NCBI GenBank assembly: GCA_049296775.1
Contig: JBAQTB010000003.1
Coordinates: 204,766 to 268,765 of the forward strand
Length of the DNA: 64,000 nt
Direction of reading: 5' to 3'
From: Patescibacteria group bacterium
GTDB lineage: Bacteria; Patescibacteriota; Patescibacteriia; UBA9934
The notes under the pieces: model-generated
What the model was told of the DNA's origin: nothing
What the model saw: the letters and a program-made list of their open reading frames with translations, nothing else
Database searches by the model: none
Translations under genes and position numbers: made by a program
Shown here: piece after piece, positions 1 through 64,000 of the stretch
Layout: each line of letters starts with the position of its first letter
How positions within the stretch are numbered: the first letter of the stretch is position 1

Positions 1-249
1 GCCAAAGTACTTGGTGAAGACCGGAATGAAACAAGCTGACAGTGCGCCAATGACGATCAACTGAAAAATGAAATCCGGTACCCGAAACGCTGCGTAATAA
101 ATGTCGAGCTCATCCCCCGCTCCAAAGATACCGGCCAAAATACGATCACGAACAAAGCCCACCAACCGTGAAAGTAAAGAAAAACCAGCCACAATGACAG
201 CCGCACTCACGACTGAGCTAGACTGCACTGAGAAGAGTCGCTTGATCAT
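1..249 (-). CDS. murJ: Lipid II flippase MurJ/MviN, N-terminal part only (gene runs off left edge of window)
   Basis: Minus-strand translation from ATG at 249-247 gives MIKRLFSVQSSSVVSAAVIVAGFSLLSRLVGFVRDRILAGIFGAGDELDIYYAAFRVPDFIFQLIVIGALSACFIPVFTKYFG, matching the conserved MurJ N-terminal signature (LSR..GF.RD...A..FGAG...D.Y..AFR.P....L...GALSA.FIP.F); start overlaps stop of upstream gene (ATGA). Confidence 0.75.
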   Translation of the reverse strand, partial: MIKRLFSVQSSSVVSAAVIVAGFSLLSRLVGFVRDRILAGIFGAGDELDIYYAAFRVPDFIFQLIVIGALSACFIPVFTKYFG

Positions 250-1403
250 ACTTCTTCTCCCCTACGCAAACGCAAGATGAGTAACACCAAGCCGATCAGG
301 GTTAGAACGAGGACGCCGACTGTTAACAAGAGTAAAGGATTGCTCAAGTGAAAGAACGACACACTGATGACCTCTGAATCACTTGTCACCTGGCCACTGG
401 CGTCCACTGAGCCCAAAGTCACGGTGTAATCTCCAGAAGCAGAAAAGGTGTGGGTGATTGTGGTTTGCACGGAAGTGGAGCCGTCACCGAAGTCCCAAGC
501 AAACGTGTAAGCTTCCCCGCCGAGCGGTTGAATGGCCACGAACTCGTAAGTGCGCCAATTAATTTGGCGATACGTAAATCTAGCCGCGGGTGAATTAATT
601 GGCGCTCCCGCCCCTAAGCCCGACAAGTCAAGCGCCACCTCTTGCGGCTCAGCGATCGCCTCTTCTGCTACTTCGCCTAAAACTGCTGGCACCGGCTCTG
701 ACACTTTCACCGGCTCGACTGACTCTTCTTTGACGACTGGTTTAACTTCTGGGGGAGTCACGACCACAGGCTTCACTTCTGCCACGGGTGGCGGAGCTAC
801 CTCAACCACAGGCTCAACGACCACTTTGGATTTAGAGGCGTCCCTGGGAAAAGCATCATCGTCATTTAAGACGCCGTCATTGTCGATGTCGGCATCGCAT
901 TCGTCACCCTTGCCGTCCTGATCAAAATCGACCTGATCTGGATTGCTAGTTTGCTTACAATTATCTGTGGCGTTGTCTACCCCGTCCCGATCGTCATCGG
1001 AGATCGTCTTAAACAACGGCGTCACGGCCACGTCATTACCGGGGTTAGTATCGACTGGATTTGAGCCTTGAATAACAGCTCTAATGTTAAAAGCTCCGTC
1101 TGGCAAAATAAAATCGACAAACACGTCATCCTTACCGCCATCCGCCAACACGGAAATATGTTGCGAGACTCCAATCAATGTGTCGCTCTTATAAAAGAAA
1201 ACCTGAGCCGAAGCATCCACGTCACCCTGATTTTTAATCGTGGCGTAAATTCTTACGTTCTCACCTGAGTAAAGTTCGTCTTCAGAGAAACGAATAGAAC
1301 TGGCCGAGATCGACAAGTCTACAGTTTCGGCTTGAGCCGCAAACGGTAGGCCCAGGGCTACAAGGCTAGCTAAGATAAAACTCCCGGCAATAACATGGCG
1401 CAT
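246..1403 (-). CDS. Secreted/membrane-anchored surface protein with thrombospondin type-3-like Ca-binding repeats and C-terminal PKD-like domain plus C-terminal TM anchor
   Basis: N-terminal signal peptide (MRHVIAGSFILASLVALGLPFAAQA); repeated DxDxDGxxDxxDxC / DQDGKGDECD motifs; Pro/Val/Glu-rich linker; FAWDFGDGS PKD-like motif; C-terminal hydrophobic segment + RLRRGEE. Confidence 0.6.
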   Translation of the reverse strand: MRHVIAGSFILASLVALGLPFAAQAETVDLSISASSIRFSEDELYSGENVRIYATIKNQGDVDASAQVFFYKSDTLIGVSQHISVLADGGKDDVFVDFILPDGAFNIRAVIQGSNPVDTNPGNDVAVTPLFKTISDDDRDGVDNATDNCKQTSNPDQVDFDQDGKGDECDADIDNDGVLNDDDAFPRDASKSKVVVEPVVEVAPPPVAEVKPVVVTPPEVKPVVKEESVEPVKVSEPVPAVLGEVAEEAIAEPQEVALDLSGLGAGAPINSPAARFTYRQINWRTYEFVAIQPLGGEAYTFAWDFGDGSTSVQTTITHTFSASGDYTVTLGSVDASGQVTSDSEVISVSFFHLSNPLLLLTVGVLVLTLIGLVLLILRLRRGEEV

Positions 1404-1405
1404 AT

Positions 1406-1993
1406 TTATGAGTTCAATTCACGTAATCTAGCGTGCAGCACCCCGGTCAACCAGTAATCCCTGGCGTAATCCGCGTGCACCTGTAAGCGTAAACGATACG
1501 TAGGGTGCACTCTGACAATCACATCTTTCAGCGTGCGCGGAGCATCGCCTAAAATGTCCAAAGCGACGCGCTTACCATTCTCTAAACGCAAAGCATGAGC
1601 TTCCGTGTCTGACACATGCAAATGCGCCATCGGGACAATAACACTCGCCTTAGCCTTCACCTCACCCGCTGGCCCCACCAATCTACAATCCCCCGCTGCT
1701 GCCAGATCGCCGGATTTTGCTAGCGGCGCATTAATGCCGAGCAAGAGCGCCTCGGTGGGCGTAAGTTCTACCTGCGTAGCCCGGCGGTACGGACCAAGTA
1801 CCCGCAATTGCAAGCTCCGCTTTAGTTTACCAAAAATTTCGAGCGTTTCCGTATAGGCATATTGGCCGTGCTGGGATAATTCCACCGCAACTGTGCCAGC
1901 ATGACCGGTACCAAAAAGTGCAGCATGGTCCTCCGCTGACAGATGAATATGCGATGGGATAATCTCAACAGGAATGGGCCTAGCCATAATCAT
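1406..1993 (-). CDS. PduL-like phosphate acyltransferase (two PduL repeats)
   Basis: Two copies of the PduL motif: IPSHIHLSAEDHAALFG and IVPMAHLHVSDTEAHAL, size ~195 aa typical of PduL family. Confidence 0.6.
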   Translation of the reverse strand: MIMARPIPVEIIPSHIHLSAEDHAALFGTGHAGTVAVELSQHGQYAYTETLEIFGKLKRSLQLRVLGPYRRATQVELTPTEALLLGINAPLAKSGDLAAAGDCRLVGPAGEVKAKASVIVPMAHLHVSDTEAHALRLENGKRVALDILGDAPRTLKDVIVRVHPTYRLRLQVHADYARDYWLTGVLHARLRELNS

Positions 1994-2047
1994 GGCTATT
2001 GTAGCATGTCTCTCTACCTCCCCTTAGTCCCCGCCTGTTAAATTCTA

Positions 2048-2788
2048 TTATCTAAATTCTTTCTCGTTATGTACATCATCGTAGCCGAAGTCGTAATGAA
2101 AGAGATCGTGGCGGATGGGGCCTAGGAAAAGCATGTGCAATTCTGCCAGGGCGTATTTGATGCCGACGTTCAAAGAACCGTCACGTCTAAAGCGTCGGTC
2201 AGTCACGCCGATACTCACAGTATTCAAAAAACCGAATTTACCTAACTTGCTAGCTCTGCCAGCTAACTCATGATCTTCCCCCAATAACACTGAAGGATCG
2301 AAACCACCGACTGCCTCGAATAATTGTCGTTGAATAAAAATGCAGAAACCCGGAGCGTGTGGACGCACCGCGCCCCACAACCGCACGTAGCGATTGTAAA
2401 TACGATGCCCCAATTTATCGGCCCAAGACCCGTTCAGTAACTCGATATAGGTCGTGGCGACAGCTAAGTGCTTGGCCTGCATTTCAGCTAAGGCGTTTTC
2501 AATAAACTTGGGATCGTCAATCTTGACATCGGAATCTAAAAACAAAATCACGTCACCAGTAGCATGTTTAGCGCCGGCGTTTCTTCCCGGGCCCGGCATA
2601 CCGCCTTCTACCACTAAACAGCCACCGGCTAAAGCTAAGTCTCTAGTTTTATCTGTAGAGTGTGCGTCAGCCAAAATCACCTGGATAGGTTGATGCGTCT
2701 GGCGTTTTAACCCTTCTAACACCAACGGCAAATAACGTTCTTCATTTTTGGCAGGAATAACTACTGACACCGTAGGAGACATTGGCAT
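2048..2788 (-). CDS. Glycosyltransferase family 2
   Basis: VSVVIPAKNEE...LADAHSTDKT GT2 N-terminal signature, DSD motif. Confidence 0.7.
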   Translation of the reverse strand: MPMSPTVSVVIPAKNEERYLPLVLEGLKRQTHQPIQVILADAHSTDKTRDLALAGGCLVVEGGMPGPGRNAGAKHATGDVILFLDSDVKIDDPKFIENALAEMQAKHLAVATTYIELLNGSWADKLGHRIYNRYVRLWGAVRPHAPGFCIFIQRQLFEAVGGFDPSVLLGEDHELAGRASKLGKFGFLNTVSIGVTDRRFRRDGSLNVGIKYALAELHMLFLGPIRHDLFHYDFGYDDVHNEKEFR

Positions 2789-2793
2789 AAATT

Positions 2794-2870
2794 TGGTGTG
2801 CCCGGCGCGATTCGAACGTGCGATCTCTTCCTTCGGAGGGAAGCGCTTTATCCAGCTAAGCTACGGGCAC
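2794..2870 (-). tRNA. tRNA-Arg (anticodon CCG), CCA encoded
   Basis: Reverse complement folds as GUGCCCG/CGGGCAC acceptor, D arm GCUUAGCUGGAUAAAGC, anticodon stem CUUCC/GGAAG with loop CUCCGAA, T arm GCACG-UUCGAAU-CGCGC, ACCA 3 prime end; close to E. coli tRNA-Arg(CCG) layout. Confidence 0.85.
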
Positions 2871-2887
2871 ATGACACCAGTGCGGGG

Positions 2888-3322
2888 TTACTTCTGACTT
2901 AAAACGTACATGGCCACACCGCTAGCTACAGAAACATTCAATGACTGCTTCTTAACCATAGGGATTACGGTCTTGCCATCTACTAACGCCAAAGTGTCTT
3001 GATCTATACCTTCGACCTCGTTACCCAGAATGAGAGCGATCTTAGGTACGGCGACAGTTGCAAGGTCGATAGCGTCACTCCCGGTCTCAAGCGCGTATAC
3101 TTGGTAACCAGACTGTTTCACACTGGCGATTACAGTCTCAATCATACCAGCTTCCCACGGCACCAAGTCCTCAGCTCCAAGCGCTACCTTAGCGATCTCT
3201 TTTCTGGGGGGAGTGGCAGTGAAACCGGTCAAATATAATTTTTCGATGCCAAAAGCCGCGGCATTCCGGAAAATTGAGCCGATATTGTGGAGACTCCGGA
3301 TATTGTGAGCAATCACGATCAT
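2888..3322 (-). CDS. SpoU/TrmH-family RNA 2-prime-O-methyltransferase (TrmL-size)
   Basis: HNIRSLHNIGSIFRNAAAFG and LILGNEVEGI motifs of SPOUT methylases; 144 aa. Confidence 0.75.
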   Translation of the reverse strand: MIVIAHNIRSLHNIGSIFRNAAAFGIEKLYLTGFTATPPRKEIAKVALGAEDLVPWEAGMIETVIASVKQSGYQVYALETGSDAIDLATVAVPKIALILGNEVEGIDQDTLALVDGKTVIPMVKKQSLNVSVASGVAMYVLSQK

Positions 3323-3390
3323 GCGGCCGTAGCGTAATGCATGTAGCGGCTTTTTACAAACCTAGACAATTAAGGTAAGACTAGCAATAT

Positions 3391-4557
3391 ATGGAAATTT
3401 TATGTCCGAATCATGAGGTCTGTGGCTCTTGCGGCTGGTCACATATCCCCTACCCTAAACAACTCCAGCAAAAACTTTCTGACATTAACGGGTCACTCAA
3501 GATCAAGAATTTGGATTTGCGGGTGAATGAAATCCTGTCAGCGCCAATTACCGAACATTACCGGAATCGCATGGATTTTGTGATTGATTGGCAAGGGGCC
3601 ATGGGACTACGTGAAAAAGGTAAATGGTGGAAAGTTATTGATAATCACCCCTGCTTCTTGGCAGACGAACAGATCGAGAAACTCTTCTCGATCACGCGTG
3701 ATTGGGTGAAGACATCAGGCTTATCGTTTTATGATCGCAAGGCCAACGTCGGTTTGTTGCGTTACGCTGTGATTCGCTCCACCACACTTGGACAAACCAT
3801 GCTCAACATTGTCACCAGTGCACCCAAGGATGCCGATGAAGAAGCACAGACCAAACTCGCGCTAGAACGACTCATCGAACTCGCGGCGCCCACCACGTTG
3901 ATCTGGTCACTTAATCACACCGTCACCGATGTGTCTTTTGGTGACGAGGTGCGTGTCCTGCATGGCCCCGGCACGATTGAAGAACAGATTGGCGGTTACA
4001 AGTACCGGATTTCTCCTAACGCTTTTTTTCAGACGAATCCGCGTGGGGCTGAGTTACTGCTGGATACCGTGCGGGAATTTGCGCTCGGTGATCCGGATGC
4101 CAGAGCTGACCAAACGATCGTCTCTACCACGGGAAAGACGTTATTGGATCTGTATTGTGGATCTGGTTTTTTTGGAGTGGCGCTGGCTAATGATTTTGCT
4201 AAAACCGTCGGCGTTGAACTGGTTCAATCAGCCATCAACGACGCCCGCGTCAATGCTGAATTGAACGGCGTCAATATCGAATTCCATGACGCTAAAACCG
4301 AAGATTTCGATTGGATGAAAATTGGTGCCGACGTGGTTATTCTCGACCCTCCACGCGCCGGGATGCATGACAAAGCCCTCGCTGACGTTATCAGTGCCCT
4401 GCCCGCTAGGATAGTTTACGTCTCCTGTAATTACAAAAACTTTGCCAGAGAAATGGTAGAACTGACCAAATACTACGACGTCGAAGCTATCCGCGCCGTA
4501 GACATGTTCCCCCACACCCCACACGTAGAACTAGTCGCAGCTCTAATGCGGAAATAA
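3391..4557 (+). CDS. Class I SAM-dependent RNA m5U methyltransferase (RlmD/TrmA family) with N-terminal Cys cluster
   Basis: N-terminal CPNHEVCGSCGW Cys cluster, SAM motif DLYCGSGFFGVALA, C-terminal VYVSCN catalytic region. Confidence 0.75.
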   Translation: MEILCPNHEVCGSCGWSHIPYPKQLQQKLSDINGSLKIKNLDLRVNEILSAPITEHYRNRMDFVIDWQGAMGLREKGKWWKVIDNHPCFLADEQIEKLFSITRDWVKTSGLSFYDRKANVGLLRYAVIRSTTLGQTMLNIVTSAPKDADEEAQTKLALERLIELAAPTTLIWSLNHTVTDVSFGDEVRVLHGPGTIEEQIGGYKYRISPNAFFQTNPRGAELLLDTVREFALGDPDARADQTIVSTTGKTLLDLYCGSGFFGVALANDFAKTVGVELVQSAINDARVNAELNGVNIEFHDAKTEDFDWMKIGADVVILDPPRAGMHDKALADVISALPARIVYVSCNYKNFAREMVELTKYYDVEAIRAVDMFPHTPHVELVAALMRK

Positions 4558-4590
4558 AAAAAACGCCCCGCACGTTTAGACGTACGGGGC
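4553..4590 (-). terminator. Intrinsic terminator read on minus strand (11-bp stem, 1 mismatch, followed by U8)
   Basis: Plus-strand aaaaaaaacGCCCCGCACGTttagACGTACGGGGC; on minus strand the hairpin is followed by UUUUUUUU; on plus strand no U-run follows. Confidence 0.6.
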
Positions 4591-5020
4591 TCAGACAATG
4601 GGCATCACGATGATTCCCTACGGTGATATGGCCGCCTTCGGCGCGTGGCGGGCCAATGTGTTGAAATGATACCGTCTTGCTCGACTGAGCTCAACGGCGC
4701 TTGGTGTTTAAGGCTTACCCCCTGCACCGTTATAGCGTGCAGGGCTTAGACAGGCGTCATGAGTGACTCCAATAAGTCCGTTTGGCTACCGGTCGGCGCG
4801 TCGTTTTGCGAGCCCGGATGGTCGAAGCCAAGGGTTGATGTTTTGCCGGCGAAATTACCGACGGCGCGATTATTATCCCAACGCGTAATAACTTAGCGTT
4901 CAGCGGAAATTCCGCCGCGGGGGGAGTCGCATCCAAGCCAGGCCTGAACACGACTGCAGTAAGATAGCACAAATACTAGCTTTTGTCAAGCTAGTATGCT
5001 GAGTATTTAGCTAACTGTAG
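4591..5020 (-). ncRNA. Candidate structured non-coding RNA (identity unresolved) between uppS and the terminator
   Basis: ~430 bp without convincing ORF (only a 71-aa low-complexity ORF), several local hairpins (GGCCGCCUUCGGCG..., CCUGCACCGUUAUAGCGUGCAGG), ends at strong terminator on the minus strand; no RNase P / tmRNA / SRP consensus recognised by eye. Confidence 0.2.
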
Positions 5021-5809
5021 CTATTTTCCAAACCTACGATGTCTGGCCTGAAAGGAGCGTAAAGCTCTTAAAAAATCGACTCGTCTAAAGCCTGGCCAAT
5101 TGACATCCAAAAAATAATATTCACTAAAAGCCGCCTGCCACAGCAAAAAACCACTTAATCTGACTTCTCCGGAAGTTCTGATAATAAAGTCCGGATCGGG
5201 CACGTCGCCGTTGTACATGAATTTCGATAACGATTCTTCCGTCATGCGGGCGGCCGTATCTGTCACCGACAAACCTTCACGCTCACTAGCGAGCATGTAG
5301 CTCTTGCAAGCGTCCACAATCTCTTCCCTGCCGCCGTACGCCAACGCTAGCTGCACCAACATGCCCTTACGGTTAGCCGTGGTCGTTTCAAGGTCCTGCA
5401 AGGCGGCCTGCACGTCAGCCGGCAAATCATCTTTCCGGCCCAAGACCCTCACCCTGACATCATGTTTGATAAACTCCTCGTCTGTTTTCATAGCCTGGGC
5501 CTGATCGATGAAAAGTTGCATCAAAGCCTTGACCTCTTCTGGATCTCTAGAAAAATTCTGCGTACTAAACAGCCACAAAGTCACCACGGGAATTTTAAAT
5601 TCGCCGCACCAGGTCAACAAAGTGCGGACTTTTTTGGCCCCTAATCTATGCCCTTCACTGGTAGGCAATCCCAAAGCCTTAGCATGCCTGCGATTACCAT
5701 CCAAAATCACCCCCAAATGTTTTGGGAACGGCCCTGCCTCCAACCGTCGCATCAGACGGAAATCGTAAATTACGTATAACCAAGATTTTATCAGGGCTTT
5801 TAGTGGCAT
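5021..5809 (-). CDS. uppS: Undecaprenyl-diphosphate synthase (isoprenyl transferase)
   Basis: HLGVILDGNRRHAK, RTSGEVRLSGFLLWQ signature motifs. Confidence 0.9.
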   Translation of the reverse strand: MPLKALIKSWLYVIYDFRLMRRLEAGPFPKHLGVILDGNRRHAKALGLPTSEGHRLGAKKVRTLLTWCGEFKIPVVTLWLFSTQNFSRDPEEVKALMQLFIDQAQAMKTDEEFIKHDVRVRVLGRKDDLPADVQAALQDLETTTANRKGMLVQLALAYGGREEIVDACKSYMLASEREGLSVTDTAARMTEESLSKFMYNGDVPDPDFIIRTSGEVRLSGFLLWQAAFSEYYFLDVNWPGFRRVDFLRALRSFQARHRRFGK

Positions 5810-6114
5810 AAATCATTTATCGATCTAAACTTTATATACTCACCTTGCCACATAAAAGCAAAAATGTCTCATAGAGACATTTAAGCTAGACTTTAGAATT
5901 TAGTTGTATTTACCGTTTCGCTCGAAGGATTACGCGTAGTATCCTCATCGTTATGCGCTTACGAGGGCTTGGTTTACTTCCTGTAAATCTTGATTCTCGC
6001 TGATGAGCATGGCCAAGGCCGCGCAAGCAATAGCGAGTGTAAGAATTGTAACTGTCCAAATCGCCGTTTCAGAGACGCCTCTCTTTACCCCCTTCGATTT
6101 AGCCATATGTGTAA

Positions 6115-6891
6115 TTAAGTATTATGAGAGACTTTTAACGGTGTCTGTGCCCGCATCTTTTGGTACATGTACGCCTGAGCACTAAGCCCAACCATACTAG
6201 CGCCGAATACCACGACAAGCGCGTAAACGCCCACCAGGAACAGCGCGATTAAAACCAACCAAAATGGTAGCTGAGCAGCCATCATGGCACCTGCGATACC
6301 CATTGGCACTACCAACAAGGCAGCAACCATCAATCCGAGTCCTAAGCCGAATAAGAAAATCGTCATCTTATTGCCCTTGGTTAAGTGCATACTGTCCTCC
6401 AAAGCCTCAATAGCATTAGTCTGTTTGTCGACAATACTAAAAAGATTGAAAGAAAACATGATACTGGCAATAATGCCAGGCACGATCAATAGCACAAAAC
6501 CAACCATGATAATGAGATACATCAAAATCGTTGAGCCCAATGCCTGGAGAAACAATTTAGGATCGACCTTGATTAAGGTCGGAATATCTAAATCTTTATG
6601 CTTGGCGATTCTCAATATTCCAGCAATAGCGACTAAGCCAACATAAACATTTAAGGCGAAGGACAAGATTGAATCGATTAAATTAGGTATTGCTAATTTC
6701 GCATCGATAATCAAGTAAATAATGCCCGGCACGAAACTAATCGCGAAAATAAGGAGAAAAAGAATTAGATACTTCATCCAACTGGTCTTGGTCATTTCCC
6801 AACTAGCGGTGAAGACTTCCTGCACGCCGAACGCTGATGTAGTTTTATTCATAGTTACGCAGCATAATAGCACGAAAAACTTGCTTTTCAA
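6115..6891 (-). CDS. Polytopic integral membrane protein of unknown function
   Basis: 6-7 predicted hydrophobic helices, no catalytic motif recognised. Confidence 0.5.
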   Translation of the reverse strand: MKSKFFVLLCCVTMNKTTSAFGVQEVFTASWEMTKTSWMKYLILFLLIFAISFVPGIIYLIIDAKLAIPNLIDSILSFALNVYVGLVAIAGILRIAKHKDLDIPTLIKVDPKLFLQALGSTILMYLIIMVGFVLLIVPGIIASIMFSFNLFSIVDKQTNAIEALEDSMHLTKGNKMTIFLFGLGLGLMVAALLVVPMGIAGAMMAAQLPFWLVLIALFLVGVYALVVVFGASMVGLSAQAYMYQKMRAQTPLKVSHNT

Positions 6892-6956
6892 GAGCTTTCC
6901 TGCTAAACTGTGTACTTAATCTTTTTTTGCAGACTATCTGCACTGATCACCTCAAT

Positions 6957-7808
6957 ATGAAGTCTGGTCTCATTACGATTATTGGTCGCTCTAACGTTGG
7001 CAAATCAACCTTGTTAAACACCCTAATCGGCTCCAAAGTTGCCATTACCACGCCTAAACCGCAAACTACCCGTTTGCCCATTTCCGGCATTATCACCCGT
7101 CCAGACGGCCAGGCTGTCATTGTCGACACCCCGGGTATCATGCAAAAGGCCAAAGATCCGTTAACGCAACGTTTGCTGAGCTATGCCAAAGAGTCCCTAC
7201 ACGGGATTGATGCTTTGATTTATGTAGCTGACCCGACCCGTTCCATGGGTGACGAGGAAAAGCAGGCGCTTAAGCTGATCGAGGGTATCGACAAGCCCAA
7301 GTTGCTTGTTATCAACATGATCGACAACAAAGAGTCACGGAATTTTATCGATTACTACCGCGATTTGAAAGATCAATTCGATAATTACGTAGAAGTTTCG
7401 GCTTTAACCGCCAAAAATACCGACCTGGTTGAAAAATGGATTTTTGAACAATTACCAGAAGGCGAACCGATGTATCCAGAATTTCAGTTTACCAATCTCT
7501 CCAATGAGACTTGGTTAGCCGAGTTAATTCGTGAAAAACTTTTCTTGCGTTTACGTCAGGAAGTCCCCTACTCAACCCACGTTGAGGTGAATTCGGTTGA
7601 ACCAAGAAGTGATCAATTGATCTATATCAACGCGACTATTTACACCAACGCTGAACGGTACAAGCCGATGATCATCGGTAAAGGTGGCCAAGGAATTCGG
7701 GAGATCGGACAATCCGTCCGCAATGAACTCGAAGCCGTATCAGACAAGCAATATTACATCGAACTAAACGTCAAAACCGATCCGCATTGGCTTGCCAAGT
7801 TTGAGTAA
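6957..7808 (+). CDS. era: GTPase Era
   Basis: IIGRSNVGKSTLLN (G1), DTPG (G3), NMID (G4) and C-terminal KH domain; ORF-track start 6927 is a TTG, first in-frame ATG at 6957 gives canonical Era N-terminus MKSGLITIIGRSNVGKST. Confidence 0.85.
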   Translation: MKSGLITIIGRSNVGKSTLLNTLIGSKVAITTPKPQTTRLPISGIITRPDGQAVIVDTPGIMQKAKDPLTQRLLSYAKESLHGIDALIYVADPTRSMGDEEKQALKLIEGIDKPKLLVINMIDNKESRNFIDYYRDLKDQFDNYVEVSALTAKNTDLVEKWIFEQLPEGEPMYPEFQFTNLSNETWLAELIREKLFLRLRQEVPYSTHVEVNSVEPRSDQLIYINATIYTNAERYKPMIIGKGGQGIREIGQSVRNELEAVSDKQYYIELNVKTDPHWLAKFE

Positions 7809-7871
7809 AATGCAACGACCTCCCCTTAATCCCCTCCTTGATAAGGAGGGGAAGTGCATCGCGCCAGAAAT

Positions 7872-8792
7872 CTATCTTGTGTAATTAGTAACTTGATAGC
7901 CGGTGATTTCGAATTCGTCTGTGACGAAGCCGAGGGCTTCGGTGCCGTAGGCCCAGGCTTTGAGTTCGACTTTTAAAATGAGAGGATTTTCCGGATCAGC
8001 CAGAATCGTGAAGGTGGCTAATTTGTTTTCCGCTTGAATAGTGGTCACACGGACTTTTTTGCCATTCACTTGCAGCGTGTATTTACCCCAGGCGGCGTCA
8101 GCCTCAATTTCTGTAATATCGACCTCTTCTGCCGATACCTCCACAGGACTACCGGATTGTAATTTCGAGAGTAAATCTTTAAACGCATCGGCCGCCTTGG
8201 CGAGTCCAGCGAGATTGGCATCAAACGAGCTCAGCGCTAAATTAGTATGTCGAGTAGCTGCCAATTCGTCATAGCGCGTTTTAGACAGCCAAAGCACGGA
8301 GTTTTCTTCGCCAACGTTGGCGACCTCTCCCTCTGGCCATTCACTTGGCAAATACAAACGTCCGCCGCTCGCCAATCCGCTACTCGTTACCGAGCCTGTT
8401 AACGCGATAGTTTCATACACCGCCGCTGGTACAACCGACTCTTCCCCAACTCCGCTAGCACGTTCCGCCGCTTCACGAGCCGTCAATGAGGCCGGCGTTT
8501 CTTGTTCAAAAGTTTCTGACCAACTAAACGCCACCCGCTCGTTCGGCACAAACTCAGTAAAGGCGACGACGCGGTCGTGTTGCTTATTAAACTTGCTCAG
8601 CGGACTGATCTCCAATTTTTGCAACGTTAACGTCGACCCTGCAGCAGGTCGCAGATCTGCAACGGCTACTTCAGCCGCGCCAAACGGCATCACCAACCAC
8701 TCGGGTCGCTGACAACCGGCGCCCATCAGCAAGAATAGCGCCATCACTCCCAAGGGTCGTAAAAGTTGCATATTACGGTTTCTTACCCTCAA
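7872..8792 (-). CDS. Putative lipoprotein, function unknown
   Basis: Signal peptide ending LLMGAGC (lipobox-like), no known domain recognised. Confidence 0.5.
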   Translation of the reverse strand: MRVRNRNMQLLRPLGVMALFLLMGAGCQRPEWLVMPFGAAEVAVADLRPAAGSTLTLQKLEISPLSKFNKQHDRVVAFTEFVPNERVAFSWSETFEQETPASLTAREAAERASGVGEESVVPAAVYETIALTGSVTSSGLASGGRLYLPSEWPEGEVANVGEENSVLWLSKTRYDELAATRHTNLALSSFDANLAGLAKAADAFKDLLSKLQSGSPVEVSAEEVDITEIEADAAWGKYTLQVNGKKVRVTTIQAENKLATFTILADPENPLILKVELKAWAYGTEALGFVTDEFEITGYQVTNYTR

Positions 8793-9039
8793 CCAATGCT
8801 TTCAAAACCACCTCATCACACGATCCGCAAATGTAATGTTTAGACTCGGTGTTATAGAAAAATGGCACTCCACCGCACAAACCCTTGTCGATCTCTGACA
8901 AGCGCTTTGCATTCGCCTCATCATTCCAGACTTCGAGCTTTTCAAAAGTTACTCCCAACTTTTTCTCGATCTTAGCCACCACCGGCTTCATGGTTATGCA
9001 ATGCGGACATTTATCTCCAAAAAACTCAAGTAAGGCCAT
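8773..9039 (-). CDS. Small thioredoxin-fold redox protein with CPHC active site
   Basis: 88 aa, FGDKCPHCITMKP near N-terminus typical of Trx/Grx-like CxxC, second CGSC pair. Confidence 0.65.
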   Translation of the reverse strand: MALLEFFGDKCPHCITMKPVVAKIEKKLGVTFEKLEVWNDEANAKRLSEIDKGLCGGVPFFYNTESKHYICGSCDEVVLKALVEGKKP

Positions 9040-9159
9040 ACAGAAAAGACATTATTTTTTGATAGCGTACCATTTTTCACGCTGTAATTCGATTCCCCGC
9101 CGCTTACCAGAATAGATAGCTATTTTTTTGTGAGTTTCAAGAGGAAAAAAAGGTGCCGT

Positions 9160-9178
9160 AACCTTGCGTCGTAAAACG
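9160..9178. repeat. 19-bp direct repeat copy 1 (AACCTTGCGTCGTAAAACG) flanking structured element A
   Basis: Second copy AACCTTGCGTCGCAAAACA at 9492-9510 (17/19 identical), 332 bp apart, bracketing element A. Confidence 0.5.
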
Positions 9179-9196
9179 TTTTATTTTACGTATAAA

Positions 9197-9453
9197 CCCC
9201 TCGGGAGGATACTTTCTTTACCAGAAAAGAAAGTATCCAAAGAAACCGCCCCGGCTTTAAGTCTGTCAGGGTTGAAGTTCGGCGTCACTCCGGGCAAACC
9301 TGGAGTTGGTCGAATTATTCCTAAGATTTCAACTTGTCTAGTGGAACCGACCAACACGGGATTTGCTATTCCTACGTTTCCGCCGAACTTCCTGACGAGG
9401 TCATCCCTAACAGACTCCGCCGGGGATCTGCAAACCACCGCTTACCGCCGTGA
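9197..9453 (-). ncRNA. Conserved structured element A (paralog of element B at 26567-26856); candidate novel ncRNA or cis-regulatory leader
   Basis: Shares with B identical blocks (GGATACTTTCTTT-loop-AAAGAAAGTATCC 13-bp hairpin, CAAAGAAA, CTGTCAG/CTGTCGAG, GGGCAAA, GCTATTCCT, CCGAA-TTCCTGA, CCACCGCTTACCGCCGTGA) and helices with compensatory changes; one G-U vs A-C difference weakly favours minus strand. Confidence 0.45.
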
Positions 9454-9491
9454 GTATCGCTCGGCAGCAAATCAGGAACACTTCTGATCTG

Positions 9492-9510
9492 AACCTTGCG
9501 TCGCAAAACA
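9492..9510. repeat. 19-bp direct repeat copy 2 (AACCTTGCGTCGCAAAACA)
   Basis: See copy 1 at 9160-9178. Confidence 0.5.
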
Positions 9511-9599
9511 TTTCTTCTCACCGTTCCTGCCGACAACCTAATCCCTCCTAACGTCGGGATAACACATAAGACGTCGATACCATTAAAACTACGCCATCA

Positions 9600-9628
9600 T
9601 TGACAAATAGTCGATTTTAGATTATAAA
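9600..9628 (+). promoter_or_regulatory. Sigma70-type promoter TTGACA-17-TATAAA for cassette gene 9726-10610
   Basis: TTGACAaatagtcgattttagatTATAAA; shares extended motif TTGACAAAWAGTCGATTTT with promoter at 62756. Confidence 0.5.
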
Positions 9629-9725
9629 GACCCCTGTTCTTTTCATTTTATTAGACTTCGTCTACCAATGAGTCCTGACGTGTAATCCGAACAGATCGAA
9701 CAAAAGCAAAACAGAGAGGTGGACA

Positions 9726-10610
9726 GTGGCACAAGACATCACGCCCGAACAGAGAGATCTCATCGTCAATCGCATCACAACTTCAGCGCGCGAGGCTATT
9801 GATAGCCTCAAGCTCAACGCCGACCAGGCGCGGCTCGTCATCGACAATCCAGACGGCCTCGCCAGGATTGTCGGCGATGTAATACGTAATCTTATCGCCT
9901 TATTTGTGGGCGTTGAGGAGCGCGTCAACAACGAGGCCTGCCTGATGTTAAGTGCAGACGAGGTGGCCAAACTGTCCGCCTGGTACCCCGACTACATCCC
10001 GGAAGGCATCAAGTCCGCGCGCGAGATCCTCGGCAACGACTTCATCTCGCCGGGCGAGATCGAGGCCAGCCGCCCCGGGCTCGTGTATAGCCTCTTGCAG
10101 TGGCAGGAACTCAGTAACAGCGTACCCTCAAAGGAGGTACTCGAATGGTGCCGCGATAACGGCTTCATGCTGGTAGCTGGCCCACCCCGTCCAATGTCGC
10201 TCCTCGAGATCCACGAACTCGACCGCGGCCACCTGCACTCGAAAGAGGCTAACTGGTACGCGGCTGAGAGCGAGGCCTTCGCCAGCTATGACAAGGCGGC
10301 CTGCCGCTGGCTCATGCTGCGCAAGGAGCCCGTGCCTGACTCCATAGAAAAGACCTGGGATGAGCAGCAACAGCTCCTCTCCAGCCTCGAGGTGACGCCC
10401 AACGTCGCCGAGCAGGTCTGGGGCTTGGCCATCTACAAGGCGGTCCGGGGCGTGGGTTTGTTACGGTTCGTATACGTCCGTACGTCGAGTACGGACTCGG
10501 ACGGTAACCGTGTGAGCGTCGGTTGCTTCGACCGGGACGGCACCATTCTCGTCCCCCACTACAATCATTGTCGGTACGACCGCATCGGAATCTCCTCCTC
10601 TCGGAAGTAG
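9726..10610 (+). CDS. Hypothetical protein (higher-GC, C-ending codon cassette gene), GTG start
   Basis: 294-aa ORF, RBS AGAGAGG upstream of GTG; codon third positions strongly C/G biased unlike neighbouring core genes; no known domain recognised. Confidence 0.6.
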   Translation: MAQDITPEQRDLIVNRITTSAREAIDSLKLNADQARLVIDNPDGLARIVGDVIRNLIALFVGVEERVNNEACLMLSADEVAKLSAWYPDYIPEGIKSAREILGNDFISPGEIEASRPGLVYSLLQWQELSNSVPSKEVLEWCRDNGFMLVAGPPRPMSLLEIHELDRGHLHSKEANWYAAESEAFASYDKAACRWLMLRKEPVPDSIEKTWDEQQQLLSSLEVTPNVAEQVWGLAIYKAVRGVGLLRFVYVRTSSTDSDGNRVSVGCFDRDGTILVPHYNHCRYDRIGISSSRK

Positions 10611-10659
10611 CAGCCCTCGTTCCTCGAGCCCTGTCCGTCGTTCACGGACATCGGGCCTT

Positions 10660-10700
10660 GATCCCCGCAAACCTAGGTTTGCGGGGATCTTTCTTTTTTT
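10660..10700 (+). terminator. Intrinsic terminator (perfect 14-bp palindrome GATCCCCGCAAACC-TAG-GGTTTGCGGGGATC + T-run)
   Basis: gatccccgcaaacctaggtttgcggggatctttcttttttt. Confidence 0.7.
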
Positions 10701-10818
10701 GGCCAAAAAAATCCTGGTGCTTGAGTCGTGAAATACTGATATCGAGAAGGGACGGGTCTGTGACCCGTCCCTACAGCCATCTTTGCCCTTTTGTGAACTT
10801 CAGGCATACTCGCAATAA

Positions 10819-11433
10819 TTGGTTATGAAGACATTTTTGACTTACGGTCTGGCTGCCGCGTTTGTGACCTTGGTCACAGTGCTCTTAGTGAGTCAAACTT
10901 TTGATACTAAGTGGCTAGGTGGTCTTGGTCCGGTACCAGTATGTGCCGCGACTGACATGACCGACCCCGCCAAAACTTTTGAGCGCGGCGCTATTCTACA
11001 AACTGGTACCGATGGATACGCTAAGTATCGCCTGTGTGACGGTACGATCGTGTATTTTGACCATGATACTCAGGTCAAACTTACACAGTATCGCCAGCCG
11101 GAGGCACAAACTGAAACTCAGCTCACCCTCATTCAAGGCCGGATCATTGTGGACGGTGTCGCTGACATCCAAACCCGAAATACCCGTGTCAGCACACGGG
11201 GCGCCGGTTGTGAATTAGTCCATTACAGTTGGCTAGATCAAGTAGACGTCACGCCCCTCTCCCCGCTCGGCTGCCAGCTGGCTAGCTCCAATCAAGCCTT
11301 ACAAACCCTCACCACCACTCGCCTGAACACGTTTACGGATGAAATTTTGCAAACACAAAAATTTACGCCTGCGACTTCGGCAGCCTTCGAGTTCTATCAA
11401 TACACCGGCTTACAATTCGAAACTTTGGAATAA
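10819..11433 (+). CDS. Exported/membrane-anchored hypothetical protein
   Basis: N-terminal hydrophobic segment MKTFLTYGLAAAFVTLVTVLLV, no domain recognised. Confidence 0.5.
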   Translation: MVMKTFLTYGLAAAFVTLVTVLLVSQTFDTKWLGGLGPVPVCAATDMTDPAKTFERGAILQTGTDGYAKYRLCDGTIVYFDHDTQVKLTQYRQPEAQTETQLTLIQGRIIVDGVADIQTRNTRVSTRGAGCELVHYSWLDQVDVTPLSPLGCQLASSNQALQTLTTTRLNTFTDEILQTQKFTPATSAAFEFYQYTGLQFETLE

Positions 11434-12810
11434 ACTTGGAATCACAATCTCCGCCGACAAATTCTTGCCTAAAAATTCGGCAAAATCTTGTTTAACCGGG
11501 TCATCACCGTGAACGAGAAAAATTTTCTGCACGCTGCCATTAAGCGGATGCAACCAACGTAACAATTTTTCCTTGTCGCCGTGTGCTGAAAAAGCTTTAA
11601 TGTCCATCAACTCCGCCCGTACCTGAAAATCGCGCTTGTGAATGCGGACGGTTTTTTCACGGTCCAAAATGCGTCGGCCAAGCGTGCCACGCGCCTGATA
11701 ACCGACCACCAAAATGCCACTCAAAGGATCGCTAATCAAATGTTTGAGGTGATGCATGACTCGCCCACCGGTCATCATGCCGTTACCCGCAATAATGATC
11801 TTGGCGCGTTTATCTTCATTAATCAGCTTAGAGGCTTCAGTCGACATGGTTTCCTTCAAATTCGGAAATGAGAAAAAATCCTTGTCTGGACCCAAGACCT
11901 TACTATCGAACTTTAAATACTGTTCAAAGTGCCTGTAGACAGCCGTAGCCCGAATGGCCATCGGACTATCTAAATAAATCGGCACGCTTGGGATTTTTTT
12001 AGCCATCAACAACTGATCCAGTTCATACAGTAACTCTTGCGTCCGCTCAATAGAAAAAGCCGGAATGATCAGACTCCCCCCGCGCCCCAAAACCTTGTGA
12101 GCAAACTCGACTAACATCTTGCCACGCATCGCCGCCGGTTCATGGACGCTGTTCCCGTAAGTAGATTCACACACCACCACGTCCGCGTGGTTGATCGGCT
12201 CGGTCTCAGACAAAATCGGAATGTTGTCATTACCAATATCGCCGCTAAAGATTAGCCGAAAAGGTTTCCCATCAGCCCCTTGACGCTCCTCAACGTCAAT
12301 AGACACGTAAGCGGATCCCAAGATGTGTCCAGCGTCATGAAACATCACCCTCACCCCAGGAGCGGCCTCAATCTCCGTGTGATAACCAATCCCTCTAATC
12401 TGCGCTATGGCCGCGGCTTTATCTTCTGGTCCAAATGGCACCGGGTCACCACAGCGTTCAGCGTTCTCCGTCATGATCTTCAAGGAATCCTCCAGGATGA
12501 TGTCTGTCAAAGCTTTAGTGGGAGCCGTCATGTAAATCGGTCCCGTGTAACCAAGCTTGATCAACTCTGGTAATCTACCCGTATGATCAAAATGAGCGTG
12601 CGTAACCACAACGGCGTCTAAACTCTTAACGTCAAACTGAAAAGGTTCCAAACTCTTCAGCATACACATGCGCTCCCCCTGCTTCATGCCTGCATCCACC
12701 AAAATCTTAGCCTTACTGGTTTCTAACAAAAAACAGGATCCCGTCACCTCCTCTACTGCTCCATGGAATGATAGTTGCATATTGGTTCGATTATACATGG
12801 CAAAGTGCAA
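11410..12810 (-). CDS. Metallo-beta-lactamase/beta-CASP ribonuclease (RNase J-like)
   Basis: HAHFDHTG motif, beta-CASP region, size 466 aa; start codon uncertain (possible start at internal MQLSFHG). Confidence 0.75.
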   Translation of the reverse strand: MHFAMYNRTNMQLSFHGAVEEVTGSCFLLETSKAKILVDAGMKQGERMCMLKSLEPFQFDVKSLDAVVVTHAHFDHTGRLPELIKLGYTGPIYMTAPTKALTDIILEDSLKIMTENAERCGDPVPFGPEDKAAAIAQIRGIGYHTEIEAAPGVRVMFHDAGHILGSAYVSIDVEERQGADGKPFRLIFSGDIGNDNIPILSETEPINHADVVVCESTYGNSVHEPAAMRGKMLVEFAHKVLGRGGSLIIPAFSIERTQELLYELDQLLMAKKIPSVPIYLDSPMAIRATAVYRHFEQYLKFDSKVLGPDKDFFSFPNLKETMSTEASKLINEDKRAKIIIAGNGMMTGGRVMHHLKHLISDPLSGILVVGYQARGTLGRRILDREKTVRIHKRDFQVRAELMDIKAFSAHGDKEKLLRWLHPLNGSVQKIFLVHGDDPVKQDFAEFLGKNLSAEIVIPSLFQSFEL

Positions 12811-12949
12811 ACTGACCTCCCCTAACCCCCTCCTTACATTTCCTAAATCACTCGCGTCACACCCTTAATAACCTCACAGATCCTTCGCCTACGCTCAGGA
12901 TGGGCTAGGGCAACTAAATTCTAACAGCTAATATCTTTGCCCCGATCGC

Positions 12950-13993
12950 TTGTCATCTTGCAACGCCTCCTGTAAACTCCCCCTTTCTATGAAACTTGAC
13001 TGGAAAGCCCTCCCACGCCCCATCATCGCCCTCTCCCCCATGGCCGACATGACGGACTCGGCTTTTTGTCGTGTGGTAAAAGAGGTCTCAGGGGAGGACT
13101 GCAATCGTGACGGCAAGGGTAATTTTCCGATTGTGTTCCGGGAGATGGTCTCGGCGGAAGCGGTAGTCCGGGGCAATAACAAGACTTTGGACATGACCGA
13201 CGTCTATCCGGATGAACGTCCGCTAGTGCAGCAGATCTTTGGCAGTGACCCCGCTACCATGGCGGAGGCGGCTAGGATTATCGCTGAACAACACCAACCC
13301 GAAGGTTTCGATATCAACATGGGTTGTCCGGTCTACAAAATCGTCCATAACTTTAACGGCGCCGCTCTCATGCAAGAGCCCGTCCTCGCCAGCAAGATCG
13401 TGAAGGCTATGAAGGCAGTGATCGACGTGCCTTTGTCCGTCAAGATTCGTTTGGGTTGGAGTGATCCCACCGAGTGTCTGACCTTTGCTAAGGTGCTAGA
13501 AGAGGCCGGAGCGGATTTGATCACTATCCACGGCCGTACCAAAATGCAGGGGTATTCTGGAGTAGCGGATTGGGAGATGATTCGTCGGGCCAAAGCTGAG
13601 GTCAGTATTCCCGTCCTAGCCAACGGCGACATTCACAAATCCGAACTCATGCCCAAAGCCCTGGGCGTCACCGCCTGCGACGGGCTCCTCATAGCTAGAG
13701 GTGCACTGGGTAATCCCTGGATCTTTACAGAGTATTTGGACTTAGCCGCCGGCCGCACCCCCTCCCCCGTGACGCTCACTGAACGCCTCCGAGTGGTAAA
13801 TCGGCATCTAGACTTACACGTAGAGCAATACGGCCCCCGTTCGGTCAATACCTTCCGCAAGCACTTATCCTGGTATTTCAAAGGCTTACCTGGCTTTAAG
13901 AAATATAAGGAACCCATGATGAAAGCGCTCACACCTGAAGACTTGAAAACCGTGTTTCGTGCTATGCTTGAAACTCCGGAAGTTCTCGTGTAG
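12950..13993 (+). CDS. tRNA-dihydrouridine synthase (Dus family)
   Basis: LSPMADMTDSAFCRV, NMGCPV, TIHGRT motifs of Dus; true start probably the internal ATG (MKLDWKAL, ~12989). Confidence 0.85.
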   Translation: MSSCNASCKLPLSMKLDWKALPRPIIALSPMADMTDSAFCRVVKEVSGEDCNRDGKGNFPIVFREMVSAEAVVRGNNKTLDMTDVYPDERPLVQQIFGSDPATMAEAARIIAEQHQPEGFDINMGCPVYKIVHNFNGAALMQEPVLASKIVKAMKAVIDVPLSVKIRLGWSDPTECLTFAKVLEEAGADLITIHGRTKMQGYSGVADWEMIRRAKAEVSIPVLANGDIHKSELMPKALGVTACDGLLIARGALGNPWIFTEYLDLAAGRTPSPVTLTERLRVVNRHLDLHVEQYGPRSVNTFRKHLSWYFKGLPGFKKYKEPMMKALTPEDLKTVFRAMLETPEVLV

Positions 13994-14022
13994 CCTGCCG
14001 TTATTCTGATATTTGAGAAGTT

Positions 14023-14967
14023 ATGAAATTGGGTATTTTAACCTTCGTGGAGTCAAAGCGAGGGATTGCGGTAGGCACCGAAGGGATTGTCGCGGAAGCC
14101 AAGTCCCGTGGTCATGAGGTCACTATCCTGTACGCCAAGTACGTCGGGCTAGTTTTTGGTAACGGCAAAACCTTGACCTACAAAGGTCAGCTTTTGTCTG
14201 CTGAAGATTTTGATCTAATTTTAGTTAGGCCAGGCTTTACTAAAGACCCCAGCGCTCCGTCTTCAATTATCAAACAGTTCCAGCTAGCGGGCTTCTCTGT
14301 CATTAACGGTTACATTGGCGTTTTCAGAACCAAGAACAAAATTCGTACGTTGCAGATGCTCAACCACTTTGGTATTCCTGTCCCTAAAACTCACGTGGTC
14401 GCTGAACCGGAATTTTTGGCAGATGTTACCAAGGACTTTACGTTCCCGGTCATCATCAAGACGATTTTTGGCACTCATGGTACTGGCGTGTTCATCGCCG
14501 AGTCCATGCGTTCCCTCTCCCCCATTGTGGAGTACTTAACCAAACGTGAACACGGTCCGGTTAAAGTGCAGGAATATATTGCCGAGGCTCAAGGCAAAGA
14601 TATTCGCATTTTTGTGTGTGGCAAACGGATCGTAGCCGCCATGGAGCGCAGCGCCAAAGACGGCGAGTTCCGTGCCAACTTTCACAAAGGCGGTTCTGTG
14701 CTAAATGCCATCCTGTCTAAAGCCGAACAAGAGCTAGCTATCAAGGCGACCGTTACCCTTGGCTTAGATATTGCCGGCGTCGACATTTTAAGAACAAAAA
14801 CTGGTCCTAAGATTATCGAGGTTAACTCCAACCCAGGCCTAGAAGGTATCTCTAAAGCTAGCGGGATTAACGTGGCTGCCAAACTGGTTGATTTCCTAGA
14901 ACGCCGCTTAACCCGATTATCAAAAACTAAAAAAACGCCTCTCACTAAACGGAAGATGACCGAGTAG
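14023..14967 (+). CDS. RimK-family ATP-grasp ligase
   Basis: ATP-grasp architecture, RimK-like motifs (FPVIIK, DIRIFV, GGS..N); 314 aa. Confidence 0.7.
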   Translation: MKLGILTFVESKRGIAVGTEGIVAEAKSRGHEVTILYAKYVGLVFGNGKTLTYKGQLLSAEDFDLILVRPGFTKDPSAPSSIIKQFQLAGFSVINGYIGVFRTKNKIRTLQMLNHFGIPVPKTHVVAEPEFLADVTKDFTFPVIIKTIFGTHGTGVFIAESMRSLSPIVEYLTKREHGPVKVQEYIAEAQGKDIRIFVCGKRIVAAMERSAKDGEFRANFHKGGSVLNAILSKAEQELAIKATVTLGLDIAGVDILRTKTGPKIIEVNSNPGLEGISKASGINVAAKLVDFLERRLTRLSKTKKTPLTKRKMTE

Positions 14968-15310
14968 CAAAGTAATCCTTAGCCAAAGCCACATCAGCGG
15001 CCACCTTAGCTTTCATCTGCTGTTCACTCACCCACGGCACGTGAGCACTAATCAACTCCAAAATTTCGACCTCTAACTGCTGCCCGTACAAGTCACCGGA
15101 AAAATCAAACAGGTGAACTTCAAATTTATCACTCCCCACCACGCCGGCGTACATCACGGCGTCGTATTTTGTTTTGTTGACACTCGCTATGCCAACGTAA
15201 GCCCCAGGCTCCAGGTCAATATACTCTTCGACCTCTAAATTCGCGGTTGGCAAACCAAAAGCCAGTGTAGCAAAACCTTGGCCTTTAACCACCTTGCCAA
15301 CTAATTTCAT
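14945..15310 (-). CDS. Riboflavin kinase (RibF C-terminal-type flavokinase)
   Basis: GKVVKGQGFATLAFGLPTANLEV matches flavokinase G.V..G.GRG..LGFPTAN motif; 121 aa. Confidence 0.6.
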   Translation of the reverse strand: MKLVGKVVKGQGFATLAFGLPTANLEVEEYIDLEPGAYVGIASVNKTKYDAVMYAGVVGSDKFEVHLFDFSGDLYGQQLEVEILELISAHVPWVSEQQMKAKVAADVALAKDYFATRSSSV

Positions 15311-15358
15311 ATCCTCACCACCTTACCGGCAATGACCAGCCTGGTCAATTTGGCACTC

Positions 15359-15387
15359 TTGACCTACAGCCAAAACATGGCTATCTT
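15359..15387 (+). promoter_or_regulatory. Sigma70-type promoter TTGACC-17-TATCTT for cassette gene 15449-16315
   Basis: cTTGACCtacagccaaaacatggcTATCTT, divergent from riboflavin kinase gene. Confidence 0.4.
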
Positions 15388-15448
15388 ACTCTGTTGTTAA
15401 AATTACCCTTCTGGCGATTCAAGCAACAACCAACACGTGGGAGATACC

Positions 15449-16315
15449 ATGTCCAATGTCGAGATTCCTCCTCTCAGCAAAGATCAGATCATGGACCTGT
15501 TGCTCATCAGTGGGCAGCAGGCAGCGCTGATCCGTGCTAAGCTCATCGATTTTCTCACCCTGCACGGCATCCCCAACCTAGCGGCACGGACCACCGGCGA
15601 GCTGGTGGGTGAAGTGATTTTGCTAGAGAAGACCATCGGGCCGCTTGGTACCGTCATGCAGAGCGTGGTTGCACCAAGTTCGATCCACCTCGAGCCCGAG
15701 CATCACTCAGCTGCCCGCCGTATCATGGGCGACAACTTCATGGGCATACCTGAAGTCACGAAAAGCTTCGGGTTCATCGATCTCAAGACACAGGCGTCGC
15801 TCTCTGTCATCCCGTTCGACGAAGCCACGCTCCGCGACTGTCGCCACACACACATGCTCGTGGCCGACACCGGCCTCAGCATCAAAGGAGTACGTCAACG
15901 CATAAAATATGCTCTGACGTGGGATCATCCTGAAGTCGAGGAACTCGCTAAACTTAACGAGTCGCCTGCGTGGCGACTAATCCAAACGCGCGAAGTGACT
16001 CACTCTGGGTGCAAAGAGTGGAATAAACAGTGCCGTCTGCTTGGTCAGGATGAGTACGTACCGACAGCCCGCCAACTGGTACACGCGATCATGCAGACCT
16101 TAGCCAAGCCAACTCTGACAGCAGCGATCATCATCCGAACAAATGATGTAACCTCAACCAAGAAACGTGTAACTCTACGCTTCACCCACTTCAGAGAACT
16201 CCGAATCGAGCAAGGGGATGACTCCAGTCTGGACTCCAACCTCAGAATAATGTGCGCGAAGAAGCCCCCGATCGAAGTTCCTCAGGAGTCGTCAACAAAT
16301 AGCTCGGCTGGCTGA
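15449..16315 (+). CDS. Hypothetical protein (higher-GC cassette gene)
   Basis: ORF track start 15437 is GTG; ATG at 15449 has RBS GGGAGA 5 nt upstream; C-ending codon bias; no domain recognised. Confidence 0.55.
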   Translation: MSNVEIPPLSKDQIMDLLLISGQQAALIRAKLIDFLTLHGIPNLAARTTGELVGEVILLEKTIGPLGTVMQSVVAPSSIHLEPEHHSAARRIMGDNFMGIPEVTKSFGFIDLKTQASLSVIPFDEATLRDCRHTHMLVADTGLSIKGVRQRIKYALTWDHPEVEELAKLNESPAWRLIQTREVTHSGCKEWNKQCRLLGQDEYVPTARQLVHAIMQTLAKPTLTAAIIIRTNDVTSTKKRVTLRFTHFRELRIEQGDDSSLDSNLRIMCAKKPPIEVPQESSTNSSAG

Positions 16316-16338
16316 AGCAAATCGGCCGTACGCCTCTG

Positions 16339-16372
16339 GGGCCGTCCATCACTGGACGGCCCTGTTTTTTTT
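16339..16372 (+). terminator. Intrinsic terminator (GGCCGUCCA-UCAC-UGGACGGCC + U9)
   Basis: ggccgtccatcactggacggccctgttttttttt. Confidence 0.7.
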
Positions 16373-16395
16373 ACTGCACAGCTATACCCAGACCA

Positions 16396-16424
16396 TTGAC
16401 ATTTGGATGATTTTCTGCTAATCT
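16396..16424 (+). promoter_or_regulatory. Sigma70-type promoter TTGACA-17-TAATCT (with TGn) for cassette gene 16528-17253
   Basis: TTGACAtttggatgattttctgcTAATCT. Confidence 0.45.
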
Positions 16425-16527
16425 ATGCCGTTGTTGAACCTGGCATTTTGTTCCGAGTCCTTGGACCAAAGTGCCGTGTTTAACCAAGAATTGGTAGAAC
16501 ATAGCGAGACAACACAGGAGAGTCACC

Positions 16528-17253
16528 ATGCTTCAGAATTCCGAGCTCATCCACGACCTGTTCACCCCGCTCACCGACAAGCTGGCAATGGTGAGGAACT
16601 GGCCGGGCATCAATCCCAAAGAGGTTGACGAGGCCCTTAAAACGGCCGTTTACAATGGCACGATCATTGGTTACGAAGCTGAGGTACCCAAGAACAGGCA
16701 CCTCGACATCGTGATCACGCCCTACCGCGAGTCCGTCGCCGCCACGGCCTGCTACCTGCGTGACCGGATGGAGGAAGTCCACGGCGACCGCTACTGGCAA
16801 TGGCCCGAGGCCTACAACGAAAACATCGATGAGAACCGCATCAAGCTCATCGACGGTGCCGCGCCGTTCACCCCGAACCGGATCGTCATCGAGGTCGTAG
16901 ACTTCGGTACGAACTGGGATCGACAGATCGGTCTCATCGCCCAGGAAGTCCAGAAGGTCCAGGCCGACACGCTCGCTGGTTTCGCGGTCATCGCGAACGC
17001 CAGCCAGAGCCCGCGCTGGGTCGAACAGATGGACGGCCACACCGTGCCCTACGCCCTGGCCGCTCTCCTGCTTCTCAACGTGCCGCGGTGCGGCTCGTGG
17101 TCGTTCATGCCGAAGGTCTGTGACGGGGGCGGCAAGGCGGAGCTGGACGGCTACCACGTCGAGGACCGGTGCTGCCACGCTCTGCCCGTCCTCCGGAAGT
17201 ACCCTGACATCGTCGGCGAGATCGGCGACATGTTGCTCAAAGACTTACGCTGA
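16528..17253 (+). CDS. Hypothetical protein (higher-GC cassette gene)
   Basis: RBS AGGAGAG 6 nt upstream of ATG; strong C-ending codon bias; no domain recognised. Confidence 0.55.
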   Translation: MLQNSELIHDLFTPLTDKLAMVRNWPGINPKEVDEALKTAVYNGTIIGYEAEVPKNRHLDIVITPYRESVAATACYLRDRMEEVHGDRYWQWPEAYNENIDENRIKLIDGAAPFTPNRIVIEVVDFGTNWDRQIGLIAQEVQKVQADTLAGFAVIANASQSPRWVEQMDGHTVPYALAALLLLNVPRCGSWSFMPKVCDGGGKAELDGYHVEDRCCHALPVLRKYPDIVGEIGDMLLKDLR

Positions 17254-17272
17254 AGCTCACTCAGCCACCTCA

Positions 17273-17308
17273 CGACACCTGGAAAATCCTCACCAGGTGT
17301 CGTTTTTA
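17273..17308 (+). terminator. Intrinsic terminator (CGACACCUGG...CCAGGUGUCG + U5)
   Basis: cgacacctggaaaatcctcaccaggtgtcgttttt. Confidence 0.7.
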
Positions 17309-17371
17309 ATTACCTCGACTTGCACCTGTATTTTTGATAGATTTTGGTAAAATCGATCAATCTAAAAAACT

Positions 17372-17836
17372 ATGCACAATCACGCCCCGGAAAATTATTG
17401 TTGTCCGATCTGTATTGCTATCAGCGGTATCGAGAATGATGACACATGGATAAAACAAGCTGATATTTTTTATCTAGATGATCTAGTGATGGGGTTGATT
17501 AGTTCCAAAGCTATCAAAGGCAACGATGGCCACCCGCTCATTGTGCCCCTCAAACATTTTGAGAATTTATACGACTTGCCCGATGCATACTCTCATCGGA
17601 TCATCGCGGTTGCTCGTAAAGTAGCCATAGCTATGAAAGTAGTACGGCAATGCGATGGAGTAACGGTCCTGCAGAATAATGAACCCGCCGGCGACCAACA
17701 CGCTTTTCATTATCACATGCACCTGGTACCTCGCTTTACCGACGATCATTTTCCTGAAGAACTGTGGAAGGCACAAAAATCAAACCCAAAAGATCGAATC
17801 GAATATGCTCAGACCTTAAAGAAGCAGTTGGCATAA
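17372..17836 (+). CDS. HIT-family (histidine triad) protein
   Basis: HAFHYHMHLVPR histidine-triad motif near C-terminus. Confidence 0.8.
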   Translation: MHNHAPENYCCPICIAISGIENDDTWIKQADIFYLDDLVMGLISSKAIKGNDGHPLIVPLKHFENLYDLPDAYSHRIIAVARKVAIAMKVVRQCDGVTVLQNNEPAGDQHAFHYHMHLVPRFTDDHFPEELWKAQKSNPKDRIEYAQTLKKQLA

Positions 17837-17884
17837 AAGGTTTGGACTTGCTACTATGCTGGCGTCCAAATGCGGAGGATAACC

Positions 17885-18289
17885 ATGACCTGGTCAGACA
17901 GAGGAGAGGAGTATCAAGAACCACGAAACGCACCAAGATATGATGTGCTACTCAGTCAACTCTTGCACCATCATCAAGACCAAAAGTTGTTGGCGACCTG
18001 TAGCCGCGCCGGCTTTGTACTAGTCCGCGACGCTGCCAAACTCACCGGCGATGAGCTAGTCGCCAAACACGGCTTCACGAAACGCGAGGTTGAAGCCTTA
18101 CATCGTGCTTTTGCCGGTGAACCCAAGTACGAGTCCCCAATTGAACACGGCCCCGCCTTCGCTCACCTGATAGAGCTCTATATGCGAGACCTCAGTGGCA
18201 GCGAGAGCAACCCCGTTCGCGCCTGGGAAAAACTCGGCGAGCTCGGTGCCCAGCCCAAACAACGTCCGCCACACCGACCTCACGTCTGA
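17885..18289 (+). CDS. Hypothetical protein
   Basis: RBS GGAGG 6 nt upstream of ATG at 17885 (ORF-track start 17870 less likely); moderately elevated GC; no domain recognised. Confidence 0.45.
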   Translation: MTWSDRGEEYQEPRNAPRYDVLLSQLLHHHQDQKLLATCSRAGFVLVRDAAKLTGDELVAKHGFTKREVEALHRAFAGEPKYESPIEHGPAFAHLIELYMRDLSGSESNPVRAWEKLGELGAQPKQRPPHRPHV

Positions 18290-18304
18290 ACACCCGTCCC
18301 CATC

Positions 18305-18334
18305 CCACGGAGCCCAGCTCCGTGGCTTTTTTTA
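18305..18334 (+). terminator. Intrinsic terminator (CCACGGAGC-CCA-GCUCCGUGG + U7), convergent with lipoprotein gene
   Basis: ccacggagcccagctccgtggcttttttt. Confidence 0.65.
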
Positions 18335-18338
18335 TTGT

Positions 18339-18743
18339 TTAATCAACCAACTGCCAAGATATGATTTTGCCAAAATGGTTATAAGTCACACGCAGTGAGT
18401 CGGAAGACTGTACAAGATCGGTGTAGCCGAATAAGCCACGATCTCCACAAAATTGGGAGCTTTGCCAGGTTTCGACATTCTTAGCAGCAGAGTCATACAC
18501 CGGCATATCTGCCCCTAGAAAGACAGAGGGAAAGCGTAAAGTAAATGAGCGTCCGTTCGATTGATTTGTTAAATCCACGGTGGCCGGATGAAGCAATTCC
18601 GTAAAACTACCGATCTCCGAGATATCACCGCAGTCGGCAGCAACAACTCGGACTTCGGCTGTCTTCGTGCCGAATTGCATCCAAATACAACCAGCAATCA
18701 ATACGCTTAAAATCCCGATAAGATATAAGTTCTTTCTTTTCAT
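18339..18743 (-). CDS. Putative lipoprotein, function unknown
   Basis: MKRKNLYLIGILSVLIAGC lipobox. Confidence 0.5.
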   Translation of the reverse strand: MKRKNLYLIGILSVLIAGCIWMQFGTKTAEVRVVAADCGDISEIGSFTELLHPATVDLTNQSNGRSFTLRFPSVFLGADMPVYDSAAKNVETWQSSQFCGDRGLFGYTDLVQSSDSLRVTYNHFGKIISWQLVD

Positions 18744-18926
18744 AGATAATGGGAAATCCTAATCAATAAGTAAACCTTAGCACGAACTTGTATTTAATTC
18801 AATCAAAAATCGCCTGCTTTTAACACAAAACAGAAATCGTTATGAAAAGAGCATGTACCGACATTGTAAATTGTCACGTTCTCCCGAAGTAGACACTCAC
18901 TACGTTCGTGTCACTTCAGGGTTCAC

Positions 18927-18981
18927 CATGAAGTGAAGTCCAAAAACAAATAGAAGCCCTGTTTTGGACTTCTACTTCATG
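18927..18981. repeat. Long interrupted hairpin (8 + 1 + 10 bp stem, one bulged U, 16-nt loop) abutting and overlapping by 2 nt the 3-prime end of tRNA-Gln
   Basis: CATGAAGT-G-AAGTCCAAAA ... TTTTGGACTT-CT-ACTTCATG; alternative smaller hairpin CACTTCA...TGAAGTG at 18912-18935; no U-run on either strand. Confidence 0.4.
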
Positions 18982-19053
18982 GTTCCGGGACTTGGATTCG
19001 AACCAAGATTAAGGGATTCAGAGTCCCTCGTCCTGCCTTTAGACGATCCCGGA
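18980..19053 (-). tRNA. tRNA-Gln (anticodon CUG), CCA encoded
   Basis: UCCGGGA/UCCCGGA acceptor with U1-A72, 3-bp D stem GUC/GAC, anticodon stem AGGGA/UCCCU loop CUCUGAA, T arm CUUGG-UUCGAAU-CCAAG, ACCA end. Confidence 0.8.
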
Positions 19054-19117
19054 TTAAATTGACTGACTAGGCTGCGACAGGATAACTGAAAAGGACGTTT
19101 TGGGCAAGTCTGTAGAC

Positions 19118-20728
19118 TTAGACCACAGACCCACCAAAAGCGTTCATGAGCTCCGTCACAGCCTCACTTTCTTTGGGCTTATTATGCACAAACACGACAC
19201 CGATATTGCGCAAAATAATCGCAGCGACCGCCTCCTCGACTAGCCGTAAATTCTTGGCCTCAGTCATTTTAGCCACGTGCATGGCATAGGCAAAACCTAC
19301 CACGATCTTGCCACCTTCTACCCGCAAGACCTCGGCGCTATTCAACATGAGCGGCAACGAGATATTCTTTTCTGCAATAAAACTCACACACCTCCCCCAC
19401 TTGTCCTTTACTTCGACTAAATCAGCCTCGGTGGCCTGATAATCACCAGCGTTAGCAGCGTTCACCATGACTGGTGCAATATCAACCGGAGCATCTGGGA
19501 GCGGTGGCAACTCAACCTTAACGCGTGCCTCAGTGGGCGCAGAAACGGCTGGAGCAACTGCTGGAGCTACCACCGGAGCGACCACGCTCGGCTTTGGCGC
19601 GAGTACTGGCGACGTTGGCACAGCGGCAATGACGTTGGTCTGCTGGCCCAAACAAAATTCGACTAAAGCAATCTCTAGGGGCAATTGCGGGTACTGAGAT
19701 GGCGCTGACCGGCCTCTGGCTGTCAAAATGGCATCCAAGAGCTGCTGCAACTCACTCGCGGTCATACGCGCCGCAAAGGTCTGGAGCTTGGTCAACATGT
19801 TTTCATCATAAGCCTCAAAACGTTTCTCCCCCAAAGCCGCAAACATCATGCATCTAGCAAACTCCATCAGCTCATCCAACACGTGCCGCACTGATCCCCC
19901 CTCCTCTACAAAACTATTAATCACAACTAACACTTGCTTAGCATCACGCGTGGTCAGGGCATCGGCTAGATTAGCTACGGTTTCAGCGTAGGTCGCAGGA
20001 ATGATCAAAGTTGCTAGGTCGAGAGTAATATGTACTTCCCCGAGTGACAATAACTGACCGAGCAAACTCTCAGCATCGCGCAAACAACCTTCTGAGAGTC
20101 TAGCGATCGCCGCCATCACGTCCGCATCCACCGTCACTTGCTCGGCCGCCGCAATCGTCTGCAATCTAATGACCATCTCCTTGGCCGGGATCCTATGAAA
20201 ATCAAAACGCTGACACCTGGAAATAATCGTGGCTGGAATTTTGTGCAATTCGGTGGTCGCTAGAATGAACACTACATGTGACGGCGGCTCCTCAAGTGTC
20301 TTCAATAACGCATTGAAGGACGAGGTCGATAGCATGTGGACTTCATCGATAATAAAAACTTTGTACTTGCCCCGACTTGGCGCGAAACGGACGTTCTCGA
20401 TGATATTCTCACGGGTCTCTTCAACTTTAGTTTGCGAGGCAGCATCAATCTCGACCGTATCCAAAAACCTGCCGCCGTTGGCATCAAGACAAATTGAACA
20501 TTGATTACACGGCTCAGCCGAACCCGCGGCTCGCTGTTCACAGTTCAGAGCCTTGGCGAGCAAACGAGCAATGGTAGTTTTACCTACCCCACGCGGACCA
20601 GCAAACAGATAAGCATGAGCCACCTTGCCTGTGGCTAATTGATTAGAAATAGTCCTAACCACGTGATTCTGCTCGGCTACCTCCGCAAAGGTTGAGGGTC
20701 GATATTTTCGGTACAAAGCTTCGGCCAT
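19118..20728 (-). CDS. dnaX: DNA polymerase III subunit gamma/tau
   Basis: AHAYLFAGPRGVGKTTIARLLAKALNC Walker A + Zn-module cysteines, SRC motif. Confidence 0.9.
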   Translation of the reverse strand: MAEALYRKYRPSTFAEVAEQNHVVRTISNQLATGKVAHAYLFAGPRGVGKTTIARLLAKALNCEQRAAGSAEPCNQCSICLDANGGRFLDTVEIDAASQTKVEETRENIIENVRFAPSRGKYKVFIIDEVHMLSTSSFNALLKTLEEPPSHVVFILATTELHKIPATIISRCQRFDFHRIPAKEMVIRLQTIAAAEQVTVDADVMAAIARLSEGCLRDAESLLGQLLSLGEVHITLDLATLIIPATYAETVANLADALTTRDAKQVLVVINSFVEEGGSVRHVLDELMEFARCMMFAALGEKRFEAYDENMLTKLQTFAARMTASELQQLLDAILTARGRSAPSQYPQLPLEIALVEFCLGQQTNVIAAVPTSPVLAPKPSVVAPVVAPAVAPAVSAPTEARVKVELPPLPDAPVDIAPVMVNAANAGDYQATEADLVEVKDKWGRCVSFIAEKNISLPLMLNSAEVLRVEGGKIVVGFAYAMHVAKMTEAKNLRLVEEAVAAIILRNIGVVFVHNKPKESEAVTELMNAFGGSVV

Positions 20729-20791
20729 ACGCCGCCGATTTTACCCCGATTGACAGCACTTAACAAGAGTGACTATCCGCACAGAAATAGC

Positions 20792-23293
20792 TTACAAACT
20801 TGGGGGTGGAGGCGGTGGGAGTGGCGGGACGGCGGCCGCAGCCTTGGCGGAATAACCGGCCCTGTCCAGAATATCCTTAGCCACCGTGTCTTTATCTTGG
20901 CCGTATTGCAATCTAGAGATCTGCTTTAAGGCTTCAGCCACTTTCCGGCTACCCTCAGCCGGTGGATAGGCCTTCATGGTAAACGGCTTGGCCTGCGCGT
21001 TATCAATAATCATCTTCACGTTCCAGGTGTACATGTCCGTGTTCATCAAGTCCTGACCAGAGAAAGTTGGCTCAAAAACTTTACCCAGAGTTTCAATATC
21101 TTCAGGACCAACCCGCGCTACCATCATGGTACCCACGTTACCCAAAACCGCGTCTCTGATCTCGGTCTTACCATCTCTCACCAACTGGCCCATGTACTGG
21201 TGAGCTAACACCAAGTTTAAGCGATACTTTCTAGCCTCAGACAAAATTGTCGCAATGGACGGTGTAACAAAGTTTTGGAATTCGTCGATATACAAATAAA
21301 AATCTTTACGTTCACTCTCTGGAATATCAGCCCGAGTAAACGCCGCCATCTGCAACTTAGCCACCAAAATCAAACCAAGCAGTGAAGCGTTAACCTCTCC
21401 CGTTTTACCCTTAGACAAGTTCACCAACAAAATCTTCTGGTTATCCATGATGTCCCGGAAATTGAAAGCAGATTTGGATTGACCAATGATATTCCGCATC
21501 ATTTCATTCTCCACAAACCTACCCACCTTAGACACCAAGTACCCCATCATTTCACTCTTGTGATAATCAGAAGTTTTAGCCATTTCATCTTCCCAGAAAG
21601 ATCTAACTAGTGGATCCTTAACCTTAGCGACCCAAGCTTTTTGGAAAGCATCATCAGAAATCATGCGGGGAATCTCCACAATCGTACCGGGATTATTCAC
21701 GTCCGCCATCAAGGTCAACATGTAGTTACGCATTTGGTGCTCAAACATGGGGCCGATCATCTCGGGCGGAAACAGCATGTAAAAAATACTGATCATTTCC
21801 TGAACCGCAAAATCGCGCATGCTTTCATCTGGCGCTTCCAACATGTTCAAGCCCATGGGACGCTCCAAATCTGACGGATTGAAATACACCACGTCATCTA
21901 AACGCTCTTTGGGAATCAAACCCATTAAGTCATCCGCCAAATCGCCGTGAGGATCAATGACAGCCACGCCTTTACCGTTTCTGATATCCTGAATGGCCAT
22001 GTTCTTAATGAACTCGGTCTTACCGGAACCAGTTTTACCAATGATGTACAAGTGACGACGCCGGTCTGAATCTGTCATGTGAATCTCCGTTTTGCGACCT
22101 CTGTAAACGTTAAAGCCAACATGCAAACCGCTGCTAGGAATGTTAATGGGCGCTGGAGCTGTTCTGGCACTCATCCAGCGGATATTCGGCGTTTCGGAAG
22201 TTGGCAAAGGTAAGTGCCACAAACCCGCTAATTCTTCAGTGTTGAGCAAAACCTTATAGCTCGGATTGAAAGTTCTAAAAATAAAACCTTCCATAATGCC
22301 TTTTCTGGAAGATGGGATGCTCTTTTCTAGCGCATTACCGTACTCATAAATGCTGTACTGACCAAACGCCTGTAAGACGTTGGTTAAGTACATTTGCGCC
22401 TCTTCCGTGCTCGCGGCTGAGGCCACGACTCTAATAGTGGTTTCTAGTCCGGCCTTGCTCAGCTTATTCTCAATGCCTTCTAGCATTTTGGTTTCAGCGG
22501 CTGACAATTTACGTTCCCGCAACTTCTCTTTGGCTTTGTCTGCCTGCTCTTTAGAGGCAAATAAACCTGTGGCCGGCTTGCCAGACTTAGCTTGAGCAAA
22601 ACTCATGCCTTGCTGCATATTCCGCACAATCTTGGTACCCAAAGCTCGCCATCCGTTGGCAGCCGGACGAATGACATACTGAATTGCTACGCCGTCACTC
22701 TCTCCAACTTTTGATAAGGCGTTGGTCAAGGCGTTCAGCGGGTCGCCGTCCATCTCCTTGTAAGTCTTGATCGGCAAGATATGCTCGCGTTTAAACTTAA
22801 TGTAACCAGCCACCACCGTACCAAGCGGTGAAAAAATGTTAAAATCTTCAACTGGCTCTACAAAGGCGTCACTCCACTGCGCATGAATCTGCTGCTCCAC
22901 AAATTCCTGATAACGGCGCGGTACAGTCACGTAAAAAGTCACCAATTTTTCATGCGCCACAATCTCTAGCGCAAAGCTATCCGTTCTCCCCACTAACCAA
23001 GCCCATAAACCGCTATCTGGCTTGAGGCCACCAATGGCTGCAAACAAAGTTTCTGCAATCGCAATCTTCTCTTTCACTCCGGCCGCGTTATCATTCTGAC
23101 GGGTATCTTCTTCATTTTTAAACCGTGGAATAGTAATCCGCAAAGTCGTCAAAACGTCTTCACCGCCGCGGGTATGCGCACGCTTAATCAACACGTTCCG
23201 CAAATACCAAAAAGCAAACAAACAACTGAAGCCAATCAGACCAAACGCAATAACCCAGGGTAACAATTCAGCTAACAAAGCTTGGAACGTCAT
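20792..23293 (-). CDS. VirD4/TraG/TraD-like type IV coupling protein (T4CP) family ATPase with N-terminal TM segment
   Basis: Walker A IIGKTGSGKT, DPHGDL, Walker B LYIDEFQNF, C-terminal RKYRLNLVLAHQYMGQL resembling TraG-D_C domain; 833 aa, proline-rich tail. Confidence 0.6.
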   Translation of the reverse strand: MTFQALLAELLPWVIAFGLIGFSCLFAFWYLRNVLIKRAHTRGGEDVLTTLRITIPRFKNEEDTRQNDNAAGVKEKIAIAETLFAAIGGLKPDSGLWAWLVGRTDSFALEIVAHEKLVTFYVTVPRRYQEFVEQQIHAQWSDAFVEPVEDFNIFSPLGTVVAGYIKFKREHILPIKTYKEMDGDPLNALTNALSKVGESDGVAIQYVIRPAANGWRALGTKIVRNMQQGMSFAQAKSGKPATGLFASKEQADKAKEKLRERKLSAAETKMLEGIENKLSKAGLETTIRVVASAASTEEAQMYLTNVLQAFGQYSIYEYGNALEKSIPSSRKGIMEGFIFRTFNPSYKVLLNTEELAGLWHLPLPTSETPNIRWMSARTAPAPINIPSSGLHVGFNVYRGRKTEIHMTDSDRRRHLYIIGKTGSGKTEFIKNMAIQDIRNGKGVAVIDPHGDLADDLMGLIPKERLDDVVYFNPSDLERPMGLNMLEAPDESMRDFAVQEMISIFYMLFPPEMIGPMFEHQMRNYMLTLMADVNNPGTIVEIPRMISDDAFQKAWVAKVKDPLVRSFWEDEMAKTSDYHKSEMMGYLVSKVGRFVENEMMRNIIGQSKSAFNFRDIMDNQKILLVNLSKGKTGEVNASLLGLILVAKLQMAAFTRADIPESERKDFYLYIDEFQNFVTPSIATILSEARKYRLNLVLAHQYMGQLVRDGKTEIRDAVLGNVGTMMVARVGPEDIETLGKVFEPTFSGQDLMNTDMYTWNVKMIIDNAQAKPFTMKAYPPAEGSRKVAEALKQISRLQYGQDKDTVAKDILDRAGYSAKAAAAVPPLPPPPPPSL

Positions 23294-23301
23294 AAGACTG
23301 A

Positions 23302-23808
23302 TTACAGGTCGTTGGATGAAAGTTTAGCCTGCTCCGCCTGATAATCCAGCAGCTTATCTAGCTTAATCTTAGCTTCTTGCCGCAAAAAATATAAATTCAC
23401 GCCCGGGATCATACCTAACCAGGAGCTGACTAACTGCAAAATTTTGTGGGTCTTCACCTTGGCGCCCTGCAACATGGTCTGGACGGTTTTAGCGATCTCC
23501 TCCCCCTTCACCCTGAAGGCCTCACGTTTTGACTCCGGTAACTGCGAATAAATATCCCCCAAATTTTCTGACAAAATATTTTCGATCTCCGTCAAACTCG
23601 GATCTTTAGCGATTTCCGTGGGCTGCGGATCTGAGGCAGAGATGGTGGATTTTACGTTGGCTAAATGCTGTTGATCAACCCTGGGAGTCTCGGTAACTGT
23701 AGCCGCAAACTCTGGTGACTCACCAGATAACTCTAACCCCTGCTCAGGAGAATGAGCAGGGGTTTCAGGATTCAACAAATTAACGCCTTCTTTTCGTTCA
23801 GTAGACAT
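23302..23808 (-). CDS. Hypothetical acidic protein
   Basis: 168-aa ORF tightly packed upstream of T4CP-like gene; no domain recognised. Confidence 0.45.
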   Translation of the reverse strand: MSTERKEGVNLLNPETPAHSPEQGLELSGESPEFAATVTETPRVDQQHLANVKSTISASDPQPTEIAKDPSLTEIENILSENLGDIYSQLPESKREAFRVKGEEIAKTVQTMLQGAKVKTHKILQLVSSWLGMIPGVNLYFLRQEAKIKLDKLLDYQAEQAKLSSNDL

Positions 23809-23845
23809 GCCGATATTTTAGCACAATTTGTGCCAAGATTTCGGC

Positions 23846-25012
23846 TTAGGTAGCTGGAGTCGCCGCTGGCTTTTTAGCGCCCTGCTTTTTCTTCCACATA
23901 ACTCCCCCACCAATGGCGGCAGCTAACAAGAGAACACACACTACAATCACCGCAATTAAGCTGTGAAGAATCGCGGAAATCACAATCGTCACACAGCTCA
24001 GCACAAACGCTACCGCAAAGGTCACCATACCAATCACGCTGCGGCTAATGGTGCCAAAGATCGGCAAGAAGTCTAGAATGATACTAATTGGTCCAAACAA
24101 GGCACTCAAGCCCATCCACATCATGAGGAAACCAACTAAACGCAAGCCCCAAAGTGAAGCGGTGTACTCAGAATGCAGTTTAGCTACGGCTTGATCATGG
24201 CCACCCAAGAAAGCGCGGTACAAAGTGTCGCCCTTAGGAGTCACGTAAGCGTCAATCGAGCTGCCGTTCAACTTACCAAACAATGTACCTTCAAATGGTA
24301 CGGCTAGGGTGCTGTAACTAACGCGGACATCACCTAACTCAGGTGCTGAGTAAGTGCCCGTGGTGCTGTTGCGTACAAAGATAAAAGTCGTCCCATCCAC
24401 CAAACTAGCGTTAGAGGTGAGTGACAAATTTGCCGCCTGCAAACTCAACTGAGTTGGGGCGGGCGCCTTAGCGGCCTGTGGCGAAAAGTTGTACTGCTCT
24501 AGCATAGCGGTTGGTACCGTCTTGCTGGCATCACTAATATCTGCCATGACGTTAGTGTGGCCTTCTGGTACGTGGAACTTGCTGGAATCAGCAGGAGAAT
24601 TAGTCCACTCTTTCTTGTATGAGTAAGTGGTCTCCGTGGTTGATGATCCACCAGTGTTATTTTTGGTAGTTGACGTTGAAGTTTCTACCCAGGCAAAAAC
24701 CTCGACGTTTCTACTCACGCTATAAAATGGACCTGGCTTCAGAAACAGATCATCACCAATCAAGGTGTCAGCTGTCACCGTACCCGTGGCCGATACCAAA
24801 GTACCGTCAGCACCGGTGTTAGCCGCCACGTTGCTAGCCTCAATCACTACCGCTTTCTTAGCTACGTCTGACATGTCAGCCCGACCTTCATTCCAGTACA
24901 AAACTCCAAACGAGGCTAGGAACATTACGATCCCGAACAAAACTCCTTTAATGGAGTTCATGATGCGTTGACCGTAACTGGTTCTGGTGGTCGTGGTATA
25001 GGTGTCTGCCAT
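23846..25012 (-). CDS. Membrane protein with N-terminal TM, Ser/Thr-rich extracytoplasmic region and C-terminal polytopic region
   Basis: Hydrophobic N-terminal helix, TTKNNTGGSSTTETT low-complexity, 3 C-terminal helices; no domain recognised. Confidence 0.5.
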   Translation of the reverse strand: MADTYTTTTRTSYGQRIMNSIKGVLFGIVMFLASFGVLYWNEGRADMSDVAKKAVVIEASNVAANTGADGTLVSATGTVTADTLIGDDLFLKPGPFYSVSRNVEVFAWVETSTSTTKNNTGGSSTTETTYSYKKEWTNSPADSSKFHVPEGHTNVMADISDASKTVPTAMLEQYNFSPQAAKAPAPTQLSLQAANLSLTSNASLVDGTTFIFVRNSTTGTYSAPELGDVRVSYSTLAVPFEGTLFGKLNGSSIDAYVTPKGDTLYRAFLGGHDQAVAKLHSEYTASLWGLRLVGFLMMWMGLSALFGPISIILDFLPIFGTISRSVIGMVTFAVAFVLSCVTIVISAILHSLIAVIVVCVLLLAAAIGGGVMWKKKQGAKKPAATPAT

Positions 25013-25038
25013 AGTGTACGTACAAAGAATTAGTCGGG

Positions 25039-26454
25039 TTAACGTGATTCGCGTACCCGTTGACCGTCTGCCGTGTCCTCTACCAGCAGCCCAAGTTCAG
25101 CGAGAGTATCCCGTAAACTATCTGATTTGGCAAAGTCTTTGTCCAGACGCGCCTGTTGACGCTCCGCCAAAAGCGCCTCCGCTTCAGCCGAGATTTTCAC
25201 CGGTCTCGCCACAACATCTTCCAGGGCTAGGCCGAGAATCTCATCAAACTTTAGCAAAGTTGCGGCTTTGACTGCACTACTTAACGATTCATTGCCAACT
25301 AATTTCCAGACTAAAGCTAGACCGGTGGTGGTATCCAGATCCTGACTCAAGTGCTCCAAAAATTCGTCCCAACTAGCTTGATCTAGCTCAGTTGGCTGGT
25401 CCCAGCCCCTAACAGTATCGACAAGCTTATCAAGCGCATTCTGCGCCCCCTGAACCGCCTCCCAAGTGAAATTGAGTTTAGATTTGTAATTAGCGCCTAA
25501 GACAAAGTAACGGAAGGCTAAAGCAGAAATACCTTTCGCGGCCAGATCATCCAAACTGTAAGTATTGTTCAACGACTTACTCATCTTGCCACCGTCAATA
25601 AGTAAAAATTCGTTGTGCAACCAGTAATTAGCTTCAAGCACTCCTCTAGCCGCTTCTGCTTGAGCGATTTCATTTTCATGGTGTACCGCAATATGGTCGA
25701 TACCGCCGGTATGCACATCAAACGGTAAACCTAAATATTTTTCCGCCATGGCTGAACATTCAATATGCCAGCCCGGGAAGCCCTTGCCCCAAGGAGAGTT
25801 CCACTCCATGTGGCGTCGTGCAACGACGCCATCCTGAGCGCCGTCGAAGGGTCTCTCACTTGGCGAAAACTTCCACAAGGCAAAATCGCTCGCCTGACGT
25901 TTATCGCCAATCTCTACTCTGGCTCCAGCTGCCTTCTCCGCCATACTCTGACCGGACAGGCGGCCGTAACCCGGCTGCTTGGACGTATCAAAATAAACTC
26001 CGTCGGCAATTTGATAGGTCAAACCCTGATCCTCAATAGCTTTAATCATCGCGATCTGTTCGGCGATATGATCCGTGGCTTTAGGCATGACGGTAGGAGT
26101 CAAAGCGTTTAAGCGCTTTAAATCCGCCATAAATAACTGCGTGTAAGTCTCAGCCACTTCCCAAGCGGTCTTACCTTCACGCTCCGCACCCTTCTCAAGT
26201 TTATCTTGACCTTCATCAGCGTCGCTCACTAAGTGACCGACATCGGTGATGTTCATCACCTGAGTAACTTGATAACCCGATTGCTCAAACACTCTCCGCA
26301 ACGTGTCTGAAAACACGTAAGCTCTAAGATTGCCAATTGAAGCGCGGTCATACACAGTTGGCCCGCAAGTATACAAACCCACGTGCCCAGGCTTGATGGC
26401 CTTAAATTCCTGCTCCTGCCTGCCTAAAGTATTGAAAAGTTTAATTGATGACAT
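25039..26454 (-). CDS. cysS: Cysteine--tRNA ligase
   Basis: HIGH-type CGPTVYDRASIGNLRAYV, KMSKSLNN motif, Zn-binding Cys residues. Confidence 0.92.
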   Translation of the reverse strand: MSSIKLFNTLGRQEQEFKAIKPGHVGLYTCGPTVYDRASIGNLRAYVFSDTLRRVFEQSGYQVTQVMNITDVGHLVSDADEGQDKLEKGAEREGKTAWEVAETYTQLFMADLKRLNALTPTVMPKATDHIAEQIAMIKAIEDQGLTYQIADGVYFDTSKQPGYGRLSGQSMAEKAAGARVEIGDKRQASDFALWKFSPSERPFDGAQDGVVARRHMEWNSPWGKGFPGWHIECSAMAEKYLGLPFDVHTGGIDHIAVHHENEIAQAEAARGVLEANYWLHNEFLLIDGGKMSKSLNNTYSLDDLAAKGISALAFRYFVLGANYKSKLNFTWEAVQGAQNALDKLVDTVRGWDQPTELDQASWDEFLEHLSQDLDTTTGLALVWKLVGNESLSSAVKAATLLKFDEILGLALEDVVARPVKISAEAEALLAERQQARLDKDFAKSDSLRDTLAELGLLVEDTADGQRVRESR

Positions 26455-26566
26455 AGTTACCCCTAGGGTACTAGCAACTGGCGAAGTTGCAAAGAGCCAA
26501 TTGCATGGCCAGTCAAACCCTCAACTTCCCTTCGACATTAAAGCTAATTATCGGCCTACGGCCGCA

Positions 26567-26856
26567 TCCCCTTCCGGGGGAGATACTTTCTTTGTAGGAC
26601 AAAGAAAGTATCCAAAGAAAACCTTTCAAGCTCCCACCTTTAGGTCTGTCGAGACTGAAATTCGTCGTCGCTACGGGCAAAACAAATCCCAACCGATTCT
26701 TTATCGTTCAACTGTACGGACAGATAGACGACCCGTCCGTACAGTTATAGTATCGGCTGGAGTTGTTTTGCTATTCCTTCGCTCTCGCCGAATTTCCTGA
26801 AAACTGTCAGCCTCAACAGACCGCGGTGGGATGCGCTCCACCGCTTACCGCCGTGA
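26567..26856 (-). ncRNA. Conserved structured element B (paralog of element A); lies directly upstream of cysS in minus-strand sense
   Basis: See element A; additional B-specific perfect hairpin ACTGTACGGAC...GTCCGTACAGT; G-U wobble (minus) vs A-C mismatch (plus) in inner helix. Confidence 0.45.
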
Positions 26857-26865
26857 ATAGAGCCG

Positions 26866-26905
26866 ACAACAAAACAGCCGCGCCTTATAAATTAAGGTGC
26901 GGCTG
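26866..26905 (-). terminator. Hairpin + U-run (minus strand) overlapping the stop codon of the anti-sigma-like gene
   Basis: plus strand aacaaaaCAGCCGCgccttataaattaaggtGCGGCTG; 7-bp stem, 17-nt loop. Confidence 0.45.
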
Positions 26906-27524
26906 TGGGGGTGTCTTGGAGTCTATCTAGGCGTAAGTTCATGGCGCGTAAGTATTCGCTCTTGTCAGGCTCTGGCAGGTCTGAAGCTGCAATCCGGTTT
27001 CTCACCGACTCCAGAGCAAGTAAGATCTGATGTTTGAGTCTGGTCTTGATGAGAGTCTTGCCAACTTCATCATTTTTCAAAGCTTTGAATTCAGTCACAG
27101 CGATGTTTAAACTCTCGGTCAAAGCTACGACCATCTCCGGCGTTAAAGTCTGCTCACGCTTGAGCTGATGATTTAATTCCTTCACGCGGCGTTCTAATTG
27201 TTTGGCACGGAATTTAGCGTGTGACTCTGGCGTGTGTTTAAAGTCACCCTGGACTTCCTCAAGGGCCCGCTTCACAGGGTACAGAACATTACCCTCACTC
27301 ACGGCTGGGGCGCTATACGCATACGTACTCAAACCCACAAAACTTCCGACCACCAAAACCAATGACGCAAAAGCAAACCTCAAACTAGGCGCATAGGTCC
27401 GGGTCTGAACTGGACGTAGCTCGGCCTCAAGCACCGCCAAACGCTCTAATAAAGCCTGTTTAAACACAGGATCAGGGCGACTAGCCTTCCGCCAACGAGC
27501 TAATTTTGCTTTTAAGAAAATCAT
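26892..27524 (-). CDS. Putative membrane-anchored anti-sigma factor (by position, co-transcribed with ECF sigma)
   Basis: Start overlaps sigma gene stop (ATGA), single TM helix, coiled-coil C-terminal part; assignment by context only. Confidence 0.45.
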   Translation of the reverse strand: MIFLKAKLARWRKASRPDPVFKQALLERLAVLEAELRPVQTRTYAPSLRFAFASLVLVVGSFVGLSTYAYSAPAVSEGNVLYPVKRALEEVQGDFKHTPESHAKFRAKQLERRVKELNHQLKREQTLTPEMVVALTESLNIAVTEFKALKNDEVGKTLIKTRLKHQILLALESVRNRIAASDLPEPDKSEYLRAMNLRLDRLQDTPTAAP

Positions 27525-28012
27525 ACGTGTTTCTTCATTAGCGCCTTTAACTTCTGCATGGCTCTATGTGTTTCTACCCGGACTGACCCAGTTTGTTTCT
27601 CTAGACTATCGGCGATTTCCTTATATCTGTAGCCCAGCAAGTACTTTTTCTCGATTAACGTGCGTTCATTCGGCTTAAGTTCTGCCATGGCGGCCCGCAA
27701 ATGCTCTAGGTCATCGGCAACCTCAACCGTATGTTTGCCGTCCTCTCCCACCAGGGTGAAAGCCACGTCGTCAACATCGACCGCCTCCTTCTTGTCCCGC
27801 CAGTAGTTAATCACTTTGTTTCTAGCAATGGTCATGATCCAAGCCTTCTCTCCGCGTGTTGGATCAAAATCAGCAAAGGCCTTAAAGGCTGAAACAAAGA
27901 TATCTGCCGTTAGATCTTCAGCAACCGCCTTATTTTGGGATACTCTAAAATATACGAAGCGATAAATCGCATCAAAATGTTTGGTATAGAAAGACGAAAA
28001 GTCACTAGCCAT
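27521..28012 (-). CDS. RNA polymerase ECF-type sigma-70 family factor
   Basis: Region 2 (FDAIYRFVYFRV...) and region 4 helix-turn-helix (YKEIADSLEKQTGSVRVETHRAMQKLK). Confidence 0.85.
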   Translation of the reverse strand: MASDFSSFYTKHFDAIYRFVYFRVSQNKAVAEDLTADIFVSAFKAFADFDPTRGEKAWIMTIARNKVINYWRDKKEAVDVDDVAFTLVGEDGKHTVEVADDLEHLRAAMAELKPNERTLIEKKYLLGYRYKEIADSLEKQTGSVRVETHRAMQKLKALMKKHV

Positions 28013-28103
28013 ACTTATCTAGTATTAACCATTCAAACGCATAACGTTACAAAATGTAGGGAAACCCGCCTCAGTTGCTTAACTAAGGCGGGCTTACGTG
28101 CCG

Positions 28104-28784
28104 TCACCGAGCTGGGTTGCTCACCGCGGCAATGACAGGCGTCATGTAGTAGTCGTGATATGGCACCGTCCACTGATTTTTGGTGGTGCTGACATGCCGC
28201 GTGATTGCGGCAACGTCGGCGTGTCCGGCGAAGGCGTGTCCACGCGCGAACTGAAAGGTCAACATGCCGCTTTCAATCCGTACGCCAACCACGACTAACT
28301 GAACGGCGGCATGACCCGGAGCTGTCAGTCGAATCGACTGCCCCAGTGCCGGAAAAGGTTGCGACCAAGTGCTCGCCAACGCAGAGATGTGCCGGAACTC
28401 AGTTGGTGGCGTCTGTAGCAACTCACGATCTTGAGGTTGAAGTTTGCTCAGAAACTCTTGCCAGATGACCTGACGGTAATTCTCTACCCGCACAACATCA
28501 AACCACTCTGTTACCAAGGATCTGACATCAGGCTTACGCTTGCTATGAGCCGGTGGCCTAGTGGTCAACCCGACCACGACAGGCTGTAGTGCTGACGAGT
28601 CCACCTCTCGCCGCCAGAAATGCGTCATGTGCGCCTCCCCAAACCAAGTTCCGAGCGGAACTGGACGATCCTCGTCCATCAGCACACTCCCAAAGGCAGC
28701 AGAACCCTCCTTGGTTACAAAAGCGAACCGCTCGCCGGTGTTCAAGTTTCGCAGATCACCCTCGTAGCCCAAAACTCCTGACAT
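28104..28784 (-). CDS. Hypothetical protein (moderately elevated GC)
   Basis: 226-aa ORF, no domain recognised; hairpin terminator-like structure at 28055-28090. Confidence 0.45.
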   Translation of the reverse strand: MSGVLGYEGDLRNLNTGERFAFVTKEGSAAFGSVLMDEDRPVPLGTWFGEAHMTHFWRREVDSSALQPVVVGLTTRPPAHSKRKPDVRSLVTEWFDVVRVENYRQVIWQEFLSKLQPQDRELLQTPPTEFRHISALASTWSQPFPALGQSIRLTAPGHAAVQLVVVGVRIESGMLTFQFARGHAFAGHADVAAITRHVSTTKNQWTVPYHDYYMTPVIAAVSNPAR

Positions 28785-28851
28785 TTAAACCTCCTCTCGG
28801 CGTGAATACCGAGAGGAGAAAACTACACTAATTTGCTAATTTTGGCAAATT

Positions 28852-29352
28852 TTAGGCGTTGTCACCTCTAAAGATCGCCATCATGATGACGGGGGCTAAT
28901 AGCCAGGCTAAGCGGGCTAATGGACTGACGAATAACTGTCTGACGTAAATGCTTAAAGTCTCGGGATCTACAAAAGAACCAATGATTACAATGATCAATC
29001 CGGCCAAGACTGCGGCAAACACAAAACGTTCTAAACCGGTGGGAATAATGTACGGCTCAAAAAAGCGGTTTCGCCTAAAGACTAAACCGAAAATGATCGT
29101 GGCCACCCCAAAGACTAAAATCTTAAAGTGTTCAGCTGACAAACTAGCTAGAAAACTCAAACTCCCGACATCCGGAAATAAATGAGCAACCAGACCAGCC
29201 AAGACCACCGCCACGAATGACACGATGATCGAATTCCGTCCCAAGGTAAACGCAAAAGCAACACTCGCAATAAAAATACTCGCGGCCACCAAGGCATCCC
29301 AAACCACTAAAGCTTGCGCCGCTACCAACCACGCCATCACTGACTGAAGCAT
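28852..29352 (-). CDS. Small polytopic membrane protein
   Basis: 4-5 hydrophobic helices, 166 aa. Confidence 0.5.
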   Translation of the reverse strand: MLQSVMAWLVAAQALVVWDALVAASIFIASVAFAFTLGRNSIIVSFVAVVLAGLVAHLFPDVGSLSFLASLSAEHFKILVFGVATIIFGLVFRRNRFFEPYIIPTGLERFVFAAVLAGLIIVIIGSFVDPETLSIYVRQLFVSPLARLAWLLAPVIMMAIFRGDNA

Positions 29353-29369
29353 ACTCCTCCCAGTATACG

Positions 29370-30395
29370 CTAATCTTCACGTAGTTTTAAATCTTCTAAT
29401 AGTTGCTTAGTGTGCTTATCTAGCTTGGTAGGTGTCACGACTTGAATGCTGACAATTTGATCGCCGCGGCCGCGGTTACTTGGTACGCCTTTGCCGCGCA
29501 AACGTAATTCATCCCCACTTTGCGTGCCAGGTGGGATCTTCATACTGACTAGGCCGTCAACAGTATCCACTTGCACAGTGTCACCCAAGGCCGCCTGCGT
29601 AAAGCCGATTTTCTTCTTGAAATAAATTGTGGTGCCATCACGAACAAAACGCTGATCCGGTGAAACTCTAAGACGCAAATACAAATCACCCGGCTCGCCC
29701 TGCGTGCCGATGCTTTCACCTTCACCCCGCACGCGCATTTGCATGCCGTCTTCAACACCGGCTGGAATGTCGACGCGTAAGGTTTTGCGTCCGCGGGCAA
29801 TACCCTGACCCTGACATTCATGACATTTAGTCTCAGGAATTTCACCGCGACCATCACACGGCTGACAAGCGACCCGCATTTGCACCGCGCCTAAAATGGT
29901 GCGCTGTGTCGCCATGGTAAAGCCTTTTCCTTTGCAAGTATCGCAAGTTTTTAGCTTGGTACCTGGCTCTGCACCCTGACCACCGCAACGGGCACAAGTA
30001 TTTGTCTTGTTCAAATTAACTTCCTTAGCCACGCCAAACACGGACTCCTTGAAACTTAAATACATCTCCATCTCCACATCTTGACCCTTAGGCGTTCTGG
30101 TCCGGCCACCACCACCAAAAAAACTTCCAAAAATGTCACCCAAGTCACCAAAAGCGTTAGGATCAAAACCACCCGGGAAACCCTGGGGACCCTCCGCTGA
30201 ACCAAACTGATCGTAACGGGCACGCTTGTCAGTATCTGACAAAGCTTGGTAAGCCTCATTAATCTCTTTAAATTTGCTCTCCTCTCCCCCTTTATCCGGG
30301 TGATGCTCATGCGCTAATTTACGAAACGCAGCCTTAATCTCAGCTTGCGAAGCTGTCTTAGACACGCCTAAAGTTTGATAAAAATCCCTTGCCAC
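29370..30395 (-). CDS. dnaJ: Chaperone DnaJ
   Basis: J domain with HPD motif, Gly/Phe-rich linker, four CxxCxGxG zinc-finger repeats. Confidence 0.9.
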   Translation of the reverse strand: MARDFYQTLGVSKTASQAEIKAAFRKLAHEHHPDKGGEESKFKEINEAYQALSDTDKRARYDQFGSAEGPQGFPGGFDPNAFGDLGDIFGSFFGGGGRTRTPKGQDVEMEMYLSFKESVFGVAKEVNLNKTNTCARCGGQGAEPGTKLKTCDTCKGKGFTMATQRTILGAVQMRVACQPCDGRGEIPETKCHECQGQGIARGRKTLRVDIPAGVEDGMQMRVRGEGESIGTQGEPGDLYLRLRVSPDQRFVRDGTTIYFKKKIGFTQAALGDTVQVDTVDGLVSMKIPPGTQSGDELRLRGKGVPSNRGRGDQIVSIQVVTPTKLDKHTKQLLEDLKLRED

Positions 30396-30406
30396 AAAAA
30401 TACAGA

Positions 30407-30613
30407 TTATCCCTTGATCTCCTCCGCGTCGATATCGATCACCTCTTTGTCAGTGGCTGATTTAGACTTTGAGTTTCTGCCTTTACGTCCGAAGATAAGT
30501 CGCCCCAATGGCAAGACGATGAGCGTAAAAAATCCCGTTAAGGCGGCCCACCGTAATTTCCACTGGAGCAACTTACTAAAAACAGACATAAACTTTAAGT
30601 TTACTTGCAACAC
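30407..30613 (-). CDS. Small single-pass membrane protein (hypothetical)
   Basis: 68 aa, one hydrophobic helix, basic then acidic tail; packed between dnaJ and Cys-rich ORF. Confidence 0.35.
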   Translation of the reverse strand: MLQVNLKFMSVFSKLLQWKLRWAALTGFFTLIVLPLGRLIFGRKGRNSKSKSATDKEVIDIDAEEIKG

Positions 30614-30624
30614 CCGTCTTCATC

Positions 30625-30813
30625 TCAACCCTCTGTTGAACAGGTCTTACCTTCTGCACCCGGCTTGCAACAAGCTCCGGAACCGTCCGCGCAACACTCC
30701 TCCTTGTGAGCATCTGAACCAGCCTGGTCATGATCGCAACAAGCGTCAGCAGCTGGAGTGGCAGTTTTTGACTTGGCGCTGAACATGGCTTTGAGGGAGT
30801 CGATAAATGACAT
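30625..30813 (-). CDS. Small Cys-rich peptide (three CC pairs + one Cys), putative metal-binding
   Basis: 62 aa: ...ACCDHDQAGSDAHKEECCADGSGACCKPGAEGKTC...; 10-nt gaps to flanking ORFs, same strand as dnaK/dnaJ. Confidence 0.4.
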   Translation of the reverse strand: MSFIDSLKAMFSAKSKTATPAADACCDHDQAGSDAHKEECCADGSGACCKPGAEGKTCSTEG

Positions 30814-30822
30814 AATCGTTAG

Positions 30823-31212
30823 TTAAGCGGCCTTAGTTGCGGCCTTTTCCTCTACGGTCCAAGTACACAGTTTAATCGGCTCTCCCCCGTCTACTCGGCC
30901 CCAAACACTATACTCCCCCGCCCCAGGAACTTGCACGCCCCCAATCCGGATAACAATATTGGAACCTGGACCTTTGACGGTGTTCTTAAACAGCTGACCT
31001 TTGTCAATCAAAGTATTCGAGCTATCCGTTAAGTAGATCTCCATGTTGCCCTCTGGTGGCAAACCGACAATGCGCGTGGCAAAGAAGCCTCGCAACACAA
31101 TCGGAGAGCCAGCTGGATACGCTGTACGATCAAAAACGTGCATGTAACTCTGCATGCCATTCACTGACATCGTCGCGAACTCACAAAACAATGCGTATTC
31201 TTTGGTGATCAT
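30823..31212 (-). CDS. Hypothetical protein
   Basis: 129 aa, between dnaK and dnaJ; no domain recognised. Confidence 0.5.
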   Translation of the reverse strand: MITKEYALFCEFATMSVNGMQSYMHVFDRTAYPAGSPIVLRGFFATRIVGLPPEGNMEIYLTDSSNTLIDKGQLFKNTVKGPGSNIVIRIGGVQVPGAGEYSVWGRVDGGEPIKLCTWTVEEKAATKAA

Positions 31213-31250
31213 ACCGACTGAAGATTAAAGAGGAAAGAATAAAGATTAAA

Positions 31251-33155
<1,905 letters not shown>

Positions 33156-33713
33156 TTATTTAGTAATAATTTTCTCATTCACGATCACCTTAGCGGGGCG
33201 AAGGACGACATCACCGAGTTTCCAGCCTTTAATGACTTCATCGAGCACTTCGCCGTCTGGCTTGGACTCGTCTTGCTTTGAGCCACCAGATTCGTGGAGG
33301 TTTGGATCAAACTTCTGACCGACAGTGGCAATGGGCTCAACGCCCATGCCCTTCAAGGCCTCGGCAAATTGGCGGTCAATGTGACCAATGCCTTGCACCC
33401 AGGTGTCAAAAGTTTTTTTGAACTCGTCTGAGCAGCCTTCCAAACTAGGCACATGCTTCATGACGTAGCCAAAGTTATCGATCACCGGCAACAGCTCTTC
33501 AGCGAGTGATGAACGCACACGACGGCGATCAGTATCGCGAGTTTGTGCATTCATCTTTTGCAAATTCTCGTAATCAGCTAGCGCACGTTTCCAACCTGCG
33601 AGGTACTCGGCGCACTGAGCCTGAAGATCTGATGGGACAGATTCGACGGATGGGTCAGGTGGGACGGATGCCTGAGTAGAGTCTTCAGTCTTGAGTTTTT
33701 CATCTTCTGTCAT
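33156..33713 (-). CDS. grpE: Nucleotide exchange factor GrpE
   Basis: Position between hrcA and dnaK, size 185 aa, GrpE C-terminal beta-domain-like region. Confidence 0.8.
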   Translation of the reverse strand: MTEDEKLKTEDSTQASVPPDPSVESVPSDLQAQCAEYLAGWKRALADYENLQKMNAQTRDTDRRRVRSSLAEELLPVIDNFGYVMKHVPSLEGCSDEFKKTFDTWVQGIGHIDRQFAEALKGMGVEPIATVGQKFDPNLHESGGSKQDESKPDGEVLDEVIKGWKLGDVVLRPAKVIVNEKIITK

Positions 33714-34450
33714 AGCGAGAGTAAAGGTTGTTCAAGAACTTTTTTAGCTTGGGTCAATAAGGCGATGTTGCGGTTGTAATCCATTCTGAGTGGCCCCACA
33801 ATTCCGAGCACACCTTCCACGCCCTGACCGAGATCGCTTTTAACGACTACCGAGGCCATTTCATTGCCGAGCGGATTGTCATCACCCAGCAGGACTGTGA
33901 CTTCATGCGTAGCTGTGCCGAGGATGTCCCTAAAGGCAGCATCGAATCTTTCCAAACTTTCTGCCAAGAGCAGAATGGCACTGCCGGACTGGAACTCCGG
34001 CTTACGCAAGAGATTTGCCAAACCAAGGGTGGTACTCCAAGGTCGATTAGTCGCTAGCATGACCGCCTCTCCAGATTCTCTAGCCACCGCCTGACCCATC
34101 TGCGCCAAGCGCTCTTCTGGTGTGGGTGCCCGAGGTGCCCGTCTGACCGTAATATTGATACGAATGTTTTTGGCCGCCGGCCGAGCCGCCTTCTGTGCCT
34201 GACCTTCTTTAATGTACAGACGATAAGCCTTTTCTGTAGGCACACGTCCGGCCGAAGTATATGGTTGAGCAATGAGCTGTAACTCTTCCAGCACTGCCAT
34301 GTCATTACGCACAGTCGCCGACGAACAGGTTAAGTTATACCGCTCACACAGCTGCTTAGAGCTAACTGGCTCAGCGGTACGGATATACTCATCCACGATG
34401 AGTTTTAAGATTTGTGCCTGACGGGTATTCATAAACGTAATGGAAACCAC
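33710..34450 (-). CDS. hrcA: Heat-inducible transcription repressor HrcA (short form)
   Basis: N-terminal winged-helix region RQAQILKLIVDEYIRTAEPVSSKQL; CIRCE operator 18 bp upstream. Confidence 0.8.
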   Translation of the reverse strand: MVSITFMNTRQAQILKLIVDEYIRTAEPVSSKQLCERYNLTCSSATVRNDMAVLEELQLIAQPYTSAGRVPTEKAYRLYIKEGQAQKAARPAAKNIRINITVRRAPRAPTPEERLAQMGQAVARESGEAVMLATNRPWSTTLGLANLLRKPEFQSGSAILLLAESLERFDAAFRDILGTATHEVTVLLGDDNPLGNEMASVVVKSDLGQGVEGVLGIVGPLRMDYNRNIALLTQAKKVLEQPLLSL

Positions 34451-34467
34451 GTTCCCCCAGAAAACAA

Positions 34468-34494
34468 ATTAGCAGTCTGTATTATAGACTGCTA
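34468..34494 (-). promoter_or_regulatory. CIRCE operator (TTAGCAGTC-N9-GACTGCTAA) with -10 TATAAT in its spacer; -35 TTGACA at 34502-34507
   Basis: Matches CIRCE consensus TTAGCACTC-N9-GAGTGCTAA in 16/18 arm positions; minus-strand reading gives TTGACA-16-TATAAT. Confidence 0.8.
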
Positions 34495-34515
34495 ATTCTA
34501 GGTGTCAAGAGGTTA

Positions 34516-35361
34516 TTAAGCGACCTCTCGCCCGCTCTCTTCGCCAGCACCGAAAACCTCAGTATCGGCTTGTTCGTAGGCTTTCACTTTGGCATCCTCC
34601 TCAGCAAGCTGTTTAGCCTCTAATTCTTCGGGACTAGCATCTGGCTCAACGATATCAGGTCCCGCAGTCAATTCAGCTACCCCTGACATAAACTTCTCGG
34701 CTAGTTGTACAACCTCTTGCTGAATATTAGCATCGAACGTATTACGCTCGGCTCGGTCGCTGAACTCAGGCTCCAGAGACCTCTCATATTGTTTCCTATC
34801 TTTTTTGGCCTGTATTTTTTTTATTGTTTCAAAGTGTTCAAAAAGCTCCCGTCGTAACTCATCACCCTTGGCCATGTCCTTAGTTGTCTTGAGTTGATTG
34901 AGTAAATCATTCGCCGTATCCAGCTGAACACGAAATGCAGCATTTTCAAGACCATGCTCGAACTCACCGCGCTCCATTCTCTTCTGAAGACCGGGAACTT
35001 TCTCATGAGTGGAAGGCTGAGCAGGATTCACGCCACGTGTTTCTGCTTTCTCAGCCGCCTTAGTAAGTAAAGTATCGAGCTTGCCGGACATAGCAGAACC
35101 GGTGGTTTCACCATCTGTATCATCTAACAAAGCTTTAAGTTCAGCTCTTAGCTGATCAGCCTTGGCGACATCCTGCTCTTTCACGATCGCAGCATTTAGA
35201 GCCTTAGCTTGTTCCATTTGTGCCTTAGAATCAAAGCCGAGTTCTTCATATTCGTTGTCCTCAACGGTGGAAACCACAACTTCAGCGTCCTCGCTGGCCG
35301 AATCTTCGGCTAACTCTGGGACGTCGGAATCTGGCATACCTCGACGTTGTTCAATATTCAT
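34516..35361 (-). CDS. Hypothetical acidic coiled-coil protein
   Basis: 281 aa, E/D/K/A rich, no domain recognised. Confidence 0.5.
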   Translation of the reverse strand: MNIEQRRGMPDSDVPELAEDSASEDAEVVVSTVEDNEYEELGFDSKAQMEQAKALNAAIVKEQDVAKADQLRAELKALLDDTDGETTGSAMSGKLDTLLTKAAEKAETRGVNPAQPSTHEKVPGLQKRMERGEFEHGLENAAFRVQLDTANDLLNQLKTTKDMAKGDELRRELFEHFETIKKIQAKKDRKQYERSLEPEFSDRAERNTFDANIQQEVVQLAEKFMSGVAELTAGPDIVEPDASPEELEAKQLAEEDAKVKAYEQADTEVFGAGEESGREVA

Positions 35362-35386
35362 AGCAGCGAGATTTATTAAACCGCGA

Positions 35387-37063
35387 TTAGAATTCAGAGT
35401 GAGTTAGGTTTTGTAAATCCTTCTTGCCAAGATTACCCCACTGTGGCCGGAGTGTCTTCTTCTTTTTCAACAGCTGCGCAAAATGTTCGCCGCCCAGGAT
35501 CGAGGGAACAATGACAAAGGTGGCACCGAGCGCATACGCTTTAACAGCATCTTCAGAAGATTTGACGGTGAGAATGAATGAGCCTTTAGCCTTACGATTA
35601 CGGGCAAAGTCCATAATGTCTTCATTCACCGCCATGTCAGGAATGGCGGAAATGACCATTTTGGCTTTATCAGCTTTAATGAACTTGAGCAGATCTTCAT
35701 TACCGACATCGCCATAAATGGCTCTGACGCCGTTATGTTCCAGGGCTTCAATAGCAGCCGGATTATAATCGACTACCAAATAGTTATCTGTGATTTCTTG
35801 GATCATGGGTAGCACTTTCTTGCCCATTCTGTCGTAGCCTAACATGACGATTTCTGGAGCCACATCCGGTGCATCATCGGCGTCATTTTTCTGATGCTGC
35901 AAAAATGGTAACAACTTGGTCAGTAAATCGAAAATCTTTTCGTTGTAAGAGATCAGGTAAGAGGAACCAGCAATGGTCACCAAGCCCACTACAGTAGTTA
36001 GAGCCAAATTTGATGCGGGAATAACACCCATAGTCACACCACCCGCAATTACAATAAACGAAAATTCGCTGATCTGAGCCACGGTGGTACCCACCAAAAA
36101 ACCAGTTCTGGGGTGATAACCAAGGACACGCATGAGCACCAGCACAATCAACGGGTTGCCGATCAGGATAAATAAACTAAAGACTAAACTTGGTAACCAG
36201 AGTTGGGAAAGATCTCCAGCAGTCAGATGCGTGCCAAGGACGATAAAGAAAATAACCAGGAAAAAGTCACGTAAAACTCTGACCTTGGCTTCAATTTCAT
36301 GCTGGAAACCACTACCGGCCAAACTAATACCCGCCAACAAGGCACCAATTTCGATGCCAAAACCTAGCATGTGCAAGGCGGACGCAATGGCAAAGCACCA
36401 GGCTAGGGCTAAAACAAAGAGTAACTCCGTCGACTTGGCAGCGTACCGGAACAGATGCGGGATGAGGAACTTGGCAACTAAGAATAGGACTCCGATCACG
36501 AGCGCGACCTTGCCAAGAGACACGGTCAAAATCGCTGACCAGCTCCCGCCGTCCTGCCAAGCGGCCAAGAAAATCAAAATGAGCATGGCGATCAGGTCTT
36601 GGACAATCAACATGCCGATAGCAATACGTCCGTACAATCTCTCCAAATCTTCTTTGTCGGTCAATAGCTTGACGATGATGATGGTGGAAGAGAAGGCAAA
36701 GGCCACTGACAAAAAACCGGCTGTAATGTAATCGAAACCTAAAGCCACACCAATCAGCCAACCGATAATGGAAGTAAACAGCACCTGACCAAAACCAATC
36801 ACGAGCGCCACCTTGCCGACCTCCGCGATGTTGCGCCAGTTAAGATTCAAGCCCACGATAAACAACAGCAAAGCAATGCCAATTGAGGACAATGTCTCAA
36901 ACAGATCCACCGATTGCACCAGACCCAACAAGCCAGGACCGGCGATAATACCCGTCAGAATGTAAGCAATAATCAGCGGCTGACGTAAGCGGTGCGCCAA
37001 CAATGACAACAAACTAGCTGTCAAAATTACAATAGAAATCTCTAAAAAAAGTTCATTCAGCAT
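35387..37063 (-). CDS. CPA2-family cation:proton antiporter (Kef-like) with C-terminal RCK/TrkA-N domain
   Basis: 12 TM helices followed by Rossmann-type MLGYDRMGKKVLPMI RCK domain. Confidence 0.8.
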   Translation of the reverse strand: MLNELFLEISIVILTASLLSLLAHRLRQPLIIAYILTGIIAGPGLLGLVQSVDLFETLSSIGIALLLFIVGLNLNWRNIAEVGKVALVIGFGQVLFTSIIGWLIGVALGFDYITAGFLSVAFAFSSTIIIVKLLTDKEDLERLYGRIAIGMLIVQDLIAMLILIFLAAWQDGGSWSAILTVSLGKVALVIGVLFLVAKFLIPHLFRYAAKSTELLFVLALAWCFAIASALHMLGFGIEIGALLAGISLAGSGFQHEIEAKVRVLRDFFLVIFFIVLGTHLTAGDLSQLWLPSLVFSLFILIGNPLIVLVLMRVLGYHPRTGFLVGTTVAQISEFSFIVIAGGVTMGVIPASNLALTTVVGLVTIAGSSYLISYNEKIFDLLTKLLPFLQHQKNDADDAPDVAPEIVMLGYDRMGKKVLPMIQEITDNYLVVDYNPAAIEALEHNGVRAIYGDVGNEDLLKFIKADKAKMVISAIPDMAVNEDIMDFARNRKAKGSFILTVKSSEDAVKAYALGATFVIVPSILGGEHFAQLLKKKKTLRPQWGNLGKKDLQNLTHSEF

Positions 37064-37121
37064 AATCCTCCAATTTGCAGGAATTATAGCATGAATATTT
37101 GGCCGTTAAACGCCTGGTCAT

Positions 37122-37150
37122 TTGACCAAAACTTGCAATCAAGCTAAGCT
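37122..37150 (+). promoter_or_regulatory. Sigma70-type promoter TTGACC-17-TAAGCT for cassette gene 37186-38295
   Basis: TTGACCaaaacttgcaatcaagcTAAGCT, RBS AGGAGG before ATG. Confidence 0.4.
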
Positions 37151-37185
37151 CCAGTGTCGGTTTTCCGACCTAGGAGGTAACGAAC

Positions 37186-38295
37186 ATGGCCGAGTCTGTC
37201 AACCGCAAATACAGTGTCATCCCAAGTGAAGAACACCTGGGTGGCAAGATCCGCATCCCCCGCTATACGACGGTCAGTCTGACTGACAAACCAGAGAGCT
37301 GGACCGTGCCTGACCCGGCGCCCTTCATGGCGCAGGTGCAGGCGGCCGTGGCTCAATACTACATGCGATTCGTATCCGCTGCCGGCGAACAGAAACTACC
37401 ATTCGAACTGACGTCCGACGTCATGGGGAGCGACGTCAGCGCCTACCTCCAGAAAAGGGCACCAGCCTATGGCATTCCGGCAGCGGCGCTGACCTACGCC
37501 CAGCATCGCCTGAATCTCGCAGGCCTGACATACGATGAGTCGGTGGCTGGCCTGTGCGACTTGGCCCACACGGCAAGCAGCGTTGCCGTCACCCTGACCA
37601 AAGACAAGTGGTCGGATGCCAGAATGAGCATGGACGCTGGTAATGTGATCATCGAGTCACGGCCCGACGACCCCGAAGACGTGCAAGCGGCGTTAGCCGA
37701 GCTCCAGCAAACCGGCTGCAAGCGCATCCGTGATCTGGACGGCTACACCGGCCGCTGTCCAGACTTCAGCAGTCCGCTCGTGCGCTACAGACTGGGAGTC
37801 TGCAGTGTGATCTGGCTGGAGGATAGAGGGCAATTCATGATCACGCGGCGGGGCCGCGCCGTGAACGGCCTCAACACTGGCCGAGTCTGCGCTGCTTCCG
37901 GCGCCGTGAACTGGCGCCACGTGGAGGCGCAGACTCCGGACAAATACGGACGCGTCCAACTACAGGCCGTGCTACACGCAGCCATGGAGGAAGAGGCACG
38001 AGAAGAAATTGCCGACATTGATTGGGAGATTACTCCCATTGGCGCAGCGCGTGAACTGACGCGCCGCGGCTCACCCGAGTTCTTCTACATCCTGCAGCCG
38101 AAAAGACTCAGGCTCGAAGCATTGCTGGAAGCCATGAGCGCCAATACTCACCCAGGAGCGCAGGAGGTAGATGACATTCTCTATCTCCTTACCCCGCAAT
38201 TAGTGAGGGAGCTCATGAAACCAGAGGCAGCGGGGATCATTCACCCCAAAGGCTTGATGAATCTCGGATTGGCACGCGGCATGATCGTCGGCTAA
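37186..38295 (+). CDS. Hypothetical protein (higher-GC cassette gene)
   Basis: 369 aa, strong RBS AGGAGGT, C-ending codon bias, no domain recognised. Confidence 0.55.
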   Translation: MAESVNRKYSVIPSEEHLGGKIRIPRYTTVSLTDKPESWTVPDPAPFMAQVQAAVAQYYMRFVSAAGEQKLPFELTSDVMGSDVSAYLQKRAPAYGIPAAALTYAQHRLNLAGLTYDESVAGLCDLAHTASSVAVTLTKDKWSDARMSMDAGNVIIESRPDDPEDVQAALAELQQTGCKRIRDLDGYTGRCPDFSSPLVRYRLGVCSVIWLEDRGQFMITRRGRAVNGLNTGRVCAASGAVNWRHVEAQTPDKYGRVQLQAVLHAAMEEEAREEIADIDWEITPIGAARELTRRGSPEFFYILQPKRLRLEALLEAMSANTHPGAQEVDDILYLLTPQLVRELMKPEAAGIIHPKGLMNLGLARGMIVG

Positions 38296-38310
38296 AGGCC
38301 GCAAACACTG

Positions 38311-38347
38311 CGGCCGGCATCAACATGATGCCGGCCGCGTTTTCTTT
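38311..38347 (+). terminator. Intrinsic terminator (11-bp stem CGGCCGGCAUC/GAUGCCGGCCG + U-rich), convergent with next gene
   Basis: cggccggcatcaacatgatgccggccgcgttttcttt; preceded by second hairpin GGCCGCaaacactGCGGCC. Confidence 0.65.
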
Positions 38348-39350
38348 ATACTTGGTAAGCTCCGTTGGCGTACACTAGGGTATCGTCTAGATAAACTTGA
38401 TCTGTGACGGCGAAGACGTCCACGTGATACTGACCTTCACGGCGTTTCATGCCGGGCTTGGCGTAGATGGAGTGCTTGGCGCCAAGGGATAAGTGAATGC
38501 CGCACATGCGTTCATACGTGCCGATATCCGCCACGTGCTGCTCCCGGCTAAAAGCTCGGTTCATGCCGAAACCTAATTCACGAACCCAAACCTCTTCATC
38601 AGCTTTGATTTGCGCAATGACCAGATCGAAATCTGGCGTACTGTTCTTAACTGCTACCACTTTTGAGGCTTCAATAACTAGAGTAATTGGCTCAGCGGGC
38701 AAATTAACCTTGAAATTCGTATCGCCAAAAGCAAAAATCCTGACCTCTCCGTTTACGCCACTCAAATCCTGAGCCTCCGTAAACACCTCCCCAATCGGAA
38801 ACTGGCCACCCACATTTTTCATGCCGGAATAATCGCCAATATTCAATTTAGCATCTTCAAATTTAGTGGTGTAATCCAAAGTTGCTCCCCCACTCTCCAC
38901 CCTAGCCGAACCCGCGGCATCAATCAGGTGTTTGAGCTTATTCCCAACTACGCGGTAATAGCTAGAATCATAAGCTAAAGAGTTGATATACACCTCCATG
39001 TCCTGACCTTGCATGCGGAACAGATGCGGATGTTCAATCACTTTCAAACCTTGTTTGAAGAGCTCAACGCGTAACCGAAACTCGTTTAATCGGAAACTGA
39101 GTGACTGCACTAACACCACCAAATCACCGGGCTGCAGCTCCGCCAACACAGCTAAAATTTGCTCGGCCGAAGTACTTTCAAAATCTAAAAAAGTCGCTTC
39201 TGGCAAAGCCTGCCGGTAACCGGCAGCCACCAAGGTCGACAACTGACTGTACTCATCAAAAACCACCACGGCCCGATGTTCCGGGGTATACAAAATCGCC
39301 TGGGCTAAAACAGCTTGTAAATTTTGTGTGGCAGTTTCAAGTAAAGTCAT
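38346..39350 (-). CDS. Putative aminopeptidase (M29/AmpS-like), low-confidence family call
   Basis: 334 aa; weak resemblance to aminopeptidase T family; no motif confirmed. Confidence 0.3.
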   Translation of the reverse strand: MTLLETATQNLQAVLAQAILYTPEHRAVVVFDEYSQLSTLVAAGYRQALPEATFLDFESTSAEQILAVLAELQPGDLVVLVQSLSFRLNEFRLRVELFKQGLKVIEHPHLFRMQGQDMEVYINSLAYDSSYYRVVGNKLKHLIDAAGSARVESGGATLDYTTKFEDAKLNIGDYSGMKNVGGQFPIGEVFTEAQDLSGVNGEVRIFAFGDTNFKVNLPAEPITLVIEASKVVAVKNSTPDFDLVIAQIKADEEVWVRELGFGMNRAFSREQHVADIGTYERMCGIHLSLGAKHSIYAKPGMKRREGQYHVDVFAVTDQVYLDDTLVYANGAYQV

Positions 39351-39441
39351 AATTTGGCCAATAGCCTAGCACTTTTTCAGCCCCGTGTACAGATTTTGCC
39401 AAACATAAAACTCCGCTCAGGCGGAGTTTTAGGTTAAATGA

Positions 39442-39903
39442 CTAGAAAGTGATAGGAATCACTAAAGAATTGTCATGAATTGGCAAACCGGATGGATTGT
39501 CCTTTTCTAACACGAGGGTGCCAGTGGCAGTAGTCGAGGGTGTGAAGGTGATACTCGCGGTAAAAGGCACGAAGTTGACCGTCATCCAATCTCCTTGGGC
39601 CGTGGCGATCCCGGTACCAAGCAAAACCTGGTTAGAATCGTAAACTTTAATCGGAAAGGACGCTTCAAAATACCAGTTACCCCTGGCTTCACCTTCAACA
39701 GTCACAGGGCTATTGATCTCGGCATTGATGAACGGAGTAGAAACTGTGATCAAATCTTCGATCTCAGCCGTTTCATCCTCATCCACAGGCTCTGGCTCAA
39801 TAACGGGATTATCGATAGACGGCTCAGGATTGATCACTGTCACGTTAGTACAACCCGCTCCCACGGCTAGGAGCAAAGCAGCGATGAGAAAATATTTTGA
39901 CAT
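39442..39903 (-). CDS. Putative lipoprotein, function unknown
   Basis: MSKYFLIAALLLAVGAGC lipobox. Confidence 0.5.
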   Translation of the reverse strand: MSKYFLIAALLLAVGAGCTNVTVINPEPSIDNPVIEPEPVDEDETAEIEDLITVSTPFINAEINSPVTVEGEARGNWYFEASFPIKVYDSNQVLLGTGIATAQGDWMTVNFVPFTASITFTPSTTATGTLVLEKDNPSGLPIHDNSLVIPITF

Positions 39904-39904
39904 A

Positions 39905-40282
39905 TTAGTTTTTAGGTTTAAAATCGAGGGCTAATGAATTGATGCAATAGCGTAAGCCTGTTGGAGCTGGTCCATCTTCAAACACATGACCTAGGTGAGC
40001 GTCACAATTGGCACATTTTACCTCAGTTCTGCGTGTTCCCATGCTCTCGTCTAGCTCCGTGGCTACCTTACCCTGACTCACGACATCTGCAAAGCTTGGC
40101 CAACCTGTGCCAGAATCAAACTTGGCATCTGAGGCGAATAATGACTGGCCACAATTAACGCAAATATACTCACCTTCCTCATGATGATCGTAATATTTGC
40201 CACTAAAAGGCGGCTCGGTGCCCTTCATAAAACAGATATTCTGCTGTTCCGGGGTTAGTTTAGAGTTGGTGTTTGGGTCCAT
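39905..40282 (-). CDS. msrB: Peptide-methionine (R)-S-oxide reductase
   Basis: Two CxxC pairs (CVNCGQ..., CANCDAHLGHVF), GWPSF and RTEV(K)C catalytic motif. Confidence 0.9.
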   Translation of the reverse strand: MDPNTNSKLTPEQQNICFMKGTEPPFSGKYYDHHEEGEYICVNCGQSLFASDAKFDSGTGWPSFADVVSQGKVATELDESMGTRRTEVKCANCDAHLGHVFEDGPAPTGLRYCINSLALDFKPKN

Positions 40283-40811
40283 AATTTAGTTCATGTTTTA
40301 AACTACGATACTCCGGCAGGGCCCGAGCGACAAGTTGCCAAAAACGTGATGAATGGTTCATCTCCCCCAAGTGACACAGTTCATGCACAATAATGTAGTC
40401 AGCAAGATGAGGGGGTAACAGCGCAATTTTGTAGGTAAAACTCAAACTCCCCGTGCTTGAACAGCTCCCCCAACGCGTCCGCTGGTTACGAATACTAAGT
40501 CTGGTGAATTTAAATTGGTAAAGCAGGTTAAAATGAGCTAATCGGTCTTTAGCTAGACGAAGAGCAGAAGATTTGAAAGTTTTCAGCTCAGCCGGTGTGC
40601 CCCGCCAAGAATACGGACTCGCCCGACGTTTAAGTTTTTCACGGGCCGCCTCAATCCAAGTGATTTTACTCAACACGGCCTGACGAATAACCGCCTCAGA
40701 AGCTCGTTTAGGTGCTGTCACCGCACAACTCCCATCTGCCAAAATCCGAATTCTGACGTGCTTAGACCGCACGTATCGTTTAAGCGTAAAAGTGGGCAAC
40801 ACGGATGACAT
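40260..40811 (-). CDS. YgjP/DUF45-family HExxH metal-dependent hydrolase
   Basis: HELCHLGEMNHSSRFW motif. Confidence 0.7.
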   Translation of the reverse strand: MSSVLPTFTLKRYVRSKHVRIRILADGSCAVTAPKRASEAVIRQAVLSKITWIEAAREKLKRRASPYSWRGTPAELKTFKSSALRLAKDRLAHFNLLYQFKFTRLSIRNQRTRWGSCSSTGSLSFTYKIALLPPHLADYIIVHELCHLGEMNHSSRFWQLVARALPEYRSLKHELNYGPKHQL

Positions 40812-40888
40812 GAAGAAAGATCTAATCTCTAAAATCTTTACCTATATACTTTAGGGGCGTATACTCGTTTGGTTGCATCTTAGCATCT

Positions 40889-42655
40889 ATGCCTAAATTC
40901 TTCTTCCCCACCCTAAGACTCCTCTTGGTTTTGGCGCTCGTGGCCTTTGTAAGTACCTATTCGACCCTCATCATTGGGCTGTTTCAACATAGCGGAGAGC
41001 CGGAGTTACTCATGACATTTTTCTCAATTGCCTTGATTTTCTCCTTATCTTTTGGGATTTTCTACCTGGCACGCGGCACCCCCCTACCTAGCTTTGTGAT
41101 TGCGGTGTTCTTTGGTATGGCCGCCCAGCCGCTCCTGGAACCGGTCACCCAAAACCAGGCTGTCCTAGGTGCCTTGGTCGGTTTTGGTGCGACCTTAATT
41201 CTCTTTGGCGGTGGTCTGGAGACACCCTTTGAAAACTTCAAAAAGCTCTTTGGGAAGATCATGATGCTATCTTTTGTAGGCCTAGGTTTTACCGCCATCG
41301 CCTTTGCTTTTGGCGTCCACGCCCTGGGTGCCTGGACCGGTTTTGCCATCAGCTTCACAACCGCCATCCTACTTGGCGCCCTTCTCTCATCAACTGACCC
41401 GGCCGCAATTATCCCTGTCCTCAAACGCCTCCGCTTCAATAACCCTTCCACCAAAGACATTATCGTGTCTGAAAGTGCGGTCACGGATGTCACCGGTACC
41501 TTGCTCACAGTAGCTTTCTTGGCCCTAGCGGCGAGCGGACTCTTGGAAAGCGGGATTCTGAATGGTTACCAACAAATTTTCACGCTGGACTCTGCCAAAC
41601 TCCTCTTCAAGCAACTTGTGTTTGGCACAGCCTTTGGTATCGTCGGCTACGCGCTATTGCACGTACTGACACGCTTTAAAGGCACCCACGAAAGAGAATA
41701 TGAGGCTGACTCAGCCTTCTTTTTATTTATCCCGATCATTATCTTCACATTAGCTCTGGCGTTTGGGGGTAGCGGCTACTTGGCGGCGTTTGTGGCTGGA
41801 CTCATGTTTAAGCTGAATGAGTGCCTCCACGAAACCGAAAGATTCTTCAATCACACCATTGATGGCTTTTTCAAACCCACGATCTTCTTGATGCTCGGTG
41901 CCTTGATCGACTTAAAAGGCTTGTTCGAATATGCACCAGTCGGACTGCTAATCGCACTCGTCTTCATGTTTATCATTCGTCCGCTAGCTGTCTTTTTAAG
42001 CTTGGCACCGTTTACCGTGATCGGCAAAGATCGCACCACTTGGAGAGAGATCGCATTCATCTCTTTTGTACGTGAAACTGGAGCTATTCCGGCCGTACTG
42101 TTGGTGACGATCGCTTCACTCAAGATTGCGAATATCGAAGGGTTACTGCCGATTGGCTTGTGGGTGATTTTATCGACCTTAACCATTGAACCGCTCCTGA
42201 CGCCTTGGGTAGCAGAAAAACTCAAAGTCGCCACAATCATCCCTGACGTCGACACTGACATTTCTGCACATGCTGACTCGGTTGTCGTCCTCGGTTCACG
42301 TGGTAACTCCTGGAAGCGCCGCTTGCCCCTCGTCGCTGACTGGGCCTCACGTCACCAAGTACCAAACGTGACTCTGCTGATGTGCTATGAATATCAGCAT
42401 ACTCCGGAAAAAGCTGCCAAAGCCCAGTTGGAGTTTGCCGAACTCATGAAACACATCAACCTCAAACTCGTCCGCAATGGTTACAAACCCCTCCGCGGCG
42501 AACTCATGGTCAGTGAAGGTTTGCTCCAAGAAAACATTGATCGCATGTCCAAAGTGCAAAATAATATCCTCGCCTTTTTTGTAGGTCGCAAAATGTTGGA
42601 TTACAAACTAGACGAAATCAAACGCCTATCTATCCCGCTATTTTTCATGAGTTAG
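40889..42655 (+). CDS. Cation:proton (Na+/H+) antiporter, CPA1/NhaP-like, with cytoplasmic C-terminal domain
   Basis: ~12 TM helices, 588 aa. Confidence 0.65.
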   Translation: MPKFFFPTLRLLLVLALVAFVSTYSTLIIGLFQHSGEPELLMTFFSIALIFSLSFGIFYLARGTPLPSFVIAVFFGMAAQPLLEPVTQNQAVLGALVGFGATLILFGGGLETPFENFKKLFGKIMMLSFVGLGFTAIAFAFGVHALGAWTGFAISFTTAILLGALLSSTDPAAIIPVLKRLRFNNPSTKDIIVSESAVTDVTGTLLTVAFLALAASGLLESGILNGYQQIFTLDSAKLLFKQLVFGTAFGIVGYALLHVLTRFKGTHEREYEADSAFFLFIPIIIFTLALAFGGSGYLAAFVAGLMFKLNECLHETERFFNHTIDGFFKPTIFLMLGALIDLKGLFEYAPVGLLIALVFMFIIRPLAVFLSLAPFTVIGKDRTTWREIAFISFVRETGAIPAVLLVTIASLKIANIEGLLPIGLWVILSTLTIEPLLTPWVAEKLKVATIIPDVDTDISAHADSVVVLGSRGNSWKRRLPLVADWASRHQVPNVTLLMCYEYQHTPEKAAKAQLEFAELMKHINLKLVRNGYKPLRGELMVSEGLLQENIDRMSKVQNNILAFFVGRKMLDYKLDEIKRLSIPLFFMS

Positions 42656-42665
42656 CGCCCAGACA

Positions 42666-42694
42666 TTTACAAAATGTACCAAAGCATGTATACT
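42666..42694 (+). promoter_or_regulatory. Sigma70-type promoter TTTACA-17-TATACT
   Basis: TTTACAaaatgtaccaaagcatgTATACT; ORF-track start 42674 lies inside this promoter. Confidence 0.45.
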
Positions 42695-42715
42695 CCTCCA
42701 GCTTCAGAGGAGCTC

Positions 42716-43132
42716 ATGCCAATATTTCCCTTCCCCGTTGCTAACCCCCTGGTCAAGTCCGCGTTCGATCAAGTGGAATTCGCACTGTGTTGTGCGGCAC
42801 TACTTGAGCACCCCCCACTGGAAATAAGTGGCAGAAGCTTCAGGTACAGAGCTCATAGACGCCTCAGTGTCGGCATCTCCATCACCCTGACCTGGGGAGG
42901 AGAATACACCGAGACCAAGACAGATACCGCGGCCAAGGTCAGGTCCCAGACTGTCATCTTCGTGCGGCTGTGCCAAAACGAAGATCTGGTGATCGGAGTC
43001 GAATGCTTGGTCGAGCCCGACAGGCATATCTGGCTACTCAGACATGCAGGTGAGGTGGAAGAAATCAGCTACCTCGAGGCACTCAAGATCATTGATGATA
43101 CCAGCCAAGGCTGGCGTCTATCGCACCCCTAA
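42716..43132 (+). CDS. Hypothetical protein (cassette gene)
   Basis: ATG at 42716 preceded by RBS GAGGAG; 138 aa; no domain recognised. Confidence 0.45.
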   Translation: MPIFPFPVANPLVKSAFDQVEFALCCAALLEHPPLEISGRSFRYRAHRRLSVGISITLTWGGEYTETKTDTAAKVRSQTVIFVRLCQNEDLVIGVECLVEPDRHIWLLRHAGEVEEISYLEALKIIDDTSQGWRLSHP

Positions 43133-43158
43133 TCGTGATCGTCACTAGGTGATCACCT

Positions 43159-43198
43159 GCAGCCGCCCTACGCTTAGGACGGCTGCTTTCTTTTTCTT
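43159..43198 (+). terminator. Intrinsic terminator (GCAGCCG...CGGCUGC + U-rich), convergent with murF
   Basis: gcagccgccctacgcttaggacggctgctttctttttctt. Confidence 0.6.
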
Positions 43199-44480
43199 AC
43201 AACCATTCCGGTTCTTGACGGACTAAGAGCTCGCTAGCACGCAATGGTTCAGCCAGAATATCTTTGATCGCTCTTTCCATACGTTGTGACTGTGAACCTT
43301 TCACTAAAATCACGTCACCGGTAGCAACAATTCTATCCAAATATCTACCGGCTTCCACGGAGTCCTTAAACCACTGGAGCTTATCTGCATCAAGACCTGC
43401 CTGTTCAGCCGCTGCCATAGCCAACTTCATCTGTGGGCCAACAGCGACAAACAGATCAGCAACACGCGCCACCTGCTGACCAATGGCTTGGTGCTCCGCA
43501 TCAGAACCAGCACCCAACTCCGCCATGTCACCTAAAACGGCAATCCTGCGGTCATACTCTTCACCTGGGGTAAATTGACCTAACGCTTCCAAACCAGCCG
43601 CTACAGAGGCGGGAGCGGCATTGTAAGAATCGTCCAGGATTAACGAACCCTTAACACCCGCCAAAGGTCGCAACCGGCCGTTGACCGGAGTTAGCTCACG
43701 TGACAAGGCTGCAGCCGCATCACTTAACGGCACTCCACATTTCACCGCGACCATAGCCGCTGCCAACGCAGCTGACACCATGGCCGGCGCGGCGCAGTTC
43801 TTTAACTCGATCTCAGCCGACTGATCATTCACATGCAACACGGCCCGCATGATCACAAAGACTTCGCCGACATCGAAACTATCTTCTTTTAAGAAACTCA
43901 GACGGACATCAGTCGCGTAAGCATCGCCGTGGCTCAAACTGTACGTGGATACAGCCGCTGTAAATCTGGAACGCATCTCCGCCACTTTCACATCGTCACC
44001 GTTCAAGATTACAGTGCCGGAGCTCTTGACCGCTTCACCCAAGCTTGCCTTTTCCGCAATCAACGCCTCTAAATCTGGGTAATTAGCCACATGAACCGGA
44101 GAGATCGCCGTAATCACCGCTACGTCCGGTGGTGCAATGCGCACTAATTTAGCCATATCACCCGGGCCATCAACGCCGTACTCCAAAACTAAGTATTCCG
44201 GCAAGTCAGACAAACGCTGCGCTCTAAATAACAACTTGAGCCATTCCCAAGCATCTTTCCCTGGACTTTTCTCCCCCAAAATCGCTAAAGGCAAGCCGAT
44301 CTCATTATTGTAATTCTTGTAAGGTGTCCGCACGCGATACTTAGCTCCAAGTGCAATCGCAATGGCCTGCCGGGTAGAAGTTTTGCCGACTGATCCGGTC
44401 ACTGCCACCACGGTTGGCTGATAGCGTTTCACTTTAGCGGTCGCAATTCTGGCCAGCGTACGGAAAATAAGCTTTTTCAT
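43197..44480 (-). CDS. murF: UDP-N-acetylmuramoyl-tripeptide--D-alanyl-D-alanine ligase
   Basis: VTGSVGKTSTRQ P-loop, Mur ligase middle/C-terminal domains. Confidence 0.85.
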   Translation of the reverse strand: MKKLIFRTLARIATAKVKRYQPTVVAVTGSVGKTSTRQAIAIALGAKYRVRTPYKNYNNEIGLPLAILGEKSPGKDAWEWLKLLFRAQRLSDLPEYLVLEYGVDGPGDMAKLVRIAPPDVAVITAISPVHVANYPDLEALIAEKASLGEAVKSSGTVILNGDDVKVAEMRSRFTAAVSTYSLSHGDAYATDVRLSFLKEDSFDVGEVFVIMRAVLHVNDQSAEIELKNCAAPAMVSAALAAAMVAVKCGVPLSDAAAALSRELTPVNGRLRPLAGVKGSLILDDSYNAAPASVAAGLEALGQFTPGEEYDRRIAVLGDMAELGAGSDAEHQAIGQQVARVADLFVAVGPQMKLAMAAAEQAGLDADKLQWFKDSVEAGRYLDRIVATGDVILVKGSQSQRMERAIKDILAEPLRASELLVRQEPEWL

Positions 44481-44492
44481 ATTGACTATAGA

Positions 44493-46487
44493 TTACTCAA
44501 TTGGTCTGTCTGGAGCAATGCCGTAATACTCCAGTAAAAACTCAGCAATTTCTCCAAACACTGGAGCGGCCGTTGATTCAGCATAAATGACCCCCTCTTT
44601 TGGATTCTCGATCTTAACGACCATGGCGAATTTTGGATCATGGATCGGACCGTAGCCAGCAAAGGAACCGTTAAATTCTGTCTTGGAGTAAACACCGTTC
44701 CGGGCGATCTGCGCCGTACCAGTTTTGCCACCAATGTAATATCCAGGCACACTAGCTCGCTGACCGTGCCCGTATTCCACCACTGACACCAACATCGCTC
44801 CAATGGTGGTTGCCGTAGACGGCGAGATCACCTGCCGTAGAGCTTGTGGCTGTATGTGCTCAACGGTGCCATCAGCGTAACGTAATTCATCCACGATATA
44901 CGGCTTCATGAGCAAACCTTGGTTGGCAAGAGCGGCATACGCTGCAACGATCTGCAACGGGGTAGTCGTGATACCTTGTCCGAAGGATGCTGTAGCTGGA
45001 TACACCTCAGCGCGCTCGTCCAAAGACGCGATGGTGCCGGCTACTTCAGACTTAAGTTCAATGCCCGTCTGCTGTCCAAAGCCAAAGTCGCGGATATATT
45101 GTTTAAGCGTCTCTGGACCCATCTGCCGCATAACCCACACCATACCAGTATTCACCGAATCCTCCAGCACCTCAATCATGGAAACATTCCCGAAAATCTT
45201 CTCACCAGCATTGCGAATCGTAAATTCATCAATCGTGACTGAACCGGTATCTGTAAACCGCGACTCTGGGGTTACGGCCTCGACATCAATGGCGGCCGCC
45301 ATGGTAATAGGCTTAAAAATAGAACCAGGCTCATACGCGCTGAAAATCGCCGTGTTGTTGTAAACGAAGGCGTCCTCAACATTGCCGTAATCAGCGGGAT
45401 AAAAATCCGGTGCGCCACACATCGCTAAAACCTTGCCAGTAGCCGGCTCCAAAATCACAACCGTTCCAGAATCAGCATTATGGGACTCCACACCTCTGGC
45501 TAAAATCTCACACACTTCAACTTGCAAAGTTCTATCTACGGTCAACAAAATATCGCCACCATCTATGGCTGGCTTAAAATCCCTACTCCCCACCCCAATG
45601 AATCTACCGGACACGTCTACTTGAGAAGACAGCTGACCAATCTGACCCGCTAAAAAATCATCAAAGAAACCTTCCAGGCCGTACAAACCAACCGGCTGAC
45701 CATCCTGTTTACGCCCTAAAAAACCTAAAATTTGCCCACCAAAGCCTGGCTCTGGATACGCTCTAGAATCTTCAAGAATATAATCCAGCGCCTCTGACTC
45801 CAAAGTCTTGAGTAAATCTAGCTGTTCATCCGTGACGTTTCTAGCCACGGGCTCATACGGATCATCCGCCTTACTCAATCTAGCGATCAAGGCTGCGACT
45901 TGATTATCCTCCAACGTAAAAGGTTCAAGTATGATGGGCTCTTCAATAGCTACACCCGCCACTTCCGGAGCTGGCACATCAGCAGCAACCGGAACCGGCG
46001 GCGTAGTCTCGGCTTCTTCCGCCGCGAGCAGTCGCTCTTTCTCTAGCCTGACCTGTCGCATCAAGTTCTCCAACTCCTGAGCCTCAGTCATACGCCCAAT
46101 AGAACGTAATTGCTCCATCATGGCAAATCGTTCGTACTCTTCTAGGCCATCTAACTTAAGAATTTTCGCGATCTCCTTACCCAAGGCGACTGGATCCGTC
46201 ACTTTACGTGGATCCGCGAACACAAAAGCTTTGGGAGCCGCTGTAGCTACCGGATATTCAGTTACGTCGTTATGGTCCCGAACAAAAATTCGACCACGTT
46301 GCGGAACTAACTGCTCATACAACGAGTGCTGACCCTTGGCGACTTCTTGATAGCGATCTCCGTCGACAATTTGCAAATAATACAATCTGCCCATCATCAC
46401 AAGCAGCAACCCCACAAAAAAGAAACGGAGAGCGCGTAAGCGCCATCCGTTTTCTAGGGCTCTGTGTTTTCGCTCCATGCTAGCCAT
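44493..46487 (-). CDS. Class B penicillin-binding protein (FtsI/PBP2-type transpeptidase)
   Basis: N-terminal TM, SIFK (SxxK), SVN (SxN), KTGT motifs. Confidence 0.85.
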   Translation of the reverse strand: MASMERKHRALENGWRLRALRFFFVGLLLVMMGRLYYLQIVDGDRYQEVAKGQHSLYEQLVPQRGRIFVRDHNDVTEYPVATAAPKAFVFADPRKVTDPVALGKEIAKILKLDGLEEYERFAMMEQLRSIGRMTEAQELENLMRQVRLEKERLLAAEEAETTPPVPVAADVPAPEVAGVAIEEPIILEPFTLEDNQVAALIARLSKADDPYEPVARNVTDEQLDLLKTLESEALDYILEDSRAYPEPGFGGQILGFLGRKQDGQPVGLYGLEGFFDDFLAGQIGQLSSQVDVSGRFIGVGSRDFKPAIDGGDILLTVDRTLQVEVCEILARGVESHNADSGTVVILEPATGKVLAMCGAPDFYPADYGNVEDAFVYNNTAIFSAYEPGSIFKPITMAAAIDVEAVTPESRFTDTGSVTIDEFTIRNAGEKIFGNVSMIEVLEDSVNTGMVWVMRQMGPETLKQYIRDFGFGQQTGIELKSEVAGTIASLDERAEVYPATASFGQGITTTPLQIVAAYAALANQGLLMKPYIVDELRYADGTVEHIQPQALRQVISPSTATTIGAMLVSVVEYGHGQRASVPGYYIGGKTGTAQIARNGVYSKTEFNGSFAGYGPIHDPKFAMVVKIENPKEGVIYAESTAAPVFGEIAEFLLEYYGIAPDRPIE

Positions 46488-46506
46488 AGGCGCCCTCCCT
46501 TTTCAC

Positions 46507-46935
46507 CTAAGCTTCTTGTAAATCTTCTTCTGTAATTTTGACACCAAAGGCGTATGATAGATCACCCGTGGATTCGTCTTCCATGATTCTGATCACGTCA
46601 CCGTCCGCATTTTGATACTCCTTAAAGTTAGTCGTTGTGCCGCCATCGGCGTCATCCACCTTCGCAACGCCCTCATATGAGAACTCATAGTCCTCACCGC
46701 CATACACCACGGTGTCATCTTCTGGCTCTAGCTCCTCGTTAATATCTTCAAATAAGAGAATCTCTTCACCATCTGGGTCAAAAGACAACCACATGCCATC
46801 TTTAGTATAAACCCAGTAAACATGTTCTCCAGTCTCCAAGGTTGCCTCATCAACACCGCGGGGTGAAAAGGTTTTATCTCTAACCACGATCGGCAAATCA
46901 TTCTGAACCAACTCTAAAGCTGCTGACAATTTCAT
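46507..46935 (-). CDS. Hypothetical acidic protein
   Basis: 142 aa, no domain recognised. Confidence 0.45.
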   Translation of the reverse strand: MKLSAALELVQNDLPIVVRDKTFSPRGVDEATLETGEHVYWVYTKDGMWLSFDPDGEEILLFEDINEELEPEDDTVVYGGEDYEFSYEGVAKVDDADGGTTTNFKEYQNADGDVIRIMEDESTGDLSYAFGVKITEEDLQEA

Positions 46936-47105
46936 AGCAAATTACAAGACTAACAATCTGGCCTCAGTATACTCATAGCACACTATCATAAAAGAGTCAT
47001 TGTCCACAGGAGAGACGACACGCAAAAAGACGACCCTCAGGGTCGTCTTTACGCAGCATGTGGATGGTATGTCGAGTGGGCAAAATAACGAGACCATCCA
47101 GCACC

Positions 47106-49007
47106 CTACTGGCAAACGGCGCATTCTTCATTGGCGACGTCACGCTTAGTGGTATCAATTGAGATACTGTCAGCTTGAATAGGTGCGGCAGAGCGTAAGT
47201 AGTACAAGGACTTGAGGCCAGACTTCCAGGCCTGCAAATGCACCTCATTAAGATACTTACCGCTCACTGGAGTTGAGAAGAATAAGTTCAGTGACTGAGC
47301 TTGATCAATAAACGGTTGACGATCAGCGGCTTGCTGAATGATTTCCCGCATGTTCATCTCATAAGCAGTCCTGAAGACCGCTTTCTCTTCCTCCGAGAGT
47401 TCAGTCACATTCATGACGCTACCCTTGTCTGCGATAATCCGCTTCCAAACATCTGGCGTGTTCAAGCCCTTAGTCTCAAGGAAACGCACTAGGAACTTAT
47501 TCTTAACCAAGAAGCTACCGGATAAGGTTTTCTGCAAGTAAGCGTTACCAGAGATCGGCTCAATGCATGGAGAGGCCTCACCACAGATAAATGCAGTTGA
47601 GGCAGTTGGCTGAATGCTGGTCACGTAACTGTTACGCTGGACGCCACCGTCTAGTGGCAAACCACGCTCCTGTCCAAGCTTTACACTCGCAGCCGTAGCC
47701 GCTTTATGAATTGCCCCAAACACCTCCTTGTTCATAGCTCTGGCGGTCACACTCTCAAAGGGCACCTGCTTAGACATTAAGTAACCGTGGTAACCCATGG
47801 CACCCAAACCAATTGAACGCTCACTTCTAACTGAGAAAATCGCCTTCTTAAATTCAACTGGATCAGCCAAATCGCAGAAAGTCTCAAGATTATTGTCTAG
47901 ACCCTTAACGCAGGCATAGGCGATGTCATCAATCTGATCCTTCCATTCATCCCACTTCTCTAGGTTTAAGCTGCCCAAGCAACACACGGCAGTTCTGGTG
48001 TCGCTAGTTGGAAGTACGATTTCAGTACACAAGTTACTCTGCCTCACTTCCAAGCCAAGATCTTTGTGATGCTGTGGACGCATCTTGTTAACGGTATCGA
48101 TAAAAATCATGTATGGCTCGCCAGTTTCTGCCCGCATGGACAAAATCTTACGCCACATGGTTAACGCATCCAATTCGCCAGTCACCGTCTTATAGTGTGG
48201 GTCGATCAGCTGATACGGCTTACCGGCCTCCACGGCCTCCATGAAAGCGTCAGTCAACACCAAACCGTTGTTGATATTCAAACAGCGGCGATCCTGATCT
48301 CCGCCTGGTTTACGCAGCTCCAAAAAATCTTCGATATCCGGGTGATCAATGCGCAAATAGGCTGCGGCCGCCCCACGACGAGTTGAGTTTCTGGAAATCG
48401 CAATAGTCTCAGAATCCATGATCTTTAAGAACGGAATGACACCGGAAGACTTTAAGCCACTGGCCTTGAGCGGAGCGTTTTGTCCGCGTAATTGCGACCA
48501 GTCAGTGCCAATACCACCACCGTACTTAGACAAGAAAGCGTTCTCTCTGAAAATATCGAAGATGCCTTCCAAAGTATCCGGTACCGTGTTCAAGAAACAA
48601 GAAATGGGTAAACCTTTGCCAGTTCCAATGTTCATGAGCGTTGGCGTGGCGGCAATAAACCAACCTTTGCTCAAAATTTCATACAACTTTTGCGCATGGG
48701 CTAGATCATTTCTAGCCATACCCGTGGCCACACGTGCGTAAAATGTTTGCGGGTTTTCTACAATATTGCCATTAGTGTCCTTCAAGAAATAACGATCTCG
48801 CAAGTTCTCCAGGCCAAAGTAAGTAAACCATTCGTTGCGGCTATGATCTAACTCAATCGCTTGCTGGACAGTTTTATCAGCGGTGTAATGTGGACAATCC
48901 CAACTATTCTTATCTTTGGTGGTCTCAATAATCTCCGCTAGTAATAATTTACCCGCGGCATCTAAATCGTTAGCAGACAAAGCATCAACTACGCTTGAAT
49001 AGGTCAT
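47106..49007 (-). CDS. nrdA: Ribonucleoside-diphosphate reductase alpha subunit (class I), apparently without N-terminal ATP-cone
   Basis: Catalytic-site Cys residues, C-terminal CAVC thiol pair; 633 aa; N-terminus lacks VxKRDG ATP-cone motif. Confidence 0.85.
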   Translation of the reverse strand: MTYSSVVDALSANDLDAAGKLLLAEIIETTKDKNSWDCPHYTADKTVQQAIELDHSRNEWFTYFGLENLRDRYFLKDTNGNIVENPQTFYARVATGMARNDLAHAQKLYEILSKGWFIAATPTLMNIGTGKGLPISCFLNTVPDTLEGIFDIFRENAFLSKYGGGIGTDWSQLRGQNAPLKASGLKSSGVIPFLKIMDSETIAISRNSTRRGAAAAYLRIDHPDIEDFLELRKPGGDQDRRCLNINNGLVLTDAFMEAVEAGKPYQLIDPHYKTVTGELDALTMWRKILSMRAETGEPYMIFIDTVNKMRPQHHKDLGLEVRQSNLCTEIVLPTSDTRTAVCCLGSLNLEKWDEWKDQIDDIAYACVKGLDNNLETFCDLADPVEFKKAIFSVRSERSIGLGAMGYHGYLMSKQVPFESVTARAMNKEVFGAIHKAATAASVKLGQERGLPLDGGVQRNSYVTSIQPTASTAFICGEASPCIEPISGNAYLQKTLSGSFLVKNKFLVRFLETKGLNTPDVWKRIIADKGSVMNVTELSEEEKAVFRTAYEMNMREIIQQAADRQPFIDQAQSLNLFFSTPVSGKYLNEVHLQAWKSGLKSLYYLRSAAPIQADSISIDTTKRDVANEECAVCQ

Positions 49008-49031
49008 AATAGGGGTAATGGTTTTGTGAGA

Positions 49032-50027
49032 TTAGGTCCAGTCCTCAAGCACAGTGCCCTTTGAGTATTCCGTGGCGCGATTTTCGAAGAAGTTGGTGTG
49101 TTCCTTAGCGTTCACCATGATGTCTAGCCATTCGAGCGGATTAGACACGTTGTATTTGGCGTCTAGCCCGATATCGTGCAGCCGGCGATCAGCGATGTAA
49201 CGAATGTACTGTTTAACCTGCTCCGCTTTGAGTCCAGTGACATCCCCCATGGAGAAACAGGAATCAATGAAAGCATCTTCCAGAAGAATCATCTCGTCAC
49301 AACGCGTGTACAACTTGGCTTTGAAATCATCTGTCCACAAATAGCGATTTTCTGAAATGAGATCACGGAACAGATGACAGACACCTTTACTGTGCAAAGA
49401 CTCGTCTCTGATACTCCAGGACACAATCTGACCTATGCCCTTCATCTTGCCCATGCGCGGGAAGTTCATGAGAATGGCAAAGGAAGAAAACAGACTCACG
49501 CCTTCCATAAACGCTCCAAAGATCGCCAAGTTCATGGCCAGCTCTTCCACGTTATGCACGTTAAACTGCTGTAGATATTCGTACTTATCCCGCATGGCTT
49601 GGTACTCCAGAAAAGCGGAATACTCTTTCTCTGGTAGGCCCAAGGAATCGTTCAAGTAAGAATAAGCCCAGACATGCACACCCTCCATAGCCGCAAAGGC
49701 CGACAACATCATCTTGATCTCTGGCTTGGGAAAGGCGGGAATTAAATGCTGGTTGTAATTATTGTTAACCTCTAAATCTCCTTGGGTGAAAAAACGGAGA
49801 ATTTGGATGATGAGATTCTTTTCTGAATCCGTCATGCGGAAACGATAATCTGCGATATCGCTCTCCATGGGCACTTCCGTTGGCAACCAATGAGCCTGGT
49901 TCTGTTTCTGGAAATATTCGTAATAATGTGGGTACTCAAAAGGGCGATACACCTTGCGCGGCGTCAGAATAGCCTGCGTCTTACCCGTAGCTGGAGCGAC
50001 GAACGTTTGGAGGGTCGTTTGATACAT
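49032..50027 (-). CDS. nrdB: Ribonucleoside-diphosphate reductase beta subunit (di-iron/tyrosyl radical)
   Basis: Ferritin-like EXXH motifs, immediately downstream of alpha subunit. Confidence 0.88.
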   Translation of the reverse strand: MYQTTLQTFVAPATGKTQAILTPRKVYRPFEYPHYYEYFQKQNQAHWLPTEVPMESDIADYRFRMTDSEKNLIIQILRFFTQGDLEVNNNYNQHLIPAFPKPEIKMMLSAFAAMEGVHVWAYSYLNDSLGLPEKEYSAFLEYQAMRDKYEYLQQFNVHNVEELAMNLAIFGAFMEGVSLFSSFAILMNFPRMGKMKGIGQIVSWSIRDESLHSKGVCHLFRDLISENRYLWTDDFKAKLYTRCDEMILLEDAFIDSCFSMGDVTGLKAEQVKQYIRYIADRRLHDIGLDAKYNVSNPLEWLDIMVNAKEHTNFFENRATEYSKGTVLEDWT

Positions 50028-50302
50028 AGCGCAGAGAGAAAACTACAGCTTAAAGGGGTATTTTGGCAGAAAAAAATATCCACACAGAAACGTCTTGAGG
50101 ACATCAAAGTGAGGATGGGTGTGGCACCTCCTACACCGACGGATAAACACAACCTATTGTGTTCAACAAAAGTAGTATACCACTACCAGTAGTGTTGAGG
50201 AAACTTATGTGGATAACGATTCGCGCCCCGCGAAGGTCAGCCAAGATGTTAAAGTTCACGTCACGAGAAAGGTCTCAGTTGGGACAGTATACACTCCCCC
50301 AA

Positions 50303-50878
50303 CTAGAACCCCAGGGTGAAATTTACTTTGGCTGTGGGTAGCTTGGCCGTGAAGTCAATTGGTACAGCCTGACGCTCACCGCTCCGGTTATCAAACAGGA
50401 TACAACCGTTCTGCAAACCGTACTCATAAACCTCTTTAGTCACTTTAACGTCCTGCAAACAATACTCCCGAATAGCTTCAATATTCCCCTCTTTCCACCA
50501 GGCCACCGCCTGCAAACCGTGCGCCGTTTTCTTAGCGCCTACTGTACTCTGAGCCACGGCATCAAGCTTGATTCTATAACCGAGCGACTTCTGAATTTCA
50601 GCTAAAATATCGAGTTGCGGCAAATTCAATAAATCGCCAGCGTAATAGTTATTCAGCACTGGCATGTCAAAGCCGATGGAGTTGTAACCGATGATCCTAC
50701 CAGAACGTTCGAGCCGAGAAAACAACTGCGGTAGCTCAGCTTCTAAATAAGATTCGTAAGTGTCAGTCTCATAGTAATAAACCCCGACCAGCGAGACTTT
50801 TAACTTGTCTGTGAAATAGCCACCCACTTCATCAAAGGTATTTTGCGTTTCAATGTCCAGGACAACTTCATTGGTCAT
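50303..50878 (-). CDS. DEDD-family 3-prime-5-prime exonuclease
   Basis: N-terminal VVLDIETQNT (DxE) exo I motif, 191 aa. Confidence 0.7.
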   Translation of the reverse strand: MTNEVVLDIETQNTFDEVGGYFTDKLKVSLVGVYYYETDTYESYLEAELPQLFSRLERSGRIIGYNSIGFDMPVLNNYYAGDLLNLPQLDILAEIQKSLGYRIKLDAVAQSTVGAKKTAHGLQAVAWWKEGNIEAIREYCLQDVKVTKEVYEYGLQNGCILFDNRSGERQAVPIDFTAKLPTAKVNFTLGF

Positions 50879-50956
50879 ATTGCGCGAAAGTGTAAGGGAT
50901 TAACCAGCTAAAGTCTAGGCATTTTCTGCGTAACTCTGGACAAGTCCAAGGGCCGG

Positions 50957-50985
50957 TTGACAAATGACGATAATTGGGCTAATCT
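50957..50985 (+). promoter_or_regulatory. Sigma70-type promoter TTGACA-17-TAATCT
   Basis: TTGACAaatgacgataattgggcTAATCT; the TTG of the -35 box is the ORF-track start of the 166-aa ORF. Confidence 0.45.
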
Positions 50986-51067
50986 GAGACGTTGCTTTTT
51001 GCTGTGCAGCATCATGCTGCTCACGGGCAACACTCCACGTGATGAGAACGAGATGCGAGGCTACGTC

Positions 51068-51457
51068 ATGAAACATTTGTTTGGAGAAGGAAACGATTGC
51101 TCGGAAGAGGATCAGCACGAAACCGACGAAGGGTTCGTCGCGAGGCCCCACCACAGCGTCTGCTCGCCCCGGGCGGACGTGAACGAGATCGCTGACGATG
51201 AGTGCGTCCCACTCGACGAAATCGATGACGAACAAACCGTTCCACCAGACTGCGACGACGCGGACGATCTTCCACGTCAACGGCCCGACCGCTTCGCGCT
51301 CAGTCAGGAAGGGGAAGAAGTCGATGACTACGAGTACGACGACGACACCACTGACGCCGAAGACGACGTCATGATGTCGGACGTGGCACGACACGACCGC
51401 GCACCGATGCGCAGTCGACGCCCCCTGCCCGCAAGACGCGTGGCTATCAGTCGCTGA
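51068..51457 (+). CDS. Highly acidic hypothetical protein (cassette gene); start uncertain
   Basis: ATG at 51068 with GAGG 7 nt upstream lies downstream of promoter; D/E-rich product; plus strand preferred over overlapping 182-aa minus ORF because promoter and terminator flank it. Confidence 0.35.
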   Translation: MKHLFGEGNDCSEEDQHETDEGFVARPHHSVCSPRADVNEIADDECVPLDEIDDEQTVPPDCDDADDLPRQRPDRFALSQEGEEVDDYEYDDDTTDAEDDVMMSDVARHDRAPMRSRRPLPARRVAISR

Positions 51458-51484
51458 GACCATCGCCTAGATCGATTGTCTTCT

Positions 51485-51518
51485 AGTCCTACCCCTTAAA
51501 GGTAGGACTTTTCTTTTG
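51485..51518 (+). terminator. Intrinsic terminator (AGUCCUACC...GGUAGGACU + U-rich), convergent with next gene
   Basis: agtcctaccccttaaaggtaggacttttctttt. Confidence 0.65.
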
Positions 51519-51525
51519 GTAAATT

Positions 51526-52941
51526 TTACTGTGCGGCTGGGATGACCTCACTCCAGCTAGGATACGCGTGTAACATGGCTTGAATGGTAGAAAATGGGAG
51601 GCCGGCATGCATCGCCAGAGCTAGTTCATGCATAATCTCCCCCGCCCGTTCGCCGGTCACGTGAGCGCCAAGAATCAAACCACTCTTAGGGTCGAGAATA
51701 ATCTTAAGCAAGCCATCACGATTACCGTCAATGGCAGCTCTGCCGAGTGCAGAAAATGGCAGACGGACAATTTTAATCTTCTTCTTAGCCTTGGCAGCCT
51801 CAGCTACGGTCAGACCGACTGACGCCACTTCTGGATCGGTAAAAGTAATCCGCGGCACAACTTTATCTTCCGCAATGAGCTGCTTGCCTTTCGATTTCAC
51901 CTGCGCGGCATTCCAACCGGCAATATAACCTTCATACGCAGCCATGTGAGTAAACTGAAAACGCGAACCAACATCGCCGGCTGCAAAAATATGTGGCTTA
52001 TCTGTCTGCAAACTCTTAGTCAGGTCTAAACGACCAAATTCATTCACTGCAAGATGCGCTTTCTCCAAAGTTAATCCAGCTAGGTTAGGTGCGCGTCCTA
52101 CAGCTACAATCACTTTAGCAACTTTCAGCGTGCGTCTCGGCTTGCGACCTTCTTGAAAAGTCACCACGGTCAATGCGCCGTCACGCTTCAAACCTAAAAC
52201 CTTAGTTTTGGTAATAACTTTCACTCCCAAATGATGCAAACTCGCCTCGGCGAGAGTCGCAATTTCAACATCTTCCCGCGGCATAATGTGTTCACCGTAC
52301 TCAAGTACGGTCGTCTTAATCCCCAATAACCCAAACAACGTCGCAAACTCACTCCCAATCGGGCCAGCGCCAATGATTGCAACTGAGACAGGTAAGCGCT
52401 TCATAAGGACCACGTCACGCGAGTACCACGCGTCTACTGTATCCAGACCATCAACAACTGGCTGTTTTTCCTTGCTCCCCGTGGCAATCACAAACGCTTT
52501 GGCCCGGAGGCGTTCGCCCTTCACGTCAATCATGTTGTCACTAATGAAATGAGCTGACCCGTGCTTAACGGTAATTTTGAGACTTTTAGCGTAAGCGAGT
52601 AAGCGTTTACCATCACCTGTCAGCGCCCCCACCACTGCCTGGCGGCGCTTCAAGATTGCAGCAAAATCATACTTCACCTGACCCACGTGAATGCCATACT
52701 TACCTAAGCCATACTTAGCCAGGTGATACAGTTTAGCGGCTTTCAACATCGCTTTAGTCGGCACACACGCCCAGTAAGCACACTCTCCCCCCAACCTAGC
52801 CTCTGACTCCACCAAACACACCGATTTTGCACCGGCGGCCTTAGCGCCTTCCATAGCCGCCACACCCGCAGAGCCACCACCAATGATAATGACATCAAAA
52901 TTGGGAATAGCTTTGGAAGTTGGTCGTTTATTTACCGGCAT
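51526..52941 (-). CDS. FAD-dependent pyridine nucleotide-disulfide oxidoreductase (dihydrolipoyl dehydrogenase-like)
   Basis: DVIIIGGGSAGV FAD motif, redox-active GGECAYWACVPTK (CxxxxC), NAD-binding GxGxxG, C-terminal dimerisation domain. Confidence 0.8.
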   Translation of the reverse strand: MPVNKRPTSKAIPNFDVIIIGGGSAGVAAMEGAKAAGAKSVCLVESEARLGGECAYWACVPTKAMLKAAKLYHLAKYGLGKYGIHVGQVKYDFAAILKRRQAVVGALTGDGKRLLAYAKSLKITVKHGSAHFISDNMIDVKGERLRAKAFVIATGSKEKQPVVDGLDTVDAWYSRDVVLMKRLPVSVAIIGAGPIGSEFATLFGLLGIKTTVLEYGEHIMPREDVEIATLAEASLHHLGVKVITKTKVLGLKRDGALTVVTFQEGRKPRRTLKVAKVIVAVGRAPNLAGLTLEKAHLAVNEFGRLDLTKSLQTDKPHIFAAGDVGSRFQFTHMAAYEGYIAGWNAAQVKSKGKQLIAEDKVVPRITFTDPEVASVGLTVAEAAKAKKKIKIVRLPFSALGRAAIDGNRDGLLKIILDPKSGLILGAHVTGERAGEIMHELALAMHAGLPFSTIQAMLHAYPSWSEVIPAAQ

Positions 52942-52967
52942 ACAACGTGTTGAAGGGTGGTTGAAAA

Positions 52968-53969
52968 CTAACGTGAGCGTGACTCAGCCGTTAACAGCTC
53001 CTGTCCGGCCTGCCACAGTTCTGGATAACCATTTTGCTTCAGATAATACCACCATTCAATCCCCCAAAGTGAGACTTCATTCAATCCCGTACTCCCAGCA
53101 TAACCTAAATAAGCGTTCAGATGTTGGGGCGTAAATAAGTTCGCTGCCTCTGCCGGAGTATATTCGCGATAATCTTTGGTCAACCACGGTTCAGCCTGTA
53201 ATTCTGAAATCACCACCTTGTCTACGAATGGCAAAATACTAATCGCCTGTAAGCTGTACCAACGTGGCGGAATTGGGAAAGTAACTTGCCAGCCGTTCGG
53301 TAAAGCGACTTTACGATACATGCTAGTCCCAATGACGTCTGCCTCCAAAGCTTCAGACGCCCACAACTGTTGCTCGCCACTGACGGTGAGCTGAACGAGG
53401 TGCTGGCTATCTAAAGCTTTAACATGAGCGATTTCACGCTTCACCAAAGCGTAATCACGTGCCGGACATTCACCAAACACAAACAGGGCTTCATTCTCAA
53501 CCTGCCAGCGCTCTAAAGCTGAATGAGTTCTATAGCGCAAAACCACGGTATCGATATATGCCAACAATGCCTGCTCATAAGCTGTTTGGTCCAAATCAAA
53601 TGCCCAGTCAGGCGTATGACACTCCGGCCAACGTGGCACTTTGTTCCCAACCGCTAACACAACCTTGACGTTGTGCTGGGCAGCTTCGGTCATGATCCAA
53701 TCCAGTTCAGTAAAATTATACGCATCTTCCTCAGGCTGAATATCACTCCAATGAATAGGGATACGCACATGACGCAGTGGCAGCTCCTCCAGCATAATCG
53801 GGAAGACCTGGCGTGGGTCTAGGCCCAGGAACCTGGCGTAATCCGGGGAAAAAGTCGCGCCGTAACTAGGCTGACCAACAGTCCGCTTAAATTCCAAAGC
53901 CAGCACCAGGCTCAAACCCGTACACAGCAAGATGGCTAACAAAATTGTCACGCGCAATCCCCCACTCAT
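52968..53969 (-). CDS. Putative GH-A clan (TIM-barrel) glycoside hydrolase with N-terminal membrane anchor
   Basis: Signal-anchor, WQVENEA (NE catalytic acid/base-like) motif; family not resolved. Confidence 0.4.
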   Translation of the reverse strand: MSGGLRVTILLAILLCTGLSLVLALEFKRTVGQPSYGATFSPDYARFLGLDPRQVFPIMLEELPLRHVRIPIHWSDIQPEEDAYNFTELDWIMTEAAQHNVKVVLAVGNKVPRWPECHTPDWAFDLDQTAYEQALLAYIDTVVLRYRTHSALERWQVENEALFVFGECPARDYALVKREIAHVKALDSQHLVQLTVSGEQQLWASEALEADVIGTSMYRKVALPNGWQVTFPIPPRWYSLQAISILPFVDKVVISELQAEPWLTKDYREYTPAEAANLFTPQHLNAYLGYAGSTGLNEVSLWGIEWWYYLKQNGYPELWQAGQELLTAESRSR

Positions 53970-53977
53970 GAGCCAAA

Positions 53978-55558
53978 TTAAATTTCATCTTTCTTGTCTC
54001 TCACAAACGCCAACCAGCTTTCAATGAACTCAATCGCAACTTTCAGTGGGGCCTCGATGATAAAATCGAAGAAGTAAATAAACACGTTGATCTTGGAAAC
54101 TTTGTTGCTGAGCCAAGAACCGGCTCGCACAATTGGCAGGAGCAAAATATCAAAGAACGTCCCAATCAAACCACTTCTCGCATCTGAAGCAATAATCTCC
54201 CGTGTCGATGATCTAATGCGAATACCAAAGAACGTCACCAGTGACAGGAAGAATAAGAACAAAGAGATGGACAACCAATGAAAACTAAAGCTGTGCAAAC
54301 CGATCCCGATCGCTCCGTAAACGGCAATAAAGAGTAAAGCGTAAAAAACGTCATAAATACTCTGCCACGGACCACGAACCTCATGCTTAACCCGCAAATG
54401 CAGGACCGGATGATCGGCTCCCACTGACAAGGCCCTGATGGCTGCAAGGTAATCTTCTCGATTTTGCTTGGTTGGCAAGACTACCGTCAAACCGATCACT
54501 GCCAAGAAAGCGGGGTGGAAAAGAATGTTTACAAATAATGGATAGAGTGGCACCTCATGCTTAGCCAAGAACAGGTCATACGGCAATTCAAGCAGCAAAG
54601 CCAAAAACATTTTCGTGATAAACAGGAAGATCACGGCACGTAACACTGTACGTCGTAACCTAACCTTAAAACTTTGAGTTCTAATCGCTAAAGCCTTAGC
54701 AGCAGCCTCGTCTAAGGCCTCAGGATCATCGAGCATTTTGTTAAGATCAACGTCCTGACCTGGATCTAACAATAAATCACCCAGAACACGGAAGATCCCG
54801 GCCCGTCTAGCGACTAAACGCGACAATCTGTCTGTGAGGCGGTTATGCAATTCCCCTTCCACCGTGTTGACGATCGTCAATAAACTGCCAGCGATTTCTT
54901 GGATCAATTGGTCGCTAGCTGCGCCTACCCAAGCTGGATAGTACAAAGTAAAAACTCTGTACCGCAACATGCCCGGATTAGATTTCAACAACGTCTTGTG
55001 AACGGCAATGTACAAACGCAGATCCCGTTCCTCTGGCGTAGCTGGCAATTTTGGATCCCACTCAATGCGCTTACGCATCTCATCATACATGTAGGCCACC
55101 AGCGCCTCCTCTGACTCCGCTGGAGCTACTAACGTTTCGATCTCGGTAGCTAATACGTCCAATAACCACGGAAACACCGTTTCGCGATCACGCCCTAATT
55201 GATCAGCGACCCTAAACAACGGCTCATACTTTGCAATCACTGGCGACAACTCATTCTGCAAAGCGATCGGAACGGTTTTATTAGGTAAATACTTAGCCCA
55301 AACTAATTCCTTGAGTAAATCACCGGCTAGAGATGATAAAGGAGCATCAGCACCTAGATAGCGTTTTAAAATACGCAAAATGGCATTACGTCTCAACAAA
55401 TGCTCCTCTTGGTAATCCAAAGTGTTACGCACTCTCTCATATAAAAAAGCTGCCGTACTTACCGGAGCACTGACCTCGATCATTTCTTCACCCCCATCTT
55501 GCGCTTCAAGCACTTTAGGCTGCAAACGGAGGGCTAAATTTTTGAGATGTTCAGGCAT
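53978..55558 (-). CDS. Hypothetical protein with C-terminal polytopic membrane region
   Basis: 526 aa, soluble N-terminal half + 4-6 TM helices. Confidence 0.45.
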   Translation of the reverse strand: MPEHLKNLALRLQPKVLEAQDGGEEMIEVSAPVSTAAFLYERVRNTLDYQEEHLLRRNAILRILKRYLGADAPLSSLAGDLLKELVWAKYLPNKTVPIALQNELSPVIAKYEPLFRVADQLGRDRETVFPWLLDVLATEIETLVAPAESEEALVAYMYDEMRKRIEWDPKLPATPEERDLRLYIAVHKTLLKSNPGMLRYRVFTLYYPAWVGAASDQLIQEIAGSLLTIVNTVEGELHNRLTDRLSRLVARRAGIFRVLGDLLLDPGQDVDLNKMLDDPEALDEAAAKALAIRTQSFKVRLRRTVLRAVIFLFITKMFLALLLELPYDLFLAKHEVPLYPLFVNILFHPAFLAVIGLTVVLPTKQNREDYLAAIRALSVGADHPVLHLRVKHEVRGPWQSIYDVFYALLFIAVYGAIGIGLHSFSFHWLSISLFLFFLSLVTFFGIRIRSSTREIIASDARSGLIGTFFDILLLPIVRAGSWLSNKVSKINVFIYFFDFIIEAPLKVAIEFIESWLAFVRDKKDEI

Positions 55559-55564
55559 ACTTAC

Positions 55565-56323
55565 TTAGAATAGTGACCGCTCGTCTGACTTGGCGACAAT
55601 CTCAAAGGCTTCCTTGGCAGTATCAACCACGTGAAAAATCTCTAGGTCTTCACGGTTGATAGTATCAAAATCACCGTACAAACTTTCATCCAGCCATTTC
55701 ACTAAGCCGCCCCAATAATCTTTACCCACCAACACCACCGGTACCGCTTCAGACTTAGCCGTCTGAATCAAGGTCAAAATCTCAAAGAGCTCGTCTAACG
55801 TACCATAGCCACCCGGAAAATACACGTAAGCCTGCGCGCTGGCGGCCAGCATGACTTTACGCGTAAAAAAGTAATGAAAAGCCTGTGATCTGGTCACGTA
55901 AGGGTTGATCCGCTGTTCTTTAGGTAATTGAATGTTTAGACCAATAGACGGCGCACCAACTTCAAAAGCACCTTTATTCGCGGCCTCCATAATGCCCGGC
56001 CCCCCACCTGTCACTACCGTAAAACCGTCCTCTCCAAGTAATCTGCCCAAATCTGTGGCGACCTCATACCAATGTGTGCCCGGCTGCAAACGCGCCGAGC
56101 CAAAGATAGATACCTCGCGTGAAGTGGTAGATAAAAACTGAAAACCTTCCACGAACTCTGACATGATCCGGAAAATTCTCCAGGTCAGATCTGACATGCG
56201 TGGTGGTCGGTGACCAGCTACACACATCTCACGCTCCTCAGCTGTCAGTGGAATTCTAACTCTATCTTCAGTCGCGGGCTGACTCTTTTTACGCGCACCT
56301 GGATTGGCTCTGAAGATGTCCAT
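55565..56323 (-). CDS. LOG-family (TIGR00730) Rossmann-fold nucleotide-binding protein
   Basis: GGGPGIMEAANKGA and PGGYGTLDEL motifs. Confidence 0.8.
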   Translation of the reverse strand: MDIFRANPGARKKSQPATEDRVRIPLTAEEREMCVAGHRPPRMSDLTWRIFRIMSEFVEGFQFLSTTSREVSIFGSARLQPGTHWYEVATDLGRLLGEDGFTVVTGGGPGIMEAANKGAFEVGAPSIGLNIQLPKEQRINPYVTRSQAFHYFFTRKVMLAASAQAYVYFPGGYGTLDELFEILTLIQTAKSEAVPVVLVGKDYWGGLVKWLDESLYGDFDTINREDLEIFHVVDTAKEAFEIVAKSDERSLF

Positions 56324-56381
56324 AGTCAGACTTTACAGCTGCTATTTTATCACACCTGGAGACCGATCTGTGAGATGAAAA

Positions 56382-57671
56382 TTAAGCCAAATACGTAAAC
56401 CCCGCTTGAACAGCCGCAGACTTAGACCAAACATATCTGCCGTCCGCCAAAACATTACCGCGCATGACGTTTTTTAACGCTACTAAATCAAGCTGTTTGA
56501 ACTCCTCCCACTCACACATGCACACTAAAGCATCAACATGCTCGGCAGCGTCCATGGCCGTGTCTGCAAAAATTAAATCCGGAAATTCTCTAACACTTCC
56601 CGATTTTACAACTGGATCATAAACCACCACTTCAGCCCCCGCACTCCGCAACTGACCGATCAGCGTTAAAGCCGGTGCATCACGCGTGTCATCAGTTTTG
56701 GGCTTAAACGCTAAACCTAAAATGGCGATCTTCTTGCCGCTCAAGTCCCCCAGAGCCGCCGATAATTTGCCAAAAAATAACTCCCGTTGTTGATAATTCG
56801 CGGCGTTAGTAGCCGCTAAAACGCTCAATGACACGCCAGCTAGTTCGCCTTCATGGAGTAACGCCTTCACATCCTTAGGAAAACAACCGCCGCCATAACC
56901 GACTCCTGGACGCAAAGCGCCAATTCTAGGATCAAAACCTAAACCAATCGCGACCGCCATCGGGTCAGCGCCAACAACCTGACAATAATTGGCGATTTCG
57001 TTAATAAAACTAATGCGAGTAGCTAAATAACTATTCGCGGCCGTCTTAATCACTTCAGCCGTAGCACAATCACACGTAAAAACTGGCGCGCCATTAGCGA
57101 CGATTGGTGCATAAACTTCAGACACAATCTGCAACGTCTCTGGTTCACTCGCTCCAATCACGATTCTGCTAGGCGTTAGGGTATCGCGGATGGCTGTGCT
57201 CTCAGCCAAAAACTCTGGATTGGAAGCCACGGTAAACGAGCGTTCTGCGATATCGGGCGTCAGCTCTGTAATCAAATTTCTGACTTGTGCCGCTGTACCC
57301 GCTGGTACAGTCGACTTGATCACAAAAACCGCACCCGAAAGATGATAGCGAGCAAAATCTTCGGCCACAGTCATGACCGCCTGTAAATCCGTAGCTCCGT
57401 CTGCACCTGTAGGCGTATTCACGCAACAAAAAACCACTTGTGCCCGCCCCATGGCCTCCGCGTTATCGCCCGTAAATCGTAATCTACCCGAGCTCAACGC
57501 TCGAGTGAGTAATTCCTCCAAACCAGGCTCAACAAACGGCGCCACGCCTGCACTCAATTGAGCGATCCGGTCAGGATTAACGTCAGTGCACACTACGTCA
57601 TGTCCCAAATCTGCCAACACGGTCGCCGTTACCACACCTACCCAACCTGCACCAATAATCGCTAACCGCAT
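56382..57671 (-). CDS. UDP-glucose/GDP-mannose dehydrogenase family (UDP-glucose 6-dehydrogenase-like)
   Basis: N-terminal IIGAGWVG, catalytic GGGCFPKD motif. Confidence 0.85.
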   Translation of the reverse strand: MRLAIIGAGWVGVVTATVLADLGHDVVCTDVNPDRIAQLSAGVAPFVEPGLEELLTRALSSGRLRFTGDNAEAMGRAQVVFCCVNTPTGADGATDLQAVMTVAEDFARYHLSGAVFVIKSTVPAGTAAQVRNLITELTPDIAERSFTVASNPEFLAESTAIRDTLTPSRIVIGASEPETLQIVSEVYAPIVANGAPVFTCDCATAEVIKTAANSYLATRISFINEIANYCQVVGADPMAVAIGLGFDPRIGALRPGVGYGGGCFPKDVKALLHEGELAGVSLSVLAATNAANYQQRELFFGKLSAALGDLSGKKIAILGLAFKPKTDDTRDAPALTLIGQLRSAGAEVVVYDPVVKSGSVREFPDLIFADTAMDAAEHVDALVCMCEWEEFKQLDLVALKNVMRGNVLADGRYVWSKSAAVQAGFTYLA

Positions 57672-57691
57672 ACTCGCAGGACCAACAGTGA

Positions 57692-58285
57692 TTAAAACTT
57701 GGCCTCAGCAATAGTTTGTCCGGAAGGCGCAGGATTGCCATCTTTTGGCTCCTGCATAATCACCACCGTTTCATAAAGTCTTGGGTCCACAATGCCGGTA
57801 CTTGGGCCAGCTGTGAAATTCAGAATCCAACTCCCATCTGCCCTTGGAGCTAATTCACCCATGTCTTTAACATCTGCTAGGCCGTCTTTTAGAAGCCAAA
57901 CTTGATACGAATTCGCGGCCATGTCAAGAGCTGGCAAATAAGCCAAAACCACCATCTCTGCAGAATTTTTCGTTAAAAATCGCTGTATCCTGCCAGTGTT
58001 CTGTCCATCAAAAGCCGAAACTAGCGGCGCGGACTGCTCTTCAGTTTTTAAATTCAGCTGACTCTGGTCGATCTCAGTCGTCGAGATCACGGCGTTCTCT
58101 GCATCTGCCGTAGCCTCAACCACGGTTTGCGCTAACGCCGGCGCCTCATCGGCATCGCCTCTAAACCACTGCATCGCTAGATAAAAACCGCCACTCCCGA
58201 CGAGTACGAGCGCGATGCTCGGGAAAAGCTTGCCCAGACTGCGGGACAAGCGACTACGTCGGGACTTGCGGTAATATCTCGTCAT
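57692..58285 (-). CDS. Hypothetical membrane-anchored protein
   Basis: Basic N-terminus, one TM helix, 197 aa. Confidence 0.4.
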   Translation of the reverse strand: MTRYYRKSRRSRLSRSLGKLFPSIALVLVGSGGFYLAMQWFRGDADEAPALAQTVVEATADAENAVISTTEIDQSQLNLKTEEQSAPLVSAFDGQNTGRIQRFLTKNSAEMVVLAYLPALDMAANSYQVWLLKDGLADVKDMGELAPRADGSWILNFTAGPSTGIVDPRLYETVVIMQEPKDGNPAPSGQTIAEAKF

Positions 58286-59430
58286 AGATTACGAAGGCTT
58301 TGAGCAATGCGATCAGCGGGATTATACTCAATGATCGAAGGTAAAATTTTATCTGCAGTCGGCGTCTCCACCACGCTAGCCAAAGCTTGCGCAGCTGCAA
58401 TTTTCATCTGTGGCGTCAAACGACTCGCACGGGCATCGAGTAAACCGCGGAATAAGCCTGGGTAGACTAAAACGTTGTTAACTTGATTCGGAAAATCTGA
58501 TCTACCCGTAGCAATAACCGCTGCACCCGCCGCTTTAGCCTCATCTGGCATGATCTCTGGAGTAGGATTAGCAAGAGCGAAAATAATCGCTTGCGGCGCC
58601 ATGGCACGTACCATGTCTCCAGTTACCAAACCTGGCTTACTGACTCCAATAAACACATCAACACCACGCAAGGCCTCGGCTAAATTGCCAGTTACGCCTT
58701 CCGGGTTGATTCGACGGGCCAGAGAGTCCTTTTCAGGGTTCATTCCCTCACGACCAACAGCAATGATACCACGAGAATCCAGCATCTTGATTTTTGTCGC
58801 CCCAGCATCTAACAATAATAAGGCAATAGCTATGCCAGCAGCACCGGCGCCGTTAATTGTGATGGCAACTTCTGAGAGCTGTTTACCTACAACTTTAAGA
58901 GCATTCAATAAACCAGCTAATGCGACAATGGCGGTGGCGTGCTGGTCATCATGCATGACCGGAATATCCAGTTCAGCGATCAAACGACGTTCAACTTCAA
59001 AACAGACCGGTGCAGCAATATCCTCTAAATGAATCCCTCCAAAAGTTGGAGCAATCATCTTAACGGCCTGCACAATATCATCAGCATTTTGAGAAGCTAA
59101 GACAATCGGCACAGCGTCGATATCAGCATATTTCTTGTACAGCACCGCTTTGCCCTCCATCACCGGCAAGCCCGCCATAGGGCCAATGTTACCCAAGCCA
59201 AGCACAGATGAACCGTCGCTCACCACGGCCACCGTGTTCCCCTTCATAGTCAACCGATAAGCCTCTTCAGGGTTAGCGGCGATCAACTTACACGGCTCAG
59301 CTACTCCAGGCGTATACGCAATAGATAAATCATCAATGGTTTCCAGTGACATTTTTGAAGCGATCATGAACTTGCCCTTGTGTTTAGCATGAGCCTCAAC
59401 GGATAACGCGGCGTAATCAGGTTTGATCAT
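58282..59430 (-). CDS. NAD(P)-dependent malic enzyme (short form)
   Basis: Malic enzyme NAD-binding and catalytic motifs (GAGAAG, VxDxxG), 382 aa. Confidence 0.85.
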
Positions 59431-59443
59431 AGATATCTGTAGT

Positions 59444-60274
59444 TTACTCGTTTACCTCAGCTTCTGCCAAATGACTTGGAGCGCCATGATAAATTTTCTT
59501 AGCTTTCTTCAAATTATTCAAGTCGATGTCCGCCACAAACATCTTCTCGTGGTGATGTCTGAGCTCAGCCACAACGCCAAGTACCGGCATGGCGATCTGT
59601 GAATGACCGATCAGAGTATCAACCGAACCGTTGTCGTACTTAGCCGTACCAGCGGCATTACAGTAAATCAGCGCCGCGTTGGCCTCGACCGCTCGAGTTA
59701 AACATAAGGCGTCGAGTAATTGCTCTTCAGAACGCTCATTCAAAGCGCCCATCGCACCGGCGATTTCTCGGTACCAGTAACTAGGGCAATAAATGATCTG
59801 CACACCTTGATCTTTGAGGCGTTGGAAAATCTCTGGAAACAGCATGTCCCAGCAAATAACGATCGCTGCTTTACCAAACTGAGTCTCAAAGACTGGTGCC
59901 TCAGTGCCGGGCGTCAAGAAAGTTTCTGAATGATACAAGTGATTCTTGCGATACTGCCCTAACACCTCCCCCTTAAAATCGATGTAATAACTGGTGTTAA
60001 AATTTCCCTCTGGAGTCCCCTCCATCACTGAACCGGTCACGAGGTCAATACGGTGTTTAGCGGCTAGCTCCTGCCAGCGCCGCATGACAGACTGCGTTTT
60101 ATCTAGCTTTGATTCATCTCCAAAAATCGACCCGGTAATGCAATCCTCAGGAAACACAACCACTTCGGCCTCTTGCGCAATCGAATGCAGAATGAATTTC
60201 TCAATCCGCTCCCAATTCTTCTCAGGATCATTCAGTGCAATCTCAAATTGTATCACCGCGACAGAGAGTTTCAT
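59444..60274 (-). CDS. Carbon-nitrogen hydrolase (nitrilase superfamily)
   Basis: E-K-C triad context (VFPE, catalytic VICWD). Confidence 0.75.
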   Translation of the reverse strand: MKLSVAVIQFEIALNDPEKNWERIEKFILHSIAQEAEVVVFPEDCITGSIFGDESKLDKTQSVMRRWQELAAKHRIDLVTGSVMEGTPEGNFNTSYYIDFKGEVLGQYRKNHLYHSETFLTPGTEAPVFETQFGKAAIVICWDMLFPEIFQRLKDQGVQIIYCPSYWYREIAGAMGALNERSEEQLLDALCLTRAVEANAALIYCNAAGTAKYDNGSVDTLIGHSQIAMPVLGVVAELRHHHEKMFVADIDLNNLKKAKKIYHGAPSHLAEAEVNE

Positions 60275-60301
60275 AATAAGAGGAGATAAAGAGGGGTCGA
60301 G

Positions 60302-62473
60302 CTATAGTTCATCAACATCGCGTAAGAAGCTGCTGGGCATGGGCTTGGCGAGACGTTCGCCGTTAGCGTCTAGCACGATGGTGGGTTCGTCGTCATTGCC
60401 CCAATTCTCACGGACGGTCTTGGAGGGATAACGATTTGAGCCGGAACCATAGTTGGGTTGGGCCCAGCTTGGCAAGGCGGCGCGTAATCGGATAGTTTCA
60501 ATAGCGGCCTTGGGGATCTCATCCAAAAAGGTCGACGGCTGCCTGATCTCGACATTTTCGTAACCACTCGTAATCGGGTAAGTGAAAAATAACTTCTTCC
60601 GAGCCCGAGTCGAAGCTACATAAAACAAGCGGCGCTCCTCCGCCATTTCAGCACTTGAGCCGTATGAACGCGTGTGCGGAAAGGCACCTTCAGCCAAGTT
60701 GATGATAAACACGTTATCCCATTCCAAACCTTTAGCTTGGTGAATAGTCGACAATACCATTTTGTCCTCTGCGGCGCTTGGCATTTGCTGCTGCTCCGTA
60801 TCCATCAACTTCACCCCAAAATCCCCAGTCAAGGTCACGGCGTCCAAAAACATACCAATGTCTTCATACTGTTCCGCGAATAAACCAAACTGTTCCAGAT
60901 CGTCTAATCTATCTCTAAAGTTAGGGTACTCGGCTTCTAGATATTCTTTGTAACTTTCTGAGCCGGCAAAATTACGCAAAGCCGCGGCTGGCCCGTCTGC
61001 TGACAACATGGCTGACAAAATCTTGGTACACCGTTGCCAACCAAGCAGTGCCTTAGCCCCTAGTCTAGGACTTGAATCAACGGCGGCACGGGCAGATTCA
61101 AAAATCGCGGCATGCCCAGCAATCTTGGCAGCCGTGGCCAAACCAACACCCGGGTGAATTTGCAGCGCCCTAATCCACGCCATGCTATCCTTCACGTTTC
61201 TTAAAATTCGCAGATGAGCAATGGAGTCTTTAACGTGGGCACGTTCAAAAAACTTGAGACCACCACGGTAATCATAAGGAATATTCCGTTTCATGAGCTC
61301 AAATTCCACGGCTTGAGAATGAAACGCTGCCCTAAACAAAACCGCAATCTCCGGCAACGGCGTGCCCGTGTTAATCAGTTCCACCACCTGCTCAGCCACA
61401 TATTGCGCTTCTTGCCGCTGATCTGCCGCCGGCACCACCACCGGCAACTCCCCCGCCTTTGACACGGCTACTAGTTCCTTGGAAAATTGCTCTTCGTTAT
61501 TCTTAATCACCTCATTCGCGACATGCAAAATTTCCGGGGTTGAACGATAATTCGTAACCAACCTAAACACCTTGGCACCTGAGTATTGATCTGGAAAATT
61601 TAAAATGTTCTTGATTTCAGCCGCTCTAAACGAATATATACTCTGCGCGTCATCCCCAACAACTAGCAAATTTTTATGCTTACCGGACAATAATTTAACG
61701 ATCTCAGCTTGGATTAAATTAGTGTCTTGGAACTCATCCACAATTACGTACGCAAATTTACTCGACAACTGCTCGCGGACATCCGGTTGTTCCTGGAGTA
61801 ATTTCAACAATACCAATAAAAGATCGTCAAAATCCATGGAACGCTGCTCAATCTTATTCCGCTCATAGCGCTTAAGAATTTCTGTGATCTCAAACGTAAA
61901 ACTAGAAAAGTCAGAATTTTTACGCTCAATCGCTTCATCAAGCGGGATCCTGGCGTTAGCAGCGTAAGACGAGATCGACTTCAAGACCGCTGAACTAGGA
62001 AAACGCTTGCCCATGTCACTGACTTTTTGTTCTTTGATACAGAGCTTCATCAAATCCGTGGCGTCATCTTCATCTAAAATAGAAAAGCCCGAACCAAATT
62101 CAGTCCGGTTGCCGTATTGTCGCAAAAGTCGGTTAGCGACGGAGTGAAACGTACCGGACCACAAACCTTGCGGATAAGTTTTTAACAACCTCTCAACCCG
62201 CATGATCATCTCCTTGGCGGCTTTGTTCGTGAAGGTCAATAACAAAATCTGCTCCGGCGGCACGCCATGCTCCAGCAACCACGCCACACGGTAAGTCACC
62301 GTACGCGTCTTGCCACTCCCCGCTCCAGCCAACACTAAACACGGCCCATCACCGTCCATCACTACCGGCAATTGTTCAGCGTTCAGCTCAGCCTCATAGT
62401 TGATATTTAACTTAGGAGCCTGCGGCGCCGATAAGACGAATTCTTTCATAGTCGAGAGCAGTTTATCATCCAC
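60302..62473 (-). CDS. uvrD: UvrD/PcrA-family ATP-dependent DNA helicase
   Basis: LVLAGAGSGKTRT Walker A, helicase motifs II-VI. Confidence 0.9.
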   Translation of the reverse strand: MDDKLLSTMKEFVLSAPQAPKLNINYEAELNAEQLPVVMDGDGPCLVLAGAGSGKTRTVTYRVAWLLEHGVPPEQILLLTFTNKAAKEMIMRVERLLKTYPQGLWSGTFHSVANRLLRQYGNRTEFGSGFSILDEDDATDLMKLCIKEQKVSDMGKRFPSSAVLKSISSYAANARIPLDEAIERKNSDFSSFTFEITEILKRYERNKIEQRSMDFDDLLLVLLKLLQEQPDVREQLSSKFAYVIVDEFQDTNLIQAEIVKLLSGKHKNLLVVGDDAQSIYSFRAAEIKNILNFPDQYSGAKVFRLVTNYRSTPEILHVANEVIKNNEEQFSKELVAVSKAGELPVVVPAADQRQEAQYVAEQVVELINTGTPLPEIAVLFRAAFHSQAVEFELMKRNIPYDYRGGLKFFERAHVKDSIAHLRILRNVKDSMAWIRALQIHPGVGLATAAKIAGHAAIFESARAAVDSSPRLGAKALLGWQRCTKILSAMLSADGPAAALRNFAGSESYKEYLEAEYPNFRDRLDDLEQFGLFAEQYEDIGMFLDAVTLTGDFGVKLMDTEQQQMPSAAEDKMVLSTIHQAKGLEWDNVFIINLAEGAFPHTRSYGSSAEMAEERRLFYVASTRARKKLFFTYPITSGYENVEIRQPSTFLDEIPKAAIETIRLRAALPSWAQPNYGSGSNRYPSKTVRENWGNDDEPTIVLDANGERLAKPMPSSFLRDVDEL

Positions 62474-62550
62474 ATCTATTCTTGACCAAGTTTACTGGCC
62501 ATGATGAACTATAGCTACGGGTGACAGGCCCAATGGTAACCATTACTTAA

Positions 62551-62589
62551 TACAAACTCCCCAAATTTGGCGGAGTTTGTATTTTTTTA
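62551..62589 (+). terminator. Orphan plus-strand intrinsic terminator (10-bp stem TACAAACTCC/GGAGTTTGTA, palindromic loop, T7) with no annotated upstream plus-strand gene
   Basis: tacaaactccccaaatttggcggagtttgtattttttt. Confidence 0.5.
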
Positions 62590-62605
62590 GACCGGAAGTC
62601 TAATC

Positions 62606-62676
62606 GGACTCGCGGTAAAGGTTTGCCTCATCTGGCCTGTCACCCGATGATGCGGGTTCGAATCCCGCCGAGTCCA
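62606..62676 (+). other. tRNA-like element (perfect acceptor stem and T arm, non-canonical anticodon arm, no encoded CCA) enclosed by an outer 9-bp stem (62592-62600 / 62691-62699)
   Basis: GGACTCG...GCGGG-TTCGAAT-CCCGC-CGAGTCC-A; D arm only 3 bp; no 5-bp anticodon stem with U33/R37 loop could be drawn; outer repeat CCGGAAGTC ... GACTTCCGG. Confidence 0.3.
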
Positions 62677-62755
62677 TAAGGTTAAAAACCGACTTCCGGC
62701 ACCAAACATAACAACGCCATTATGGGTGTTTTTGCGTTTAAAAACCTTATTTTTA

Positions 62756-62784
62756 TTGACAAAAGTCGATTTTTATGCTATTAT
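62756..62784 (+). promoter_or_regulatory. Sigma70-type promoter TTGACA-17-TATTAT (TGn extended -10)
   Basis: TTGACAaaagtcgatttttatgcTATTAT; near-identical upstream half to promoter at 9600. Confidence 0.5.
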
Positions 62785-62825
62785 TCTACGTCGTAGTTCT
62801 TTTCACCTTACCTGCGAGGAAACCC

Positions 62826-63065
62826 ATGGAAATGGAAAACGAAGACCTCATGCCCTTGAGAAAACAGGTGCGAAAAGGGCGTATCACAGCGTGCGCGGCG
62901 CGTCGATTCGGCCGACTGGACCTCGAGAACGTCGCCGTAACCTTCCGGCAAGAAGACGGCTGTGCACGTGACATTATCCGTTGTGACGACGGCCAGGCAA
63001 TTGGCTTCGTCATTATCTACGGAATGGATGGAGTAACCGAACAGCCCCTCGAAGAAATCGGATAA
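62826..63065 (+). CDS. Small hypothetical protein (79 aa; higher-GC cassette gene)
   Basis: ATG at 62826 with RBS GAGGA; ORF-track start 62775 falls inside the promoter; flanked by own promoter and terminator. Confidence 0.5.
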   Translation: MEMENEDLMPLRKQVRKGRITACAARRFGRLDLENVAVTFRQEDGCARDIIRCDDGQAIGFVIIYGMDGVTEQPLEEIG

Positions 63066-63092
63066 TACCGTCTCCGCTACAAAGCAGAACGC

Positions 63093-63126
63093 AACGCCCC
63101 AAGCAACTGCTAGGGGCGTTTTTGAT
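63093..63126 (+). terminator. Intrinsic terminator (AACGCCCC...GGGGCGUU + U-run), convergent with mltG
   Basis: aacgccccaagcaactgctaggggcgtttttg. Confidence 0.65.
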
Positions 63127-64000
63127 TATCGCAGGTATCTAGCCTTGTTACTGACGTGCTCATCGTGGGATTCAGCGTAGTAAATCTCACCGTTATCTGT
63201 GGTCAAGAAATAGAAATACTCATTGTGAATGGGATCTAGCACCGCTTCAATAGCATTAGCACTCGGGGCACTGATCGGGCCGGGCGGCAAACCTGGATAC
63301 TTGTAAGTGTTATACGGTGAATCAGTATTGTCACGCTCATCAAGAGTAATCGAAGGGCTGTCACCACCAGTCACATAATTAACTGTTGAATCAGCCTGCA
63401 ACGCCATGCCAATATCTAGACGCTTCAAGAAAATATCGGCCACATTTTTCATGGTACTCGGCTGACGCACTTCTCGCTCCACAATCGAGGCCAAGGTAAG
63501 GACCTCATGCAAGTTCAAATTGGCAGCATCACCACGCGGCTGCCCCACAGCATTCACGCGCCTAGCCATGGTATCCAACATTACCGTCGCAATGTCCTCA
63601 GCGGTGGCATCAAGTGCAAACCTGTAAGTGTCCGGGAAGAGATAGCCTTCAAGATCAACATCATCCGGCTTGCCAGCAGCTACCACAAACTCATGACTCT
63701 CTAAAGGTGAAAATTGTCCAGTCACCGTAACCCAGTCTTCTGTGGTCACCAAACCTTTAGCAACTAAAACTTCCGCCATTTGCTTTAGGGTATAGCCCTC
63801 TGGAATAGTGACCTTAATATCTGCCTCAGTGGTACCGGCGGTCAATTTGGCTAAAATCTTTTTGTAACTCTCACCCGGCAACAAAGTGTAACTACCAACT
63901 TGTAAATTATCTGTTAGTCCAGAAAATTCAGCCATCACCCTAAAACCAGCCGCTGAACCAATCAAATTCTGCTCCGATAATGACTCAGCGACAGCTGCAA
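63126..64000 (-). CDS. mltG: Endolytic murein transglycosylase MltG (YceG-like), N-terminus beyond right edge of window
   Basis: YceG-like domain motifs (TIPEGYTLKQMAEVL, LASIVEREV, PYNTYKYPGLPPGPI). Confidence 0.8.
   Translation of the reverse strand, partial: AAVAESLSEQNLIGSAAGFRVMAEFSGLTDNLQVGSYTLLPGESYKKILAKLTAGTTEADIKVTIPEGYTLKQMAEVLVAKGLVTTEDWVTVTGQFSPLESHEFVVAAGKPDDVDLEGYLFPDTYRFALDATAEDIATVMLDTMARRVNAVGQPRGDAANLNLHEVLTLASIVEREVRQPSTMKNVADIFLKRLDIGMALQADSTVNYVTGGDSPSITLDERDNTDSPYNTYKYPGLPPGPISAPSANAIEAVLDPIHNEYFYFLTTDNGEIYYAESHDEHVSNKARYLR

What the first reader, a model, noticed from the sequence alone, without database searches (positions are those of the whole stretch)
9197..9453. 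Element A: one of two paralogous conserved structured non-coding elements (~260 nt)
The intergenic segment 9197-9453 is homologous to 26567-26856 (element B). Identical blocks in the same order include a perfect 12-13-bp hairpin GGATACTTTCTTT-(6-7 nt loop)-AAAGAAAGTATCC followed by CAAAGAAA; GTCTGTCAGGG/GTCTGTCGAGA; CGGGCAAA; (T)TGCTATTCCT; CGCCGAA(C/T)TTCCTGA; and the 19-nt CCACCGCTTACCGCCGTGA. Between these blocks the helices are kept but their sequence is not: the hairpin UGAC-CUC-GUCA in A corresponds to CUGA-CAGUUU-UCAG in B, and the inner helix GUUGGUCG/CGACCAAC in A corresponds to CCAGCCGAU/AUCGGUUGG in B, both closed by the same outer helix GCAAA(AC)/(GU)UUUGC. Structure conserved with sequence covariation is the hallmark of a functional RNA rather than a decayed repeat. 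Read on the minus strand the B inner helix has a G-U wobble where the plus strand would have an A-C mismatch, which weakly favours minus-strand transcription. In that orientation A sits upstream of the CPHC thioredoxin-fold gene (8773-9039) and B upstream of cysS. Both genes are cysteine/thiol-related, so a shared cis-regulatory RNA (riboswitch or leader class) is one hypothesis; an independent sRNA pair is another. I could not match the element to T-box, RNase P, tmRNA, SRP, 6S or known riboswitch consensus by eye.
Basis: seen in the sequence. Interest (0 to 1): 0.8.

Follow-up and report, generated by a model that had tools for sequence, protein, structure and literature searches.

The report
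Structured mobile non-coding repeat in Patescibacteria
The two look-alike intergenic segments are real copies of a roughly 270-base non-coding element that keeps its folded shape; it was inserted at different places in a few related candidate-phyla-radiation bacteria, so it behaves like a small mobile repeat and not like a switch for cysteine or thiol genes.

Summary
A (window 9190-9452) and B (26565-26855) are homologous, and Rfam has no match. I found three more full copies (L005, L025, L026) and two internally deleted copies (L001, L004) in related Patescibacteria. Five full copies share one fold: 73 pairs, 94% paired, 17 pairs with compensatory changes.

The thiol-riboswitch reading fails. 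Other copies lie next to unrelated genes, sometimes antisense to them or between convergent genes. The orthologous intergenic regions of close relatives lack the element: 66-204 bp upstream of cysS in those with the same gene order, against 437 bp here. A is flanked by a 22-bp duplication of a sequence that is single in a relative.

The 3' module is a pyrimidine tract, an A/U-rich 13-bp hairpin and a GC hairpin. It recurs as the inverted ends of 340-690-bp foldback repeats in Burkholderiales and Pasteurella, and in viral contigs. In all seven asymmetric variants the upstream tract mirrors the hairpin arm, which fits an intramolecular triple helix.

Best reading: an undescribed, structured, non-autonomous mobile element, of which A and B are old copies. 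The acting strand, any transcription and the mobilising enzyme remain unknown.

The parts
9190..9452 (-). Element A, the conserved core. In RNA sense (minus strand): 5' invariant 18-mer, long irregular rod, pyrimidine tract, A/U-rich hairpin, GC hairpin.
   Evidence: Alignments. nhmmer E = 2.5e-68. Fold.
9435..9452 (-). A: 5' module CACGGCGGTAAGCGGTGG. It is invariant in all 7 copies and marks a sharp 5' boundary of conservation.
9249..9425 (-). A: rod. Helices are P1 9419-9425/9249-9255, P2 9405-9415/9261-9271, P4 9381-9391/9274-9284, P5 9360-9366/9294-9300 and P6 9348-9355/9305-9312. A conserved asymmetric bulge UAGGAAUA lies at 9367-9374 and a conserved UUUGCCCG at 9291-9298.
9197..9245 (-). 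A: 3' module. Pyrimidine tract UUUCUUUGG (9237-9245), 13-bp hairpin GGAUACUUUCUUU/AAAGAAAGUAUCC (9207-9238), small GC hairpin CCUCCCGAGGGG (9197-9208).
   Evidence: Homologous modules elsewhere.
9453..9491 (-). A: 5' extension lying between the direct repeat and the 18-mer. Its last ~25 nt are shared with B only.
9492..9513 (.). Direct repeat copy 2 (AACCTTGCGTCGCAAAACATTT) flanking A.
   Evidence: The sequence is single-copy at the same site in relative L022.
9160..9181 (.). Direct repeat copy 1 (AACCTTGCGTCGTAAAACGTTT) flanking A. This copy matches the single ancestral copy in L022.
9041..9108 (-). A-prime: a possible degenerate fragment of a short variant, directly upstream of the trx-like start codon. 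It reads GGTAAGCGGCGGGGAATCG...ATAATGTCTTTTCTG.
   Evidence: Repeats D2, D3 and D5. Third GGTAAGCGG. About 75 extra nt relative to L022. Weak evidence.
26565..26855 (-). Element B, the conserved core, with the same architecture as A and a longer distal hairpin (26710-26746).
   Evidence: nhmmer E = 8e-73.
26838..26855 (-). B: 5' invariant 18-mer.
26633..26830 (-). B: rod. Helices are P1 26825-26830/26633-26638, P2 26811-26821/26644-26654, P4 26786-26796/26657-26667, P5 26763-26771/26677-26686 and P6 26752-26760/26689-26697. The bulge AAGGAAUA lies at 26772-26779.
26552..26621 (-). B: 3' module. Pyrimidine tract (26612-26621), 14-bp hairpin (26582-26612), hairpin CCCC-GGAA-GGGG with a GNRA-type loop (26568-26579), third hairpin CGGCC-GUA-GGCCG (26552-26564).
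   Evidence: blastn hit to Ralstonia.
26866..26903 (-). Intrinsic-terminator-like hairpin and U tract of the upstream DUF5667 gene. B begins right after it. This is context, not part of the element.
   Evidence: (I1).
8773..9039 (-). Thioredoxin-fold gene downstream of A (context only).
   Evidence: Pfam Thioredoxin at 23.1 bits, just under the 23.5 cut-off. Orthologue in L022.
25039..26454 (-). cysS downstream of B (context only).
   Evidence: Pfam. P0001 is 100% identical and named 'MAG: cysteine--tRNA ligase [Patescibacteria group bacterium]'.

Best explanation
A and B are two old, diverged copies of a previously undescribed family of non-autonomous, insertion-polymorphic non-coding elements. 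Full length is about 270-370 bp. The family occurs in a narrow group of Patescibacteria related to Uhrbacteria.

Each copy has four parts:
- an invariant 18-nt 5' end;
- a long irregular hairpin ('rod') with conserved asymmetric loops;
- a 3' terminal module made of a pyrimidine tract, an A/U-rich perfect hairpin and one to three small GC hairpins;
- in longer copies, about 100 further conserved bases.

Shown:
- the family and its conserved fold;
- insertion of copies into otherwise compact intergenic regions;
- internally deleted copies that keep both ends;
- the 3' module shared with the inverted ends of foldback repeats in Proteobacteria and with viral contigs.

Inferred:
- The element is copied to new intergenic sites by an enzyme supplied in trans. 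None is encoded next to any copy.
- It probably moves through a single-stranded DNA or RNA intermediate of the minus-strand sense. In that intermediate the rod and the terminal hairpins fold, and the pyrimidine tract may lie in the major groove of the A/U hairpin as a short triple helix.
- Selection for this folded form in the propagating lineages would explain why structure is kept while sequence drifts.
- A and B lack the outer part of the 3' module, so they are probably immobile relics.
- Any effect on trx or cysS (a structured 5' region, a transcription barrier or an RNA-stability element) is incidental to where they landed.
For: Family and fold:
- Real homologues were found through the 19-mer (L001, L004, L005 in MAG JAUPWK01) and through spurious ORFs translated from the element (L025, L026).
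- Five full copies share 73 pairs. 93.9% of cells are paired, against 35-49% when partners are slid. 17 pairs carry changes on both sides. 0 of 500 shuffles reach the observed values for cells paired, both-sided changes or covariation score.

Insertion polymorphism:
- Relatives with cysS 72-77% identical and the same gene order have 66-204 bp between the DUF5667 gene and cysS (66, 71, 88 and 204 bp in L027, L019, L020 and L018). The window has 437 bp. In L022 the gene upstream of cysS is different and the gap is 125 bp.
- L022 has 89 bp between the FecR-like gene and trx, with one copy of AACGTTTTACGACGCAA. That sequence is duplicated on both sides of A.
- L022 has 21 bp where L005 has 402 bp containing the element.
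- nhmmer finds no copy in loci L018-L024 and L027-L030, roughly 160 kb of relatives' sequence.

Copy behaviour:
- There are 2 to 3 or more copies per genome. B is closer to copies in other genomes (77% to L025) than to A (66.5%).
- L001 and L004 are different internal deletions that keep the 18-mer and the 3' hairpins.
- L026 carries two copies joined tail to tail at the hairpin.

Context:
- Neighbouring genes are unrelated and orientation varies.
- No transposase, integrase, reverse transcriptase, Cas, IscB or TnpB domain was found in the 61 of 64 window ORFs scanned.

The 3' module elsewhere:
- blastn of B hits Ralstonia megaplasmids at the hairpin module.
- The same module forms both inverted ends of 340-690-bp near-palindromic intergenic repeats in Ralstonia, Caballeronia, Paraburkholderia, Burkholderia and Pasteurella. 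One 2-Mb replicon holds at least 40 places.
- It also occurs in IMG/VR contigs.
Against: - No terminal inverted repeats exist in the Patescibacteria copies. Complementarity between the 18-mer and the 3' tail is no better than in shuffles.
- Only A has a flanking duplication, and 22 bp is unusually long for a transposon.
- No autonomous partner or mobilising enzyme was found.
- Copies are 64-86% identical, with no recent burst. Their helices are still about 94% intact, which also fits continuing selection for a cellular function.
- The rod has conserved asymmetric loops, for example the invariant AGGAAUAGCAAA. Such loops are more typical of a functional RNA or a specific protein-binding site than of a foldback repeat.
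- Only seven copies from four sources are known, so the statistics rest on few sequences.
Confidence: 0.55

Rival explanations
1. A family of trans-acting or scaffold structured RNAs (an sRNA or the RNA part of a ribonucleoprotein), transcribed from the minus strand. It would be multi-copy because the gene duplicates or is exchanged. The conserved 18-mer and the asymmetric loops would be binding sites for a protein or a target.
For: - Strong structural conservation with 17 compensatory pairs.
- Invariant unpaired or asymmetric motifs: the 18-mer, AGGAAUAGCAAA and UUUGCCCG.
- GNRA-type (GGAA, GGCA) and GNA loops appear only in the minus sense, and several hairpins need G-U pairs in that sense.
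- The sense fold is more stable in 4 of 5 copies.
- Helices remain intact at 64-77% sequence identity.
Against: - No conserved promoter lies upstream of the 18-mer, and the upstream sequence is unrelated among copies.
- There is no consistent terminator.
- Close relatives lack the element at the same loci.
- Internally deleted copies lose the whole rod (L001, L004).
- Strand asymmetry is moderate and reversed in L026.
- The 3' module is shared with foldback repeats that are symmetric on both strands.
Confidence: 0.22
2. An orphan guide-RNA-like scaffold of a transposon-encoded RNA-guided system, comparable to IscB/IsrB omega RNA or an IS110 bridge RNA. The scaffold would start at the sharp CACGG boundary, and the variable flanking DNA upstream would serve as the guide. 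It would be used in trans by a nuclease or recombinase encoded elsewhere in the genome.
For: - The 5' boundary of conservation is sharp, and non-conserved sequence lies immediately upstream in all 7 copies.
- The scaffold is about 250 nt and highly structured, with covariation.
- The element is multi-copy, insertion-polymorphic and mostly lacks target duplication. This is what IS200/IS605-type elements show (my own knowledge of that family).
Against: - Rfam HEARO, IS605-orfB and related models do not match, even at E <= 10.
- No IscB, TnpB or IS110 domain was found in the window ORFs scanned or next to any copy.
- There is no conserved target tetranucleotide next to the boundary.
Confidence: 0.07
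3. A DNA-level structural signal: a single-strand initiation site, an origin-associated site or an H-DNA-forming site. It would act in replication or recombination of mobile DNA and would have been left in the chromosome by integration events.
For: - In three viral contigs the hairpin module lies directly next to iteron-like tandem repeats (L069, L074, L121). In L074 it lies near RNase H and DNA ligase genes.
- The mirror-repeat pyrimidine tracts are the classic H-DNA motif (my own knowledge of H-DNA).
- L026 shows a palindromic junction at the hairpin.
Against: - The Patescibacteria copies sit in ordinary chromosomal intergenic regions, with no replication genes or iterons nearby.
- The conserved rod and the 18-mer are not explained.
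- Most viral hits to the pattern are low-complexity pyrimidine tracts without the hairpin.
Confidence: 0.08
4. One reading: a shared cis-regulatory leader or riboswitch that senses cysteine or thiol status and controls trx and cysS.
For: In the window, both copies lie upstream of thiol-related genes and in the same orientation.
Against: - Orthologous trx and cysS genes in relatives lack the element.
- Other copies precede or oppose unrelated genes.
- 110-160 nt lie between the element and the start codons, with no expression platform. The probable trx promoter lies downstream of A.
- There is no T-box or riboswitch match in Rfam.
Confidence: 0.03

Closest known systems
Structured bacterial MITE-like intergenic repeats (ERIC/IRU, Correia/NEMIS, RUP, REPIN) - named from my own knowledge, not tested here
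   Same: Small, with no ORF and several copies per genome. Inserted in intergenic regions with presence/absence differences between relatives. They fold into long hairpins when single-stranded or transcribed, and their helices are kept by compensatory change.
   Different: The Patescibacteria copies have no terminal inverted repeats and no regular target duplication. The two ends differ: an 18-mer at one end and a hairpin module at the other. The rod has conserved asymmetric loops. Copies are old (64-86% identity) and few.
Foldback repeats of Burkholderiales and Pasteurella found here (L031-L037), partly covered by Rfam RF02421 Bp1_684, a computationally predicted Burkholderia sRNA
   Same: The module is the same over about 50-60 nt: TTTCTTTG, then 2-3 nt plus TAC, then the CTTTCTTTG / CAAAGAAAG hairpin, then CCCCGGNAGGGG. 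A GACCG...GAAAAC...GGATCC tail follows in the longer copies.
   Different: There the module is present at both ends in inverted orientation, and the whole 340-690-bp element is a near-perfect palindrome. The interior is unrelated to the Patescibacteria rod, and the 18-mer is absent. A and B do not match RF02421 at E <= 10, and the Caballeronia ends score 37 and 34 bits, below the gathering score of 44.
IS200/IS605-derived non-autonomous elements (PATEs) and transposon-encoded omega RNAs (HEARO/IscB, TnpB)
   Same: A structured, non-coding element of about 250 nt with one sharply defined end and terminal hairpins. It is usually without target duplication and shows a strand preference.
   Different: No Rfam match, no conserved target tetranucleotide, and no associated TnpA, TnpB or IscB gene found.
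Pyrimidine-motif triple helices: the ENE / MALAT1-type RNA triple helix and H-DNA mirror repeats (my own knowledge)
   Same: The strand order is Hoogsteen pyrimidine strand, linker, Watson-Crick pyrimidine strand, loop, purine strand. The expected triples are U.A-U with one C+.G-C. In all 7 asymmetric variants the upstream tract matches the purine arm in parallel register.
   Different: Only 7-8 triples are possible. The purine strand is internal, not a 3' tail. No structure probing was done, and alternative Watson-Crick pairing with a 1-nt slip is not excluded. I know of no bacterial precedent.

Membership tests
Riboswitch or cis-regulatory leader for cysteine/thiol genes | Conserved position upstream of orthologous or functionally related genes across genomes | tested here: not met
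   Relatives' cysS and trx upstream regions lack the element. Other copies lie next to a Na/H exchanger, pilD/ligA, an O-antigen-ligase-like gene and unknown genes.
Riboswitch or cis-regulatory leader for cysteine/thiol genes | Expression platform (terminator/antiterminator or ribosome-binding-site sequestration) next to the regulated start codon | tested here: not met
   110-160 nt separate the element from the start codons. The only terminator-like sites reported in the two regions do not differ in number from shuffles.
T-box leader | Match to the Rfam T-box model, with Stem I at the 5' end and the T-box sequence at the 3' end | tested here: not met
   No T-box hit at the gathering score or at E <= 10. 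The GGUGG-containing motif lies at the 5' end.
Classic MITE | Terminal inverted repeats | tested here: not met
   Pairing of the 18-mer with the 3' tail is no better than in shuffles. The 3' module does form terminal inverted repeats in the proteobacterial relatives.
Classic MITE | Target-site duplication of fixed length | tested here: inconclusive
   Only A is flanked by a repeat (22 bp, 2 mismatches). The other six copies show none of 12 bp or more. Shorter duplications could not be judged.
Classic MITE | Small, non-coding, multi-copy, with presence/absence at orthologous sites | tested here: met
Classic MITE | Autonomous element with the same ends that encodes a transposase | not testable with these tools
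   None was seen in the window or in the fetched loci.
IS200/IS605-type non-autonomous element or omega RNA | Conserved target tetra- or pentanucleotide next to the left end | tested here: not met
   The bases before CACGG differ: ATACT, CTATT, TTCTT, CTTTT, CCTCT, AGCTA, GGCAG.
IS200/IS605-type non-autonomous element or omega RNA | Match to HEARO or IS605-orfB RNA models, or an adjacent TnpA/TnpB/IscB gene | tested here: not met
   No Rfam match. No such Pfam domain near any copy.
Rfam RF02421 Bp1_684 | Score at or above the gathering score (44 bits) | tested here: not met
   A and B give no hit at E <= 10. The Caballeronia ends score 37.2 and 33.6 bits.
6S RNA or other housekeeping rod-like RNAs (SRP RNA, RNase P RNA, tmRNA) | Rfam model match and a conserved single locus | tested here: not met
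   No hits. The element is absent from close relatives.
Pyrimidine-motif triple helix (ENE-like or H-DNA-like) | The third strand matches the purine strand in parallel register, that is, it mirrors the Watson-Crick pyrimidine strand | tested here: met
   All 7 asymmetric variants are mirrored and none is a direct repeat: L032+, L032-, L034, L035, L099, L124/L136, L135. A and B carry the symmetric UUUCUUU core and are uninformative.
Pyrimidine-motif triple helix (ENE-like or H-DNA-like) | Physical formation of base triples | not testable with these tools
   This needs pH-dependent melting, chemical probing or a solved structure.

The most novel reading that the evidence does not exclude
The conserved 3' module is a pyrimidine tract followed by a hairpin whose purine arm it matches in parallel. 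The most novel reading is that it forms an intramolecular U.A-U / C+.G-C triple-helix cap. This cap would be spread across phyla (Patescibacteria, Beta- and Gammaproteobacteria, viral contigs), would sit at the ends of a hitherto unnamed class of mobile non-coding elements, and would act on their RNA or single-stranded DNA form, in protection, priming or enzyme recognition. In this reading the Patescibacteria elements carry a structured RNA cargo of their own: the 18-mer plus the rod.
Probability: 0.2. Interest if true: 0.8.

Novelty: new variant of a known kind. Interest (0 to 1): 0.5.

Why it matters
- Patescibacteria have tiny, streamlined genomes, so a 270-370-bp non-coding element that keeps an elaborate fold and is copied into compact intergenic regions is unexpected baggage. 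It is either a selfish element with an unknown way of moving or an RNA with a function worth its cost.
- The terminal module links it to abundant, unnamed foldback repeats in Burkholderiales and Pasteurella. These organisms can be cultured, so the mechanism can be tested there.
- The mirror-repeat covariation points to a short triple helix, a motif not known to me from bacterial mobile elements.
- For annotation, the result warns against reading gene neighbourhood in a single genome as evidence for a riboswitch.

Tried and rejected
1. Rfam at the gathering score on the whole window, and at E <= 10 on both regions and on related loci. Only tRNAs and chance hits appeared.
2. Exact 19-mer scans.
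   - The genome collection gave the JAUPWK01 copies plus chance coding hits in Zixibacteria.
   - All 11 metagenome hits were chance matches in unrelated, mostly coding sequence.
   - The viral collection gave nothing.
   - L025 starts ACACGG, which shows the 19-mer was too strict.
3. A's plus-strand ORF as a protein query found nothing. The minus-strand ORF and a three-sequence profile found P0123 and P0124 only.
4. Synteny walking from cysS homologues found no further copies.
5. The terminal-inverted-repeat or panhandle idea: the 18-mer against the CUUCGCCGUC motif in L004, L005 and L025 is not better than shuffles.
6. Flanking duplications in the other copies: none of 12 bp or more.
7. Promoter and terminator scans were uninformative.
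8. The lineage-specific ORFs 9726-10610 and 37186-38295 as possible element-encoded proteins: no Pfam or NCBIfam hit, and no similarity to each other.
9. The extra motif downstream of the element in L004, L005 and L025 does not fold better than shuffles in two of the three and is absent from the window.
10. blastn against E. coli genomes and GenBank phages found nothing.
11. Literature searches for a named family or for the motif sequence found nothing relevant.
12. Most of the 120 viral-contig pattern hits are low-complexity pyrimidine tracts without the hairpin.
13. Genes next to the true viral modules share no function.
Full report
**1. The observation**

They align over their whole length, at 77% mean column identity with flanks. 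The 19-mer CCACCGCTTACCGCCGTGA occurs only in these two places, where 0.02 occurrences are expected. Neither region matches any Rfam family, at the gathering score or at E <= 10.

Both strands fold much better than shuffled sequence:

| Copy | Minus strand (kcal/mol) | z | Plus strand (kcal/mol) |
|---|---|---|---|
| A | -122.1 | -6.5 | -108.8 |
| B | -152.3 | -9.5 | -121.2 |

**2. Organism and context**

The cysS product is identical to a protein of a 'Patescibacteria group bacterium' MAG on a 383-kb contig. The nearest named relatives are Uhrbacteria, at about 65% identity.

The window encodes ordinary housekeeping genes: Era, UppS, Dus, RimK, DnaK/DnaJ/GrpE/HrcA, DnaX, RNR and MurE-like proteins. 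Pfam found no transposase, integrase, reverse transcriptase, Cas, IscB or TnpB domain in the 61 of 64 ORFs scanned.

A lies in a divergent region between the trx-like gene (minus strand) and a lineage-specific ORF at 9726-10610 (plus strand). B lies between the terminator of an ECF-sigma/DUF5667 operon and cysS.

**3. More copies**

The exact 19-mer found three loci in MAG JAUPWK01, also labelled Patescibacteria group:
- L005 is a full copy.
- L001 and L004 are short variants.

The Zixibacteria hits and all the metagenome hits are chance matches.

Gene callers sometimes translate such elements, so I searched with A's minus-strand ORF. That search returned P0123, and a three-sequence profile added P0124. 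These two proteins led to full copies L025 and L026 in two JGI metagenomes. L025 begins ACACGG, which explains why the 19-mer scan missed it.

JAUPWK01 and the window genome are relatives: a syntenic 334-aa protein is 78% identical.

**4. Structure**

In minus-strand sense each full copy has the following parts, in order:
- the invariant CACGGCGGUAAGCGGUGG;
- a basal helix P1;
- a long rod (P2, P4, P5, P6 and a variable distal hairpin), with the conserved asymmetric elements AGGAAUAGCAAA and UUUGCCCG;
- the tract GGUUU(U)CUUUGG;
- a perfect 13-14-bp A/U-rich hairpin;
- a 4-bp GC hairpin with a GGAA or GGCA loop;
- in B, L001, L004, L005 and L025, a third small hairpin with a GNA loop.

L004, L005 and L025 continue for about 100 nt, including GGAUCCUUCGYCGUC.

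RNAalifold on the five full copies predicts 73 pairs. 93.9% of cells are paired, against 35-49% with slid partners. 17 pairs have changes on both sides. No shuffle of 500 reaches the observed values for cells paired, both-sided changes or covariation score.

Strand preference is moderate:
- Sense minus antisense minimum free energy is -10.0, -26.5, -9.6, -3.1 and +5.4 kcal/mol.
- G-U pairs number 9 on the sense strand against 4 on the antisense strand.
- The tetraloop types and several small hairpins favour the minus sense.

**5. Not a thiol regulator**

Gene order around cysS is conserved in the relatives, but the gap upstream of cysS is much shorter there:

| Locus | Gap before cysS |
|---|---|
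| Window | 437 bp |
| L018 | 204 bp |
| L020 | 88 bp |
| L019 | 71 bp |
| L027 | 66 bp |
| L022 (different upstream gene) | 125 bp |

In L028 and L029, unrelated genes sit at that spot. No relative has the element.

The trx site and the L005 site tell the same story:
- L022 has only 89 bp between the FecR-like gene and trx.
- In L005 the element sits between a 334-aa gene and a Na/H exchanger gene. L022 has 21 bp there, and the window has a different insertion, ORF 37186-38295.

Three other copies have different neighbours:
- L001 lies antisense between pilD-like and ligA genes.
- L004 lies between convergent genes.
- L025 follows an unknown gene.

**6. Signs of mobility**

- A is flanked by AACCTTGCGTCGYAAAACRTTT at 9160-9181 and 9492-9513. 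L022 has one copy of this sequence at the same place. So A was inserted with a 22-bp duplication. No other copy shows a duplication of 12 bp or more.
- L001 lacks everything between P1 and the hairpin. L004 lacks the rod and the hairpin but keeps the pyrimidine tract and the GC hairpins. These are two different internal deletions that keep both ends.
- L026 has a second, diverged copy in inverted orientation that shares the hairpin.
- B is closer to L025 (77%) and L005 (73%) than to A (66.5%).
- A possible degenerate fragment (9041-9108) lies between A and the trx start.
- Upstream of the 18-mer there is no conserved sequence and no consistent promoter.

**7. The 3' module elsewhere**

blastn of B against PLSDB plasmids hit 96 Ralstonia megaplasmids over the tract, the hairpin and the GC hairpin, at 81% identity over 56-59 nt (E = 6e-4).

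In Ralstonia (L031), Caballeronia (L033), Paraburkholderia (L034, L036), Burkholderia (L035, L037) and Pasteurella (L032), the module forms both inverted ends of 340-690-bp near-palindromic intergenic elements. Paraburkholderia caribensis has at least 40 places in one 2-Mb replicon.

The outer part overlaps Rfam RF02421 (Bp1_684, a predicted Burkholderia sRNA) but scores below its gathering score.

Most are low-complexity pyrimidine tracts. About a dozen carry the true module, three of them next to iteron-like repeats. Neighbouring genes there share no function. There are no matches in E. coli genomes or GenBank phages.

**8. A possible triple helix**

The module reads Py tract - linker - Py arm - loop - Pu arm. 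Where the tract is asymmetric (T3CT4 or T4CT3), the upstream tract is always the mirror image of the Watson-Crick arm. It therefore matches the purine arm exactly in parallel register. This holds in seven separate loci with both polarities, and none is a direct repeat.

That is what a pyrimidine-motif triplex requires (U.A-U with one C+.G-C). It is not what repeated binding sites for a sequence-specific protein would give.

Two limits apply. The evidence is sequence only, and Watson-Crick pairing with a 1-nt slip is not excluded. A and B have the symmetric UUUCUUU core and are uninformative on this point.

**9. Verdict**

The elements are real, structured, non-coding and not in Rfam. They behave as an insertion-polymorphic repeat family, not as a regulator of thiol genes.

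The most likely reading (0.55) is a non-autonomous mobile element that propagates through a folded single-stranded form. On that reading A and B are old copies that lack the outer 3' end. A cellular RNA function (0.22) remains a serious rival, because the rod keeps conserved asymmetric loops at 64-77% identity. An orphan guide-RNA scaffold (0.07), a DNA-level replication or H-DNA signal (0.08) and the thiol riboswitch (0.03) are less likely.

The transcription status, the acting strand and the mobilising enzyme were not determined.

Noticed in passing
window 9726-10610 (+) and 37186-38295 (+): Two plus-strand ORFs (294 and 369 aa) have no Pfam or NCBIfam match and no similarity to each other. 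Both sit in intergenic sites that are only 89 bp and 21 bp long in relative L022. The second occupies exactly the site where L005 carries the element, so these intergenic sites look like insertion hot spots.
   Followed up: partly
window 9041-9108 (-): A possible degenerate fragment of a short element variant lies directly upstream of the trx-like start codon. It appears joined to ancestral sequence at a shared GGTAA. It includes the third GGTAAGCGG in the window and about 75 extra nt relative to L022.
   Followed up: partly
L026 1232-1357 (-): A second, strongly diverged copy lies in inverted orientation, joined tail to tail to the first copy through a single shared A/U hairpin. It is cut off by the contig end. 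Its helices have different sequences and would be valuable for covariation analysis if the rest were available.
   Followed up: partly
L028 1797-3834 and L029 3394-5482: In two relatives, unrelated genes without Pfam hits are inserted between the DUF5667 gene and cysS. This is the same spot where the window carries element B.
   Followed up: no
L027 4956-5419: This 463-bp intergenic region holds a cluster of at least five short hairpins of one family (for example AACGCGACACGTTCGCGTT and TTAACGCAACGCTTGTGCGTTAA). It is a different repeat family in a related genome.
   Followed up: no
Viral loci such as L038, L049, L051, L079, L116: Many IMG/VR contigs carry long, perfect pyrimidine mirror repeats centred on TTTG-NN-TAC-TTT, for example TTCTTTTCTTTTCTTTG CTTA CTTTCTTTTCTTTTCTT. 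They often lie just upstream of a gene start. This is the classic H-DNA-forming arrangement, with a conserved centre shared with the module studied here.
   Followed up: no
L069 60-200, L074 about 4700-4860, L121 3372-3500: The true hairpin module lies directly next to iteron-like tandem repeats of about 22 nt in three viral contigs. In L074 it lies near RNase H and ATP-dependent DNA ligase genes. This suggests a link to replication origins in some replicons.
   Followed up: partly
L034 20090-20150 and the mirrored left end: The Paraburkholderia caribensis foldback element is bordered on both sides by a hexanucleotide microsatellite, (GCGAAA)n/(GCAAAA)n.
   Followed up: no
window 62606-62676 (+): This tRNA call only just reaches the Rfam gathering score (29.7 against 29 bits) and has an irregular D-arm region. 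It may be an unusual or degenerate tRNA.
   Followed up: no
L025 10237-10907: A long non-coding stretch lies downstream of the element and contains a 49-aa fragment matching the 23S rRNA intervening-sequence protein family (PF05635). It may be further mobile or decayed material.
   Followed up: no

What the first reader, a model, noticed from the sequence alone, without database searches (positions are those of the whole stretch)
9600..10700. Single-gene cassettes with foreign-looking codon usage, each with its own consensus promoter and terminator
At least seven ORFs code for proteins with no domain I could recognise and show conspicuously C/G-ending codons (for example CTC GAG ATC CAC GAA CTC GAC CGC GGC), unlike the G/T-ending preference of core genes such as dnaK. 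They are 9726-10610, 15449-16315, 16528-17253, 37186-38295, 42716-43132, 51068-51457 and 62826-63065. Each is monocistronic, inserted between core genes, and usually convergent with the next core gene. Each is preceded by a near-consensus sigma70 promoter (TTGACA or TTGACC, 17-bp spacer, TAnnnT) and followed by a strong GC-rich hairpin plus T-run. The ORF-track starts for several of them are TTG or GTG codons that fall inside the -35 box, so the real starts are downstream ATG/GTG codons with good RBS. The pattern looks like repeated acquisition of individually expressed accessory genes, possibly from a higher-GC donor. Their functions are unknown. The proteins do not resemble each other.
Basis: partly seen in the sequence, partly recalled or inferred. 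Interest (0 to 1): 0.7.

Follow-up and report, generated by a model that had tools for sequence, protein, structure and literature searches.

The report
Stand-alone retroelement-target genes with odd codons
The flagged gene and two of its six companions belong to protein families that a reverse-transcriptase system (a diversity-generating retroelement, DGR) hypermutates in related ultra-small bacteria, and their G/C-ending codons are a trait of those families, not a mark of a foreign donor.

Summary
The window comes from a Patescibacteria (CPR) genome. The observation largely holds. Against 66 core genes (GC3 mean 0.51, sd 0.05), c1 9726-10610 (0.78), c3 (0.84) and c4 (0.70) are strong outliers. 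c6 is moderate, c2 and c5 are borderline, and c7 is not an outlier. Own promoters and terminators are real.

c1 has 133 homologues in CPR genomes. In several loci the homologue sits beside a template repeat (TR), Avd and a reverse transcriptase, and its 3' end differs from the TR almost only at TR adenines, which is the DGR signature. The c1 model has a C-type lectin fold like known DGR variable proteins. c2 is a degenerate paralogue of c1. c3 belongs to a second, unrelated DGR-target family.

No TR, Avd or RT lies in the window or 10 kb upstream, so these are solitary copies. They are either targeted in trans or frozen.

In about 30 loci the target gene has far higher GC3 than its host, and in the RT-linked ones than its own RT and Avd. 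Four phage DGRs lack this effect, so "higher-GC donor" fails for c1 and c3. c4 to c7 remain unexplained accessory genes.

The parts
9600..9628 (+). c1 promoter-like site, TTGACA-17 nt-TATAAA
   Evidence: Read from the sequence. The -10 box lacks the final T, so the consensus scan did not list it.
9726..10610 (+). c1: solitary gene for a DGR-type variable protein (294 aa, NCBI WAZ14_03825), GC3 0.78
   Evidence: It has 133 homologues. Homologues sit next to TR-Avd-RT with adenine-specific VR/TR mismatches. GC3 z-score is 5.6.
9993..10607 (+). c1 C-type lectin-fold domain (about residues 90-294)
10470..10607 (+). c1 variable-region (VR) equivalent: VYVRTSS...IGISSSRK
   Evidence: In alignment A2 this stretch is a conserved scaffold with hypervariable positions. 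It is homologous to the VRs paired with TRs in L002, L015 and L012. No cognate TR was found in the window.
10633..10649 (+). Short GC-rich inverted repeat downstream of the c1 stop (GTCCGT-CGTTC-ACGGAC)
   Evidence: Read from the sequence. Whether it acts as a DGR homing hairpin was not tested.
10660..10699 (+). c1 intrinsic terminator (13-bp stem plus T-run)
15359..15387 (+). c2 promoter, TTGACC-17-TATCTT
15449..16315 (+). c2: divergent, degenerate paralogue of c1, GC3 0.64
   Evidence: blastp to c1 gives 24% over 270 aa, E 8e-8. A closer homologue in L012 (7652-8143) carries a VR of the local TR. The VR scaffold of c2 itself is decayed.
16337..16372 (+). c2 terminator (12-bp stem plus T8)
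16396..16424 (+). c3 promoter, TTGACA-17-TAATCT
16528..17253 (+). c3: solitary member of a second DGR-target family (241 aa, WAZ14_03860), GC3 0.84
   Evidence: It has 26 homologues. L031, L034 and L035 have Avd and/or RT adjacent. The VR/TR pairs of L031 and L034 have mismatches at TR adenines.
17074..17202 (+). c3 VR-equivalent (LLLLNVP...PVLRKY)
   Evidence: Alignment A4 shows a conserved scaffold with hypervariable positions. It is homologous to the VRs of L031 and L034.
17272..17307 (+). c3 terminator (11-bp stem, 10-nt loop, T-run)
   Evidence: Read from the sequence. The scan missed it because the loop exceeds 8 nt.
37122..37150 (+). c4 promoter, TTGACC-17-TAAGCT
37186..38295 (+). c4: 369-aa protein of a small CPR family, GC3 0.70; not a DGR target by the available evidence
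   Evidence: 34 representative homologues. The syntenic orthologue in L037 is 52% identical. No VR-like C-terminus. Only sub-threshold Nudix hints.
38309..38349 (+). c4 terminator (14-bp stem)
42666..42694 (+). c5 promoter, TTTACA-17-TATACT
42716..43132 (+). c5: 138-aa orphan, GC3 0.63, absent from the syntenic relative
   Evidence: Gene call of 138 aa. In L037 the Na/H exchanger and Mur ligase genes are adjacent.
43159..43197 (+). c5 terminator hairpin plus T-run
   Evidence: Read from the sequence.
50957..50985 (+). c6 promoter, TTGACA-17-TAATCT
51068..51457 (+). c6: acidic 129-aa ORF, GC3 0.67; coding strand uncertain
   Evidence: Promoter, GAGG RBS and terminator lie on the + strand. The public gene call takes the - strand ORF 50915-51463.
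51485..51519 (+). c6 terminator
62756..62784 (+). c7 promoter, TTGACA-17-TATTAT
62826..63065 (+). c7: 79-aa orphan, GC3 0.59 (within the normal range)
63093..63123 (+). c7 terminator hairpin plus T-run
   Evidence: Read from the sequence.

Best explanation
The feature at 9600-10700 is a stand-alone, separately transcribed gene for a diversity-generating-retroelement (DGR) type variable protein in a Patescibacteria genome. The protein has a helical N-terminal part and a C-type lectin-fold domain. The last ~45 residues of that domain form the variable region (VR).

In relatives the same family lies directly upstream of a template repeat (TR), an Avd gene and a DGR reverse transcriptase. There, TR RNA is copied into cDNA with random bases opposite template adenines, and the cDNA overwrites the VR. 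This rewrites the ligand-binding surface.

c2 is a decayed paralogue of c1. c3 is a member of a second, unrelated target family used by the same kind of CPR DGR.

In this window the three genes have no TR, Avd or RT nearby. They are therefore either targets acted on in trans by a DGR elsewhere in the genome or frozen copies (inferred, not shown).

Their G/C-ending codons are a property of these target-gene families wherever they occur. It is not evidence of a recent higher-GC donor. c4 to c7 are unrelated small accessory genes with a milder T-to-C third-position shift, and their function stays unknown.
For: FAMILY AND DGR LINKAGE, c1.
- c1 has 133 homologues, all from CPR lineages.
- P0025 (53% identical) is followed by bAvd and an RVT_1 RT. 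Its 3' 118 nt are repeated 471 nt downstream, and 16 of 17 mismatches are at adenines of the second copy.
- The same holds in L015 (17 of 17), and in L012 for the c2-like gene's VR (12 of 13). In L012 one TR matches VRs in both a c1-like and a c2-like gene; the c1-like pair is out of register by an indel, so its mismatches could not be scored.

FAMILY AND DGR LINKAGE, c3.
- Avd and/or RT are adjacent in L031, L034 and L035.
- Mismatches are at TR adenines: 12 of 14 in L031 and 15 of 15 in L034.

PROTEIN FEATURES.
- Both families show a conserved C-terminal scaffold with hypervariable positions, and c1 and c3 fit it.

COMPOSITION.
- In 10 RT- or Avd-linked loci the target has GC3 0.64-0.89. RT has 0.38-0.61 and Avd 0.39-0.61.
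- Mean third-position composition of targets is A 0.11, C 0.42, G 0.31, T 0.17. For RT/Avd it is 0.24, 0.24, 0.24, 0.28.
- Target and RT divergence correlate, r 0.80.
- GC3 is high along the whole CDS.
- Four phage DGRs show no such excess.

EXPRESSION SIGNALS. Promoters and terminators are present.
Against: - No TR-like repeat, RT or Avd was found in the 64-kb window or in the 10 kb upstream. Ongoing diversification of c1 and c3 is therefore unproven.
- c1 departs from its subfamily scaffold at a few normally constant VR positions (for example GL to GT). That could mean the VR is no longer refreshed from a TR.
- c4 to c7 share part of the codon signature but show no DGR link, so a second, more general cause must also act in this lineage.
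- The phage control has only four loci.
Confidence: 0.8

Rival explanations
1. First reader's view. All seven genes are independent horizontal acquisitions from higher-GC donors, and the codon usage is the un-ameliorated donor signature.
For: - Composition is atypical.
- c5 is absent from a close relative, and that relative has other GC3-rich small genes elsewhere (L037 3506-3973 at 0.69, 5726-6160 at 0.74).
- The c1 and c3 families are at non-syntenic positions across genomes.
- Codon usage runs opposite to that of ribosomal-protein genes.
Against: - For c1 and c3 the excess recurs in about 30 loci in hosts of 30-60% GC. It is specific to the target gene, while the co-inherited RT and Avd are host-like.
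- c4 is syntenic in a relative at only 52% identity yet still has GC3 0.68, so its composition has persisted for a long time.
- No integrase, flanking direct repeats or confirmed tRNA junctions were found.
Confidence: 0.25
2. c1 and c3 are active remote targets. A DGR elsewhere on the 383-kb contig supplies TRs and RT in trans, perhaps next to the 61%-identical paralogue WAZ14_03675 about 30 genes upstream.
For: - A paralogue exists on the same contig.
- The VR scaffolds of c1 and c3 are largely intact and GC3 is still very high. The degenerate members c2, L022 and L024 have lost most of the excess.
- Non-adjacent and remote DGR targets are documented (PMC5758913).
Against: - c1 and c3 have unrelated VR sequences, so two TRs would be needed.
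- About half of the homologous loci with full 10-kb flanks also lack TR and RT. Solitary copies are therefore common, and many may be relics.
Confidence: 0.35
3. Some of the 'genes' are shadow ORFs opened by high GC3 on the strand opposite the real gene.
For: Long antisense ORFs exist opposite c3 (16480-17178) and c6 (50915-51463). The public gene call for c6 is on the - strand.
Against: - c1, c3 and c4 have many homologues conserved in the + strand frame.
- c4, c5 and c7 are called on the + strand.
- Promoter, RBS and terminator of c6 are all on the + strand.
Confidence: 0.1

Closest known systems
DGR variable proteins with a C-type lectin fold (Treponema TvpA 2y3c, Bordetella phage Mtd 1yu0, Thermus TaqVP 5vf4)
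   Different: Sequence identity to these structures is only 9-12%. There is no Pfam FGE-sulfatase or DUF1566 hit. The helical N-terminal part has no known relatives. The copy in the window has no adjacent TR or RT.
CPR-restricted cellular DGRs ('clade 2' of Roux et al. 2021, PMC8144416; first reported by Paul et al. 2017)
   Same: The host lineage matches. The targets have no recognisable transmembrane or other conserved domain, as that paper states for CPR targets. The cassette layout is target-TR-Avd-RT.
   Different: The window holds only the target genes. The gene-wide GC3 excess of targets over their own RT and Avd is not mentioned in the papers I could search.
Non-adjacent or remote DGR targets (for example the seven remote targets of the Treponema denticola DGR; Wu et al. 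2018, PMC5758913)
   Same: The VR-bearing genes lie far from any RT.
   Different: Those targets were assigned because a TR with A-only differences exists in the same genome. That could not be checked here. The paper reports remote targets only outside the CPR lineage.
Horizontally acquired genomic islets with atypical composition
   Same: Composition is atypical, presence in relatives is patchy (c5), and the genes have their own expression signals.
   Different: Acquired genes are usually AT-richer than the host (my own knowledge), whereas these are GC-richer. For c1 and c3 the anomaly is confined to one gene of a co-inherited cassette.

Membership tests
DGR variable (target) protein family | Homologues carry a 3' VR matched by a nearby TR that differs at TR adenines | tested here: met
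   c1 family: L002 16/17 and L015 17/17 (L012's c1-like VR is out of register and was not scored). c2-like: L012 12/13. c3 family: L031 12/14, L034 15/15.
DGR variable (target) protein family | The VR lies in a C-type lectin (or Ig-like) fold | tested here: met
Complete DGR locus | A cognate TR for the VR of c1, c2 or c3 in the same DNA | tested here: not met
   No repeat of the 3' 180 nt of c1, c2 or c3 occurs anywhere in the 64-kb window. The rest of the genome was not available.
Complete DGR locus | DGR-type reverse transcriptase and Avd | tested here: not met
   tblastn with the L002 RT and Avd finds nothing in the window (best E 0.63). None is among the called genes 10 kb upstream.
Complete DGR locus | IMH at the VR end and a GC-rich inverted repeat downstream | tested here: inconclusive
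   Inverted repeats at 10633-10649 and 10660-10689 follow the c1 stop. The second is equally an intrinsic terminator. IMH cannot be defined without a TR.
Active diversification | Population-level variation confined to VR positions that correspond to TR adenines | not testable with these tools
   This needs the reads of SRR28012402. The only hint is that the Logan assembly of that run breaks at window 9237 and resumes at 10395, inside c1 (coordinates derived).
Recently acquired foreign island | Genes transferred together share the atypical composition | tested here: not met
   RT and Avd next to the targets have host-like GC3 (0.38-0.61 against 0.64-0.89 for targets). They co-diverge with the target.
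Recently acquired foreign island | Absent from close relatives at the same position | tested here: inconclusive
   c5 is absent and c4 is present in the syntenic relative L037. No syntenic relative was available for c1, c2, c3, c6 or c7.
Nudix hydrolase (considered for c4) | Nudix box or a Pfam NUDIX match | tested here: not met
   Pfam NUDIX scores E 0.093 in 1 of 15 family members. The PDB profile hit to NUDT17 has E 0.76. This is only a visual resemblance.

The most novel reading that the evidence does not exclude
CPR DGR target genes carry a gene-wide depletion of A and T at synonymous sites that is specific to the target. A3 falls to 0.03-0.07, and C3 > G3 and A3 < T3 on the sense strand. 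Their own RT and Avd genes, their hosts and phage DGR targets all lack this. It would be the footprint of an unrecognised process tied to CPR-type DGR activity. Candidates are low-level adenine mutagenesis or biased gene conversion spreading from the VR over the whole gene through long read-through cDNAs, or selection for A-poor target transcripts. If so, the signature could be used to find DGR targets, including solitary ones, from composition alone.
Probability: 0.3. Interest if true: 0.7.

Novelty: new member of a known kind. Interest (0 to 1): 0.5.

Why it matters
- It gives three 'hypothetical' Patescibacteria genes a concrete mechanistic context. They encode hypervariable ligand-binding proteins of the kind thought to mediate cell-cell or cell-virus contact in these episymbionts.
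- It shows that solitary VR-bearing genes without a nearby RT are common in these families. DGR surveys that need RT and VR on one contig miss them, as Roux et al. note (PMC8144416).
- It turns a presumed horizontal-transfer signature into a reproducible compositional anomaly specific to one gene class. If that is general for CPR DGRs, it needs a mechanistic explanation and could serve as a detection signal.

Tried and rejected
SEARCHES THAT GAVE NOTHING OR LITTLE.
- Pfam, NCBIfam, PHROGs and PADLOC on all seven proteins gave no hits. Only the neighbour 17372-17836 matched, and it looks HIT-family-like.
- Alignment A2 was too diverse for locus searching, so I used A3 instead.
- The viral-contig scan for the c3 family found nothing.
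- Looking up the paralogue P0002 to reach a possible DGR in the same genome failed because it is not on record.
- The 10 kb upstream of the window holds only core genes.
- The c3 fold search gave no significant match.
- The Nudix idea for c4 had only sub-threshold support.

IDEAS REJECTED.
- Translational selection as the cause of the C-ending codons. Ribosomal-protein genes of this genome prefer T-ending codons.
- GC3 excess as a general property of DGR targets. It is absent in four phage DGRs: Bacillus BalMu-1, Dulem virus 37, a Shewanella phage and a Bacteroides phage.
- Pure sense-strand adenine erosion as the sole cause. T3 is depleted almost as much as A3.
- Head-on orientation as a family trait. 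Solitary homologues in other genomes show mixed orientation relative to their neighbours.

Full report
SOURCE AND BACKGROUND

The window has about 49% GC. 46 of 54 core genes counted in the window lie on the - strand, and GC skew on the + strand is steadily negative. An exact-protein look-up places it on a Logan contig of run SRR28012402. NCBI names the proteins 'MAG: Patescibacteria group bacterium', locus tags WAZ14_*, on a contig of 383,515 bp.

CHECKING THE OBSERVATION

I computed GC3 for 66 core genes, taken from the window plus 10 kb upstream. The mean is 0.512, the sd 0.047 and the maximum 0.63.

| Cassette | Coordinates | GC3 | z |
|---|---|---|---|
| c1 | 9726-10610 | 0.78 | 5.6 |
| c3 | 16528-17253 | 0.84 | 7.0 |
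| c4 | 37186-38295 | 0.70 | 4.0 |
| c6 | 51068-51457 | 0.67 | 3.3 |
| c2 | 15449-16315 | 0.64 | 2.6 |
| c5 | 42716-43132 | 0.63 | 2.6 |
| c7 | 62826-63065 | 0.59 | 1.6 |

- GC3 is high along the whole CDS of c1 and c3, not only at one end.
- Core genes on the + strand already have C3 > G3, so part of the C-ending impression is strand asymmetry.
- All seven still prefer C over T at third positions, with C/(C+T) 0.68-0.85. The + strand core genes give 0.51-0.62 and ribosomal-protein genes 0.26-0.47. Translational selection is therefore excluded.
- The promoter pattern TTGACN-N17-TAnnnT occurs 7 times against 1.7 expected, and 0 of 100 shuffles reach 7. Five of these sites precede c2, c3, c4, c6 and c7.
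- c1 has TTGACA-17-TATAAA and c5 has TTTACA-17-TATACT.
- Strong hairpins followed by T-runs follow all seven.
- The public gene calls confirm the shorter starts of c5 and c7.
- The six independent insertions (c2 and c3 are adjacent) all lie on the minority strand.
- Corrections to the finding: c1 and c2 are paralogues. The gene after c1 is on the + strand. The coding strand of c6 is uncertain.

WHAT c1 IS

- c1 has 133 homologues at E below 1e-3. None of them has a functional name or a Pfam domain. Those with a lineage name come from Pace-, Parcu-, Vogel- and Moranbacteria and relatives. One is a 61%-identical paralogue on the same contig, WAZ14_03675.
- The homologue P0025 (53% identical) lies directly upstream of a bAvd gene and an RVT_1 reverse transcriptase.
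- The last 118 nt of P0025 are repeated 471 nt downstream at 86% identity. 16 of the 17 differences are adenines in the downstream copy. This is the defining signature of a DGR, with a VR in the gene and a TR beside the RT.
- The same pattern holds in L015. In L012 one TR matches two VRs, one in a c1-like gene and one in a c2-like gene; the c2-like pair is adenine-specific (12/13), while the c1-like pair is out of register and was not scored.
- In the family alignment the body is well conserved. The last ~45 residues are a fixed scaffold (YVRTSS.DS.G.RV.VG.FD..GL.V.....D..R...LGVSSARK) with hypervariable positions in between. c1 fits this scaffold and c2 is degenerate.

WHAT c3 IS

- c3 has 26 homologues. 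Their C-terminus has the same kind of scaffold with variable positions.
- In L031 and L034 the homologue is followed by Avd and RT; on the short contig L035 only Avd is seen. The VR/TR pairs of L031 and L034 differ at TR adenines in 12 of 14 and 15 of 15 positions.
- c3 therefore belongs to a second, unrelated DGR-target family.
- Its model gave no significant fold match. It may be one of the unrecognised lectin-fold variants that Roux et al. expect in CPR (PMC8144416).

WHAT IS MISSING IN THE WINDOW

- There is no TR-like repeat of any of the three 3' ends.
- There is no RT or Avd homologue, and none in the 10 kb upstream.
- This is not unusual. Among homologous loci with full flanks, L003, L005, L013, L016, L020, L023, L025, L027 and L036 also lack TR and RT. 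In L025, L027 and L036 the gene is also wedged alone against oppositely oriented core genes.
- Whether c1 and c3 are diversified in trans could not be tested. The rest of the genome was out of reach.

THE CODON ANOMALY

- In nearly every locus the target gene has the highest GC3 of its 20-kb neighbourhood. Examples: L003 0.81 against a median of 0.23, L014 0.84 against 0.35, L016 0.80 against 0.42, L034 0.88 against 0.47, L013 0.47 against 0.15.
- In the RT-linked loci the RT (0.38-0.61) and Avd (0.39-0.61) are host-like, while the target is 0.64-0.89.
- Mean third-position composition of targets is A 0.11, C 0.42, G 0.31, T 0.17. For RT and Avd it is 0.24, 0.24, 0.24, 0.28.
- Target and RT divergences correlate, r 0.80 over 21 non-independent pairs. 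They are therefore inherited together, and separate origins cannot explain the difference.
- Divergent or degenerate members (c2, L022, L024) have little or no excess.
- Four phage DGRs show no excess.
- The anomaly is thus a trait of these two CPR target families, and its cause is unknown.
- Sense-strand adenine erosion alone does not fit, because T3 is also depleted.
- Biased gene conversion, or selection on the target transcript or DNA, remain possible.
- The DGR papers I could search mention only that about 20% of whole DGRs deviate in GC from their host, which they read as horizontal transfer (PMC5758913).

THE OTHER FOUR CASSETTES

- c4 has 34 representative homologues and no VR-like end.
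- c4 is conserved at the same position in a relative whose core proteins are mostly 70-86% identical. It is itself only 52% identical there, with GC3 0.68. A Nudix-like resemblance is sub-threshold.
- c5 is absent from that relative. The relative carries other GC3-rich small genes at another spot.
- c6 and c7 have no detectable relatives in the libraries tried.
- c4 to c7 show a T-to-C shift at third positions with normal A3. This signature differs from that of c1 and c3.
- For these four, acquisition from elsewhere remains a reasonable but untested idea.

VERDICT

- It is wrong on two points: function and relatedness are recoverable for three of the seven, and the donor-GC explanation fails for c1 and c3.
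- c1 is a new, solitary member of a known kind, a CPR DGR variable protein.
- The compositional signature specific to target genes is the part that may be new.

Noticed in passing
window 9203-9476 and 26578-26877: Two intergenic regions share a ~270-nt non-coding element. It is 75-76% identical, has frameshifts and stops in every frame, and contains strongly conserved blocks such as CCACCGCTTACCGCCGTGA. There is no Rfam hit even at E 1. On the - strand both copies would be 5' leaders, one of cysS and one of an 88-aa gene plus era. It is a candidate unclassified structured RNA or leader.
   Followed up: partly
window 62606-62676 (+): A marginal tRNA-like Rfam match (29.7 bits, gathering score 29) lies directly upstream of the c7 promoter, and ARAGORN does not call it. 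It may be a degenerate tRNA or an integration-site remnant.
   Followed up: no
window 9238-10394: The Logan assembly of SRR28012402 ends one contig at window 9237 and starts the next at 10395, inside c1. The c1 body is therefore missing from both contigs (coordinates derived). Possible causes are the paralogue, strain variation or coverage.
   Followed up: no
window 17372-18325 (+): Two further + strand genes follow c3. 17372-17836 is HIT-family-like (PADLOC ThsC2 E 4.9e-12, PHROG 19494). 17870-18289 has no hits, GC3 0.58 and its own terminator at 18305-18325. Together with c2 and c3 they form a 3-kb + strand islet.
   Followed up: partly
L004 229-3112, compared with window 35387-38295: In a distant relative a complete DGR cassette (c1-like target, TR, Avd, RT) sits next to the Na/H-TrkA gene and the hrcA-grpE-dnaK-dnaJ operon. 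That is the slot c4 occupies in the window, which suggests an insertion hot spot.
   Followed up: partly
L002 3000-20449: The DGR of L002 lies in a GC3-rich island that also holds a ParB-methyltransferase gene, a large helicase gene and a serine recombinase gene. The flank to its left has GC3 0.33-0.40. Some CPR DGRs therefore ride on mobile islands.
   Followed up: no
window promoters at 4961(-), 15359, 16396, 37122, 50957, 62756: These six of the seven exact matches to the promoter pattern have GC immediately before the -10 TA (GCTAnnnT). This may be an extended -10 preference in this organism.
   Followed up: no

What the first reader, a model, noticed from the sequence alone, without database searches (positions are those of the whole stretch)
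26567..26856. Element B: paralog of element A, directly upstream of cysS and abutting the ECF anti-sigma terminator
B fills nearly the whole cysS / anti-sigma intergenic space. In minus-strand sense its 5-prime conserved block (UCACGGCGGUAAGCGGUGG, then helix GCGGUGG/CCACCGC) begins only ~10 nt after the hairpin and U-run that overlap the anti-sigma stop codon (26866-26905). That leaves no room for an independent promoter, so B may be made by read-through or processing, or be transcribed from within the upstream gene. At its 3-prime end (minus sense) come the conserved 12-bp hairpin, then a CCCC-CGGAA-GGGG hairpin, a GGCC-GUA-GGCC hairpin, and GCAACU-UCGCC-AGUUGC. Finally the cysS Shine-Dalgarno (GGGG) lies inside the palindrome CCCUAGGG, 7 nt before the ATG. 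That layout could support structural control of cysS translation. B also has an extra perfect 11-bp hairpin (ACUGUACGGAC...GUCCGUACAGU) absent from A.
Basis: partly seen in the sequence, partly recalled or inferred. Interest (0 to 1): 0.7.

Follow-up and report, generated by a model that had tools for sequence, protein, structure and literature searches.

The report
Structured mobile repeat, not cysS leader
The roughly 320-base folded element upstream of cysS is one copy of a non-coding, insertion-polymorphic repeat found in Patescibacteria, and its 3' hairpin motif recurs almost unchanged in several bacterial phyla; it is very unlikely to be a dedicated cysS control leader.

Summary
B (minus strand, about 26553-26856) is a true paralogue of A (about 9197-9453). 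It folds far better than shuffles, and its long rod is supported by compensatory changes in seven homologues.

The cysS-leader reading fails. Syntenic relatives keep the same gene order but have only 71-88 nt between the anti-sigma gene and cysS, so B is an insertion. A block 12-29 nt before the cysS ATG is conserved in relatives that lack B. Other copies sit beside unrelated genes, some at convergent gene ends. A is flanked by a 22-bp duplication of a sequence that is single-copy in relatives. One orthologous locus holds either a full copy or a 105-nt mini copy.

The 3' module (YUUUCUUUG-GNUA-CUUUCUUUG-loop-CAAAGAAAG-UANCC plus GC hairpins) recurs in gut, soil, termite and marine metagenomes and in Burkholderiaceae, Variovorax and Ilyobacter replicons, at 1-23 copies per replicon. 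Ralstonia strains have empty and filled alleles of one site. The segment upstream of the first tract pairs with the hairpin loop, forming a pseudoknot. The block layout matches the E. coli PIT/TMECO triplex motif. Rfam RF02421 covers only a fragment of the Burkholderia version.

Best reading: a non-autonomous structured mobile repeat, with the mobilising enzyme unknown.

The parts
26553..26856 (-). Element B: core of the repeat as conserved among seven Patescibacteria homologues (5' block, closing helix, rod, pseudoknot/triplex-type hairpin, two GC hairpins)
   Evidence: 76% identity to A. nhmmer E = 2e-78 against the family profile. Fold z = -9.4. Absent from the same spacer in syntenic relatives.
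26838..26856 (-). Nearly invariant 5' block TCACGGCGGUAAGCGGUGG
   Evidence: Exactly two copies in the window, 0.02 expected. The 18-mer CACGGCGGTAAGCGGTGG is identical in A, B, L015, L007, L021, L005 and L019. It is also kept in L117 (identical) and L072 (one change), which were found independently through the 3' motif.
26825..26830 (-). CCCACC, 5' strand of the helix that closes the rod; pairs with GGUGGG at 26633-26638
   Evidence: Compensatory pairs in the family: CCCGCC/GGCGGG in five copies, CCCACC/GGUGGG in B, CCCCGGC/GCCGGGG in A.
26633..26638 (-). GGUGGG, 3' strand of the helix that closes the rod
26643..26821 (-). Long irregular hairpin ('rod') with conserved internal loops (GGAAUAGCAAA 26767-26777 / UUUGCCCG 26674-26681)
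   Evidence: Over the whole element structure (73 pairs, of which the rod contributes most), 92.4% of cells are paired. 20 of 73 pairs changed on both sides, against 10.5 +/- 2 in shuffles (0/500) and 3-8 in slid controls.
26711..26745 (-). B-specific perfect 11-bp hairpin at the tip of the rod
   Evidence: Seen as a 20-nt insertion relative to A and to all other copies.
26612..26621 (-). First pyrimidine tract UUUUCUUUGG (possible third strand), preceded by AGG, which can pair with CCU in the hairpin loop
   Evidence: The tract is conserved in almost every one of about 120 metagenome loci although it was not part of the search pattern. Pairing between the upstream segment and the loop exceeds permuted controls across the superfamily: 3.89 against 3.17 +/- 0.09. 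In B the pairing is only 3 bp.
26582..26613 (-). Hairpin GGAUACUUUCUUUG-UCCUA-CAAAGAAAGUAUC (second pyrimidine tract plus purine tract)
   Evidence: Core sequence identical across Patescibacteria, gut, soil, termite and marine metagenomes and Burkholderiaceae, Variovorax and Ilyobacter replicons. The base of the stem covaries: GGA/UCC, GGU/ACC, GCU/AGU, GCC/GGU.
26568..26580 (-). GC hairpin 1, CCCC-CGGAA-GGGG
   Evidence: Present in all Patescibacteria copies, with variants (CCUCCCGAGGGG in A, CCCCGGCAGGGG in L021).
26553..26563 (-). GC hairpin 2, GGCC-GUA-GGCC. In most copies it is followed by an A-rich tail.
   Evidence: GGCCGNNAGGCC, GACCGAAGGUC and GGCUGGAGGUC in homologues, followed by UAAAAA, AAAACC or AGAAAAC.
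26501..26551 (-). 51-nt tail of uncertain status: part of the insertion or lineage-specific spacer
   Evidence: Absent from the 71-nt spacer of L147. It is bounded by an imperfect direct repeat, TCGGCTCTATT 26856-26866 and TTGGCTCTTTG 26490-26500, which is weak.
26867..26905 (-). Native intrinsic-terminator-like hairpin and U-run of the anti-sigma gene; not part of the repeat
   Evidence: Equivalent hairpins overlap the stop codon of the anti-sigma gene in L146 and L147, which lack B.
26464..26478 (-). GTTGCTAGTACCCTA, native cysS-proximal block (candidate -10 TACCCT); not part of the repeat
   Evidence: Nearly identical in L147. TACCCTA is kept in L146 and L148, 12-14 nt before the ATG. Reading it as a promoter is an inference.
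9182..9491 (-). Element A with its 39-nt 5' extension (hairpin 9471-9488); paralogue of B
   Evidence: Lies between the two copies of a 22-bp duplication.
9492..9513 (-). Direct repeat 1 flanking A (AAATGTTTTGCGACGCAAGGTT)
   Evidence: 20/22 identical to 9160-9181. Relatives L150 and L153 have a single ACGTTTTACGACGCAA at this place and no element.
9160..9181 (-). Direct repeat 2 flanking A (AAACGTTTTACGACGCAAGGTT)

Best explanation
B is one copy of a small, non-coding, non-autonomous repeat that has been inserted between the terminator of the anti-sigma gene and the native cysS expression signals.

The Patescibacteria version is about 300 nt. It consists of:
- a nearly invariant 19-nt 5' block;
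- a roughly 190-nt rod that can be deleted;
- a 3' module made of a pyrimidine tract, a second pyrimidine tract paired to a purine tract in a hairpin, one or two GC hairpins, and an A-rich end.

The 3' module is shared, almost letter for letter, with repeats in distant phyla. There, the segment upstream of the first tract pairs with the hairpin loop. That gives an H-type pseudoknot in which the first U-tract is placed to lie in the major groove of the UUUCUUU/AAAGAAA helix (U.A-U and C+.G-C triples).

Inferred mechanism. The element spreads through a single-stranded intermediate, either RNA or single-stranded DNA. In that intermediate the rod and the pseudoknotted hairpin must fold. The invariant 5' block and the invariant hairpin sequence are the sites read by an enzyme encoded elsewhere, which is not identified.

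At the cysS locus its likely effect is passive. If it is read through from the sigma/anti-sigma operon, it would act as a very stable 3' structure or insulator, as REP and BIME elements do. cysS would still be expressed from signals within about 45 nt of its ATG.

Shown: paralogy, fold, covariation, multi-copy state, empty sites, the deletion variant, cross-phylum conservation of the motif, and the pseudoknot complementarity.

Inferred: mobility through a single strand, triplex formation, the trans-acting enzyme, and the effect on neighbouring transcripts.
For: Multi-copy state.
- Two copies lie within 17 kb in the window.
- MAG JAUPWK has three copies and MAG JBBUCB H41-bin178 has two. L072 and L117 came from metagenomes.

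Insertion polymorphism.
- The anti-sigma-cysS spacer is 437 nt here, against 71, 88 and 204 nt in syntenic relatives.
- The thioredoxin spacer is 89-177 nt in relatives.
- A is flanked by a 22-bp duplication of a sequence that is single-copy in relatives.
- The orthologous loci L117 and L005 hold a full copy and a 105-nt mini copy respectively.
- The Ralstonia cobN-cbiE spacer is 22 nt in SL3022 and LLRS-1 and holds a 436-nt element in PSI07. Flanks are 97.6-99.3% identical, and other strains have longer alleles.

Structure under selection.
- Over the whole element structure (73 pairs, mostly rod), 92.4% of cells are paired. 20 of 73 pairs are compensatory, against 10.5 +/- 2 in shuffles (0/500) and 3-8 in slid controls.
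- Pseudoknot complementarity is 3.89 against 3.17 +/- 0.09 in permutations, whose maximum was 3.42.

Not gene-specific.
- Neighbouring genes are unrelated, and 4 of 9 copies face a convergent gene.
- No recurrent neighbouring protein family was found.

Breadth and copy number.
Many matches sit at contig ends.
- There are 1-23 copies per replicon in Caballeronia/Burkholderia, and copies also occur in Ilyobacter, Ralstonia and Variovorax.
- Repeat units are about 300-900 nt and contain no transposase.

Transcription of a relative.
- Rfam RF02421 aligns to the hairpin's 3' arm, the GC hairpin and the tail in Burkholderia.
- That RNA was detected by RT-PCR, and its flanking genes are unrelated (PMC3521395).
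Against: - No mobilising enzyme was found.
- No autonomous partner element was found in about 160 loci.
- Terminal inverted repeats are absent or only 5-6 nt in the Patescibacteria copies. The Proteobacterial relatives do have long imperfect ones.
- A clean target duplication is seen only for A. B has at best an imperfect 11-nt repeat, and other copies have none.
- The strand cannot be fixed from wobble pairs: 20 G.U against 14 A.C cells. The sense strand folds better in only 5 of 7 copies.
- Strong compensatory evolution and near-invariant blocks would also fit a cellular non-coding RNA with several paralogous genes.
- In Patescibacteria the pseudoknot complementarity is only 2-4 nt.
- Only 64 kb of the home genome was available, so its true copy number is unknown.
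Confidence: 0.62

Rival explanations
1. B and A are genes for a family of structured non-coding RNAs with a cellular job (trans-acting or scaffold RNA) that happen to be duplicated. The conserved 5' block and the pseudoknotted hairpin would be binding sites for a host protein or RNA.
For: - Extensive compensatory change in the rod.
- Near-invariant 19-nt and hairpin sequences.
- The sense strand is more stable in 5 of 7 copies.
- The Burkholderia relative is transcribed and was proposed to be trans-acting (PMC3521395).
- Most copies follow a co-directional gene, so they can be transcribed.
Against: - Presence/absence varies at orthologous sites in close relatives.
- Up to 23 near-identical copies occur per replicon, and matches cluster at contig ends.
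- The rod can be lost while the copy persists (L005).
- There is no conserved promoter upstream.
- Distribution is patchy: 1-2 copies at different loci in Ralstonia strains.
Confidence: 0.2
2. B is a cis-acting leader of cysS (riboswitch, T-box-like or thiol-sensing) that controls translation through the hairpins near the Shine-Dalgarno sequence.
For: - B is in the sense orientation upstream of cysS, and A is upstream of a thioredoxin-like gene, so both downstream genes are thiol-related.
- There is no promoter-like site between B and the terminator.
- In several relatives from other phyla a gene starts 70-220 nt after the hairpin.
Against: - B is absent from the cysS spacer of syntenic relatives, which are 71-88 nt.
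- The cysS-proximal block is conserved without B.
- Other copies lie upstream of an RluA-like gene or face convergent genes.
- No Rfam hit at E <= 10.
- No terminator/antiterminator or sequestering helix links B with the Shine-Dalgarno palindrome, which is native sequence.
- Orientation relative to the downstream gene is about 12 sense against 7 convergent overall, which is not different from chance.
Confidence: 0.04
3. The element acts at the DNA level. The Py-Py-Pu blocks would form an intrastrand triplex or cruciform, or would bind a protein, and so serve as a recombination, replication or nucleoid-organisation signal, like the PIT/TMECO motifs of E. coli.
For: - The block layout is the same as TMECO, read on the complementary strand: CCCTCNCCC-N3-6-GGGNGAGGG-N3-GGGNGAGGG (PMC4666352).
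- G.U and A.C counts are nearly symmetric.
- Loci that contain TMECO are unusually rearranged in E. coli (same paper).
- Inverted outward-facing pairs occur in Proteobacteria.
Against: - Pairing between the upstream segment and the loop, and rod covariation, require a single strand to fold.
- The paper found no stable triplex in vivo for TMECO.
- Nothing here tests protein binding.
Confidence: 0.1

Closest known systems
Structured intergenic repeats of bacteria (BOX of Streptococcus pneumoniae, ERIC/IRU, Correia/NEMIS, REP/BIME; MITE-like elements)
   Same: - Small, non-coding, multi-copy and intergenic.
- Strongly folding.
- Modular, with internal insertions and deletions: the full and mini copies recall boxB number variation and the long and short ERIC forms.
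- Insertion-polymorphic between relatives.
- Can lie inside operons and after terminators.

The descriptions of those families are from my own knowledge.
   Different: - No sequence similarity to any of them.
- Patescibacteria copies lack clear terminal inverted repeats and a fixed target duplication.
- The 3' module is conserved across phyla, which is unusual because these families are normally genus-specific.
- No partner transposase is known.
PIT / TMECO potential intrastrand triplex motif of Enterobacteria (Holder et al. 2015, PMC4666352)
   Same: - Three 9-nt blocks: two of one kind and one complementary.
- Loops of 3-4 and 3-9 nt.
- Intergenic, many copies, extraordinary sequence identity.
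- No association with particular genes, and copy number differs between close strains.
   Different: - The blocks are CUUUCUUUG/CAAAGAAAG (T.A-T type), not CCCTCNCCC/GGGNGAGGG.
- Here there is an extra covarying pairing between the upstream segment and the loop.
- Here the motif is the 3' module of a 300-900-nt element.
- Absent from E. coli.
Rfam RF02421, Burkholderia sRNA Bp1_Cand684_SIPHT (Khoo et al. 2012, PMC3521395)
   Same: - The model's first 45 positions align to the 3' arm of the hairpin, the GC hairpin and the tail of the Burkholderia/Caballeronia copies.
- The RNA was reported as transcribed, as widely distributed, and as flanked by unrelated genes.
   Different: - The model is a truncated piece: it lacks the pyrimidine tracts, the pseudoknot and the rod.
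- The Burkholderia copies score 32.6-37 bits, below the gathering score of 44.
- B and A do not match it even at E <= 10.
Triple-helix H-type pseudoknots (telomerase RNA, SAM-II/SAM-V and preQ1-II riboswitches)
   Same: The topology matches: stem 1 (upstream segment with loop), a U-rich loop 1 able to lie in the major groove of a U-A-rich stem 2, and a short loop 3. The description of those RNAs is partly from my own knowledge; PMC6061858 (abstract as listed) describes the SAM-V fold.
   Different: - No ligand-type gene association.
- Multi-copy and mobile.
- The triplex is only predicted here.
- An alternative 14-bp extended hairpin is also supported by covariation.

Membership tests
T-box / aminoacyl-tRNA synthetase leader | Match to the T-box covariance model (stem I with specifier loop, T-box sequence) | tested here: not met
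   No T-box hit in 26400-26950 even at E <= 10, and none at gathering score in the window.
T-box / aminoacyl-tRNA synthetase leader | Terminator/antiterminator or Shine-Dalgarno-sequestering switch directly upstream of the regulated gene | tested here: not met
   No intrinsic terminator on the minus strand between B and cysS. The Shine-Dalgarno palindrome lies in native sequence outside the repeat.
Riboswitch or other gene-specific cis-regulatory leader | Conserved association with one functional class of downstream genes, and presence in orthologous leaders | tested here: not met
   Absent upstream of cysS in four relatives, three of which (L146, L147, L149) keep the anti-sigma-cysS adjacency. 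Copies lie beside unrelated genes, and 4 of 9 face a convergent gene.
MITE (miniature inverted-repeat transposable element) | Small, non-coding, several copies per genome | tested here: met
MITE (miniature inverted-repeat transposable element) | Presence/absence polymorphism at orthologous sites | tested here: met
   Patescibacteria; Ralstonia
MITE (miniature inverted-repeat transposable element) | Terminal inverted repeats | tested here: inconclusive
   Patescibacteria copies have only about 5-6 nt (ACGGC...GCCGU). Proteobacterial relatives have long imperfect inverted ends or outward-facing pairs.
MITE (miniature inverted-repeat transposable element) | Target-site duplication of fixed length | tested here: inconclusive
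   A has a 22-bp duplication, backed by single-copy empty sites. B has an imperfect 11-nt repeat. None was found for L007, L021, L072, L117 or Ralstonia L160.
MITE (miniature inverted-repeat transposable element) | Related autonomous insertion sequence with matching ends | tested here: not met
   No repeat unit longer than about 900 nt and no transposase next to the motif in the fetched loci. Whole genomes were not searched.
IS200/IS605-derived elements (PATE) or TnpB/IscB guide RNA | Adjacent tnpA, tnpB or iscB in at least some copies; conserved target tetranucleotide at the left end; match to known guide-RNA families | tested here: not met
   No such gene in the loci. The 5' flanks end in CT, TT, CG or TG only. 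No Rfam hit.
PIT/TMECO intrastrand triplex motif | Three blocks (Py, Py, Pu, or the complement) of about 9 nt with loops of 3 and 3-6 nt | tested here: met
   CUUUCUUUG-GNUA-CUUUCUUUG-N3-9-CAAAGAAAG, compared with the consensus quoted in PMC4666352.
PIT/TMECO intrastrand triplex motif | Block sequence CCCTCNCCC/GGGNGAGGG | tested here: not met
   The blocks here are A/T-type. There is no match in 5,426 E. coli genomes.
PIT/TMECO intrastrand triplex motif | Actual triplex formation | not testable with these tools
   Needs CD, NMR or UV melting, or chemical probing.
Rfam RF02421 (Bp1_Cand684) | Score at or above the gathering threshold of 44 bits | tested here: not met
   B and A give no hit at E <= 10. 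Burkholderia relatives score 32.6-37 bits.
6S RNA | Single rod closed by the 5' and 3' ends with a large central bubble; match to the 6S models | tested here: not met
   No Rfam hit. The rod is internal and is flanked by further domains.

The most novel reading that the evidence does not exclude
The elements may be bacterial SINE-like retroposons. A read-through transcript would be recognised at its 3' triple-helix pseudoknot and hairpins by a reverse transcriptase encoded elsewhere, then copied into new sites by target-primed reverse transcription.

Observations this would explain:
- a sharply defined, conserved 3' end with variable or mosaic 5' parts;
- the A-rich tail after the last hairpin in 7 of 8 Patescibacteria copies;
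- T-rich upstream flanks;
- the long 22-bp target duplication of A, which begins with AAA, and the apparent 39-nt 5' extension carried by A;
- co-orientation with upstream genes;
- selection on the fold of one strand.

A triple-helix pseudoknot next to a templating region is also the hallmark of telomerase RNA (my own knowledge). Reverse transcriptases are common in this phylum: a DGR with an RVT_1 reverse transcriptase sits next to homologues of the gene beside A.
Probability: 0.1. Interest if true: 0.9.

Novelty: new variant of a known kind. Interest (0 to 1): 0.55.

Why it matters
For this window, the result removes a tempting but wrong annotation. cysS in this Patescibacteria genome does not have a 400-nt regulatory leader. 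It has a repeat inserted upstream of its own signals.

More broadly, the work links three things that had not been connected:
- the two paralogues in this window;
- an Rfam 'sRNA' known only from Burkholderia (RF02421);
- hundreds of intergenic repeats in gut, soil, termite and marine bacteria.

All three share a 45-nt pyrimidine-pyrimidine-purine pseudoknot motif that is conserved almost to the letter across phyla, while the rest of each element is lineage-specific. A repeat module held this constant across Patescibacteria, gut-metagenome bacteria (taxon not determined), Fusobacteriota and Pseudomonadota implies a conserved partner. That partner could be an enzyme that moves the elements or a host factor they exploit.

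The motif also gives a concrete handle for finding that partner: culturable Ralstonia and Caballeronia strains with empty and filled alleles. In addition, it offers a natural candidate for an RNA or DNA triple helix in bacteria.

Tried and rejected
- **Rfam.** I searched at gathering score on the window and on 20 related loci, and at E <= 10 on B and A. This gave only chance-level hits (microRNA, CRISPR-DR, isrC).
- **Viral contigs.** Neither the 5' block nor the hairpin pattern matched. The phage collection also had no match.
- **TnpB/IscB guide RNA or IS200/IS605 end.** I considered this because the flank diverges right after the motif. I rejected it because no such gene occurs in the loci and the repeat units are only 300-900 nt.
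- **Protein-coding origin.** Rejected: the indels between A and B are 20, 6, 4, 8, 3 and 1 nt.
- **The 294-aa gene next to A as a transposase.** Rejected. Its family lies beside bAvd and RVT_1 in L158/L159, so it is a DGR target family, and it has no homologue next to other copies.
- **Recurrent neighbouring protein.** The only cross-taxon cluster was ABC-transporter ATPases, which is a chance result for so common a family.
- **Strand assignment from wobble pairs.** Inconclusive: 20 G.U against 14 A.C.
- **Target duplications around the other copies.** None found. There is no clean one in Ralstonia either.
- **Orientation relative to the downstream gene.** About 12 sense against 7 convergent, which is not informative.
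- **Literature searches.** Searches for the motif sequence and for Patescibacteria repeats found no description. Two 2026 preprints on intergenic elements do not mention it.
- **Look-up of the paralogue P0242.** It failed because no exact record exists.
Full report
**1. The observation**

The window comes from a Patescibacteria (CPR) metagenome-assembled genome. The CysS protein is found identically on a Logan contig and in an NCBI MAG named 'Patescibacteria group bacterium'.

On the minus strand the order is sigma factor (27521-28012), DUF5667 anti-sigma-like protein (26892-27524), then a 437-nt spacer, then cysS (25039-26454). These are the terminator-like hairpin over the stop codon, the 19-nt block 11 nt after the U-run, the B-only 11-bp hairpin, the 12-14-bp hairpin, the two small GC hairpins, the GCAACU/AGUUGC hairpin and the CCCUAGGG palindrome.

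The 19-mer occurs twice in the window, against 0.02 expected. The second copy belongs to element A (about 9185-9460, minus strand), which aligns with B at 76% identity with indels that are not multiples of three. Both fold far better than shuffles, with z = -9.4 and z = -7.1. No Rfam family matches, even at E <= 10.

**2. Relatives in Patescibacteria**

I scanned one genome per species with the 5' 18-mer. The only true homologues were in Patescibacteria MAGs: L015 and L007 in one MAG, and L021, L005 and L019 in another. The other 15 hits were chance matches with no further similarity. A metagenome scan with the hairpin pattern added two more full copies, L072 and L117.

The seven full copies share one architecture:
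- the 5' block;
- a helix CCCNCC/GGNGGG that closes a rod of about 190 nt, which carries conserved internal loops;
- a U-tract;
- the hairpin GGNUACUUUCUUUG...CAAAGAAAGUANCC;
- CCCC-loop-GGGG;
- a GGCC-type hairpin;
- an A-rich end.

The consensus structure is 92.4% paired. 20 of 73 pairs changed on both sides, against 10.5 +/- 2 in column shuffles (0 of 500 reached the observed value) and 3-8 when partners were slid. So the fold of a single strand is under selection.

Which strand is only weakly indicated. There are 20 G.U cells against 14 A.C cells, and the sense strand is more stable in 5 of 7 copies.

L005 is a 105-nt 'mini' copy in which the 5' block is joined almost directly to the hairpin. 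It lies at the locus orthologous to that of the full copy L117. The rod and the first U-tract are therefore dispensable for persistence.

**3. It is an insertion, not the cysS leader**

Relatives with CysS 74-77% identical keep the same neighbourhood (DnaJ, hypothetical, sigma, anti-sigma, cysS, TMEM43-like, VirD4-like). However, the anti-sigma-cysS spacer is 71 nt in L147 and 88 nt in L149. In L146 it is 204 nt and is filled by an unrelated palindromic repeat.

In L147 the spacer consists of the terminator hairpin followed by ...CCAACTTTTACGGTTGCTAGTACCCTATATCCAACTATG. The window has ...GCAACTTCGCCAGTTGCTAGTACCCTAGGGGTAACTATG. So the block with TACCCT, 12-17 nt before the ATG, and the small hairpin before it are native cysS-proximal sequence, and B lies upstream of them. 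I read TACCCT as a candidate -10 element. This is an inference: the consensus scan did not call it.

The context of the nine Patescibacteria copies is heterogeneous. A precedes a thioredoxin-like gene, B precedes cysS and L015 precedes an RluA-like gene. L021 lies between two co-directional genes, starting 4 nt after a stop codon. L072, L019 and the L117/L005 locus face the 3' end of a convergent gene.

**4. The A locus gives an empty site and a duplication**

In relatives L150, L151 and L153 the thioredoxin gene is preceded by a spacer of 89-177 nt. In L150 and L153 that spacer holds one copy of ACGTTTTACGACGCAA. In the window this sequence occurs twice, at 9492-9513 and 9160-9181 (20 of 22 identical). 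Both copies share the lineage-specific extension GGTT, and they bracket element A.

This is a 22-bp duplication of the target. The bracketed segment (9182-9491) includes 39 nt upstream of the 5' block, with a small hairpin. No comparable duplication was found around the other copies. B has only an imperfect 11-nt repeat.

**5. The 3' module is a cross-phylum motif**

The metagenome scan required only UACUUUCUUU-N3-9-AAAGAAAGUA-N1-6-CCC. Almost all hits also carry, directly upstream, a second YUUUCUUUG tract that was not part of the pattern. They carry GC hairpins downstream, and similarity ends abruptly after those. Many hits lie at contig ends, as expected for repeats that break assemblies.

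The samples are from human gut, soil, termite gut, marine water and groundwater. In the plasmid collection the motif occurs:
- 6-23 times per replicon in most Caballeronia/Burkholderia chromids;
- 6 times in Ilyobacter pILYOP01;
- 1-2 times in Ralstonia, Variovorax and Paraburkholderia.

It is absent from phages and from E. coli.

The base of the hairpin covaries (GGA/UCC, GGU/ACC, GCU/AGU, GCC/GGU). The 3-6 nt just upstream of the first tract are complementary to the 5' part of the loop: UGCC/GGCA, UGUG/CACA, UCGCC/GGCGA, CCGCC/GGCGG, GCUGC/GCAGC. Across 74 distinct instances the mean longest complementary run is 3.89. When loops are permuted among instances it is 3.17 +/- 0.09, with a maximum of 3.42 in 200 permutations.

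The topology is an H-type pseudoknot. Its loop 1 is the first U-tract, running parallel to the purine strand of a UUUCUUU/AAAGAAA helix. That is the geometry needed for U.A-U and C+.G-C triples. This is an inference and nothing here tests it.

The block layout (Py, N3-4, Py, N3-9, Pu) is, on the complementary strand, the layout of the E. coli TMECO/PIT motif, CCCTCNCCC-N3-6-GGGNGAGGG-N3-GGGNGAGGG. That motif is also intergenic, multi-copy, highly conserved and of unknown function (PMC4666352).

**6. What the relatives look like**

- **Size and content.** Repeat units are about 490 nt in the gut type and 480-900 nt in another metagenome type. Both have a rod-like hairpin with compensatory changes upstream of the motif, mosaic 5' parts, and no open reading frame for a transposase.
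- **Arrangement in Proteobacteria.** Units often occur as outward-facing inverted pairs 320-440 nt apart (L143, L144, L114, L124, L119, L137, L092, L145).
- **Ralstonia alleles.** In Ralstonia solanacearum PSI07 a 436-nt element fills the spacer between the cobaltochelatase gene and cbiE. In strains SL3022 and LLRS-1 the same spacer is 22 nt, with flanks 97.6-99.3% identical. Other strains have longer alleles.
- **Rfam fragment.** RF02421 (Bp1_Cand684) aligns to the 3' arm of the hairpin, the GC hairpin and the tail of the Burkholderia copies at 32.6-37 bits, against a gathering score of 44. That RNA was detected by RT-PCR in B. pseudomallei. It was reported in several phyla with unrelated flanking genes (PMC3521395).
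- **Neighbours.** No protein family recurs next to the motif apart from ABC ATPases, which I regard as chance.

**7. Interpretation**

The simplest account of all the results is a non-autonomous, structured mobile repeat. It has lineage-specific bodies and a shared 3' module, and B is one insertion of it.

Selection on the fold of a single strand points to a single-stranded RNA or DNA intermediate, or to RNA-level activity. So do the sharply defined 3' end and the variable 5' end. The mobilising enzyme is unknown.

At the cysS locus the element would at most be part of the 3' untranslated region of the sigma/anti-sigma transcript, where it could act as a barrier or stabiliser. That is by analogy with REP elements, from my own knowledge.

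Rivals that remain:
- a paralogous cellular non-coding RNA family (0.2);
- a DNA-level triplex or protein-binding signal (0.1);
- the cysS leader (0.04).

The most novel reading not excluded is a SINE-like retroposon recognised at its triple-helix pseudoknot (0.1).

**8. Novelty and score**

The kind of thing, a structured intergenic repeat, is known, and a fragment of the Burkholderia version is in Rfam. Three things appear to be undescribed in the sources I could search:
- the Patescibacteria family, with its 5' block and rod;
- the full motif with its pseudoknot;
- the cross-phylum conservation of that motif.

I rate it a new variant of a known kind, with interest 0.55.

Noticed in passing
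window 9726-10610 (+) and 10660-10689: A 294-aa gene lies between the FecR-like gene and element A and is missing at this place in syntenic relatives. Its family (about 260 aa, Patescibacteria-wide, with a 61%-identical paralogue in the same genome) occurs in L158/L159 as two tandem copies next to bAvd and an RVT_1 reverse transcriptase. That makes it a likely target family of a diversity-generating retroelement. Many members sit on contigs of about 1.2 kb. A perfect 30-nt palindrome follows its stop codon. The window holds no reverse transcriptase, Avd or template repeat.
   Followed up: partly
window 9160-9175; L150 and L153 upstream of the thioredoxin-like gene: ACGTTTTACGACGCAA is conserved upstream of the thioredoxin-like gene in relatives at 83-85% protein identity. 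It may be an operator or promoter element of the divergent FecR-like/thioredoxin pair.
   Followed up: no
window 9062-9072 and 26464-26478: Similar boxes, GGTACGCTAT upstream of the thioredoxin-like gene and AGTACCCTA upstream of cysS, lie 12-25 nt before the start codons. They are candidate -10 elements (TACNCT) and imply very short leaders in this lineage.
   Followed up: partly
window 9097-9115 (minus strand): CTGGTAAGCGGCGGGGAATCG, downstream of A, repeats part of the 5' block (GGTAAGCGG). It may be a remnant of another copy.
   Followed up: no
L019 about 1950-2050 and L021 about 3400-3480 (minus strand): In MAG JAUPWK two copies share a further conserved module of about 70 nt after the last hairpin (GGTCGAGRAA..CATAGYGG...CTCGGATCCTTCGCCGTC.CTC.GGATGGGGAGCT). 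L019 lacks the rod and the standard hairpin.
   Followed up: no
L146 2797-3000: The anti-sigma-cysS spacer of this relative holds a different palindromic repeat rich in TTAGC/GCTAA units. The same site has therefore been hit by another element.
   Followed up: no
L160 2700-3135, L162 700-723, and hits H40-H65: The cobaltochelatase-cbiE spacer of the Ralstonia solanacearum species complex has at least three allele sizes: 22 nt, 436 nt, and 180-450 nt more than that. The filled allele supplies its own AAGGA ribosome-binding site for cbiE.
   Followed up: partly
L143 1942-2046 and 2530-2630: The Rfam model RF02421 starts in the middle of a hairpin, so it is a truncated description of a larger repeat.
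   Followed up: yes
window 62606-62676 (+): A tRNA match that barely reaches the gathering score (29.7 against 29 bits), unlike the two other tRNAs in the window (61-63 bits). It may be an atypical or interrupted tRNA gene.
   Followed up: no
window 20792-25012 (minus strand): Downstream of cysS lie a TMEM43-like membrane protein, a small ORF and an 833-aa VirB4/VirD4-like ATPase (DUF87, TraG-D_C, TrwB). This order is conserved in all the syntenic relatives.
   Followed up: no
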